Assembly (NCBI GenBank): GCA_022822565.1
Contig: JAJEAX010000280.1
Location: 1-43,990, forward strand
Origin: Candidatus Latescibacterota bacterium
GTDB lineage: Bacteria; Latescibacterota; UBA2968
DNA length: 43,990 nucleotides
Direction of reading: 5' to 3'
Below, one piece after another: positions 1 to 43,990 of this stretch (position 1 is its first letter; each line of letters begins with the position of its first letter). The notes beneath the pieces are model-generated. The model did no database searches. It was not told where the DNA came from and saw nothing but the letters and a program-made list of their open reading frames with translations. Made by a program: the position numbers and the translations under genes.

Positions 1-64
1 ACAGATGACGACGCAAAATCGACACCTTCTCCTCGGGGGTATATTGCTTACGCTTCTTCGACAT
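1..64 (-). CDS. IS3-family transposase OrfA, N-terminal fragment (partial; not in the ORF track)
   Basis: ATG at 64 gives MSKKRKQYTPEEKVSILRRHL..., matching the R-x-Y-T-x-E-x-K start of HTH_Tnp_1; strong SD upstream. Confidence 0.8.
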   Translation of the reverse strand, partial: MSKKRKQYTPEEKVSILRRHL

Positions 65-141
65 GGACTCCTCCTTTGACTGAGCCCAATTTATAGCTTA
101 TCAACCCTCCGCAAAAGTCCAGTTTTATCTGAAGCATAACA
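1..141 (-). mobile_element. IS3-family insertion sequence, left end (IRL plus start of orfA); continues beyond the window
   Basis: Minus strand from 141 reads TGTTATGCTTCAGATAAAACTGGAC, a TG-start terminus typical of IS3 inverted repeats. It is followed by SD AAAGGAGGAG and an HTH transposase N-terminus starting at 64. Confidence 0.8.
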
Positions 142-455
142 ATTCCGGTACCCTGTGTCGGAAATAGTGCAACACCCAGAGCAAAGAAACACGCAAAATT
201 ACCGGCGATGTTATCCCGTGTCTCGTATCCTTCATAAGCAAATAGAAACCAACCGATGGTAAACAGTATGCCGACGAAAATATCTACCATATTGCTGTAG
301 TAGTAGTCACTAATAGTAGGCAGGAGTTTACAGCCGCTACACACTAAACTACAGAACAATAGCACGAATGGAAGCGAAACACCAAGTAATCCGACGGTCC
401 GTCGTAGCTTTCTATATGAAGCGGATATATGTTGGTCATCTCGATTGTCGTTCAT
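142..455 (-). pseudogene. DUF998-like membrane protein, 5' part, interrupted by IS3
   Basis: SYRKLRRTVGLLGVSLP...ISDYYY...FLFAYEGY...GVALFPT is hydrophobic and DUF998-like. After FPTQGTGI the ORF reads into the IS terminus, so the ORF-track tail (VMLQIK...EEA) is IS-derived. Confidence 0.65.
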
Positions 456-526
456 ATTTCCAACTCCTGTGAAGTGGTCTTAGTCTTTGAGCTTATTGAT
501 GTCAGGAGTCCAGTCTAAACGTTAGC

Positions 527-553
527 TTGCGGCTTCAAGCAGGCCGCAATGAC
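527..553. repeat. Palindromic hairpin, REP-like half element
   Basis: TTGCGGCTT-CAAGC-AGGCCGCAA followed by TGAC; resembles the dispersed TTGCGG-TCAAG-CCGCAATGAC palindromic units. Confidence 0.35.
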
Positions 554-635
554 AAATGTCCTGATCCCAATCGTGCCTTCTGCCTGAATCACGGGACGCC
601 GACCTCGGCTCTGTCCCGAATCACTTACCCGCTCA

Positions 636-1886
636 CTACCGACACATTTTCTTATTTACCTTTTTACTTTCTACCTCTTCATTTTGCCGATATGTATCGG
701 ACCAGCACTGTCTCGAACCATCATAATTCCTTAACCACTGGAACCATGTGCCTTCTCTACTTCCGTTTATATATTCCTTTGTAGATTTGTACCCATCCTG
801 ATGACGAGTGATCCATAGGCCGTGCCGCTTGCCATCCACATAGGAACCTTTCTCTACGGATCCATCTGATTCACGATAGCCCCACTGCCCCTGCCGCTTG
901 TCGTCACCATAGGAGCCTTCAATTACGCTCCCACTTGAGGAATGATAGATATATGGGCCGTGCTTCTTGCCCGCCACATAGGTAACTTCCTCTGTCGAGG
1001 TCTTGCCTGTGGACGAGTCACGTTCGATCCATTTCCCGTGCCGCTTGCCATTCACATAGGAGCCTTTCTCTACATAATATCTCTCGTTTCCTTCGACCCA
1101 TGGGCCGTGCTTCTTGCCATCTACATAGGAGCCTTTATACGTTACGGCGCCGTCCGAGGCACGCTCAACCCATTGACCGTGTGCCTTGCCGTGAACAGAC
1201 GATGCGTGAATTACGGATCCGCTCGGATAACGATAGACCCAGGAGCCGTGTAACTTGCCCCTCTGAAGGCGTCCCACTGTTGTGGCCGTAACTCTCGCGG
1301 CCTTCGCATATCCACGCTCATCGAGGATAGAACCAGAATAAGTCCAACTGATCGTTCCTTCTCCTTGTGCCACACTACCCAAACACTCGCCAGACCAGGT
1401 CGCAGTCTCATCCTTACGGAGGTAGTCATTCCACACATAGCATCCGGGGTGGTTGGTCAACGCCATCCAACAACTGGAACCTTCTGGCTTTCCGGTACAC
1501 GTTTCCTCAGCACTGATCTGTGTCTCTTGAACCACTTCAGCTTCGAGCAACAACGCCAGTGCCTCCTTGTAAAACTGTCCCTCTTTCCCTGTTGCAGACA
1601 GATACCTGGTCACCGACTCAAGCGCGATCCTGATTGAATCTGCTGATAAGGCCACACGCGCATACTTGAAGTGAAATTCGTCCGGCAGTGTAAGGTTGTG
1701 CTCCTTTTGCAGCGCGAGGACCTTTTCCATCACATTGAAGGCTTCCGCATAGTCTTCTGCTGCATGTAGCTGTTCTGACTCAATCAGATGTTTATCTACC
1801 ATGATCTCTGGTGGCAACTGAGCGGACGCAACCGTGAAAAATCCCAGTAAAAATAGAACGAAAATACTTCTGGTTACGTTCTGCAT
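636..1886 (-). CDS. Secreted MORN-variant repeat protein with a helical TPR-like N-domain and a Cys-rich linker
   Basis: SD GGAGA before ATG 1886; signal peptide ending ASA-Q; about 7 repeats of the type G-S-Y-V-D-G-K-K/R-H-G-x-W. Confidence 0.8.
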   Translation of the reverse strand: MQNVTRSIFVLFLLGFFTVASAQLPPEIMVDKHLIESEQLHAAEDYAEAFNVMEKVLALQKEHNLTLPDEFHFKYARVALSADSIRIALESVTRYLSATGKEGQFYKEALALLLEAEVVQETQISAEETCTGKPEGSSCWMALTNHPGCYVWNDYLRKDETATWSGECLGSVAQGEGTISWTYSGSILDERGYAKAARVTATTVGRLQRGKLHGSWVYRYPSGSVIHASSVHGKAHGQWVERASDGAVTYKGSYVDGKKHGPWVEGNERYYVEKGSYVNGKRHGKWIERDSSTGKTSTEEVTYVAGKKHGPYIYHSSSGSVIEGSYGDDKRQGQWGYRESDGSVEKGSYVDGKRHGLWITRHQDGYKSTKEYINGSREGTWFQWLRNYDGSRQCWSDTYRQNEEVESKKVNKKMCR

Positions 1887-1955
1887 GGTGTCTCCCGGGG
1901 AAGAAAGTAGATGCATTTGATTGGGAAGGTAAGACTTTTCATCGGTTTGTTCTCC

Positions 1956-3509
1956 TCACGCAAGAGTTGTCTCGAACGCTATCAGATTGCGGGTCTCTCG
2001 GCTAAACTCTACCCCAATCAGATGTACCGGCTCGCCGCTGTCGCGATATTTATCCGCATATCCCTTTTCCTGCAATTGCGCCATTGCAGCCCCTTCGGAT
2101 GCCTGTTCCACCACTTTGAACTCGAACAGATACACATTGTCGTTGAAACGAACCGCCATGTCCAGACGCCCATCACTGCTGCTGTCTTCCACAACAATGT
2201 CGAATCCCACCGATGCGAAGTAGGAGTAGAAGACGCTGGCATAGTAGCCTTCGTAGTTCGCTATTTCATTGTTTGTGTGCCACTGGTAGGGGATGCTGGC
2301 AAAGAACGCCTTGAATAGGCTTTCCAGGCCAGCGAAGTCATTGACCAGTAATAGGTCATAGAGACGCGCACTGTGCTCTGCCTGCTGCGCGGGGCTTCCT
2401 GTCAAATGGTTGAGCAAGCTTTCGTTCAGGCTCTGGCGCACTTCCTGGTTTGGGTAACTCAGACGGTAGTAGGTTCTGCTACCTCGCGGTTCGGTTTGGA
2501 TAATCGTGAGATACCCGGTCTGGAACAGCAATGCTTCAGTGGCGATGTGGTCAACGTCGAATGTAGATAACAGTTCGTCACTGCCCAATATGTTGTCCAG
2601 GTCCAGCGTACCAACCCCGCGCGATAGCAGCGTCTCGATCAGAAATGTAGGCGTGCCGGTCTCAAACCACCACGCGCCGAAGCGTCGGCTATCGAAGAGC
2701 AAAAGGATATCGAAGGGGTTATAGACCTCCTCTCCCAGCCAGCTATAGCCGTTGTACCAGTGCCTTATCTCGTCCCTATCCAGACCGGGCAGTTCCGGTG
2801 CGAACACCGTATTTAGGTCTGCATCGGTATAGCCGCATATAGCCGAGTAACGCGCATCCAGCGTGATGTCCTTGAGGTTGTTGAGACCAGAGAACAGACT
2901 GACCTTGGAGAACTTGCTGACGCCCGTGAGGAGTGTGAACTTAATATGAGCATCGATATCCTTGATGGTCGCGTATAGACCGCGCAGAAAGTCGCGGTTG
3001 GCGCGTGCGACCTCTGGCACCTCAAGTGCGTCCAGAATCGGCTTATCGTATTCATCCACCAGAACGACAACGCGTTGCCCCACCTCCCGATGCAATACCC
3101 GGATCAGGTCGCCAAAGCACTCTGGTGCCGTATCGTAACGCGGCGCAATATCGGCTTCTTCCGCTATCGTGTGTAGTTGCGTCATCACATTTGCATGCAA
3201 GTAGCCAGGCTCTTTGTAATTGCCGCTGCCAAAGCTCAAGCGCACAACGGGATAGCGAACAGACCAATCCCATTGATCGTGGATGTATAGCCCCTCGAAC
3301 AGCGGTTCATTGCCCTCAAACAGTTCCTTCAACGTGTCCAGAAATAGGCTCTTGCCAAAGCGACGTGGACGCGACAGAAAGTAGTGCTTACCCTCGTCCA
3401 TCAGTCGCTGAATGAGGGCCGTTTTATCGACATAGTAGCAGTTCTCCTCTCGTATCTCGCGAAAGGTCTGAATGCCGATAGGCAACTTGCATCTGTCTGA
3501 TATGCCCAT
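1956..3509 (-). CDS. AAA-ATPase-like protein with C-terminal PD-(D/E)XK nuclease domain (PDDEXK_9 type)
   Basis: LPIGIQTF...YYVDKT; Walker A SRPRRFGKS; Walker B VLVDEYDKP; YNPF; C-terminal GRLD...FEFK...Q...KGY motif. Confidence 0.92.
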   Translation of the reverse strand: MGISDRCKLPIGIQTFREIREENCYYVDKTALIQRLMDEGKHYFLSRPRRFGKSLFLDTLKELFEGNEPLFEGLYIHDQWDWSVRYPVVRLSFGSGNYKEPGYLHANVMTQLHTIAEEADIAPRYDTAPECFGDLIRVLHREVGQRVVVLVDEYDKPILDALEVPEVARANRDFLRGLYATIKDIDAHIKFTLLTGVSKFSKVSLFSGLNNLKDITLDARYSAICGYTDADLNTVFAPELPGLDRDEIRHWYNGYSWLGEEVYNPFDILLLFDSRRFGAWWFETGTPTFLIETLLSRGVGTLDLDNILGSDELLSTFDVDHIATEALLFQTGYLTIIQTEPRGSRTYYRLSYPNQEVRQSLNESLLNHLTGSPAQQAEHSARLYDLLLVNDFAGLESLFKAFFASIPYQWHTNNEIANYEGYYASVFYSYFASVGFDIVVEDSSSDGRLDMAVRFNDNVYLFEFKVVEQASEGAAMAQLQEKGYADKYRDSGEPVHLIGVEFSRETRNLIAFETTLA

Positions 3510-3559
3510 CTCTCATCTCCAGATTGTGATGCCAGCGCGGTCGCCCTGCTCGATACAGT

Positions 3560-3588
3560 ATTATACCGCTTTCGCTATCTATTTGGAA
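3560..3588 (-). promoter_or_regulatory. Putative sigma70 promoter for the AAA-nuclease gene
   Basis: TTCCAA-17 nt-TATAAT on the minus strand, about 50 nt upstream of the ATG. Confidence 0.5.
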
Positions 3589-3646
3589 GTCTAAACTTTT
3601 CATTGTTCTGTTTCAAATTTATCGTGTACTTTGAAAATAACATGAA

Positions 3647-3686
3647 AATAAAAAAGAGACAGGTGCAAACCTGTCTCTTTTTTATT
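3647..3686 (-). terminator. Intrinsic bidirectional terminator after leuS
   Basis: AATAAAAAAGAGACAGGT-GCAA-ACCTGTCTCTTTTTTATT perfect inverted repeat with A/T tracts on both sides. Confidence 0.9.
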
Positions 3687-3705
3687 CTAACATTCCCTGT
3701 AACGG

Positions 3706-6147
3706 TTACACCACAATATTGACCAGTCGATTGGGAATGACGATTATCTTTTTGGGGTCTTGATCCTGGACATGCGCCTTCACATTCGGCTGGTCTAACG
3801 CCAGACTTTCAATCTCTTCATGCCCAGCATCGACCTCTACTTCCATGCGAGCACGGACCTTGCCATTGACCTGAACCGGCATCTCAATCGATGCTGGTCG
3901 AGCGAGATTTTCGTCCCATTCAGGCCAATTTTGTTGATGAACGCTGTACTCTCCCCCAATTCGCGACCAAAGCTCTTCAGAAAGATGCGGCGTTACAGGT
4001 GCCAAGAGTAAGATGAGCGTTTGAATGGCTTCTTTCCACGCATCCGTATGCACAACAGGCGTATTTTGAGCCACCGACAGACCATTGCTAAACGTCATGA
4101 GTGCAGCCAATGCTGTATTAAACCCAAAGGTTTCAAAATCCTCAGACACCTTGCGGATGGTCTGATGGGTTAAGCGTCGCAAATCATCCTGGGATTCTTG
4201 CGTAGGGGTGCCCTTTGTAAGACTATCATTTTCAACAACGAGACGCCACACGCGGTTCAAAAATCTCGGAACACCTTCCAGGCTCGATGAATTCCATGGA
4301 CCTCCCTGTTCCCATCGACTCAAAAATATCAAATAAGCCCGAATGCTATCTATCCCATACTGCACAATCAAATCGTCGGGATTGACAACATTGCTACCCC
4401 GCGACTTGCTCATCTTCTCATGATCTTCACCCAGAATAATGCCCTGATTAAACAAGCGCGTCATTGGCTCATCATCACTGACGAGATCCATATCGCGCAT
4501 GGCTTTGGTGAAGAATCGCGTGTAGAGCAGATGCATAGTGGCGTGTTCTATACCTCCTGTATATTGATCAACAGGCAACCAGTATTCACCTTCGTGAGGG
4601 TCAAAAGGTCCTGCATCATAATGTGGACTTAAATATCGGTATTGATACCACGAAGAACACATAAACGTGTCCATCGTATCTGTCTCTCGCTGCGCTGATG
4701 TACCACATTCAGGACAAGTCGTGTTTAGAAATCCTTTGTGATATTTGAGCGGAGATTCCCCCGTCGGCAAAAACTCAGCATCATCGGGTAGCATGACGGG
4801 CAGATCACGCGCTGGCACGGGAACTATGCCACATGTATCACAGTAAATAATCGGTATGGGACACCCCCAATAACGCTGGCGAGAAATCAGCCAATCATGA
4901 AGGCGATAATTGATTTTTCTCTCGCCAATGTCCTGTGATTCCAGATCATCGGCTACTGCATTTTTTCCTTCTTGCGAGAACAAACCATCGAATTGTCCCG
5001 AGTTTACCATACATCCCTCACCAGTATATGGCTGGGTGAGTGCTTCACCGTCCCAATCATCTGGAGCAATAACAACGGGAATGGACAACCCATACTTTTT
5101 TGCAAAATCAAAATCGCGTTCATCGTGTGCAGGCACAGCCATAATAGCTCCGGTGCCATATTGAAGCAATACATAGTCCGCAATATAAATAGGCACATCG
5201 GCATTGTTCATGGGATTAATTGCATAAGCACCGGTGAAAACGCCATCCTGTTCTTTATCTACAGAAAGCCGCTCAATCTCCGACTGCCGTTCAGCTTTGA
5301 CACAATATGCTTTAACAGCTTCTCGTTGCTCGGGCGATGTTATCTCATCAACCAATGGATGCTCAGGGGCTAAAACCGCAAATGACATGCCCCAAATAGT
5401 ATCTGGACGCGTTGTGAACACGCGAAACGAAGCATCTGAATTTTTGACGCGCATTTCAAATTCAACACCTTCACTCCGCCCAATCCAATTCTCCTGCATG
5501 GCCTTCACGCGGTCGGGCCACTCGATTTCTGCAAAATCGAGTAATTCTTCAGCATATCTGGTAATCCGAAACAACCATTGATCCAGGTCCTTTTTAATCA
5601 CGGGCGTATCACACCGCTCGCAGTGTCGATCCTCGCCCCAAACCTGCTCTCGGGCCAGGGTCGTATTGCACTTTGGACACCAATCAACGGGAGCTTTTTC
5701 GCGATAAGCCAGATCATTGGCGTAAAATTTGAGGAATAACCACTGTGTCCATCTATAGTATTCAGGCAAACAGGTGGTCGCTTCGCGCGTCCAGTCAAAC
5801 ATTGCACCCATTATTTTCAGTTGTCCGCGCATGCGTTCCACATTGTCCAGCGTCCATTTTGCCGGATGAATACCCCGTTGGATTGCAGCGTTTTCAGCCG
5901 GCAATCCAAAAGCATCAAAACCAATTGGAAACAATACATTATGCCCCTTCATCCGCATATATCGCGCCCGAACATCAGATGGAACAATCGCATACCAGTG
6001 ACCAATATGGAGATCACCCGAAGTGTAGGGAAGCATCGTCAAAGCATAGTGCTTCGAGCGGTTGGGATCGATTTGACTGCAGTACAATCCGGTAGCTTCC
6101 CAGCGTTCACGCCATTTTTTTTCAATTTTAGAAAATTCGTAAGCCAT
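3706..6147 (-). CDS. leuS: Leucyl-tRNA synthetase
   Basis: HIGH (LHIGH) and KMSKS motifs, FTTRPDT editing domain. Start moved to ATG 6147 (MAYEFSKIE) with SD AGGAG; the longer ORF-track start overlaps asnS. Confidence 0.98.
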   Translation of the reverse strand: MAYEFSKIEKKWRERWEATGLYCSQIDPNRSKHYALTMLPYTSGDLHIGHWYAIVPSDVRARYMRMKGHNVLFPIGFDAFGLPAENAAIQRGIHPAKWTLDNVERMRGQLKIMGAMFDWTREATTCLPEYYRWTQWLFLKFYANDLAYREKAPVDWCPKCNTTLAREQVWGEDRHCERCDTPVIKKDLDQWLFRITRYAEELLDFAEIEWPDRVKAMQENWIGRSEGVEFEMRVKNSDASFRVFTTRPDTIWGMSFAVLAPEHPLVDEITSPEQREAVKAYCVKAERQSEIERLSVDKEQDGVFTGAYAINPMNNADVPIYIADYVLLQYGTGAIMAVPAHDERDFDFAKKYGLSIPVVIAPDDWDGEALTQPYTGEGCMVNSGQFDGLFSQEGKNAVADDLESQDIGERKINYRLHDWLISRQRYWGCPIPIIYCDTCGIVPVPARDLPVMLPDDAEFLPTGESPLKYHKGFLNTTCPECGTSAQRETDTMDTFMCSSWYQYRYLSPHYDAGPFDPHEGEYWLPVDQYTGGIEHATMHLLYTRFFTKAMRDMDLVSDDEPMTRLFNQGIILGEDHEKMSKSRGSNVVNPDDLIVQYGIDSIRAYLIFLSRWEQGGPWNSSSLEGVPRFLNRVWRLVVENDSLTKGTPTQESQDDLRRLTHQTIRKVSEDFETFGFNTALAALMTFSNGLSVAQNTPVVHTDAWKEAIQTLILLLAPVTPHLSEELWSRIGGEYSVHQQNWPEWDENLARPASIEMPVQVNGKVRARMEVEVDAGHEEIESLALDQPNVKAHVQDQDPKKIIVIPNRLVNIVV

Positions 6148-6160
6148 TGAAATACAACTC

Positions 6161-7456
6161 CTAAGGATATAATCTTTGCAAAAGTCGAGGAAATGGAATC
6201 GTCTCGCGGACATGGGACAGGCCGCATATCCACGCGACTGTACGCTCAATACCCAATCCGAAACCGGAATGTGGCACCGATCCATAGTGCCTGAGGTCCA
6301 GGTACCACTGGAACGGCGCCTCGTCAAGACCGTGTTCGGCGAGCTTCCGCCGTAAGACCTCCAGATCGTCCTCGCGCTGTCCCCCACCGACGATTTCACC
6401 ATATCCTTCGGGAGCCAACACATCCATACACAATGCCAGTTGGGAATCTTCCGGATCCCCCTTCATATAAAAAGCTTTGCAAACTGCCGGATACCGATGC
6501 ACGATCACGGGACGATCGTGTGCATTGGCCAATACGGTTTCATCTTCAGCGCCAAAATCCTCCCCCCACGTGTGATCGCGACCCGCTTCTTTTAGCAACT
6601 GATGTGCATCTGAATAAGATATCCTATGAAATGGTTTTTGCACCCGTTGTAGGGGCGCAAGGTCGCGTTGTAAGGCCACAAGCTCAGACCGACAGGTTTC
6701 TATCACGCGCTGAACAACACAACAGATAAAGTCTTCAGCCAGATCCATATTACCCGACAGGTCCATATAGGCCACCTCTGGCTCGATCATCCAAAATTCG
6801 GTCAAATGGCGCCGCGTCTTGGATTTCTCTGCTCGAAAGGTAGGCCCAAAACAGTACACTTTGCCAAATGCCATAGCTGCTGCTTCCATATAGAGTTGAC
6901 CACTCTGTGTCAAATATGCTGTCTCGTCGAAATAATCGGTTTCAAAAAGCGTGCTGGTACCTTCGCAGGACGACGGGGTAAATATAGGCGCGTCAACCAG
7001 TGTGAAGTCATTGTTGTCGTAATAATCTCGACAGGCTTTGACAATCTCGGCACGCACGCTTAAAATGGCGTGTTGACGCGATGAGCGCAGCCACAAATGG
7101 CGATGATCCATCAAAAATGCCGTGCCGTGTTCTTTGGGCGTAATCGGATAATCCTCCACGCGATGCACAATTTCGATATCGCTGACGCCTATTTCAAACC
7201 CGATAGGTGAACGCGCATCGGCCCGGACCGCACCCGTTACGCGAAGAGACGACTCTTGCCCCAGGTCTGAAGCCCTTTCAAAGACGTCTGGCGATACATC
7301 GCCCTGAAAGACCACGCACTGAATCGTACCAGAGCCATCTCTGACCTGAAGAAAGTGCAATTTTCCACTCGATCGTTTGTTGTACAGCCATCCCTCGATC
7401 ACTACTTCTTTATTTTCCCATGCACTTACGTCGTTTATTCTGATGATATCTGGCAT
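6161..7456 (-). CDS. asnS: Asparaginyl-tRNA synthetase
   Basis: N-terminal OB fold, [42 protein letters not shown]. Confidence 0.97.
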
Positions 7457-7474
7457 ATATCGTTCCCTGAGAGT

Positions 7475-7533
7475 AAAAAAACGAAAGACGACCGGGTATC
7501 ACCTGCTTGCCCACCGATCGCCTTGTGTTTTTT
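7475..7533 (-). terminator. Intrinsic terminator after pnp
   Basis: Minus strand AAGGCGATCGG...CCGGTCGTCTT stem followed by TCGTTTTTTT. Confidence 0.6.
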
Positions 7534-7549
7534 CGTGTGTATGTAAATC

Positions 7550-9667
7550 TCACGATCTTCGGGGGGGGCGCTGCCTACCCTGCTGATTCGAATCGCCATT
7601 GGGTTTATCTATAAGTACTTTGCGGCTAAGTCGAATCTTGCCCTGATCGTCGATAGCGATCACTTTGACCTGAACTTTTTCGCCTTCACTGAGCACGTCG
7701 TTCACTTTGCGCACCCGATGATGTTCAAGCTCGGAAATATGGCAAAGCCCATCCTTGCCGGGCAAAATCTCGACAAACGCGCCAAAATCCGTGATTCGGC
7801 GCACTGTGCCATCATAGATTCGTCCAACTTCTGGCTCTTCGACGAGAGCTTCAACCATACCCATTGCGGTTTCACCGGCTTGCGCGTCTAAAGAGGTGAC
7901 CGTAACCAACCCATCATCCTCGACTGAAACCGTTGCGCCTGTCTCTTCAATGCTGCGAATGGTCTTCCCGCCCGGGCCAATAACCGCGCCGATCTTTGCA
8001 GGATCAATGCGGATGGACAAAATGCGCGGTGCGTATTCCGACAAGCTCGTTCTCGGCGCGGAAATAGCTTCTTCCATCAGACCGAGAATATGGTTTAATG
8101 CATCTCGGGCGCGAGAGAATGCCGTATTGAGAATCTCAAAACTTATACCACCGATCTTAATATCCATCTGAATCGCGGTCAGACCCGATCGCGTCCCCGC
8201 TATTTTGAGGTCCATATCGCCCAAATGGTCTTCTTCACCTAAAATATCTGTGAGAACCGCCCACTGATCGCCTTCCATGACCAGCCCGACGCCAGCACCA
8301 GCAACATGGCTTTTAATGGGCACGCCCGCATCCATCAAAGCGAGGGAACCACCACACACCGTGGCCATTGAAGACGAACTGTTGGATTCTAAAATCTCGG
8401 AAACCAGCCGGATCGTATATGGAAAATGCTCTTCACTGGGTACAACTGGTTCGAGAGCCTTTTCAGCCAAAGCTCCGTGACCAATTTCTCGGCGGCCGGG
8501 CGCTGCAATCCGACCCGTTTCGCCAACACTGTAGTTGGGAAAGTTGTAATCGAGCATAAAGCTCTTGAACGATTTACCTTCGAGATCGTCAACCATTCGG
8601 GTGTCCATCTTGCTTCCGAGCGTCGCCACACACAAAGCCTGCGTCTGCCCGCGTGTAAAAATACCGGATCCGTGTGCGCGAGGCAATACACTCAGATCGA
8701 TGTCAATGGGCCGAACCTCTTTGAGATCGCGTCCATCAATGCGCTGATTTTCCGAGAGGATCATCGCGCGCATATCCTTTTTGATCAATCGATCAATCTC
8801 ACCGCCAATTTCACCTGCGTCGAAGTCTTCTGCGAGTGCTTCTCGCACCTCGGCGCGGATTGCAGACAACGACTCTGCACGCGCCATCTTATCCGGCATG
8901 CGATTGGCTGCGTGAATCTGCTCTGAAGCGCGTTCGGCAACGGCTGTGGCAAGAGCCTCATTTTCTTCAGGCTCGTCGTAAGACCGCTTCGCTTTCCCGA
9001 CACGGGCAATCAGACCATCCTGTAATTCAATCAGTTGTACAATGCCCTGGTGGGCAACGCGCAGTGCTTCGACGACATCACCGTCGGCTACTTCGTGAAA
9101 ATCACCTTCAACTGAAATAATGGACTCGCGATTGCCCGATACCATCAGGTGGACATCGCTTTCTTCGAGTTGGGAAAGTGTGGGGTTGACCACAAATTCT
9201 CCATCGATTCGTCCAACGCACACAGCGCCAATGGGGCCGTCAAACGGAATATCAGAAATACACAGTGCAGCCGAAGCACCTGTCATTGAGAGTACCGCAG
9301 GATCGTTTTCACCATCGAAAGACAACACAGTGACATAAACCTGCGTTTCAAAATCATAAGCCTCTGGAAACAGGGGCCTGATTTGATGATCAATTAAACG
9401 CGCATGCAATTTTTCCGTTGTTGAAGGCGCGCCTTCCCGCTTAAAAAAGTTGCCGGGAATGCGTCCCCCAGCATACATCTTTTCGCGATAATCGACTTGA
9501 AGCGGAAAAAAATCAAAATCCGAAGGTTTATTATCGGAAACGGCAGCCACCAACACAATGGTTTCACCGTACTGCATCCACACCGCCCCGTGTGACTGTT
9601 TGGCCACCCGACCCGTTTCTATGGACAGCGGACGACCGGCATATTCAAGCTCTACTTTTGCTATCAT
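7550..9667 (-). CDS. pnp: Polyribonucleotide nucleotidyltransferase (PNPase)
   Basis: Two RNase PH domains ([21 protein letters not shown]), KH (VIGPGGKTI) and S1 domains; ATG 9667 with SD GAGGAG. Confidence 0.98.
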
Positions 9668-9755
9668 TCTATCTCCTCTATTTACAAAACACATCTATCC
9701 CAGCGCTCTGACAAAAAGGCCAGAGATACGACCAACTGCTGGAAAAATAAAAAAC

Positions 9756-10025
9756 TCAACCGCGAATATCCAGTGCCGCAATCAAGCTACGATAACCATC
9801 TAAATCCACGCGCCGTAAATACCGCAACAGACGGCGACGCCGCCCAACCAGTTTGAGCAGTCCCCGACGCGAGTGATGATCCTTCTTGTGGGTTTGAAAA
9901 TGTTCGACCAGTTGTACAATACGCTCTGTAAGTTGCACAATCTGGACTTGTGGCGATCCTGTATCGCCTTCTTTGCGCCCGTATTGTGCGATCAACTCGG
10001 CCTTCTTTTCTTTTGTTAACGCCAA
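9756..10025 (-). CDS. rpsO: 30S ribosomal protein S15
   Basis: DTGSPQVQI...[22 protein letters not shown]; TTG start with SD GGAGG. Confidence 0.98.
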
Positions 10026-10969
10026 AATTTACCTCCATCTGTATGGTGCTGCGAAAGCATAAGTTCCGCGGTCTGTATATCTGTTTGAATCTGTTCGACT
10101 AACGCTTCTTTGCTGCCAAATTCACGCTCGCCGCGAATGCGGTGCCAAATCTCAAGGGGTAAAACTTTTCCATAGAGATTTTGTGAAAAATTGAGCAAAT
10201 GTACTTCACAACGCGCTGACTGCCCCCCAAATGTTGGGCGTTCGCCATAATTGACAACAGCGATGTAGGGCTGATCGAGCCTGGCAATACCAGCATAAAC
10301 ACCCGGTGTTGGCAAGAGTTTTCCCGGCGTTTCAAACAAGAGATTAGCAGTGGGAAAACCAAGTGCCCTGCCCCGTTTCTCTCCCTCTACTACACGCCCC
10401 CACAAGGGATAAGGATGCCCCATAAGCTGAATAACCGCATCCATGTCTCCGCCTGAAAGTGCGTTGCGAATACGAGTACTGCTCACAGGTTTTTCGGCAA
10501 TGCACACCGCCGGTGGTGAAAAAACAGAGAAACCAAACTGTTTCCCCAAACTTTTCATCGTCTCAAACCCACCCTGACGCCCCCTTCCAAAACCGTGATC
10601 GTAACCTATGATCACAGACCTGGCACTGAGTCTATCAATCAGGAAGCATTTGACAAATACTTCGGGAGACATCCGCCGGAGCGCTTCATCAAATTCAACA
10701 ACCGCCAGAATATCCACCCCCAACGAGGCGAGACAATGCTTTTTTTCCTCAAGCGATGTCAACACCCCAGGGGCATCGGCACCGTCGATAAACTGGCGAG
10801 GATGCGGGTCAAAAGTGACGACGACAGATGTGCCCCTACACGTCTGTGCCATATCAATCATAGCCTCAATGACAGAGACATGCCCGATGTGAATGCCGTC
10901 AAATGTTCCAACCGTGACCACCGGGTGAGCAAGCGCGACCGGTTCTTCAAGCGTTATGATGCGCATCAT
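10016..10969 (-). CDS. ribF: Bifunctional riboflavin kinase/FAD synthetase
   Basis: [22 protein letters not shown]. Start at ATG 10969, coupled to the truB stop (TGATG). Confidence 0.96.
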
Positions 10970-11841
10970 CAATTCTGGATCACGCGAATAGGCTTCAAGA
11001 CGCCCTCGACGATATGACCGAGACCGAGCAAAATACCCCGGGAATTTTGCACTGTTACAATATCCTGGGCATCTAATAAAATACCGGTCACGGAATTGCC
11101 ATTTGAAAAACGCCCCTGCTGCGCCTCTGTCAAACACACCGATGACAGATTAAAAACAGCGTGGGGATTGAGCAACACATCAGCAATGCATTCTGCGCGC
11201 TCGAGTTCATAAACCGAAACACATTGCCCCAATTCAACACACCCTACCGCAGTTCTGCGAAGCGCTGAGAGATGGGCACCACACCCGAGCTGTTTGCCAA
11301 TATCGTCAGCAAGTGACCGAATATAAGTCCCCTTAGAACAATGTACGTTCAGGTGCAAAAGCGGTGGTGCATATACCACAATATCGAGCTTATGTATGCA
11401 TACATTACGCGCTGGGCGATCAATTTCAATGCCTCTTCGGGCGAGTTCATAAAGCCTGCGCCCTCCCATACGTATGGCCGAATGCATAGGTGGAACTTGT
11501 GCAATCGCCCCTCTGAATTCGGAAACGGCGGCATCGACTTGTGCATAATCGGTTGGAATATCTTCCGACCTGCTGGTAATCACACCATCGGCGTCGAGAG
11601 AATCGGTTGTCATTCCCAAACGCACAACCGCGCGATATTGTTTATCGCTGCCCGTAATATAAGAACTCAGGCGCGTATAAGCCCCCAAACAAAGTAACAA
11701 AACGCCTGTTGCCATAGGATCGAGGGTGCCTGTATGCCCTGCTTTTTTGATCCCAAAGTGCTTGCGCACCCAACTGACGACATCTTGAGAAGTCCAGCCA
11801 GCGGGTTTGTCTATGCCCAAAAAGCCGTTTATTGGCGCCAC
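10969..11841 (-). CDS. truB: tRNA pseudouridine(55) synthase
   Basis: DKPAGWTS, GHTGTLDPMATG, CSKGTYIRSL. Confidence 0.97.
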   Translation of the reverse strand: MAPINGFLGIDKPAGWTSQDVVSWVRKHFGIKKAGHTGTLDPMATGVLLLCLGAYTRLSSYITGSDKQYRAVVRLGMTTDSLDADGVITSRSEDIPTDYAQVDAAVSEFRGAIAQVPPMHSAIRMGGRRLYELARRGIEIDRPARNVCIHKLDIVVYAPPLLHLNVHCSKGTYIRSLADDIGKQLGCGAHLSALRRTAVGCVELGQCVSVYELERAECIADVLLNPHAVFNLSSVCLTEAQQGRFSNGNSVTGILLDAQDIVTVQNSRGILLGLGHIVEGVLKPIRVIQN

Positions 11842-12183
11842 CTATGTGTTGAGACGGTTGAGCAATTGCTCAATTCGCGTGCCCTGCGTGATGGAGTCAT
11901 CCAGAGCGAAAAACAATTCGGGAACATGTCGCAAATGAACGCGCTGAGCGAGCGCACGACGAAAAAAAGACATTGCGCCCATCAAGCGTTCGAGCACCTG
12001 TATTTGCGCTTCAGCCTCCCCCATCACACTGACGTAAACCCTCGCTGTGCGCAGATCACGAGACATCTCAACAGCTGTAATCGTGACTTCTGACAGACCG
12101 GGGTCACGGGTTTCCATGTGCAAAATTTCACTCAGGGCAACCTGAATGGCTTTTCCCACACTTTCCGGCCGATAAGATGGCAT
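11842..12183 (-). CDS. rbfA: Ribosome-binding factor A
   Basis: RDP...VTIT.V.MSRDL..ARVYVS...LRHVPELFF; canonical position after infB. Confidence 0.95.
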   Translation of the reverse strand: MPSYRPESVGKAIQVALSEILHMETRDPGLSEVTITAVEMSRDLRTARVYVSVMGEAEAQIQVLERLMGAMSFFRRALAQRVHLRHVPELFFALDDSITQGTRIEQLLNRLNT

Positions 12184-12184
12184 G

Positions 12185-12466
12185 TCAGAGCAACTCCAGC
12201 GAATAGTCCATCAAAATAAGGCGATCTTCGCGCTCGATTAAATCAACCACCTTTGACAACACCTGATTGGCATACCGCGAGTCGTTGGCAACTATTGCGA
12301 TACCCAACTGTGCCCTTTGCCAGCGCTCATTGTCGCCCAGTTCAGAAATAGAGACATTGAATTTGTTGCGTGCGCGCGTCGTGATGCTCTTGAGCACGCT
12401 GCGTTTCTGTTTCAACGAGGCGCATTCGGGTAAATACAGATCGATATTACAAAAACCAATGGTCAT
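12185..12466 (-). CDS. DUF503 (YlxP-like) protein
   Basis: SLKQKRSVLKS...KFNVSISE...WQRA; usual location between infB and rbfA. Confidence 0.9.
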   Translation of the reverse strand: MTIGFCNIDLYLPECASLKQKRSVLKSITTRARNKFNVSISELGDNERWQRAQLGIAIVANDSRYANQVLSKVVDLIEREDRLILMDYSLELL

Positions 12467-14898
12467 TAGATCGTGCGAGTAGTTTCAACGCGTTCGTAAG
12501 TTTCAATGACATCGCCGACTTTGACATCGTTAAAATTTTCGATACCAATGCCGCATTCAAAGCCGTTTTGCACCTCGCGGACATCATCTTTAAAACGCCG
12601 CAAAGATCCGATACGGCCGTCGTAAATAACAACGCCATCGCGCAAAACGCGCGCATTAGTCGTGCGGTGGATAAGCCCTTGAGAAACCAGACAGCCAGCA
12701 ATTGTACCAATGCGCGGCACCTGGAAAAGCTCGCGTACCTGCGCTTCTCCCTGCACATTTTCTTCAATTTTGGGTGCCAACAACCCGGAAAGGGCAGCGC
12801 GAATATCTTCGACTACTTCGTAAATCACGCGATACAAACGAATATCAACGCGTTCTCGTGCCGCAACTTCTCTTGCATTTGCATCGGGACGCACGTTAAA
12901 TCCGATAATGATGGCATCTGAGGCGGATGCGAGCAGGATGTCAGATTCGGAAATCGCACCCACAGCGCGGTGAATCACCGATAGCTGCACTTCTTCGTGC
13001 TCAATTTGCAATAGCGCGTCTTGCAAAGCCTCGACAGACCCATCGACATCGCCTTTGATAATCAGGCGCAATTCTTCCATATTGCCCGTCTCAATCTGGT
13101 TGTGAATATCGGACAAGGATACGCGACGCACGCGATGAAATTCTTGTTCGCGCCTGAGTTGCTGCCGTTTTTGGCTGATATCGCGCGCTTCGCGCTCATT
13201 TTCAACGACGTGAAATGTATCCCCTGCCTGGGGCAATCCCGCCAGGCCGAGAACCTGAACCGGACGAGATGGGCCAGCCGTTGCCACGGATAGACCGCGC
13301 TCGTCGAGCATTGCGCGGACGCGGCCACTGAACATGCCAGTAATAAAAGGATCGCCCACTTGTAGCCTGCCTTCTTGCACGAGCACTGTGGCGATATTTC
13401 CACGTCCTCGGTCGAGTTTTGATTCTACAATAGTACCTTTGGCGCGTTTATCTGGATCTGCCCTAAGTTCGAGCATTTCTGTTTCAAGAGCCAATAGCTC
13501 GAGCAGAGCATCGACATTCTGTCCTGTTTTAGCGGAAATTTCGCAAACTTGAACACTACCGCCATAATCTTCTACGACGACATTGTGTTCCGTCAACTCC
13601 CGTTTGATTTTATCGGGATCGGCGGTGGGCAAGTCGATTTTGTTTACTGCAACGACCAGGGGTACATTGGCCGCTTTGGCATGATCGATGGCTTCTACTG
13701 TCTGTGGCATCACACTATCATCTGCAGCCACTATCAGAACGACGACATCGGTTACACTGGCACCTCTGGCACGCATCGCCGTAAAAGCTTCGTGCCCGGG
13801 CGTATCGAGAAAACATATTTCACGACCATCACCGAGTTCGACGTGATACGCACCAATATGCTGCGTAATGCCGCCGGCTTCACCTTCCATCACATTGGTC
13901 TCTCGGATATAATCCAAAAGAGATGTTTTGCCGTGATCCACATGTCCCATAATTGTCACTACCGGGGGCCTTGGTTTTTGACTCTCATCAGAAGTTTCTA
14001 CCTCCGCATTTTCCAATATCTCTTCGCCGTATTCTTCAAGTTCCTCAATGCCAAAACCAAATTCATCGGCAACAAGCGTGATGGTATCCATATCAAGACG
14101 CTGGTTGATGGTCGCCACCATACCGAGTTTGAGACACTGTGTGATGACTTCGGTGGGGCGCACATCCATCTGAGAAGCGAGTTCGCCAATGGTTGTAAAC
14201 TCATTGACTTTGAGAACTTGTTCACCTGTGGTTTCGTCTTCTGGCTCTTCACTATCTTGCCGACGGCGACGGCGCACCCGTGATGGTGCTGCACCACTCG
14301 ACATTTGCGCCCGTGTTCGACGCACATTCTCTAATACTTCGCGCTCATCAACGACAGGGCGCTTACGCCTGCGGCGACGTTTTCTTGGAGACCGCGTGCG
14401 GCTTTTCTTTACCTGTACGGGCTTTTCTTTAGACTTGGCTTCGTCCTGAACTGCGGGCTTTTCTTCTTTGGTTTTTGGCGCTTTTGTTTCGGGTTTCTGC
14501 ACCGGTGTCTGACTGACATCTTCTACGACAACAGTTGGATAATCTGTTCGGCGTCTTCTGCGCCGCGGACGTTGCCGTCTCTCACCGCTGGTCTCAGTCT
14601 TTTCATCAGACCGAACTGAACGAGCCCGGCTCACGCGAGGCTTTTGCACAGGACTTTCGCGTTCTTTTCTTTCATCATCCTTGCGTCTGAGTTTTCGCCG
14701 CGTCGCCTGGCGTTCTGAATCAAATTTCTTTTGTACCGCCTCAACCATATCAGTCGTACAGACCGCCATGTGATTTTTGACTTCAAAACCAAGGCTTCTA
14801 ATCTGCTCAACCATTGCGACACTCGACAAATTGAACTCGCGCGCAATCTCGTAAACTCGTTTTTTCTTAGCTATTGTTTTGCCTGTTGTCTTCGCCAA
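12466..14898 (-). CDS. infB: Translation initiation factor IF-2
   Basis: [29 protein letters not shown]. Start placed at TTG 14898 because SD GGAGGTG overlaps the upstream GTG. Confidence 0.98.
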
Positions 14899-14913
14899 TA
14901 GGCTCACCTCCGA

Positions 14914-16221
14914 TCATTTATCTGTTGCTTCTGCTTGCAAACGCGCTTGTTCTTCGCGGTAAGCAGATACTTTGTCATTGACAATTTCCTGCGCGGTCTC
15001 CCGCAACTTCTCAGCCGTCGTTTCACCGATACCGGGCACTTTGAGCAACGTATTTAAGGATACGCGGACGAGGTCGTTGGCAGATAAGATACCCGCGGCC
15101 TCGAGTCGATCTCGCGTCACTTGACCAGTGCCGGGTACTTCGACCAATGGCACTGTCGTGGCCTGGCGTTCGGTTAGTATTTCCTCATAACGTGTTTCCG
15201 TCATGATATCGACATGCCAGCCCGTCAATTGCGATGCCAAACGGGCGTTCTGTCCCTCTTTGCCAATAGCCAGCGAAAGCTGATCATCATCGACTATGGC
15301 CGACATGCGTTTTTCGCGTCGGTCAATCACCACGCGACGGACTGTGGCGGGGTTCAATGCACGCGACAAAAAGATCGCTTCGTCGTCACTCCAGGGGACT
15401 ATATCTATGCGTTCACTACTCAACTCGCGCACCACAGCCTGTACACGCGAGCCTTTCATACCCACGCAAGCACCCACGGGATCTATACGCGCATCATTGG
15501 AATAAACGGCAATTTTGGCCCGCACCCCCGGTTCGCGCGAAACGGCCTTAATTTCGATAACACCTTCATAAATTTCAGGAACTTCAAGCTGGAAGAGCCT
15601 TTCGAGAAATACCGGATGTGTGCGACTCAACACCACCTGGGGGCCTTTGGCTGTACGCAAAACTTCGAGCAAGTAGGCCCGAATGGGATCCCCCTGTCGA
15701 TAGCGTTCCTTTCTGATTTGCTCCTTGAGCGGAATAATCGCTTCTGTTCGACCCAGGTTGACCAGGATATCCCCCCGACTGATTTGTTGCACGGTTCCCG
15801 AAACAATCTCTCCGATGCGCCCCTGATAATCTTCGTAGATTTTCTCGCGCTCGGCTTCCCTGACCCGTTGGACGAGTACCTGCCTTGTCGTTTGAATCGC
15901 ATTGCGCCCAAAATCGTCAAAATTGAGGCGGAATCTCACTTCCCCGCCGACCTTCGCATCTGTGTCTGCTTTTCGCGCCTGTGTCACGCCAACTTGGATT
16001 CCCGGATCTTCGACCGAGTCGTCGGCAACAATTTCTTTGACCGCTTCAACGACAATCTCTCCAGAGTTATTGTCGAAGTTGACTTCCACATTGTCTCCGG
16101 TTCCAAACCGCTTTTTTGCCGCAGAGATTAACCCCATTTCAAGGGTTTCGATAACCATATCTCGGTTGACATTTTTTTCCTGGGCAATTTGCCTTAACGC
16201 TTCGAGAACTTCGTAATTCAA
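14914..16221 (-). CDS. nusA: Transcription termination/antitermination factor NusA with C-terminal HhH repeats
   Basis: FGRNAIQ, DPVGACVGMKGSRV, LSLAIGKEGQNARLA; TTG start 16221 (MNYEVLEAL) with SD GAGGAGG. Confidence 0.97.
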   Translation of the reverse strand: MNYEVLEALRQIAQEKNVNRDMVIETLEMGLISAAKKRFGTGDNVEVNFDNNSGEIVVEAVKEIVADDSVEDPGIQVGVTQARKADTDAKVGGEVRFRLNFDDFGRNAIQTTRQVLVQRVREAEREKIYEDYQGRIGEIVSGTVQQISRGDILVNLGRTEAIIPLKEQIRKERYRQGDPIRAYLLEVLRTAKGPQVVLSRTHPVFLERLFQLEVPEIYEGVIEIKAVSREPGVRAKIAVYSNDARIDPVGACVGMKGSRVQAVVRELSSERIDIVPWSDDEAIFLSRALNPATVRRVVIDRREKRMSAIVDDDQLSLAIGKEGQNARLASQLTGWHVDIMTETRYEEILTERQATTVPLVEVPGTGQVTRDRLEAAGILSANDLVRVSLNTLLKVPGIGETTAEKLRETAQEIVNDKVSAYREEQARLQAEATDK

Positions 16222-16241
16222 GTGAGGACCCTCCTCAACCA

Positions 16242-16682
16242 TTACAACTTAAAATGCACAGTGGCTTTCTGAATTTTGGCGCGTTCAATAGTGGTTCGTT
16301 CACCTTGTAACTCGACATCGAGATGATCAGCTTTGACCTGTAAGAGCGTTCCGACCACAACACCCAGACCATCTACAACAAGGCGAAGCGCTTTACCAAC
16401 TACCCGCTCAAAATCTCGGTCTGTCTTTAAGGGCCGCGTCAAACCGGGAGATGAAACTTCGAGCAGATATGTGCCATCAATCGGATCGCGCGTATCCAAC
16501 ATATCTGCAATATCCCGACTGAGCGCAGCACATTCGTCAACTGTAATTCCATCGGGACGATCGACAAAGATGCGTACGATTTGCCGTCTGTAGTTGCCAG
16601 AAACCGCTAACTCAACCAACTCGACATCCCGACGCTTGAGAAGCGGAAGAATCATATCGGTCAGGGTGTCTTTAATAAGCAT
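16242..16682 (-). CDS. rimP: Ribosome maturation factor RimP
   Basis: GITVDEC..LSR, YLLEVSSPGLTRPL. Confidence 0.96.
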   Translation of the reverse strand: MLIKDTLTDMILPLLKRRDVELVELAVSGNYRRQIVRIFVDRPDGITVDECAALSRDIADMLDTRDPIDGTYLLEVSSPGLTRPLKTDRDFERVVGKALRLVVDGLGVVVGTLLQVKADHLDVELQGERTTIERAKIQKATVHFKL

Positions 16683-16740
16683 TGGATAACTCGAGACTCC
16701 CGCTTTATCGCACGGCGGTTCTAACTACCCCCATATACTC

Positions 16741-16765
16741 AAAAGAGTGGGCAGAAGCCCACTCT
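16741..16765 (-). promoter_or_regulatory. rimP/nusA leader hairpin (attenuator-like terminator)
   Basis: AGAGTGGGC-TTCT-GCCCACTCT-TTT in the 5' leader of rimP, just downstream of the predicted transcription start. Confidence 0.7.
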
Positions 16766-16779
16766 ATAATCAGAAAATG

Positions 16780-16808
16780 AATATATAAAATTATATAGTA
16801 TAACGCAA
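16780..16808 (-). promoter_or_regulatory. Putative sigma70 promoter of the rimP-nusA-infB operon
   Basis: TTGCGT-17 nt-TATATT. Confidence 0.6.
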
Positions 16809-16811
16809 GTT

Positions 16812-17189
16812 TTATTTCCCCGCATTCGATGCCTTATCCCCTTCTATCAGTTGCTTGAGCTCGACCAACATTCGCTGTAATTCAGCCAGTGGATTTTCAA
16901 CATTAGACGTCGCGCCTTCAATGCTCTGGTTTTCCCATAAACTGCTGTCTATCTTCAGCCTTTCAACCGCCCCTTGAATCGTGTATTTCTGGCCGTAGAG
17001 CAAGTCCTTAATAGCCAAAACAACCTTGATATTTCGCTCTGTGTACGTGCGATTGCCCGATCGACCACGCCTGGGATTCAGTTGAGAAAATTCCTTCTCC
17101 CAAAACCGCAGGACATGAGATTCTACGCCAGTGAGTTCCGATACCTCGCGGATCGAATAATAGAGCTTTTTGATACCGGTCGAACGCAT
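16812..17189 (-). CDS. MerR-family HTH transcriptional regulator
   Basis: KLYYSIREVSELTGVESHVLRFWEKEF..L.P...GNRTY. Confidence 0.9.
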   Translation of the reverse strand: MRSTGIKKLYYSIREVSELTGVESHVLRFWEKEFSQLNPRRGRSGNRTYTERNIKVVLAIKDLLYGQKYTIQGAVERLKIDSSLWENQSIEGATSNVENPLAELQRMLVELKQLIEGDKASNAGK

Positions 17190-17194
17190 AAATA

Positions 17195-18499
17195 TTACTT
17201 CTTTTTAAATAAGATGCGGATGGGGGTACCCAAAAAGTCAAACGCCTGTCTGAGTCTGCGCTCTAAAAACCGGCGGTAGTGCACGGGAACATCTTTGGGG
17301 CGCCCGGTAAAAAAGAGAATGGTTGGCGGTGCACTGCGCGGCATAACGCAGAAAGACATGCGAAAGACCCGTCCATTCTTGGTAGGCGGAGCCGTTGTTG
17401 CATTGAGATGCGTCAAAAAGTCGTTCAAATCGCCCGTTGAAATGCGATGGCGACGTTTCAGTGCCACATCTAGAGCCAGATCAATAACGCGCCAGGCGCG
17501 TTGTCCTGTAAGCGCCGAGAGAAAAACAATGGGATAGTTTTCGAAGTGTACAAAGCGCGAGCGAATTTGTTGAGCTATTTTATCGGCTGTATGGCCGTCC
17601 TTTTCAATCAGGTCCCATTTGTTAATGCCTAAGATCAGCCCCTTGCCCAGGGCAATAGCGCGTTCTGAAATTTTGACATCCTGTACTGTACATCCTTCCA
17701 CAGCATCAACCAACACAATCGCCACATCGGATCGCTCAAGGCTTTCCACAGTGCGGAGCGAACTGTAAAAATCGACTTGCTCTTTGACGCGCGTCCGCCG
17801 CCTCAAACCCGCTGTGTCAACGAGAACAAATGGCCGTCCATTGCGTTCCATCGAGAGGTCAATCGCATCGCGAGTCGTTCCTGGAATTTCGCTCACCACC
17901 ACCCGATCTCGCCCTATCAGACGGTTCACAAAGGTAGATTTACCCATGTTCGGACGGCCCAATACCGCGATTCGAGGGGGCAATTCTTCTTGTGAGTCGC
18001 CTTCTTCTGCTGGCAAACATGTAAGGATTTCATCTAGCAAGTCACCCGATTGCCGTCCATTGATAGCAGAAACGCACAGCGGGTCGCCCAGGGCAAGACC
18101 GTAAAAAGCCGCGCCATCAGCTTCGTTCTCATCTTTATCGACTTTGTTGACAATCAGCCGGTAAGGCGCGCCCGAATCGCGGATCTTGCGCGCCATAATT
18201 GCATCGTAATCCGTAGGTCCTGTCTGTGCATCAACCAAAAAGAGCAACAGGTCTGCTTCCCCCAAAGCAAGCTCGACCTGCCGGGAAACCAGGTCGGCGA
18301 TTATTTCGTCTGCATTGGGCACATATCCGCCCGTATCGACCAGCGTAAACGTTCTGCCATTCCAGGTACACTGGGCATAGTTGCGATCGCGCGTGACACC
18401 GGGAAAGTCATCTACCACAGCTTTGCGCTCGCCAATTAGCCGATTAAAGAGTGTTGACTTGCCGACATTTGGCCGTCCAACAATCGCCACGACGCCCAT
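17195..18499 (-). CDS. der: Ribosome biogenesis GTPase Der (EngA)
   Basis: Two G domains (GRPNVGKS and GRPNMGKS; DTGG/DTAG; NKVD/NKWD) and a KH-like tail GTPIRI. Confidence 0.97.
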   Translation of the reverse strand: MGVVAIVGRPNVGKSTLFNRLIGERKAVVDDFPGVTRDRNYAQCTWNGRTFTLVDTGGYVPNADEIIADLVSRQVELALGEADLLLFLVDAQTGPTDYDAIMARKIRDSGAPYRLIVNKVDKDENEADGAAFYGLALGDPLCVSAINGRQSGDLLDEILTCLPAEEGDSQEELPPRIAVLGRPNMGKSTFVNRLIGRDRVVVSEIPGTTRDAIDLSMERNGRPFVLVDTAGLRRRTRVKEQVDFYSSLRTVESLERSDVAIVLVDAVEGCTVQDVKISERAIALGKGLILGINKWDLIEKDGHTADKIAQQIRSRFVHFENYPIVFLSALTGQRAWRVIDLALDVALKRRHRISTGDLNDFLTHLNATTAPPTKNGRVFRMSFCVMPRSAPPTILFFTGRPKDVPVHYRRFLERRLRQAFDFLGTPIRILFKKK

Positions 18500-18502
18500 T
18501 GC

Positions 18503-19927
18503 CTAATTCTCCATCTGATGTGATGCAATATACGGGTGCGCCACAATCTCACTTCCTGCCCCCATAGAAGCAGACACACCCCAGACGGCATTTTGAATGG
18601 TCTCCACCAGATCGTAAGTACCCACAATGATCCGACAGCCCACCTCTTGCACCAGGTCTTCAAGCAAAAGGTCATCTAAAAATAGACCATTATGATTTAA
18701 GCAGTTGGGAGGTAAAAGGACAGTCTCATCGCTCTCGACAGAGGCATCTGTCAGGGCGCGACCAATATCATTGCCCGATAGCAACCCAGAAACCGTTATA
18801 CCTTCGCCGAGGAAGCGATTGACCACAGGTACAACGCGGGCATTAATCCAGGAAATACGGTTCAAGCGTTTGACCATTGCATCTAAAAAATGCGTACCCA
18901 ACATACCCGTTACAAGAACAAAACGCTGCGGTGGTAATGCTAAATTTTCGAGATCCTCAATCCGATTTTCAAATCCATCGACAAAGCGGCGAACCATGCC
19001 AATTCCATTTTCGACGAGTGGAAACCCATCGTATTCAGATTGCGGAGGCACAGATTGGCCCGTCAGTAAATACATTTCATCGCCCAAATACACAAAGCGC
19101 GTACCCAGGCGTTTTTTTAGCATACTCTGCCACGCTGTTACCTGGCGAATTGCCAGGGCTGCATCGGCTTGTGTCACGCGGTTCAAGCTGGGGAGATTCT
19201 TGCGAAATTTTGTCAAGCCCAGCGGCACAACCCCCACGGATTCAACGCGCGGATGACGCGCAGCAAGATCAAAAACCGTCTGTTTAAGTGCTTGACCATC
19301 GTTGATACCCGGGCACAAGACTACTTGCGCGTGCATCTGAATCCCGTGTTTGGCTAAGATATCAATCCGATCCAAAACAGGCGTTGCCCGCCTGCGACCG
19401 AGCAACTCGGCTCGCAATTTGGGATCTGTTGCGTGAACCGAGATGTACATTGGACTCAATTTTTGGTCAATAATGCGCTGAAATTCATCCTCAGACAGGT
19501 TAGTCAGCGTGACATAAGCCCCGTGCAGAAAAGACAATCGATAGTCGTCATCCTGGTAATACAGGGTTTTACGCAGACCTTTGGGCATCTGGTGCAAAAA
19601 GCAAAAAACGCACTTATTATCGCATTTGAGAATGGGCATGTCTTCAAAATCCACGCCCAGATCGTCTTCAATATCTTTTTCAATCTCAAATAAAAATTGA
19701 TCCTCTCCTCGCCGCACTGTGGCCAACACGTCTTCTTCGCCTATGTAAAAACGGTAATCAATGGGATCGCGCACCGGGTGTCCATTGATCGTTTCTACGA
19801 CATCGCCGCGCTGTAACCCAATGGCTTCTCCAATCCCATCGGGATGTACCAAACGGATTTGCAAACCGGTATCAACGCGTTCAACACTGCGCCGCCCCTC
19901 GACCTGTGCCCCTTTTATAACATCCAT
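18503..19927 (-). CDS. PDZ plus radical SAM DUF512 protein
   Basis: N-terminal PDZ-like domain, CxxxCxxC (CDNKCVFC), DDDYRLSFLHG, QVVLCPGINDG, ENGIG. Confidence 0.9.
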   Translation of the reverse strand: MDVIKGAQVEGRRSVERVDTGLQIRLVHPDGIGEAIGLQRGDVVETINGHPVRDPIDYRFYIGEEDVLATVRRGEDQFLFEIEKDIEDDLGVDFEDMPILKCDNKCVFCFLHQMPKGLRKTLYYQDDDYRLSFLHGAYVTLTNLSEDEFQRIIDQKLSPMYISVHATDPKLRAELLGRRRATPVLDRIDILAKHGIQMHAQVVLCPGINDGQALKQTVFDLAARHPRVESVGVVPLGLTKFRKNLPSLNRVTQADAALAIRQVTAWQSMLKKRLGTRFVYLGDEMYLLTGQSVPPQSEYDGFPLVENGIGMVRRFVDGFENRIEDLENLALPPQRFVLVTGMLGTHFLDAMVKRLNRISWINARVVPVVNRFLGEGITVSGLLSGNDIGRALTDASVESDETVLLPPNCLNHNGLFLDDLLLEDLVQEVGCRIIVGTYDLVETIQNAVWGVSASMGAGSEIVAHPYIASHQMEN

Positions 19928-19998
19928 TTCAATTCCAGTAATTGATTGTTAGACAATACAATATTTCAATAACTTATAAGTATCTATGAATCGTTGAA

Positions 19999-20027
19999 AA
20001 CTTACGATAAAGCAAAATTAAGGTCAA
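19999..20027 (-). promoter_or_regulatory. Putative sigma70 promoter for DUF512-der-merR
   Basis: TTGACC-17 nt-TAAGTT in an AT-rich divergent intergenic region. Confidence 0.5.
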
Positions 20028-20141
20028 GAGAAAAGCCGACTACCCGCGATATAATATCTGACAAGTCCAGAATATCTCTTTATCTTGAAACCATCAAAAT
20101 GCAGAAAAAGATTCTCCAGCCAACATGGGAGGACACACCTT

Positions 20142-20834
20142 ATGCCCGCTCCCCCACGCATTTCAGTTATTATTCCGGTTTTTAACGAGCAGGATGCCAT
20201 AGAAAAAGTAATTGGCGATATTCCCAGTCATTTACCCACCGAAATCATCGTCGTAGATAATGGGTCAACCGACCAAACAGCAAAATTAGCCGCCGCAATG
20301 GGCGCACGCATTGTGCGAGAAAATCGCCGTGGGTACGGTTCTGCCTGTCTCGCGGGTATCGCAGCAACCAATGATCCCGATATCGTCGTCTTTCTCGATG
20401 GCGACTACAGCGATCACCCCAACGAAATGCCGGATCTGATTGCGCCCATCCTGGAAAACCGAGCCGACCTCGTGATAGGCTCGCGCGTTCTGGGCAATAG
20501 TGAACCCGGTGCGCTGATGATTCAGGCGCGCTTTGGCAACCGTCTGGCCACCAGCCTCATCAAAATTCTCTTTGGCGTATCCTATACAGACCTGGGGCCA
20601 TTCCGGGCGATTCGCTACCTGGCACTCATGGACTTAAATATGCGGGATAAGACTTTTGGATGGACAGTAGAAATGCAGGTCAAAGCGGCAAAACAGGCGT
20701 TAAAAATACAAGAAGTGCCAGTAAGTTATAGAAAACGCATCGGCGTTTCCAAAATTACTGGCACTCTAAAAGGCACCCTCAAGGCAGGGTGGAAAATTCT
20801 ATTTACAATTTTCAGGTACTGGTTTACGAGGTGA
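20142..20834 (+). CDS. GT2 family glycosyltransferase (DPM synthase-like)
   Basis: VIIPVFNE, VVDNGSTD, FLDGD; ATG 20142 with SD GGAGG. Confidence 0.92.
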   Translation: MPAPPRISVIIPVFNEQDAIEKVIGDIPSHLPTEIIVVDNGSTDQTAKLAAAMGARIVRENRRGYGSACLAGIAATNDPDIVVFLDGDYSDHPNEMPDLIAPILENRADLVIGSRVLGNSEPGALMIQARFGNRLATSLIKILFGVSYTDLGPFRAIRYLALMDLNMRDKTFGWTVEMQVKAAKQALKIQEVPVSYRKRIGVSKITGTLKGTLKAGWKILFTIFRYWFTR

Positions 20835-20852
20835 GATATAAGAGGGGCCCTC

Positions 20853-21149
20853 TTACTTCTTTGCATCATCTATCTGTTGTTCCAAACGCCTGAGTGCTTC
20901 ATCTATGCGAATACGGTCTTTTTCATGCCGATTGTTTTGACGCACAATTTGATCGGCAATATCAAATGCAGCCATCAGTGCAATCCGGGTGGTATCAACC
21001 GTATTTTCGTCCCCGGCAATCTGGTTCATTTTTTTATCGACAAAATTTGAAATCTCAGAGGTATATTCCTCCGACTCCTCACTGCTGAGTACATATTCCG
21101 ACCCAAAGATCGTCACCTTCGTCTTATGTAAATTATCAGAATGGGACAT
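20853..21149 (-). CDS. zapA: Cell division protein ZapA
   Basis: VTIFGSEY...EEY...FVDKKM...ALMAAFDIAD followed by a coiled coil. Confidence 0.85.
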   Translation of the reverse strand: MSHSDNLHKTKVTIFGSEYVLSSEESEEYTSEISNFVDKKMNQIAGDENTVDTTRIALMAAFDIADQIVRQNNRHEKDRIRIDEALRRLEQQIDDAKK

Positions 21150-21154
21150 AATTA

Positions 21155-21406
21155 TCACGGCTTTGCCACAAGATCCATGCGAACCACGCCATCAGTGGCG
21201 GGCACTTCCAATTCCACAATCCACCCTCTGACGACCTCACCTTTCACAACAATTTCTTTGGTTTCTTTTGAAAGGATTTTGGCATCTTCCGATACGCGCG
21301 CCAGCGCGTGACACTTGTCATCATCCACACAGAAATAACGCTGAATCCGCGCTTCGGGCATGCCTCCAAGTCTGGGACATTCGGCTTCGAGTTTTTCTTC
21401 ACTCAT
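21155..21406 (-). CDS. Hypothetical protein (83 aa)
   Basis: ORF fills the gap between nadD and zapA in operon orientation; no recognised motif. Confidence 0.65.
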   Translation of the reverse strand: MSEEKLEAECPRLGGMPEARIQRYFCVDDDKCHALARVSEDAKILSKETKEIVVKGEVVRGWIVELEVPATDGVVRMDLVAKP

Positions 21407-21440
21407 AACAAAACCCGTAGAAAGTTGCGGGTCTCTATCC

Positions 21441-22022
21441 CTAAAGATATAACCCCTGGGTTCTAATATAATCTGCGACAGCGTCGGGAACCAAAAAAGA
21501 AATTGGTTTTCTGTTGCGTACTCGTTCTCTAATCGCCGTTGACGATATATCTATCAGGGGGGTTTCAATAAACTGCATCCTGGATTTGAAAGCGGGATCA
21601 ACGCGCTCTCGCTCAAATCCCGGGCGTTCAGCTACGAGTACGTGAGCCAGGTCCAACACGCCTTCTGGGTCAAACCAGTCGCCCATTTCAACGGCATTAT
21701 CGGCACCAATGATCAAAAATATCTTTGTGTCCCCCCCCATATTCCTGTGCAAATGACGCAAGGTATCAATCGTATAGGATTTCCCGGAGCGCGACAACTC
21801 GAATCGACTCAGTTCAAACCCCGGATAATCGCGCACGGCCAGGCTGACCATCACCGCGCGATCTTCAGCCGAAGTCATAGTGTGTTTGAGCGGCGGGTCG
21901 CCCGACGGCATAAACACAACCCGGTCGAGCGCGCATTGGAGCATAATTTCCTGCCCGATAATTAAATGTGCGATGTGAATGGGGTCAAATGTCCCGCCAA
22001 AAATGCCAACGCGCTTTGTCAT
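21441..22022 (-). CDS. nadD: Nicotinate-nucleotide adenylyltransferase
   Basis: GIFGGTFDPIHIAH, SYTIDTL, IIGAD, ISSTAIR. Confidence 0.97.
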   Translation of the reverse strand: MTKRVGIFGGTFDPIHIAHLIIGQEIMLQCALDRVVFMPSGDPPLKHTMTSAEDRAVMVSLAVRDYPGFELSRFELSRSGKSYTIDTLRHLHRNMGGDTKIFLIIGADNAVEMGDWFDPEGVLDLAHVLVAERPGFERERVDPAFKSRMQFIETPLIDISSTAIRERVRNRKPISFLVPDAVADYIRTQGLYL

Positions 22023-22033
22023 CCTGAGGTTTT

Positions 22034-22789
22034 TCAGTTGGACTGCGTTTTTTTTATTTTTTCCATCTCTTCAATGACTTTTTCCTTCAACTTCTCCGGT
22101 AAGTCCTGCCCTATCAGCAATGTAAGCTCATTGAGTGCCTCGTCGAGTGCCCCGGTCTTCAAATTGACCTGTGCAATAATAAAGCGCGCCTCCAAAGCAG
22201 ACTCTGTGTCGGGATATTCCTTCAATACGCCTTCCGCGTAGAGTTTGGCTGAGGTATAATATTTCCACAGAACATAATCATAAGCAATCATGACATCCTT
22301 CTGGGCCAGTTGATTGCGCAACGCTTTAATTCTTTCCTCTGCTTGAGACACGAGATCGCTTTGTGGATAGTCTTCGATAAACCGCGCAAATTCTCGAATC
22401 GCCTTGTGCGTTTCATCCTGGTCGTGGTGAATGTCGCGCGCATCTTGATAATAACACTCGCCAATCTGGAATCGCGCTTCGGCGGCATAAGGACTCACGG
22501 GATATTCGTTGAGCAGGCGTTCGTATTCAAAAATAGATGTCACATAATCTTTTTGACACTGAAAAGCTTTGCCCAATCCAAACTGTGCCTCATCTGACAA
22601 ATGAGATCCGGGAAAATCAGATAGCATATTTCTAAACAACAACTCGGCGTCGTAGCACTTCTTATTATCGAGTGCTTCTTGCGCGTCTTTGTAATAAACC
22701 TCTGGGCTCAATCGCCTGTATTTTTTTTGTGCACACCCCAAATACAACACCATCAGACACGCACAACAGATATATAAAATTCGTCTCAT
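22034..22789 (-). CDS. bamD: Outer membrane protein assembly lipoprotein BamD
   Basis: Lipobox LYLG-C, TPR repeats, DQDET.KA...F..F...YP.S; start at MRRILY. Confidence 0.88.
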   Translation of the reverse strand: MRRILYICCACLMVLYLGCAQKKYRRLSPEVYYKDAQEALDNKKCYDAELLFRNMLSDFPGSHLSDEAQFGLGKAFQCQKDYVTSIFEYERLLNEYPVSPYAAEARFQIGECYYQDARDIHHDQDETHKAIREFARFIEDYPQSDLVSQAEERIKALRNQLAQKDVMIAYDYVLWKYYTSAKLYAEGVLKEYPDTESALEARFIIAQVNLKTGALDEALNELTLLIGQDLPEKLKEKVIEEMEKIKKTQSN

Positions 22790-22942
22790 AATCCGCCAAT
22801 CTGCATAATTCAAAGAACCGTTAACATATTGTCCTGTCTGATAAACGATGCAGATTATGTAATGTTCCCCAGTTTCAAAAATAAAAAGGGCGCGTTTTTC
22901 CCGCGCTTCGTTCCAAAATCTTCAAACGTATAAGACTTTCAC

Positions 22943-22971
22943 AACATAAGCAAACCCACCTATCAAGTCAA
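22943..22971 (-). promoter_or_regulatory. Putative sigma70 promoter upstream of bamD
   Basis: TTGACT-17 nt-TATGTT. Confidence 0.45.
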
Positions 22972-23079
22972 GAATGACGCACGCACAAATAGGGGGATTT
23001 TCCTGTAGATTTTCAGGGCATATTGGTATTATATTGCGCGATATATACGTTATTTGTGTAATATGTTTGAGAGGTTCTC

Positions 23080-23994
23080 ATGGCTTCTGTCCTTGTCATC
23101 GGGAGTTCCAACACCGATCTGGTTATTCGCACCAACAAATTGCCAGCCCCCGGTGAAACAGTACTCGGCGGCGCGTTTTTTACTGCTGCGGGTGGCAAAG
23201 GCGCCAACCAGGCCGTTGCCGCAGCCCGCGCAGGGGCACAGGTCACATTCGTAGCGCGTCTGGGGGACGATGATTTTGGCGCGCAAGCGCTATCGGCCTT
23301 TCAACGCGAAGGGATCGACACGCGATGGATTGTATCCGATCCCGATTTACCGTCAGGCGTTGCATTTATCCTCGTTGATGAGCGCGGGGAAAACAGCATT
23401 GCGGTCGCTTCAGGCGCGAATGCAGCCCTATCCCCCGATCAAATTCAGGATCGGGCATATCAAAACGCAGAAATATGCTTGCTTCAACTCGAAATCCCGC
23501 TTGAAACCGTGGTCCAGGCCGCAGATCTATCGACAAAAAACGAGACCCGTATCGTACTCAATCCAGCGCCAGCAGCAGATCTGCCAGAAGAAATCTGGCC
23601 TCACCTGTTTCTCATTACCCCCAATCAAACCGAAACCGAACACTTCACGGGCATTCCTCCCAACAGCCCCAAAAATATCGCAAAGGCAGCCGACAAACTC
23701 CTCCAAAAAGGCGCTCAAAACGCCATCATCACCCTGGGAGCACAAGGCGCGTTTTTGGCGACACCAGATCAAACTTTACACATACCGGCTTTTAAAGCTA
23801 CACCAATAGATACCACTGGTGCCGGCGATGCCTTCAATGGCGCGCTAGCCTGCGCTTTAAGCGAAAACCAATCCCTTGAAACCGCCATTCGCTTTGCGTG
23901 CGCAGCAGGCGCTCTAACCGTTGGCAAAGCAGGTGCCCAACCCGCGATCCCCACAAGAGATCAAATCGATGCGCTGTTGGCGAATCTTCCTTGA
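23080..23994 (+). CDS. rbsK: Ribokinase (PfkB family)
   Basis: GSSNTD, GGKGANQA, DTTGAGDAF. Confidence 0.93.
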   Translation: MASVLVIGSSNTDLVIRTNKLPAPGETVLGGAFFTAAGGKGANQAVAAARAGAQVTFVARLGDDDFGAQALSAFQREGIDTRWIVSDPDLPSGVAFILVDERGENSIAVASGANAALSPDQIQDRAYQNAEICLLQLEIPLETVVQAADLSTKNETRIVLNPAPAADLPEEIWPHLFLITPNQTETEHFTGIPPNSPKNIAKAADKLLQKGAQNAIITLGAQGAFLATPDQTLHIPAFKATPIDTTGAGDAFNGALACALSENQSLETAIRFACAAGALTVGKAGAQPAIPTRDQIDALLANLP

Positions 23995-24019
23995 CGACAT
24001 CCCTACCTTGTCCTATATT
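23991..24019 (+). promoter_or_regulatory. Putative sigma70 promoter overlapping the rbsK stop codon
   Basis: TTGACG-17 nt-TATATT. Confidence 0.6.
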
Positions 24020-24084
24020 CCTATTCCCTTTCCCAAACTTCCCCCCTCTCCCCTGATGCCATCCCGTATCAGAAAGGAAATCTA

Positions 24085-24261
24085 ATGGGTTTGAGGAAGG
24101 CGAGTACAATCAGGCTCGATTTCGATGACCTCGTCAAAGAACTCGACGATTTCGAGCAAGACATTAGAACCCTTCAGGACCGTATAGACCAACTCATCAC
24201 CAACGCGCGACAAAAACCAGTCAAAGCCGTTACGAGCGAAGGCGATATGGGCACGACCTGA
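24085..24261 (+). CDS. Small acidic coiled-coil protein (58 aa; not in the ORF track)
   Basis: SD GAAAGGA; MGLRKASTIRLDFDDLVKELDDFEQDIRTLQDRIDQLITNARQKPVKAVTSEGDMGTT with heptad periodicity; flanked by its own promoter and terminator. Confidence 0.7.
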   Translation: MGLRKASTIRLDFDDLVKELDDFEQDIRTLQDRIDQLITNARQKPVKAVTSEGDMGTT

Positions 24262-24272
24262 ACACACAAATA

Positions 24273-24308
24273 AACAGGCGGGAAAATTCCCCGCCTGTTA
24301 TTTTTTTT
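24273..24308 (+). terminator. Intrinsic terminator
   Basis: AACAGGCGGG-AAAATTC-CCCGCCTGTT-ATTTTTTTT. Confidence 0.9.
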
Positions 24309-24313
24309 GCGCA

Positions 24314-24523
24314 ATGTTCTACACCACTATATTTGCCATAGTCCTCATCGTTGTCATACTGGCCAAATATCTCTACAAACCCGTTGAACGCTGTCCCGAA
24401 TGCAACGCTCCGCGCGAGTCCGATCATCCGATATGCCCGTGCGGATATGTTTTTGAATTTCCCGATGATGACGATCCCCTCGAATACGGTGACCCGGAAG
24501 ACTCTGCAAAGGATTCCCCATGA
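24314..24523 (+). CDS. Small membrane-anchored zinc-ribbon protein
   Basis: N-terminal TM helix, CPEC...CPCG, acidic tail; ATGA overlap with purB. Confidence 0.7.
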   Translation: MFYTTIFAIVLIVVILAKYLYKPVERCPECNAPRESDHPICPCGYVFEFPDDDDPLEYGDPEDSAKDSP

Positions 24524-25878
24524 CCCTCACTGCACTCTCCCCTCTCGACAATCGCTATACGAGCCGCTTGACCGACCTCGTTCCCTGTCTCTCTCAATTT
24601 GCACTAATAGCCTACCGCGTGCAAATTGAGATCGAGTGGTTGCGCTTTCAATCAGCGCGCCCCGAACTCACACACGTCCGCGCATTTACCGATGCTGAAC
24701 ACCAGATGTTAAAATCGTGGATAGACACTTTCGATGAACAGCAAGCTCAGCGCGTTGTCGCTATCGAAAAAGTCACCAATCACGATGTTAAATCCGTCGA
24801 ATACTATGTCAGAGAACGCCTCGAGGAAACATCGCTTGCCGACATAAGTGAAGCCGTGCATTTTTGCTGCACCTCTGAAGACATCAGCAATCTCGCTCAT
24901 GCACTCATGCTTAAATCCGCTATAGAAGATGTCTTTCTACCACTGGCACAACAGGTTACACAGATCACTTCACAACTCGCACAAGACACTAAAAACCTCT
25001 CTATACTCGCACGCACGCACGGCCAACCCGCCACCCCGACCACAATGGGCAAAGAACTCGCCGTATTTGTCTATCGCTGGCAGCGACAAATCAAACAGGC
25101 CACACAGCTCGAATACCTCGGTAAATTCAATGGCGCCACCGGCAATTACAACGCACATGTCGCGGCCTATCCCAAAGTGCGCTGGCACGACCTCGCCCGC
25201 GATTTCGTCCAGCGTCTCGGCCTCACATTCAATCCCCTCACCACGCAGATTGAATCGCACGATTATATGGCCGAAGTCTTTCACTTGATCGTCCGCTTCA
25301 ACACCATCTCGCTCGACTTTGCCCGCGACATGTGGACCTATATATCCCTATCCTATTTTCGACAGAAAACAGTCGCATCAGAGGTAGGATCCTCGACTAT
25401 GCCCCACAAAGTCAATCCCATCGACTTTGAAAATGCCGAAGCCAATCTGGGCATCAGCACGGCCCTGCTCGAACACCTATCGACCAAATTGCCCGTCTCA
25501 CGCCTTCAGCGCGACCTGTCCGACTCCTCAGCCAGCCGCAATATTGGCCCGGCTATCGGCCATGCGTGTCTCGCCCTGAAATCCATCCTGAATGGTATGG
25601 GCAAGGTCGCTATCGACAAACAGGCCATTGCCAGCGATCTCGAAAACGCCTATGAAATCCTCGGCGAAGCCGTGCAAACCGTCATGCGAAAAGCCGGATA
25701 TGAGAATGCCTACGAACTCATGAAAGACCTCACCCGGGGCACAGAGATTACAAAGGATGATCTCGATAACTTCCTCAATACTCTCGATCTTCCACAGGCA
25801 GACCTCAAAAATCTGAAAAATCTAACGCCTCAATCCTATATAGGGCTTGCCCCTCAGCTTGTGGATGATATCTTGTAG
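24520..25878 (+). CDS. purB: Adenylosuccinate lyase
   Basis: ALSPLD.RY, TNHDVK.VEY, RTHGQPATPTT, GSSTMPHKVNPIDFEN. Confidence 0.97.
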   Translation: MTLTALSPLDNRYTSRLTDLVPCLSQFALIAYRVQIEIEWLRFQSARPELTHVRAFTDAEHQMLKSWIDTFDEQQAQRVVAIEKVTNHDVKSVEYYVRERLEETSLADISEAVHFCCTSEDISNLAHALMLKSAIEDVFLPLAQQVTQITSQLAQDTKNLSILARTHGQPATPTTMGKELAVFVYRWQRQIKQATQLEYLGKFNGATGNYNAHVAAYPKVRWHDLARDFVQRLGLTFNPLTTQIESHDYMAEVFHLIVRFNTISLDFARDMWTYISLSYFRQKTVASEVGSSTMPHKVNPIDFENAEANLGISTALLEHLSTKLPVSRLQRDLSDSSASRNIGPAIGHACLALKSILNGMGKVAIDKQAIASDLENAYEILGEAVQTVMRKAGYENAYELMKDLTRGTEITKDDLDNFLNTLDLPQADLKNLKNLTPQSYIGLAPQLVDDIL

Positions 25879-25883
25879 AGACA

Positions 25884-25958
25884 AGGGGCTGAGAACTGGG
25901 GGCTGGTGGGAGGTGGGGACAAGCCCCAGTGTTCATCGCAATCACCCTCTCATCCCCT
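25884..25958. repeat. Nested GC-rich inverted repeat between purB and rmlC
   Basis: Outer AGGGGCTGAGA/TCTCATCCCCT (1 mismatch); inner ACTGGGGGCT/AGCCCCAGT. Confidence 0.45.
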
Positions 25959-25970
25959 CATCCTGATCCT

Positions 25971-26525
25971 ATGCCCTTTGAATTTGAGCACCTCGCCATA
26001 CCCGACGTCATCCTCGTTCGCGCAAAGCGATTTTCCGATGATCGCGGTTTTTTTGTCGAAACGTACAAACGAGACGATTTCGAAGCCAATGGCATCTTAG
26101 AAACGTTCGTTCAGGATAACCACTCCCGCTCTACCCGCGGCGTACTGCGCGGATTGCACTACCAAAAATCCCCTCGCGCACAGGGTAAACTCATCCAGGT
26201 ACTCAAAGGCGAAATATACGATGTTGCCGTCGATATTCGTCGGGGATCCCCCACTTATGGTCAGTGGACCGGCATTCATCTATCCGAGGCGCGGTCCGAA
26301 CTCCTGTATGTCCCCCCCGGCTTTGCACACGGATTCTGCGTTCTCACAGAGGTGGCGGACTTCACATACAAATGTACGGATGTTTACGCACCAGAGACCT
26401 ATCGCGGTATTGCCTGGGACGATCCCGACTTAGACATTTCCTGGCCCATAAAAAATCCAATCCTTTCCAGGCGCGATCAAAATCTCCCCTCGCTCAAAAA
26501 GGCAGACAACAATTTCATTTACTGA
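25971..26525 (+). CDS. rmlC: dTDP-4-dehydrorhamnose 3,5-epimerase
   Basis: DDRGFFVETY, FVQDNHS.S..GVLRGLHYQ, GFAHGF; start at MPFEF. Confidence 0.95.
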   Translation: MPFEFEHLAIPDVILVRAKRFSDDRGFFVETYKRDDFEANGILETFVQDNHSRSTRGVLRGLHYQKSPRAQGKLIQVLKGEIYDVAVDIRRGSPTYGQWTGIHLSEARSELLYVPPGFAHGFCVLTEVADFTYKCTDVYAPETYRGIAWDDPDLDISWPIKNPILSRRDQNLPSLKKADNNFIY

Positions 26526-26532
26526 GGACCTC

Positions 26533-29500
26533 ATGAGCTTGAAGCATTTCTTCCGCATATCCCCCACGCAGCAACACACCCTGCTCCAATTGTCACAGCA
26601 ACACATCTCTGCACACATTCAAAATATTGAAACCGAATACTGTTTCAACGTACAAACGGACAGTCCACTTTCTGCCGACCAGCAAAACCGGCTCACCTAT
26701 CTTCTATCTGAAACCTTTGAAGCAGATCGGTTTGCAGAGCAATCCTTTCTTACGGGACCTGGTACGATCCTCGAAGTGGGGCCGCGCATGAATTTTTCCA
26801 CAGCATGGTCCACAAATGCCACGGCAATATGCCACGCCTGCGGTCTCACGCAAATTTCGCGCATTGAACGGTCGCGGCGCTACCTCATTGAGCCAACCCT
26901 GAGCCTGGATCAGCAAAATATCTTTTTGGCCCTCGTTCACGACCGCATGACCGAATGCCTGTATTCCCACCCCCTCACCTCCTTTGACTCCGACGCAAAA
27001 CCAGAACCCGTATCCGAGATTCCCCTCATAGAAGAAGGCCGCCGCGCCCTTGAAAAAATCAATCGCACCCTGGGCCTGGCATTCGACGAATGGGATCTCA
27101 ATTATTACACAGACCTCTTCCTCGATCAGATCGGACGCAATCCCACCAATGTCGAATGCTTTGACATTGCCCAATCCAACAGCGAACATTGCAGACACTG
27201 GTTTTTTAAAGGCCGCCTTATCATCGACGGCGAAGAGATGCCCGACCACCTCATCGCCATGATCCAATCGACACTCAAAGCCAACCCCAACAACAGCACT
27301 ATAGCCTTCAAAGACAATTCCAGTGCCATCCGGGGGTATCCAATACGGACTATTGTTCCCACCACTATCGGCAGTCCCTCTCCATTTGCATTCTCAGACC
27401 GCACCTGCGACATCATCTTCACAGCAGAAACGCACAACTTCCCATCGGGTGTTGCTCCTTTTCCCGGTGCAGAAACAGGCACGGGCGGACGCATCCGAGA
27501 CGTGCAGGCCACAGGTCGCGGCGCACTCGTGATAGCGGGTACAGCGGCGTATTGCGTGGGCAATTTGTATATTCCCGGATACGACCTGCCCTGGGAAAAT
27601 CCAGATTTTCAATATCCCGATAACCTCGCCACCCCCTTGCAAATCGCAGTTGAAGCCAGCAATGGGGCTTCGGATTACGGCAATAAATTCGGCGAACCTC
27701 TTATACAGGGCTACACGCGATCCTATGGTATGCGCCTGCCCAATGGAGAACGCAGAGAATGGATTAAACCCATTATGTTCAGCGGCGGAATCGGTCAAAT
27801 GGACGCGCGTCATACAAATAAAGAGAAGCCCGAACCCCAAATGCTCGTCACCAAAATTGGCGGGCCAGCCTATCGCATTGGCATGGGGGGTGGCGCTGCT
27901 TCGAGCATGGTACAGGGCGAAAATGAAGCCGAACTCGACTTCAACGCCGTGCAGCGAGGCGACGCAGAAATGGAACAAAAACTCAATCGCGTGATCCGCG
28001 CCTGTGTCGAACTCGGCGATCAAAACCCCATTGTCAGCATCCACGACCAGGGCGCGGGTGGCAACTGCAATGTCCTGAAAGAAATTGTTGAGCCTGCGGG
28101 TGCCCGCATCGATATTCGCGCCGTGCCCGTTGGAGATGAAACCCTATCTGTGCTCGAAATATGGGGCGCTGAATATCAGGAAAATAATGCTCTGCTCATC
28201 CGTCCCGAACACGCCCACCTTTTTGACGCCCTCTGCAAACGCGAAAAGGTCATCTATGCTTTTGTCGGCGAAGTGACCGGCGATGGGCAGGTGGTAGTCT
28301 TCGACAGCAAAGACAATACCACCCCCGTTGACCTCGATCTGGAAAAGGTTCTCGGCGATATGCCGCAAAAGCCATTCAAACTCGACCGATTTCCCATCCG
28401 CACAGCACCGCTCACCCTTCCCGATAATCTGACCGTTGAAAAAGCACTCGACCGCGTGCTTCGCCTCGTCTCTGTGGGTTCCAAACGCTTTCTCACCAAC
28501 AAAGTTGACCGCTGTGTAACCGGGCTTGTCGCACAACAGCAATGCGTGGGACCGCTTCAGCTAACAGCAGCAGATGTCGCTGTCATTGCACAAAGCCATT
28601 TTAGCACGACTGGCGCCGCCACCGCCATTGGCGAACAACCCATTAAAGGTCTCATCGATCCTGCGGCGATGGGACGCCTGTGCGTGGGCGAAATGCTCAC
28701 CAATATCGCCTGGGCACGCCTGAGTGCTATCGAAGACATCAAGTGCTCTGGCAACTGGATGTGGGCGGCCAAATTGCCCGGAGAAGGCGCGGCACTCTAC
28801 GATGCAGCCCGCGCCCTCACAGATATTCTGCTCGAATTGGGTATTGCTATAGATGGCGGCAAAGACAGCCTCTCGATGGCTGCGATCGCGCCGGGAGATA
28901 ATGGCGACGAAACCGTCAAAACACCCGGCACACTTGTCATATCGGGCTATGTCACCTGCCCCGACATCACGCAGACCGTCACGCCCGACTTAAAACACCC
29001 CGACGAAGGCATCGTACTTTACGTCGATCTCGGCGCAGATAAACATCGCCTCGGCGGGTCTTCTCTCGCCCATGTGTACGAGCAACTCGGCGACGCGTCG
29101 CCAGATGTAGATGATCCCGCCCTGCTCAAACGCGCGATTGGCGCACTCCAATCCTGCATCGCAAAAAACTATATCGCCTCGGGACACGACCGCAGCGACG
29201 GCGGCCTCATCACCGCGCTTTTGGAAATGGCTTTTGCCGGCAACTGTGGTATTCAGATCGATCTTCAAACCCGCGCCAATGCGATACCCGCGCTCTTTTC
29301 TGAAGAACTCGGCCTCGTCTTTGAAGTGCATCCCAAAAATCTGATGATCGTGCGAGAAATTTTTGAAAAAGTCGCCGTGCCCATCCAGACCATTGGAAAA
29401 GTAACCTCCAATCCCGATATCCAGATTTCTGTCAACAATCAGCGCGTCCTCAAAAGTCCCATGCCCGAATTGCGCGACTTATGGGAAGCTACGAGTTTCC

Positions 29501-30429
29501 AGCTCGAACGCCGGCAAACCAATCCATCCTGTGTCGCGCAAGAAGAGACTTCCCTGTACGCGCGCACAGGTCCCAAATTTACCGCGCCCTTCGCGCCAAT
29601 GCCCACGTCGCCCGCCATCCTCAATGCCAGTCGCAAACCCGCAGTCGCCATCGTGCGCGAAGAAGGCAGCAATGGAGATCGCGAAATGACCTCTGCATTT
29701 TTCGCAGCGGGCTTTGAACCCTGGGATGTGACCACGAGTGATCTCTTATCTGGCACCATCGCACTCGACCATCGGTTCAGAGGCGTTGTATTTGTGGGCG
29801 GATTCAGCTATGCCGATGTGCTCGACTCGGCCAAAGGATGGGCTGGCGTGATTCGCTTCAACGACGGTCTTCGCGCCCAGTTCGATGCCTTCTACAACCG
29901 TCCCGATACTTTCAGCCTCGGCGTATGCAATGGCTGCCAACTCATGGCCTTGCTCGGCTGGGTTCCATTCCCCAGCCTTGCCAATGCGGCACAACCCCGA
30001 TTTATTCGAAACGAATCCGCGCGTTTTGAATCCCGCTTTTCCACCGTGCAAATTCAGGACAGTCCAGCGATTATGTTCAAAAACATGGCTGGCGCATCCC
30101 TCGGTGTGTGGGTCGCACACGGCGAAGGCCGCGCATTTTTTCCCCGTGCAGACGTACTCGACCGCGTCTTATGCGAAAATCTCTCTCCCGTGCGCTATGT
30201 CGATGACAATAATACCGCAACCGAAGCCTATCCCTTTAACCCAAACGGTTCCCCGCACGGTATTGCCGGTCTTTGCTCTCCCGATGGTCGCCACCTCGCC
30301 ATGATGCCCCATCCCGAACGCACCTTTCTCAAGTGGCAATGGGGCTATATGCCAACGGACTGGAAGCGCGATCTTCAAGCCTCTCCGTGGCTTCAAATAT
30401 TCCAGAACGCCCGCGAGTGGTGCGAATAA
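26533..30429 (+). CDS. purL: Phosphoribosylformylglycinamidine synthase, large single-chain type
   Basis: QSNSEHCRHWFF, AETHNFP, HDQGAGG, GGKDS; glutaminase domain GVCNGCQ and MMPHPER. Confidence 0.97.
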   Translation: MSLKHFFRISPTQQHTLLQLSQQHISAHIQNIETEYCFNVQTDSPLSADQQNRLTYLLSETFEADRFAEQSFLTGPGTILEVGPRMNFSTAWSTNATAICHACGLTQISRIERSRRYLIEPTLSLDQQNIFLALVHDRMTECLYSHPLTSFDSDAKPEPVSEIPLIEEGRRALEKINRTLGLAFDEWDLNYYTDLFLDQIGRNPTNVECFDIAQSNSEHCRHWFFKGRLIIDGEEMPDHLIAMIQSTLKANPNNSTIAFKDNSSAIRGYPIRTIVPTTIGSPSPFAFSDRTCDIIFTAETHNFPSGVAPFPGAETGTGGRIRDVQATGRGALVIAGTAAYCVGNLYIPGYDLPWENPDFQYPDNLATPLQIAVEASNGASDYGNKFGEPLIQGYTRSYGMRLPNGERREWIKPIMFSGGIGQMDARHTNKEKPEPQMLVTKIGGPAYRIGMGGGAASSMVQGENEAELDFNAVQRGDAEMEQKLNRVIRACVELGDQNPIVSIHDQGAGGNCNVLKEIVEPAGARIDIRAVPVGDETLSVLEIWGAEYQENNALLIRPEHAHLFDALCKREKVIYAFVGEVTGDGQVVVFDSKDNTTPVDLDLEKVLGDMPQKPFKLDRFPIRTAPLTLPDNLTVEKALDRVLRLVSVGSKRFLTNKVDRCVTGLVAQQQCVGPLQLTAADVAVIAQSHFSTTGAATAIGEQPIKGLIDPAAMGRLCVGEMLTNIAWARLSAIEDIKCSGNWMWAAKLPGEGAALYDAARALTDILLELGIAIDGGKDSLSMAAIAPGDNGDETVKTPGTLVISGYVTCPDITQTVTPDLKHPDEGIVLYVDLGADKHRLGGSSLAHVYEQLGDASPDVDDPALLKRAIGALQSCIAKNYIASGHDRSDGGLITALLEMAFAGNCGIQIDLQTRANAIPALFSEELGLVFEVHPKNLMIVREIFEKVAVPIQTIGKVTSNPDIQISVNNQRVLKSPMPELRDLWEATSFQLERRQTNPSCVAQEETSLYARTGPKFTAPFAPMPTSPAILNASRKPAVAIVREEGSNGDREMTSAFFAAGFEPWDVTTSDLLSGTIALDHRFRGVVFVGGFSYADVLDSAKGWAGVIRFNDGLRAQFDAFYNRPDTFSLGVCNGCQLMALLGWVPFPSLANAAQPRFIRNESARFESRFSTVQIQDSPAIMFKNMAGASLGVWVAHGEGRAFFPRADVLDRVLCENLSPVRYVDDNNTATEAYPFNPNGSPHGIAGLCSPDGRHLAMMPHPERTFLKWQWGYMPTDWKRDLQASPWLQIFQNAREWCE

Positions 30430-30456
30430 TCTCTATCTCCCCTATTGGAGGTTTTT

Positions 30457-32133
30457 ATGCAGACCAACTACGACGTCAACATGCAGTTAGACGCAAAAGT
30501 GCCCATGCGAGATGGTATCAATCTCTCGGCCGACATCTACCTGCCTCGAGCACGCGGCAAATTTCCCACTGTGCTCATGCGAACGCCTTATGACAACAAC
30601 GCCGACAACATGGTAGAAAAAGCCCGGCGACTCGCCAACAATGGCTATGCCTGTGTTATTCAGGACTGTCGCGGACGGTGGGACTCAGAAGGGGAATATT
30701 ACGCCTTTCGGGAAGGTGAAGACGGGTATGACACTCAGGAATGGATCGGCAAACAGGAATGGTGCAATGGCAAAATCGGGATGGCCGGCAGTTCCTATGG
30801 CGGCACGGTCCAGTGGCGCAGCGCGCCATATCGCAGCCAGTACCTCAAATGCATCACACCCCGCGTTATATGCGCGGACTATTACTCTGGCCTGGTCCAC
30901 CCCGGCGGTGCTTTCCAACTCAATGTCCTGATGACCTGGGGCATGCGCACCAACGCCCGCACTGCACAAACCATTGAGTTCCACAACTGGACCGAAGCCT
31001 TCCGCGCACTGCCCCTCATAGAAATGGACGAGCGGGCAGGCCGCAACCTGAATTTCTGGAAAGACTGGGTCGATCACGATGCCTACGACGACTATTGGGA
31101 ACAATTCAACGACGAAACCAAATGGGGTGAAATTGCCGTCCCCGCGTTCAACATGGGCGGTTGGTACGATCTTTACGCGGCACAGACCTTCACCAACTTC
31201 AACGGCTTGCGCCTGCACGGTCGCACCGAAGAAGCCAAAAAGAGCAAACTCATCGTCGGACCCTGGCCACATTCTCTCAGCCTATCGCCCAAAACAGGTG
31301 ACATTGACTTTGGCGCACCGTCAATGGTCGATCTGGAAAGCCTCGAACAGCGCTGGTTCGACCACTGGCTCAAAGGCGTTGACAACGGCATTGTGGATGA
31401 ACCGCCTCTGCGCCTCTTCATCATGGGTATCAACCAGTGGCGCGACGAGTGCGAATGGCCGCTTGCGAGAACCCAATGGCAAAAATGGCACCTGCACTCG
31501 GGCGGCAGTGCCAATACGCTACTCGGCAACGGCACGCTCTCCACAGCATCACCGGAGGACGAATCACCCGACCACTACACCTATCACCCGCACTATCCCG
31601 TCCCGACAATGGGCGGCAACAACTGTTGTTCACCCCACATCGTACCATGGGGACCCTATGACCAGCGTCCCATAGAAATGCGGAACGACGTACTCTGTTA
31701 CACCAGCGATCCCCTCGAAACACCTCTGGAGGTCACGGGTCCCATCAAAGCCGTCATCTACGCCGCTACCGACTGTACAGACACGGACTGGACCGCCAAG
31801 CTCGTCGATGTATCGCCCACTGGATATGCTATGAACCTCTGCGATGGCATCTTGCGGGCGCGCTTTCGGGAAAGTCTCACCAATCCCACCTTACTCAACC
31901 CCGGCAACGTCTATGCATATCAAATTGATCTCGGCGTAACCGGAAACGTCTTCAAAAAAGGCCACCGTATCCGCCTTGAAATATCTTCTTCCAACTTTCC
32001 CCGGTTCGACCGCAATCTCAATACAGGCGGCTCTTTGGGCCGTGAGACCGAGATGCGCCAGGCCCATCAAACCGTCCATCACTCAAACGCATACCCATCC
32101 CACATCACGCTACCCGTCATTCCCACGACATAG
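30457..32133 (+). CDS. CocE/NonD family serine hydrolase
   Basis: MRDG..L.ADIY.P, RTPY, nucleophile GSSYGG, GPWPH, SSSNFPRFDRN; SD GGAGG. Confidence 0.93.
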   Translation: MQTNYDVNMQLDAKVPMRDGINLSADIYLPRARGKFPTVLMRTPYDNNADNMVEKARRLANNGYACVIQDCRGRWDSEGEYYAFREGEDGYDTQEWIGKQEWCNGKIGMAGSSYGGTVQWRSAPYRSQYLKCITPRVICADYYSGLVHPGGAFQLNVLMTWGMRTNARTAQTIEFHNWTEAFRALPLIEMDERAGRNLNFWKDWVDHDAYDDYWEQFNDETKWGEIAVPAFNMGGWYDLYAAQTFTNFNGLRLHGRTEEAKKSKLIVGPWPHSLSLSPKTGDIDFGAPSMVDLESLEQRWFDHWLKGVDNGIVDEPPLRLFIMGINQWRDECEWPLARTQWQKWHLHSGGSANTLLGNGTLSTASPEDESPDHYTYHPHYPVPTMGGNNCCSPHIVPWGPYDQRPIEMRNDVLCYTSDPLETPLEVTGPIKAVIYAATDCTDTDWTAKLVDVSPTGYAMNLCDGILRARFRESLTNPTLLNPGNVYAYQIDLGVTGNVFKKGHRIRLEISSSNFPRFDRNLNTGGSLGRETEMRQAHQTVHHSNAYPSHITLPVIPTT

Positions 32134-32147
32134 CAGCGGAGCATAAT

Positions 32148-33593
32148 ATGTCAGATTCTCGACCAAATATCCTGCTCATCATGACCGACCAGCAACGCGG
32201 CGACTGCATAGGTCTCGATCCTGTTAGTCCCCCGTGTCTGCAAACACCCAACCTGGACTGGCTTGCCCGCACGGGCACGCACTTTCACCGCGGATACTCC
32301 GAGTGCCCCAGTTGCATACCCGCCCGCCGCTGCCTGATGACCGGCACGGCACCCGCAGCAAATGGCGTTGTCGGATTTAAAAGTGCCCAATGGAACCCGC
32401 CTCACACCCTCGCTGGCGAATTGTCCAGGGCGGGGTATCAAACAGAAATGATCGGCAAACTCCACCTGAACCCCAAACGCAAGCGCTATGGTTTCGACCA
32501 CATGCAACTGGCCGACGCCACACGGGGCGACCACAACGAGTATGTCGAATGGCTACAGCAATACCACAACCGGAATGAAGTACATCCCGGCATGGCCCAC
32601 GGTATTTCCTCCAATGGATGGATTGGTCGCCCACACCACTTGCCCGAAGAACAGATGCACACCTTCTGGTGTATCGACAGGGCAATGGATTTTCTCCAAA
32701 AACGCGATCCCACGGCCCCTTTTTTTCTCAACATATCCCTTATCGACCCCCATCCCCCGCTTACCCCGCCAGCCCTCTATTACGACCGCTATGTCCAGCG
32801 CAACTTGCCCGATCCCGTCATCGGAGACTGGGCACCCAAATACGACGGTTCCCAAAAGGGTCTCGATCCCAATGCATGGCAAATTAGCCTCGACGAACAC
32901 GACATGCACTGTTCGCGTGCGGCCTATTACGGTATGATTAACTTCATAGACGACCAGATCGGCCGCCTCATCCAATATGCCGGTGGTCTCAACAACTGCC
33001 TGACCATCTTCACATCCGACCACGGCGAAATGCTGGGCGACCACAACCTCTTTCGCAAAACCTGGCCTTATGAAGCGTCTGCTCGCATTCCATTCCTCAT
33101 GCGCGCGCCAAAAAACTGGGGATATCCCGAAGAAATAACTTGCAAAAGCCCCGTCGGCATCCAGGACATCATGCCCACCATCCTCGATGCAGCAGGCATC
33201 GACATTCCCGATACCTGCACGGGCACAAGCCTCCTGCCCATTATGCAAGACGATACCGATCGCGCGCGGGAATTTCTACACGGAGAACACGCTGGCTGCT
33301 ATGCCTACGACCACGGCAACCACTATGTCACTGATGGGCACCACAAATACATCTGGTATTCTCAAACGGGCGAAGAACACCTTTTCAACCTGGACGAAGA
33401 CCCCCATGAAATGCGCGACATCACGCGTGATCCCGAAGCTGAAACGAGAATACAACCCTGGCGAAATCGTCTCATCGAATTTCTCAAAGACCGTCCAGAA
33501 GGTTTTACCGATGGTACGCGTTTAATCCCCGGCCAGCCCCACGAAGAACTCCTGCCGGACTACACTCCCGAAGCGACTTACCCGTATTTGTGA
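32148..33593 (+). CDS. Formylglycine-dependent sulfatase (Cys type), no signal peptide
   Basis: RPNILLIMTDQQR, CIPAR (CxPxR), GKLH, PHPP, SDHG. Confidence 0.93.
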   Translation: MSDSRPNILLIMTDQQRGDCIGLDPVSPPCLQTPNLDWLARTGTHFHRGYSECPSCIPARRCLMTGTAPAANGVVGFKSAQWNPPHTLAGELSRAGYQTEMIGKLHLNPKRKRYGFDHMQLADATRGDHNEYVEWLQQYHNRNEVHPGMAHGISSNGWIGRPHHLPEEQMHTFWCIDRAMDFLQKRDPTAPFFLNISLIDPHPPLTPPALYYDRYVQRNLPDPVIGDWAPKYDGSQKGLDPNAWQISLDEHDMHCSRAAYYGMINFIDDQIGRLIQYAGGLNNCLTIFTSDHGEMLGDHNLFRKTWPYEASARIPFLMRAPKNWGYPEEITCKSPVGIQDIMPTILDAAGIDIPDTCTGTSLLPIMQDDTDRAREFLHGEHAGCYAYDHGNHYVTDGHHKYIWYSQTGEEHLFNLDEDPHEMRDITRDPEAETRIQPWRNRLIEFLKDRPEGFTDGTRLIPGQPHEELLPDYTPEATYPYL

Positions 33594-33714
33594 GGTACAT
33601 ATCTTTCACGACATCATTGCCGCCATTGACGATTTGCAACGCCTGAAGCAGTTGCATCGTGCGGCGGTCCAGGTCTCCAGTCTTGAGGCATTTGAGCAAG
33701 CGTTGGATACGTGA
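33592..33714 (+). pseudogene. Start-less remnant resembling the C-terminus of an Rpn/DUF4351-like protein
   Basis: Frame reads EVHIFHDIIAAIDDLQRLKQLHRAAVQVSSLEAFEQALDT*; no start codon or SD found. Confidence 0.5.
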
Positions 33715-33784
33715 CGCGATTTCCTCTAAAAAACGCCCCAGCATCGTTGTGCCGAGGCATTTAATAATTAGGAAAAAAGATGCT

Positions 33785-33838
33785 GTAGGAGCGGCATCCC
33801 TGCCGCGATCAAGGTCGGGAAAGGGATTTCCCTCCTAC
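33785..33838. repeat. REP doublet (REPIN-like), GTAG class
   Basis: GTAGGA-GCGGCA-TCCC-TGCCGC-GA on plus and GTAGGA-GGGAAA-TCCC-TTTCCC-GA on minus, inverted with a 6-nt spacer. Confidence 0.8.
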
Positions 33839-33871
33839 GCGACTGCAAGAACCTAAATAATTACCCCCACT

Positions 33872-34087
33872 TTATTGCTCAAAACCGGTGTACACATACA
33901 TCTTATCATCAGCCTCATCAAGCACATAGAATCGGTTGTTGGCATACGTGATACCTGCCGGATTACCGTTGAAAGCATACAGATCGAAGGGCGAGGTTGG
34001 TGTGCTTGTTGTTGGCGTCCCACCACCATCGCCACCGCCCGAAGAACTGGTCTCAAACTCCGCTACGTAAATCTCATCGTCGATCAT
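33872..34087 (-). pseudogene. Gly/Ser/Thr linker plus a single NHL/beta-propeller blade fragment
   Basis: SSSGGGDGGGTPTTSTP...NGNPAGITYANNRFYVLD..DDKMYVY; TAATG overlap with the upstream LRR ORF. Confidence 0.55.
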
Positions 34088-36124
34088 TAGCGCACACTAA
34101 CCCCTCTACTCCGAAGAGTTGGAATATGCACGTTGCGTGATGTGGCACTCAGTGGGTTGTTTCTCACATCAACCCTGTCTCCACTGCCCAATCCCGTGTT
34201 TGCGACCAGAGGTGCGATATCCGAGATGCTGTTGTCGGAAAGATCCAGGTCTGTCAGGTTGGTCAAGGAAGATAGTGCAGATATATCCGAGATGCTGTTG
34301 CCGTCAAGATACAGAAAGTCCAGATTGGTCAAATTAGATAGTGCAGATATATCCGAGATGCTGTTGCCGGAAAGAGATAGAAAGTCCAAGTTGGTCAAAT
34401 TAGATAGTGCAGACACATCCGAGATGCTGTTGTCGTCAAGACTCAGACTGGTCAGACCGGTCAAGCCCGCCAGCGCAGACACATCCGAGATGCGGTTGTT
34501 GTAAAGAATCAGGTCTGTCAGGTTGGTCAAATTAGATAGTGCAGACACATCTGAGATGCTGTTGCCGGAAAGCCACAGCTCTGTCAGACTGGTCAAATTC
34601 GCATTCGCCAGCCCAGACACATCTGAGATGCTGTTGTTGGAAAGCCACAGCTCTGTCAGACTGGTCAAATTCGCATTCGCCAGCCCAGACACATCCGAAA
34701 GGCTGTTGTAGGCAAGATCTAACTCTGTCAGGCTGGTCAAATTCGCCAGTGCAGACACATCCGATATGTTGTTTTCGTAAAGATACAGCACTGTCAGACT
34801 GGTCGCAAACTCAAGCCCGGTCAAGTCGCTGATGTTTGCATCATATGCCTCAAGGCGCGTCAAGGTCGCCATCTCTGCCCTCGTAATCGCCGCACCACTC
34901 GCCTTGCCCAGACTATCCGCAATCACCGCACGCAGGTTTGCATCTGGAATGGTAACTGACGTACTGCCGCCATCACTGCTATCACCGCCGCAGTTGACAA
35001 CGCCCGATTTGTTCGCAATCCCCTGCAGCCACGTCTGGAACGCGGCGTCTGTCGGTGCACACAACTGCGTGTTACGCAGATCCAGCAATCTCAAGTTAGT
35101 GAGGTTGACCAAAGACGTCGGCAACTCACCCGACAAAGCGGTGTTGCTGGAAAGCTCCAGAATTTCCAGGTTGGAAAGGTTGCCGATCCAAGTCGGTATC
35201 GCGCCGCTCAACTGGTTGTCGTAAAGATACAGAAATTTCAGGTTGGAAAGGTTGCCGATCCAGGTTGGGATTGCGCCGCTCAACCGCATACTTCTGAGTT
35301 CCAGACTTTCCAGTTTCGAGAGGTTGTCAAGCTCGGCTGGCACTGAACCGCTCCACGGATTCCCCCCCAAACTCAACCAAGTCAGATTGGAAAGGCTACC
35401 GATCCAAGTCGGTATCGGTCCATTCAACCGATTATTGCTGAGTCTCAGATTTGTCAGGTTGGTGAGTTGCCTCAGCTCAGAAGGTATAGCCCCGCTTAGC
35501 TGGTTGTTGCCGAGATCGAGCTTGCTGGTCAGGTTGGTGAGTTGTCCCAGTTCGGATGGTATAGCCCCACTTAGCTGGTTGTTGTAGAGATGCAGTCTTG
35601 TAAGTTTAGACAGGTTGCCCAACGCCGAAGGTATCTGTCCACGCAATTGGTTACCGGGCAGGTACAAATCAACAACCCGTCCGTTTTCGTCGGTGGTCAC
35701 GCCGTGCCATTCGCCCAGCGGCCTGTCGCTGAGCCAGTTCGCCTTATTCGTCCAGTTCGGCCCATTCGTCGCGTTATACAGTGCCTCCAGCGCATCCCGA
35801 TCCGACGAAGAAGCTGCATTAACGGTTACGGTCACCGCCGGGGAGCAGTTGTTGTCTGTATCGCTCTCCCCGCTGACGCTCTCAACACACGCACCGTAGT
35901 AGTAGGTCTCCGCACTTGACGGCGCAGTCAAACTGAGTGACTGGACACTCCTGCCCGAAGAAGGCAGGATACCTACCGAGGAACTATCTACCTGTCTGTC
36001 GCTTGAAGATATAGTCGCATCAACAGATTGATAGTAGCGCAAGGTCGTTGCAGGGGCTTGCCCATTGCCCTGATTGCGGACGGTTGCCTGAAGGGTGAAG
36101 GATTGTCCCGCCGTCAGGGTGTTA
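34087..36124 (-). pseudogene. C-terminal half of the giant LRR protein (CARDB3, plant-type LRR array, internalin-type LRR array), out of frame with the N-terminal half
   Basis: The frame stays open upstream of the ORF-track start (NTLTAGQSFTLQATVRNQG...LRYYQS) up to the 1-bp deletion near 36124. Confidence 0.85.
34230..34830 (-). repeat. Tandem 66/72-bp internalin-type LRR units
   Basis: Recurrent GATAGTGCAGA(C/T)A(C/T)ATC(C/T)GAGATGCTGTTG; about 9 units. Boundaries approximate. Confidence 0.85.
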
Positions 36125-39100
36125 CGTTTACCGAAGGGGATTCCACGATCGGGTCTGGACTGCCACCGCTACCGCTACGCCCTGAAGTATCCAGCGCGAT
36201 GCCGAATGGACCACGCAAGCCCGTAACGAGGTCTTCAACATTGGTACCATCCAGGTTAGACCGCTGAACCTTGCCTGCCTCACTGTCCGACCAATACATC
36301 TTCTTGGTACCCACATCCAGCGCAATGCCCACTGGATCACGCAATCCTGTGGTAACGAGGTCTTCAACATTGGTACCATCCAGGTTAGACCGCTGAATCT
36401 TGTCACTGTTCGTCCAGTACATCTTGTCGCTATTCACATCCAGCGCGATGCCAAATGGACCACGCAAGCCCGTAACGAGGTCTTCAACATTGGTACCATC
36501 CAGGTTAGACCGCTGAACCTTGCCTGCCTCACTGTCCGACCAATACATCTTCTTGGCACCCACATCCAGTGCAATGTTACCTGGCCAGTTCAATCCCGTA
36601 ACGAGGTCTTCCACGCCGCTCCCGTCCAGATTCGACCGCTGAATCTTGCTCGGCCCCGTGTCCGTCCAATAGATCTTGCCGCTGCCTACATCCAGTGCAA
36701 TGCTACTTGGCCAGTTCAATCCCGTAACGAGGTCTTCCACGCCGCTCCCGTCCAGATTCGACCGCTGAATCTTGCTCGGCCCCGGATCCAACAAATTCGA
36801 CCAATAGATCTTGCCGCTGCCTACATCCAGCGCAATGCCGCTTGGCCAGATCAATCCCGAGACAAGGTCTTCCACGCCGCTCCCGTCCAGATTCGACCGC
36901 TGAATCTTGCCCGCATTCCAATCCGTCCAGTAGATCTTTGGCGTTCCGCTGCCACTACTGACCGTGACCTGCACCGCAGGCGAGCAGTTGTTATTCGTAT
37001 TCGATTCGCCAGAGACAGACGCAACACACGCACCGTAGTAGTAGGTCCCCGCACTTGACGGCGCAGTCAAACTGATCGATTCATCATTGGTCATGGAAGC
37101 GGCAAGGCCATCCACCGCGTCCGTGCCAACTTCTGTATCACCGGTCGAAATCGTCGCGTCTGACGAGCGATAGTAGCGCAAGGTCGTAGAGGCCGATGCG
37201 CTACCACCCTGATTGCGAACCGTAGCACTCAGCGTGAAGGATTGCCCGACAGTCAGACTGCTGTTGCTCACCGAAGGCGACTCAACCACCAAATCCGGTC
37301 CGGTCTCCACCGTCACCCGAATCCCATCCGAGCAGTTGTTGTCGGTATCGCTCTCCCCGCTGACGCTCTCAACACACGCACCGTAATAGTAGGTCCCCGC
37401 ACTCGACGGCGCAGTCAAACTGATCGATTCAGCACTGGTCCTGGAAGCGGCAAGATCATCCACCGCGTCTGTGCCGACTTCTGTATCGGTTGTAGAGATC
37501 GTCGCGTCTGACGAGCGGTAGTAGCGCAAGGTCGTTGCAGCGGATTGCCTACTGCCCTGATTGCGGACCGTAGCACTCAGCGTGAAGGATTGTCCTGTTG
37601 TCAGGGTGTTATCGTTTACCGAAGGGGATTCCACGATCAGGTCTGGACTGCCACAGTTGACAACGCCCGATTTGCTCGCAATCCCCTGTAGCCACGTCTG
37701 GAACGCGGCGTCCATCGGCGCGCATAACCCCGTGTTCTGCATCGACAGGGTTGTGAGATTGTTCAGACCGGTGAATGAACCGGGCAACGGGCCGGAAAGA
37801 CCGGCGTTGCCGTTAAGATACAGCTCTTGCAGGTTTGTGAGGTTGCCCAGCCAAGATGGAATACCGCCCGTCAAATCGTTGGCGCCAAGCCACAGCTCTT
37901 GCAGGTTAGTGAGGTTGCCCAACTCGACAGGGATACTACCCGACAATTCGTTGGCGTAAAGAGCCAGCCGTGTCAGGTTTGTGAGGCTGCCCAGCCAAGA
38001 TGGAATACCGCCCGTCAAATCGTTGGCGCCAAGAGACAGAGCTGTCAGGTTCGTCAGGTTGCCCAACTCAGAGGGGATACCACCCGACAATTCGTTGAAG
38101 GAAAGATCCAGCACTGTCAGGTTAGTGAGGCTGCCCAACTCGGTAGGGATACCACCCGACAACTCGTTCTGGTAAAGAACCAGCCATTGCAGGTTTGTGA
38201 GGTTGCCCAACTCAGCAGGGATACGACCCGTCAATTCGTTGAAGGAAAGATCCAGCCGTGTCAGGTTGGTCAGGCTACCCAACTCAGCAGGGATACGACC
38301 CGACAACGGGTTGTTCCTAAGCCACAGCACTTCCAAGTTAGTGAGGTTGCCCAACTCGGATGGGATACCACCCGTCAAATCGTTGCCTTGAAGCCACAGT
38401 TCTGTCAGGTTGGCGAGGCTGCCCAGTTCTGACGGGATGCTGCCAGATAATCCGTTGCCGATAAAGTAGTAACCGCCGCTTGCACGTGTATCTACACCGA
38501 CCGTGTCACCGTCGCCGGTTGCGATGGCGTAAAGGCGTAATTGTGTCACCCGTCCACTGGCGTCGGCTGTCACGCCATACCATTCATTCAGCGGTCGATC
38601 ACTCAACCAGTTCGTCTTGAAACGCCAGTTCGGCCCATCCGTCGCGTTGTACAGTGCCACCAGCGCATCCCGATCCGACGCTGGCACGTCGCCGCAGTTG
38701 ACAACGCCCCGTTTGTTCGCAATCCCCTGCAGCCACGTCTGGAACGCGGCGTCCGTCGGCGCGCACAAACCCGTGCCATCCATATGTAGGAGTTCGAGAG
38801 CGTCCAGACCGGTGAATGAACCGGGCAACGGGCCGGAGAGACTGGCGTTGGCGAAAAGATACAGCTCTGTCAGGTTAGTGAGGTTGCCCAACTCGGCGGG
38901 GATACTGCCAGACAATTGGTTGCGGTCAAGAGCCAGCCCTATCAGGTTGGAGAGGCTACCCAATTCGGAGGGGATACCACCCGACAACGCGTTGTTCCTG
39001 AGCCACAGTACTTCCAGGTTAGTGAGGTTGCCCAACTCGACAGGGATACTACCAGACAAATCGTTGCCGTTAAGAGCCAGCCCTGTCAGGTTTGTGAGGC

Positions 39101-40670
39101 TGCCCAACTCGGAGGGGATACCACCCGACAACGCGTTGTTCCTGAGCCATAGCCGTGTCAGGTTTGTGAGGCTGCCCAACTCGGAGGGGATACCACCCGA
39201 CAACTCGTTGCCGTTAAGAGACAGCTCTGTCAGGTTAGTGAGGCTGCCCAACTCGGATGGGATACTGCCCGACAACTGGTTGCCATGAAGCCCCAGCACT
39301 TCCAGGTTGGTCAGGTTGCCCAACTCGGTAGGAATACGACCCGACAATGCGTTGTTGAAAAGATGCAGCACTTCCAGGTTTGTGAGGTTGCCCAGCCAAG
39401 ATGGAATACCGCCCGTCAAATCGTTGGCACCAAGATTCAGCCATGTCAAGTTGGTCAAGTTAGACAGCGCAGACACATCTGAGAGGCGGTTAAAGGAAAG
39501 ACTCAACGTTCTCAGGTTGGTCAGGCCGGATAGCGGCGAGAGGTCGGATATTTCGTTACTATTAACCAACCCCCCAGACACAGACACTGCACCAAGTACC
39601 AATCTTGTCAGACCAGTTGCATGCTCAAGCCCGGTCAAATCGCTGATGTTCGAGTTCGGTGCCGCAAGGCGCGTCAAGGTCGCCATCTCTGCCCTCGTGA
39701 TCGCCGCCCCCCTCGCCTTGCCCAGACTATCCGCAATCACCGCACGCAGGTTCGCATCCGGAATGTCAACTGCCGTTGCACTGCCACCACCGCCACCACC
39801 GCCAGGAGGCGTAGAGACATCTTTGCCATAGCTGATGCTAAAGATCAGAAAATCGCCAAAGCCTATCGCGCCATCGCTGTCTAAGTCATACTTCGTTTCA
39901 TATCTCCCATCGCTCTGACGGGCCCCATACTGACCCGCAAACACCAAAAAGTCGGAAAAATCGACCTTCCCATCGCGGTTAAAGTCCGGTGTGAGGACCT
40001 GTAACTGTAACTTTAACTCAACCCGCACATCCAGGGTCATACTTTGGAGTTGCCCACTTCGACCAAGCTCCGCACGCACCAACCGAATCACTGTGCCCGA
40101 AAACCCTCCTGTTGTGCGAAAGCGAACTGTGCCAACCAAACCACTGTTGGCTGTTGCTTGACCACCTAAAGACGCGATGCCTATTTCGACAAAACCTGTA
40201 CCTTGCGATGGCAGGGCCTGGGCATTGGGCAGCACATCGCCAGCAGCAAAACCGTCGTAAGTCACCTGACCGGCATCGTATTCAAAGCGCACTGAAAGAC
40301 CATTTGCATTGCGAATATCTTGCCCAAAGATCTGAATAGCGACCATCTCATCGGTGGATACATTGGCTGAGGTAACTGACTGATCACCTGCGCTACCATC
40401 CACATCCAGTGATAGAGAAAAGCTATTCTGCGCTGAACGGCCGGAATTAAACGACAGAGGCATCGCCGCTGTATTGCCATCATTCATTTTATTGTCGCTG
40501 GCATCAATGTCAACTGACACAACAGCATTGGCATTGGGACCTGCAGAGGCTTGACCTGCAAAGACCAGCAATGTCAGAATGATCAATAACAGATTTTGGA
40601 AAAAGGAGAACAGAGAGGCAAAGCCGGACAGTGCCAACGGTTGCTTCAATGTTGGGATGTGGTGTATCAT
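36114..40670 (-). CDS. Giant secreted eukaryotic-like protein: cohesin-like, dockerin/EF-hand, internalin LRR, two plant-type LRR arrays, two CARDB domains, YWTD (LDL-receptor) propeller; truncated by frameshift
   Basis: Signal ending ASA-G; DFNRDGKVDFSDF and DLDSDGAIGFGDF; IPDANLRAVI cap; LxxLxLxxNxLSGxIPxELG repeats; PDLIVESPSV...YYYGACV; KIYWTD/KMYWSD repeats. Confidence 0.9.
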   Translation of the reverse strand: MIHHIPTLKQPLALSGFASLFSFFQNLLLIILTLLVFAGQASAGPNANAVVSVDIDASDNKMNDGNTAAMPLSFNSGRSAQNSFSLSLDVDGSAGDQSVTSANVSTDEMVAIQIFGQDIRNANGLSVRFEYDAGQVTYDGFAAGDVLPNAQALPSQGTGFVEIGIASLGGQATANSGLVGTVRFRTTGGFSGTVIRLVRAELGRSGQLQSMTLDVRVELKLQLQVLTPDFNRDGKVDFSDFLVFAGQYGARQSDGRYETKYDLDSDGAIGFGDFLIFSISYGKDVSTPPGGGGGGGSATAVDIPDANLRAVIADSLGKARGAAITRAEMATLTRLAAPNSNISDLTGLEHATGLTRLVLGAVSVSGGLVNSNEISDLSPLSGLTNLRTLSLSFNRLSDVSALSNLTNLTWLNLGANDLTGGIPSWLGNLTNLEVLHLFNNALSGRIPTELGNLTNLEVLGLHGNQLSGSIPSELGSLTNLTELSLNGNELSGGIPSELGSLTNLTRLWLRNNALSGGIPSELGSLTNLTGLALNGNDLSGSIPVELGNLTNLEVLWLRNNALSGGIPSELGSLSNLIGLALDRNQLSGSIPAELGNLTNLTELYLFANASLSGPLPGSFTGLDALELLHMDGTGLCAPTDAAFQTWLQGIANKRGVVNCGDVPASDRDALVALYNATDGPNWRFKTNWLSDRPLNEWYGVTADASGRVTQLRLYAIATGDGDTVGVDTRASGGYYFIGNGLSGSIPSELGSLANLTELWLQGNDLTGGIPSELGNLTNLEVLWLRNNPLSGRIPAELGSLTNLTRLDLSFNELTGRIPAELGNLTNLQWLVLYQNELSGGIPTELGSLTNLTVLDLSFNELSGGIPSELGNLTNLTALSLGANDLTGGIPSWLGSLTNLTRLALYANELSGSIPVELGNLTNLQELWLGANDLTGGIPSWLGNLTNLQELYLNGNAGLSGPLPGSFTGLNNLTTLSMQNTGLCAPMDAAFQTWLQGIASKSGVVNCGSPDLIVESPSVNDNTLTTGQSFTLSATVRNQGSRQSAATTLRYYRSSDATISTTDTEVGTDAVDDLAASRTSAESISLTAPSSAGTYYYGACVESVSGESDTDNNCSDGIRVTVETGPDLVVESPSVSNSSLTVGQSFTLSATVRNQGGSASASTTLRYYRSSDATISTGDTEVGTDAVDGLAASMTNDESISLTAPSSAGTYYYGACVASVSGESNTNNNCSPAVQVTVSSGSGTPKIYWTDWNAGKIQRSNLDGSGVEDLVSGLIWPSGIALDVGSGKIYWSNLLDPGPSKIQRSNLDGSGVEDLVTGLNWPSSIALDVGSGKIYWTDTGPSKIQRSNLDGSGVEDLVTGLNWPGNIALDVGAKKMYWSDSEAGKVQRSNLDGTNVEDLVTGLRGPFGIALDVNSDKMYWTNSDKIQRSNLDGTNVEDLVTTGLRDPVGIALDVGTKKMYWSDSEAGKVQRSNLDGTNVEDLVTGLRGPFGIALDTSGRSGSGGSPDPIVESPSVNVTP
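36185..36940 (-). repeat. YWTD repeats (about 120-135 bp, near-identical DNA)
   Basis: GGTCTTCAACATTGGTACCATCCAGGTTAGACCGCTGAA x3 and GGTCTTCCACGCCGCTCCCGTCCAGATTCGACCGCTGAATCTTG x3, giving 6 blades. Confidence 0.85.
37740..39460 (-). repeat. Two arrays of 72-bp plant-type LRR units
   Basis: Recurrent GTCAGGTT(A/T)GTGAGG(T/C)TGCCCAACTC and GGGATACCACCCGACAA; about 9 units per array, separated by a cap domain. Confidence 0.88.
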
Positions 40671-40717
40671 CTTCTGTTTCCACCCTTGGTTTTGAGGTTC
40701 TGGTGTTTGAGATTGTG

Positions 40718-40750
40718 AAAGAGAGCAGGCGATCGCCTGTCTCTCTCCTT
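40718..40750 (-). terminator. Hairpin or terminator between the two secreted-protein genes
   Basis: Minus strand GAGAGAGACAGGCGATCGCCTGCTCTCTTTC; core 14-bp palindrome CAGGCGATCGCCTG. Confidence 0.5.
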
Positions 40751-40876
40751 TACTCGTTCAGATTTTATTTTTTAATCAGATCAGCCCGTTGCTTTTCTCC
40801 GATTGGCATAGGGCGCATCAAGTACTCGTACTCGACTTGCATCGAGTCTTCTATTTGTCTCAAGTTTTTCAATTTT

Positions 40877-42274
40877 CTACAAATCCGATTGGTCTAAACG
40901 TGCTTTTAGTCTATCGTGGGCGTCTATAATTTCTTGTGGAATTGCACCTACCTTACGCCCCTGGTCAGCAAGCTCAGGTGGGATAGCTAATTTAGGAGCG
41001 TGAACGTCAAAACCCTCGCCTTGTGTGCGGCCACTATTAGAGGTAAGATTATATACACTCCCTTGATTGATCGACTCGCCTTTGTCATAGAAATACATAA
41101 TGCCCACTGCCTTGTCGCCTTGAATATCAAAGACAAAGAAGCCATTATAGCTACTGTTGCTCTCCAAAATTGTGTACTGGCTTAACCCTTTGCTATAACC
41201 GCCAAGAATCCTACGCCCCCAATCATCACCCCCCCATACAGGCAGTTCCCCGTCGTTAAACGCCTGGTCAGAGATATATCCCAAAATGTAATAGTAATCT
41301 AATACGCTGCTGCCTGATAGCCCAGCGATCAGCTTCCAAAATCCCAATAAATTTCTGGCGCGTTCTTCTTGCGGGGTCGCGCTACCCACTGTGATGGTGT
41401 CACGAATGGTATTCTGAACCGTAATCGTATCACGAATAGTATTCTGAACCGTGATGGTGTCGCGGATGGTGACGGTATTCTGGAGGGTGATGGTATCACG
41501 GATGGTATTTTGGACGGTGATCGTATCACGGACAACATCGCGGAGAATAACCGTATCCCGAACAGTATTTTGAACTGTAATGGTGTCACGGGCGGTAATC
41601 GTAACCGTATCACGGACAGTAACCTGAACAACGCGCACAACAGGTTGTGGCGGTGTCGGTGCTGGCCCTGTCCGCCCAAAATTGTCCACGAACAGCAGAA
41701 AGTCGGTGAAATTAACATTGCCATCAAGGTTCAGATCACCGGGGAAAGGTTTTATCGTGTTGGTAAAAAGAACAGTGCTTGTCGATGTGATGACATCAGA
41801 GGATGTAGCAGTTTCGGCCAACACGACGCTTTGGAGACCGATGAAAAAATCTCGACCCGTCACATCTGCTATTGTTGTAAACGTCGCTTGCCCCAAAAAA
41901 CCCGATGGTGGCAAAGAAACAGGCACAGGCGAGGCAAGGTTCGCCCCTGTTGACTCTGGAATCACAAAGGCAAACGCGCTATTTTCAACGCTGACAAAAG
42001 ACACCAGGGACGTGTCAAAATCAAATATGATTGACATCCCTGAAAGTGGTGTGGTGACACCTTTTGCAAACACTTCAACAACAATAGTCGCGCCTTGGCC
42101 AGAAACAGTACCCGAGATAACACCATCATCTACCTGATTGCCTTGTCCGCCAGCAGGCACAAGGTCGAGAGTAATGGTGGCATTGATATTCGCGCCAGCA
42201 TGAACCTGAGAAATAAATACTACACCAGCAAACAACAGACAGAAAAGCACAGCACAGATAAACTTTTTCAACAT
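40877..42274 (-). CDS. Secreted protein with cohesin-like domain, dockerin/EF-hand, Thr/Val-rich repeat and unknown C-terminal beta domain
   Basis: Signal ending VHA-G; FDFDTSLVSFVSVE; GDLNLDGNVNFTDFLLF..NFG; RDTITVQNT repeats. Confidence 0.8.
   Translation of the reverse strand: MLKKFICAVLFCLLFAGVVFISQVHAGANINATITLDLVPAGGQGNQVDDGVISGTVSGQGATIVVEVFAKGVTTPLSGMSIIFDFDTSLVSFVSVENSAFAFVIPESTGANLASPVPVSLPPSGFLGQATFTTIADVTGRDFFIGLQSVVLAETATSSDVITSTSTVLFTNTIKPFPGDLNLDGNVNFTDFLLFVDNFGRTGPAPTPPQPVVRVVQVTVRDTVTITARDTITVQNTVRDTVILRDVVRDTITVQNTIRDTITLQNTVTIRDTITVQNTIRDTITVQNTIRDTITVGSATPQEERARNLLGFWKLIAGLSGSSVLDYYYILGYISDQAFNDGELPVWGGDDWGRRILGGYSKGLSQYTILESNSSYNGFFVFDIQGDKAVGIMYFYDKGESINQGSVYNLTSNSGRTQGEGFDVHAPKLAIPPELADQGRKVGAIPQEIIDAHDRLKARLDQSDL
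41386..41620 (-). repeat. Coding tandem repeat (about 30 bp, [VI]RDT[IV]TVQNT)
   Basis: 8 copies of RDT[IV]; DNA unit similar to GTATCACG(A/G)A...GTATT(C/T)TG. Confidence 0.85.
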
Positions 42275-42298
42275 CTTTCCCTCCCTGACAATTAAGAA

Positions 42299-42628
42299 TT
42301 AAAAAACCTGCTCCACAAGCATCCAGAAAAACGCCAGAACCCCCACGAATACCAAAGCTGGTTGTATTAGTGGAATTATCGCCATCGCTATTATAGACAA
42401 CAGCACTATTACAGATATAGACAACAGCAACATTGGCCATGTCCCGGATACTTCTTTCCCGCGTGAAACACTCATCACAAGTGCCCACACCCATCCGATA
42501 AATGTCCAACCGAGAAAGAGGTTGATGACAAAAACCTTGCCCAAATCACTGTGCTTGCGAATAGCTGCAACAATGACCGGCACAAAATACAGAAAGACAA
42601 AAAACAAAAGCCCTACCAACTCGCCCAT
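42299..42628 (-). CDS. Superinfection immunity (T4 Imm-like) membrane protein with extra TM helices
   Basis: LYFVP.IVAA.RKH......F.INLFLGWT.IGW..AL signature; SD AGGAG. Confidence 0.85.
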   Translation of the reverse strand: MGELVGLLFFVFLYFVPVIVAAIRKHSDLGKVFVINLFLGWTFIGWVWALVMSVSRGKEVSGTWPMLLLSISVIVLLSIIAMAIIPLIQPALVFVGVLAFFWMLVEQVF

Positions 42629-42645
42629 CTAATTTCTCCTAAACA

Positions 42646-42845
42646 GTGGGATTCGCTTATTCTAAACAAGGACGAAAACGAGATACAAGATGGTTCGGCT
42701 ATAAGGTGCATATGACTGAAACGTGTGAGAAAAATCAACCCAACCTGGTGATCCACGTAGAAACACGGTCAGCACCTCAAGATGATCAGAGCTTTGACAT
42801 CACCCATTTTCATTTTGATTGGAAAAACAAAAAAACCGTGCCAGT
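42646..42845 (+). pseudogene. IS1182/IS5-like DDE transposase internal remnant
   Basis: RKRDTRWFGYKVHMTETCE...PNLV.HVET..A..DD joined directly to F..DW; no start and apparently internally deleted. Confidence 0.7.
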
Positions 42846-42871
42846 ACATAACTCAGGAGAAAAAATGCAAC

Positions 42872-42951
42872 TTGATTTTGTGGTTTTGGCGTTTTACATT
42901 GTGAAACAGAGCGGGTGACGGTTTACAAGGCCGTTCCTATCTCTATTTTTT
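42872..42951 (+). ncRNA. Candidate small RNA unit: promoter, hairpin and U-tract
   Basis: TTGATT-17-TACATT, then AGAG...GACGGTT-TACAA-GGCCGTT...CTCT-ATTTTTT. Confidence 0.35.
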
Positions 42952-43182
42952 GCGGCGAAGGGCCACAAGGCTCTCCAACCCAGACAGCCCTTCGCCGTTC
43001 ACACAGGCGCAATTAACGCACGCCTGCGGTTTATTCATTCAAATTACCCTTTGACAACGTTTGATATTTACCACCCAAATAATATCTCCAAACGGAGATT
43101 GTCAAGAGTTTTTACCATATAAAATAAAACGCTACCCGGTTGTAAAGTAAACAACCGATACCCATGTCCCGATATTCACCCC

Positions 43183-43211
43183 AACCGCCCAACACAACGG
43201 GCGGTTTTTTT
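43183..43211 (+). terminator. Intrinsic terminator about 80 nt upstream of the TPR gene
   Basis: AACCGCCC-AACACAAC-GGGCGGTT-TTTTT. Confidence 0.75.
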
Positions 43212-43292
43212 GTGTCTTTTGAGGCAACTTCTATGCATCTTAGCGGTTAAAATAGAAATACCCCATTCCCCCCCCATACGAGGAGACGCCAA

Positions 43293-43990
43293 ATGATATT
43301 GCGAATGCTATTAGTTCTCATATTCGTCACATCAACAAATGTAGCCTGGGCAAATATCGACTCTTTGCTCATTGCAGCCTCAGATACAACGCGTGGGTTT
43401 GATGAACGCGAGTCGCTGTTAAAAGAGGCTGCAAAAAGCGATCCGTTGGGACGCGCGGCCCACGCACTGGGCGCATTGTACATGTTGCAGGGCAAAAGTC
43501 ATGTACACAGTGCAGAGCGATGGTTGAAAAGGGCGATGCAAAAACAACCCAATAATGGAAATATTTTGACCTCATTGGCCGAGTATTACTGGCGCATCGG
43601 GCGGCGAACAACCGCAATCGTATATGCCAAACGGGGTATTGAACGCGACCCCGACAATGTGGGACCATTGTATTGGGCGGCGCGCTTTGAGATGTGGAAC
43701 ATGACGCGATATCTCGATGGCGAGCGCAGAATTGTGAATTACGGTTCGGATTTCAATAGATACAGGAGAACCGTCAGAACATTGAGCTTGGAAAATTACG
43801 GCATTGAAGCGCGCGATGCGGCCATTGGATATTTGACGCGCGCAATTGCCAAACACCCAGACCACTGGCCCTCGCATCACTTATTGGGGCTGGTCTATTA
43901 CGAAGGTCGAATGCCTCGTGAATTGATTCCCCTATTTGAAAATTATGTGCAACGGCATCCCGACAATGCCCATGCACATTTTTTTGTGGG
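43293..43990 (+). CDS. Secreted TPR-repeat protein, partial at the window end (not in the ORF track)
   Basis: SD AGGAG; MILRMLLVLIFVTSTNVAWA signal peptide; TPR motifs (AHALGALYM, LAEYYW...A.VYAKRGIERDPDN, HHLLGLVYY); open to 43990. Confidence 0.8.
   Translation, partial: MILRMLLVLIFVTSTNVAWANIDSLLIAASDTTRGFDERESLLKEAAKSDPLGRAAHALGALYMLQGKSHVHSAERWLKRAMQKQPNNGNILTSLAEYYWRIGRRTTAIVYAKRGIERDPDNVGPLYWAARFEMWNMTRYLDGERRIVNYGSDFNRYRRTVRTLSLENYGIEARDAAIGYLTRAIAKHPDHWPSHHLLGLVYYEGRMPRELIPLFENYVQRHPDNAHAHFFV

What the first reader, a model, noticed from the sequence alone, without database searches (positions are those of the whole stretch)
37740..39460. VLR-like combinatorial mosaic of LRR binding residues (top candidate system)
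Seen: the 72-bp units have a near-invariant DNA framework while the exposed xxLxLxx positions vary, and the same sub-blocks recur in new combinations within and between arrays. Examples: EV-H-FN, EV-G-HG, EV-W-RN (x2), TR-W-RN, TR-D-SF, TV-D-SF, TR-A-YA, TE-S-NG, TG-A-NG, TA-S-GA, QE-W-GA, TW-N-GA. The block GANDLTGGIPSWLG appears 3 times behind different strands. Known: these positions form the concave ligand-binding face, and lamprey VLRs diversify by templated LRR copying. Inference: sub-repeat gene conversion generates a variable bacterial surface receptor repertoire for host or phage recognition. No recombinase or reverse transcriptase is visible in the window.
Basis: partly seen in the sequence, partly recalled or inferred. 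Interest (0 to 1): 0.78.

Follow-up and report, generated by a model that had tools for sequence, protein, structure and literature searches.

The report
Fast-evolving plant-type LRR arrays, sponge symbiont
Two arrays of plant-type leucine-rich repeats inside one giant secreted protein of a sponge-associated bacterium vary mainly at their binding-face residues and have swapped pieces, which fits ordinary repeat evolution better than a lamprey-like receptor-assembly system.

Summary
Window 37740-39460 holds two arrays of 24-residue plant-type LRRs in one 1518-aa ORF (36114-40670, minus strand). Variation is concentrated at the xxLxLxx positions: dN/dS is 2.8 there and 0.22 in the framework. The DNA framework is not near-invariant: synonymous difference is 0.32 and units are 60-93% identical.

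Sub-repeat mosaicism is supported:
- Two units are clean chimeras (exact p 8e-6 and 1.2e-5).
- A 54-nt exact tract is shared between the arrays.
- Site compatibility decays with distance.

A VLR-like system is not supported:
- The gene is complete.
- No donor-cassette bank was found in the 4.6-Mb genome.
- No reverse transcriptase was found in 5 genomes.
- No base-specific mutation signature was found.
- No recombinase or deaminase family hit appeared among 33 window proteins.

The gene sits in a 9.6-kb island that is absent at this site in all 5 relatives where both flanking genes were found. Population-level variation could not be tested.

Best reading: a eukaryote-like LRR protein of a Latescibacterota sponge symbiont, evolving by unit birth and death, intragenic conversion and diversifying selection. 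This scan reported the same pattern before on other genomes. It is a new member of a known kind.

The parts
36114..40670 (-). ORF P0001, 1518 aa. Order of parts: N-terminal hydrophobic signal-like segment, cohesin-like domain, dockerin-like pair, short 22-residue LRR run, LRR array A with cap, N-cap-like segment, LRR array B with cap, 2 CARDB domains, YWTD repeats, and the start of a third CARDB.
   Evidence: Pfam LRR_4/LRR_1/LRR_8/LRR_14, CARDB, Ldl_recept_b over cut-off
38886..39461 (-). LRR array A: 8 ungapped 72-bp units, A1-A8
   Evidence: TRF
38691..38885 (-). Last, irregular unit A9 plus the two-cysteine C-terminal cap of array A
   Evidence: no Pfam family covers the cap
38532..38678 (-). 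N-cap-like segment of module B (SDRDAL...GRVTQLRL). It has no cysteines and no Pfam hit.
37845..38420 (-). LRR array B: 8 ungapped 72-bp units, B2-B9, alternating S-type and N-type units
   Evidence: period 144 matches better than 72
37650..37844 (-). Unit B10 plus the C-terminal cap of array B. It is 84% identical in DNA to the array A cap block.
39102..39173 (-). Chimeric unit A5. Its first 23 nt are identical to B8, and nt 25-65 are identical to A7.
   Evidence: exact p 7.65e-6 against Bonferroni 1.89e-5
37845..37916 (-). Chimeric unit B9. The 5' part is like B3, and the 3' 39 nt are identical to A1.
   Evidence: exact p 1.22e-5
37830..37883 (.). One copy of the longest exact repeat in the region, 54 nt. 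The other copy starts at 39375. It spans a unit boundary in both arrays.
40008..40424 (-). Cohesin-like beta-sandwich
   Evidence: the top-ranked Foldseek PDB matches are almost all cohesins, best E 4.6e-8; model pLDDT about 75 here
39846..39986 (-). Dockerin-like calcium-binding pair
   Evidence: Dockerin_1, 19.8 bits, below the 22.9 cut-off; conserved D/F/L columns
34087..36042 (-). ORF P0002, 651 aa. It starts in mid-CARDB and holds a third plant-type LRR array with cap (about 34987-35688) and a 22-residue LRR array (about 34123-34950). It continues the same gene after a frameshift.
36124..36125 (-). Frameshift site. One base is absent relative to the paralogous CARDB copy, which splits a gene of about 2190 codons into two ORFs.
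   Evidence: D11; an X1 contig covers 35869-36234 with 0 differences (probably the same data as the assembly)
33596..43174 (.). Lineage-specific island of about 9.6 kb between the sulfatase stop codon and its terminator. It carries the LRR gene, a cohesin/dockerin-like neighbour gene, an Imm_superinfect gene and an unassigned short ORF.

Best explanation
The region encodes two of the three plant-type (24-residue) LRR solenoids of one large modular protein. The protein looks exported. The organism is a sponge-associated Latescibacterota bacterium, and the protein belongs to the eukaryote-like LRR class.

Shown here:
- The repeats have a conserved hydrophobic and Asn framework.
- Residues on the beta-strand face differ faster than silent sites.
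- Units have been duplicated partly as two-unit blocks.
- Pieces shorter than a unit have been exchanged within and between arrays.
- The whole gene lies in an island missing from close relatives.
- The family varies from 0 to 27 matches per genome in the genus.

Inferred:
- The arrays evolve in the germline by unequal recombination and gene conversion between the 23-54-nt identical framework stretches.
- Selection favours new binding-face residues. The protein would bind host or environmental ligands at the cell surface, possibly held there through its cohesin-like and dockerin-like modules.
- No dedicated diversification enzyme or donor-cassette store is involved.
For: Repeat anatomy and per-site variation:
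- The same entropy profile appears in 237 units from relatives' loci.

Recent origin of the two modules:
- The cap blocks of A and B are 84% identical in DNA (86% at third positions). The third module is about 71% identical.

Mosaicism:
- Chimeric units A5 and B9.
- A 54-nt exact inter-array tract.
- PHI against permutation and against 150 tree simulations.
- The YWTD and CARDB repeats of the same gene also hold 42-51-nt blocks that are 98-100% identical. Exchange is therefore a property of all repeats in the gene, not of the LRRs alone.

No special machinery:
- Unit profile hits are confined to this gene.
- RVT_1 is found in 0 of 5 genomes, while the control search rings in 3 of 14 known genomes.
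- All four bases change at similar rates at variable codons: 0.35-0.45 in five relatives' arrays.
- The window's other genes are housekeeping genes.

Birth and death of the family:
- 16 of 21 genus genomes have such modules, 0-27 matches each, best 63% identity.
- The best hit among 5.8 billion proteins is 56% identical.
- The locus is empty in 5 relatives whose purL is 95-97% identical.

Fast change of the face residues after duplication:
- Across 19 arrays, framework pS runs from 0.03 to 0.72 while face pN is always 0.40-0.73.
- In relative L031, two modules differ at 12 of 507 nt, and 10 of the 11 changed codons are non-synonymous.

Fold and class:
-.

Habitat label:
- (sponge metagenome).
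- Relatives' record titles name Latescibacterota.
Against: - Positive selection is inferred from paralogous repeats, not from orthologs. The face positions are near saturation (pN 0.6), so dN/dS of 2.8 is rough.
- The PHI simulation treats sites as independent. Several changes falling together in one codon could mimic local compatibility. The nucleotide PHI signal vanishes at window sizes 10 and 15.
- Mantel correlations between unit segments are weakly positive (r 0.03-0.35), so some tree-like signal remains.
- None of the window's 16 five-residue face words occurs among the 237 relatives' units. That fits fast turnover, but it also fits simple old divergence.
- The gene is frameshifted, so it may be decaying rather than under selection.
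- Export and surface location rest on reading the N-terminus by eye and on a cohesin-like fold. No ligand is known.
- Rare population variants could not be examined.
Confidence: 0.78

Rival explanations
1. Programmed, high-frequency variation, VLR-like or like bacterial antigenic variation. The three arrays of the gene, or unassembled silent cassettes, act as donors. Segmental gene conversion would then give each cell lineage a different binding face.
For: - Sub-unit chimeras and a 54-nt exact inter-array tract show that conversion does occur.
- The genome is a 433-contig draft, 91.5% complete, so repeats could be missing from it.
- Contigs cannot exclude rare variants.
Against: - The gene is a complete ORF.
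- No cassette bank was found.
- No recombinase, reverse transcriptase or deaminase family hit appeared in the window.
- Units differ by dS about 0.4, so most exchange is old.
- The exact pieces of X1 contigs listed agree with the assembly.
- Complete single-contig relatives with up to 27 modules carry them inside long open frames.
Confidence: 0.06
2. Static specialised binding site. Each repeat's face residues were fixed long ago to fit one extended ligand, as in plant peptide receptors, and are now under purifying selection. The variable look would be only old divergence between repeats.
For: - Units are old: framework pS 0.32, identity 60-93%.
- Solved relatives such as FLS2 and GSO1 bind single extended ligands along non-identical repeats (molecule names; the binding mode is recalled).
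Against: - The gene is absent from close relatives at this site and has no ortholog above 63% identity.
- Young arrays in relatives already show face pN of 0.40 at framework pS of 0.03.
- Exchanges more recent than the A/B module duplication are visible.
Confidence: 0.13
3. Targeted hypermutation of the face codons by a diversity-generating retroelement or a deaminase.
For: - In relative L031 the consensus face codons are mostly AAY, and variants differ by 1-3 nt in an otherwise 99% identical framework.
Against: - RVT_1 is found in 0 of 5 genomes, L031's genome among them.
- Changes start from A, C, G and T at similar rates, 0.35-0.45.
- Third codon positions change less than first and second positions, as expected from selection on amino acids and not from a base-blind or base-specific mutator.
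Confidence: 0.02
4. Assembly artefact: chimeric units created by mis-joining short reads across repeats.
For: - The genome is a short-contig draft.
- 460 of 1721 bases lie in exact repeats of 31 nt or more.
- Logan contigs break inside the arrays.
Against: - The longest exact repeat is 54 nt, which is short.
- An X1 contig of 738 nt covers 38004-38741 with 0 differences, and others cover the flanks, though probably from the same reads.
- Single-contig relatives show the same kind of arrays.
Confidence: 0.03

Closest known systems
Eukaryote-like LRR proteins (ELPs) of sponge symbionts, including sponge-associated Latescibacterota
   Same: - The run that holds the stretch is labelled sponge metagenome, and relatives are Latescibacterota MAGs.
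- LRR domains are among the ELP classes counted in all 10 sponge Latescibacterota MAGs of PMC12993501 (passages read).
   Different: - That paper counts domains only.
- The passages I read describe neither the per-position variation, the sub-unit chimeras, the cohesin/dockerin-CARDB-YWTD architecture nor the island location.
- Its supplements were not seen.
Plant LRR receptor kinase and receptor-like protein ectodomains, and plant R-gene clusters
   Same: - It has the 24-residue plant-specific repeat. phmmer gives E 1e-169 to GSO1 and 9e-159 to FLS2.
- The evolutionary mode is the same: birth and death, gene conversion between paralogs, and positive selection on solvent-exposed LRR residues, as in the coffee SH3 cluster (PMC3113787, abstract read).
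   Different: - It is bacterial, with no kinase or transmembrane module.
- The N-cap has no cysteines and no LRRNT_2 hit, and the C-cap is a different two-cysteine cap.
- Exchange here is mostly between repeats of one gene rather than between clustered genes.
Lamprey and hagfish variable lymphocyte receptors
   Same: - Both are LRR solenoids whose concave-face residues vary.
- New combinations arise by copying pieces shorter than a whole repeat.
   Different: - VLRs are assembled somatically from an incomplete gene and flanking donor cassettes with AID-like deaminases (recalled).
- Here the gene is complete, no donor bank was found, no deaminase hit appeared among the window's proteins, and no somatic diversity is shown.
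Ectocarpus LRR-ROCO genes (exon shuffling of LRR units)
   Same: - Repeat-sized LRR units are shuffled within a fast birth-and-death family with diversifying selection on the LRR domain (PMC3341825, abstract read).
   Different: - There, each repeat is an exon and introns mediate the shuffling.
- Here there are no introns, and breakpoints fall inside units.
TAL effector repeats
   Same: - Tandem repeats with a homogenised DNA framework and a few repeat-variable residues. This is seen strongly in relatives' arrays (framework identity 0.99 in L031) and weakly in the window (0.85).
   Different: - The fold and ligand differ. TALEs bind DNA (recalled).
- There are five or six variable positions interleaved with framework codons, not one di-residue.
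Bacterial antigenic variation by segmental gene conversion (pilE/pilS, vlsE, tprK; recalled)
   Same: - Mosaic coding sequence built by short conversion tracts.
   Different: - Those systems have silent donor loci and show variation within a clone.
- Neither was found here.

Membership tests
Plant-specific (PS) class LRR | Repeat length of 24 residues in long tandem arrays | tested here: met
   16 ungapped 72-bp units in register; TRF period 72
Plant-specific (PS) class LRR | Consensus LxxLxLxxNxLSGxIPxxLGxLxx (consensus recalled) | tested here: met
   L2, L5, L8, L10, N13, L15, G17, I19, P20, L23 and G24 are invariant in 16 of 16 units. Position 16 is S or T.
Plant-specific (PS) class LRR | Significant similarity to solved plant LRR ectodomains and to Pfam LRR models | tested here: met
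   GSO1 9.9e-170, FLS2 8.8e-159; LRR_4, LRR_1, LRR_8 and LRR_14 over cut-off
Plant-specific (PS) class LRR | Plant-type cysteine-pair N-terminal cap (LRRNT_2, PF08263) | tested here: not met
   No LRRNT_2 hit at E <= 0.01. The N-cap-like segment has no cysteine.
VLR-type somatic assembly system | Incomplete germline gene that needs assembly | tested here: not met
   Continuous 1518-codon ORF with both arrays in frame
VLR-type somatic assembly system | Bank of donor LRR cassettes near the gene or elsewhere in the genome | tested here: not met
   nhmmer unit profile gives 26 hits: 21 in this gene pair and 5 weak ones on C116, C149 and C175, contigs that also give tblastn LRR matches. The genome is 91.5% complete in 433 contigs, so absence is not proven.
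VLR-type somatic assembly system | AID/APOBEC-like cytidine deaminase linked to the process | tested here: inconclusive
   No deaminase family hit among 33 window proteins scanned. No C/G-biased change spectrum. The whole genome was not searched for deaminases.
VLR-type somatic assembly system | Different assembled genes in different cells of one population | not testable with these tools
   Only contigs of the runs are held, and they drop rare variants.
Diversity-generating retroelement | Reverse transcriptase with a template repeat | tested here: not met
   RVT_1 in 0 of 5 genomes (G000, G004, G007, G008, G010). The control search rings in 3 of 14 known genomes.
Diversity-generating retroelement | Adenine-specific substitutions | tested here: not met
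   Changes per source base are A 0.38, C 0.35, G 0.44, T 0.45 in five relatives' arrays. In the window gene they are A 0.62, C 0.22, G 0.46, T 0.53 on small counts.
Eukaryote-like repeat proteins of sponge symbionts (LRR class) | Encoded by a sponge-associated bacterium | tested here: met
   The run holding 0.89 of the stretch's words is labelled sponge metagenome, as are the other three runs. This may be the source sample itself.
Eukaryote-like repeat proteins of sponge symbionts (LRR class) | Repeat domain typical of eukaryotes in an exported protein | tested here: inconclusive
   The LRR class is met. Export rests on a hydrophobic N-terminal segment read by eye; no signal-peptide predictor was run.
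Cohesin-dockerin module proteins | Cohesin fold and dockerin calcium-binding pair | tested here: inconclusive
   The top-ranked Foldseek matches are almost all cohesins, best E 4.6e-8, TM 0.57-0.70 on the target, from a model with pLDDT about 75. Dockerin_1 scores 19.8 bits, below its 22.9 cut-off. No Pfam cohesin hit. Binding was not tested.

The most novel reading that the evidence does not exclude
The three LRR arrays of this one gene, and the many arrays in relatives, might work as a self-contained contingency locus. Frequent RecA-type conversion between 23-54-nt identical framework stretches would reshuffle binding-face segments fast enough for a symbiont population inside one sponge to carry a standing repertoire of receptor variants. 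That would be a bacterial functional analogue of VLR diversity without donor cassettes or a dedicated enzyme.

The near-identical frameworks with very different face codons in relatives (L031: framework pS 0.03, face pN 0.40) would then be the footprint of that process.
Probability: 0.07. Interest if true: 0.75.

Novelty: new member of a known kind. Interest (0 to 1): 0.3.

Why it matters
LRR proteins are among the gene classes repeatedly found enriched in sponge symbionts, yet what they bind and how they evolve is little studied.

This locus gives a dissected example with three features:
- Binding-face residues that evolve faster than silent sites.
- Demonstrable sub-repeat exchange.
- Presence/absence polymorphism between close species.

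Together these point to a host-interaction or surface-recognition family under an arms-race or partner-matching regime, much like plant immune receptors. It also shows that a VLR-like look in raw sequence does not by itself indicate a programmed diversification system.

The near-identical frameworks in relatives' arrays would be the better place to test for ongoing variation.

Tried and rejected
- **Reads.** All four runs are held only as Logan contigs, which drop rare variants. The listed joints inside the arrays have sides of 20-24 nt and are out of unit register (for example a skip of 255, not a multiple of 72). At the 85% likeness setting they probably come from paralogs or other organisms. 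Nothing can be said about population variants, and parts without listed cover mean nothing.
- **Strain-level orthologs.** The metagenome-contig scan found 2 loci, both only 33% identical to the YWTD part. Genome contigs gave 19 loci, none an ortholog of the arrays. The protein search gave at least 7985 hits, best 56% identity, and P0001 is a cluster of one. No ortholog-based dN/dS was therefore possible.
- **DGR and deaminase ideas.** Rejected.
- **Mantel tests between unit segments.** Correlations were weak (r 0.03-0.35), which is uninformative on its own.
- **Colinearity of arrays A and B.** Best unit matches are scrambled (A1-B7, A6-B8, A7-B3, A2-B5). With 72-nt units this cannot separate rearrangement from noise.
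- **Region L068.** It was fetched on the wrong side of purL or is rearranged. It gave no matches and is not counted among the informative relatives.
- **Single-sequence structure model.** The LRR part is usable (pLDDT 75-95), but the N-cap is not (below 50).
- **The search of earlier findings by place.** It returned nothing for this genome.
- **Paper searches.** I found no paper describing sub-repeat mosaicism in bacterial plant-type LRR arrays. These four term sets are the only basis for that statement, and supplements were closed.
Full report
**What is there**

The finding lies inside one minus-strand ORF, 36114-40670, of 1518 codons. Pfam places LRR families, two CARDB domains and five or more LDL-receptor class B (YWTD) repeats in it.

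Read in 24-residue register, the region holds these parts:
- Array A: units A1-A8 at 38886-39461, plus an irregular ninth unit and a two-cysteine cap at 38691-38885.
- An N-cap-like segment.
- Array B: units B2-B9 at 37845-38420, plus a tenth unit and cap at 37650-37844.

The next ORF (34087-36042) begins in the middle of a CARDB domain. It carries a third plant-type array and a 22-residue LRR array. Comparison with the paralogous CARDB copy shows a single missing base between 36125 and 36124. The two ORFs are therefore one gene of about 2190 codons broken by a frameshift.

The N-terminus has a hydrophobic, signal-like segment (read by eye). It is followed by a domain whose model matches cohesins (best Foldseek E 4.6e-8) and by a dockerin-like pair below Pfam's cut-off.

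**Check of the observation**

- Variation is strongly concentrated. Eleven of 24 positions are invariant in 16 of 16 units, while codons 6, 7, 9, 11, 12 and 14 carry 4-9 residues each.
- At these six codons pN is 0.60 and pS 0.32 (dN/dS 2.8). In the other 18 codons pN is 0.09 and pS 0.32 (dN/dS 0.22). Codon 14 was added to the variable class after I had seen the data.
Units are 60-93% identical, framework identity averages 0.85, and silent sites differ as much in the framework as in the variable codons. The copies are old.
- The model of module B has a strand every 24 residues covering unit positions 5-12, so the variable residues lie on the beta-sheet face.
- By sequence the module is closest to plant LRR receptor-kinase ectodomains.

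**Is it a mosaic?**

- PHI on 34 informative sites is significant for the nearest five neighbours (p=0.0002) but not for 10 or 15.
- I simulated along the maximum-likelihood tree with IQ-TREE's per-site rates. This gives PHI z-scores of +0.40 ± 1.04, with 0 of 150 as low as the observed -3.18.
- With whole codons as characters, PHI stays significant (p 0.001-0.02). Incompatibility rises from 0.23 at 1-2 nt to about 1.0 beyond 6 nt.
- A 3SEQ-type scan of 2640 triplets finds perfect two-parent patterns. A5 equals B8 over its first 23 nt and equals A7 over nt 25-65 (exact p 7.65e-6). B9 is B3-like at its 5' end and equals A1 over its last 39 nt (p 1.22e-5). The Bonferroni level is 1.89e-5.
- The longest exact repeat in the region is 54 nt. 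It is shared between the A1/A2 and B9/B10 junctions, while the flanking cap blocks of the two modules are only 84% identical.

Sub-unit exchange within and between arrays is therefore real. Three caveats apply. The simulation assumes independent sites. The units are only 72 nt long. Segment distances still correlate weakly (Mantel r 0.03-0.35), and TRF's better fit at periods 144 and 216 shows ordinary block duplication too.

The YWTD and CARDB repeats of the same gene also contain 42-51-nt blocks that are 98-100% identical. Exchange is therefore not special to the LRRs.

**Is it a system?**

- A DNA profile of the unit finds 26 hits in the 4.6-Mb genome. Of these, 21 are in this gene pair and 5 are weak hits on three contigs that also give tblastn LRR matches. 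tblastn with module B finds only those four contigs.
- The 33 window proteins I scanned are housekeeping genes or the island's own genes. None hits a recombinase, reverse transcriptase or deaminase family.
- RVT_1 is absent from 5 of 5 genomes searched. Three of those are single-contig relatives rich in such arrays.
- Changes at variable codons start from all four bases at similar rates.
- The gene is complete rather than awaiting assembly.

On every VLR feature that could be tested the answer is therefore negative or inconclusive. The one that matters most, diversity within a population, could not be tested, because the runs are held only as contigs.

**Context and family**

- Related loci come from Latescibacterota MAGs. 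The run that holds the stretch is labelled sponge metagenome.
- In the genus, 16 of 21 genomes have such modules, with 0-27 matches each and at most 63% identity to module B.
- Among 5.8 billion proteins the best match is 56% identical, and at least 7985 proteins match.
- In 237 units taken from 23 relatives' loci the entropy profile is the same. None of the window's 16 face words recurs there, and framework DNA identity to the window is 0.665, against 0.85 within the gene.
- Across 19 arrays, framework pS spans 0.03-0.72 while face pN is always 0.40-0.73.
- The youngest array (L031) has a 99% identical framework, face codons up to 3 nt apart, and two modules whose 12 differences in 507 nt are almost all non-synonymous. 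The face residues change very quickly after duplication.
- The gene lies in an island. purL, the peptidase and the sulfatase upstream are 89-97% identical in relatives. In 5 of the 8 regions fetched, the sulfatase is followed within about 130-240 nt by the TPR gene that in the window lies 9.7 kb away, and none of the 8 holds an LRR gene there. Homology stops at 33595 and resumes at about 43175.

**Explanation**

The best reading is a eukaryote-like, plant-type LRR protein of a sponge symbiont that evolves like plant resistance-gene families: birth and death of genes and units, recombination and conversion between repeats, and diversifying selection on the binding face. Comparable cases are the coffee SH3 cluster (PMC3113787, abstract) and LRR exon shuffling in Ectocarpus (PMC3341825, abstract). 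LRR domains have been counted in sponge Latescibacterota MAGs (PMC12993501, passages).

This scan reached similar conclusions on other genomes. I treat those notes as leads, and my tests here agree with them. The residual novel reading is a self-contained contingency locus, to which I give about 7%.

Noticed in passing
window 33596-43174: The LRR gene sits in an island of about 9.6 kb, inserted between the sulfatase stop codon and its terminator. In 5 relatives the sulfatase is followed directly by the TPR gene. None of the 8 fetched regions has an LRR gene there.
   Followed up: yes
window 36124-36125: A one-base frameshift splits the gene into ORFs of 1518 and 651 codons. It lies at the edge of a 42-nt block (36125-36166) that is 98% identical to 37613-37654. 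It may be real decay, a recombination scar or an assembly or sequencing error.
   Followed up: partly
window 40877-42274 (-): The neighbouring 465-aa ORF has no Pfam hit. It shares the cohesin-like plus dockerin-like N-terminal region with P0001 (25% identity, E 8e-6) and contains 30/66-nt tandem repeats at 41391-41532, which encode a repeated short peptide motif.
   Followed up: partly
window 39846-40424 (-): A cohesin-like fold and a dockerin-like pair occur in the same protein. The module is conserved (30-80% identity) in many paralogs across relatives, including three copies on contig C116 of this genome. It could let these proteins dock onto each other.
   Followed up: partly
window 42299-42918: An Imm_superinfect-family small membrane protein (42299-42628) sits next to a 90-aa ORF (42646-42918) that has no Pfam hit. 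By eye the second ORF resembles a transposase remnant (resemblance recalled). GC is lower here (0.44-0.48) than in the LRR gene.
   Followed up: no
Framework DNA is 99% (11 units) and 91% (22 units) identical, while face codons differ by 1-3 nt. In L031, two whole CARDB-LRR modules differ at only 12 of 507 nt outside the arrays.
   Followed up: partly
window 36189-36911 (-): The YWTD (LDL-receptor class B) blades form a 126-nt tandem array with 51-nt blocks that are 98-100% identical between blades. This suggests conversion there too.
   Followed up: no
window 37650-37730 and 38691-38770 (-): The two-cysteine C-terminal cap (GLCAP...VVNCG) closing each plant-type array has no Pfam family. The same cap was noted by this scan in other marine bacteria.
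   Followed up: no
window 1956-3509 (-): A gene for a predicted AAA-ATPase_like plus PD-(D/E)XK_9 nuclease-family protein, about 34 kb from the LRR gene. Nothing links the two.
   Followed up: no
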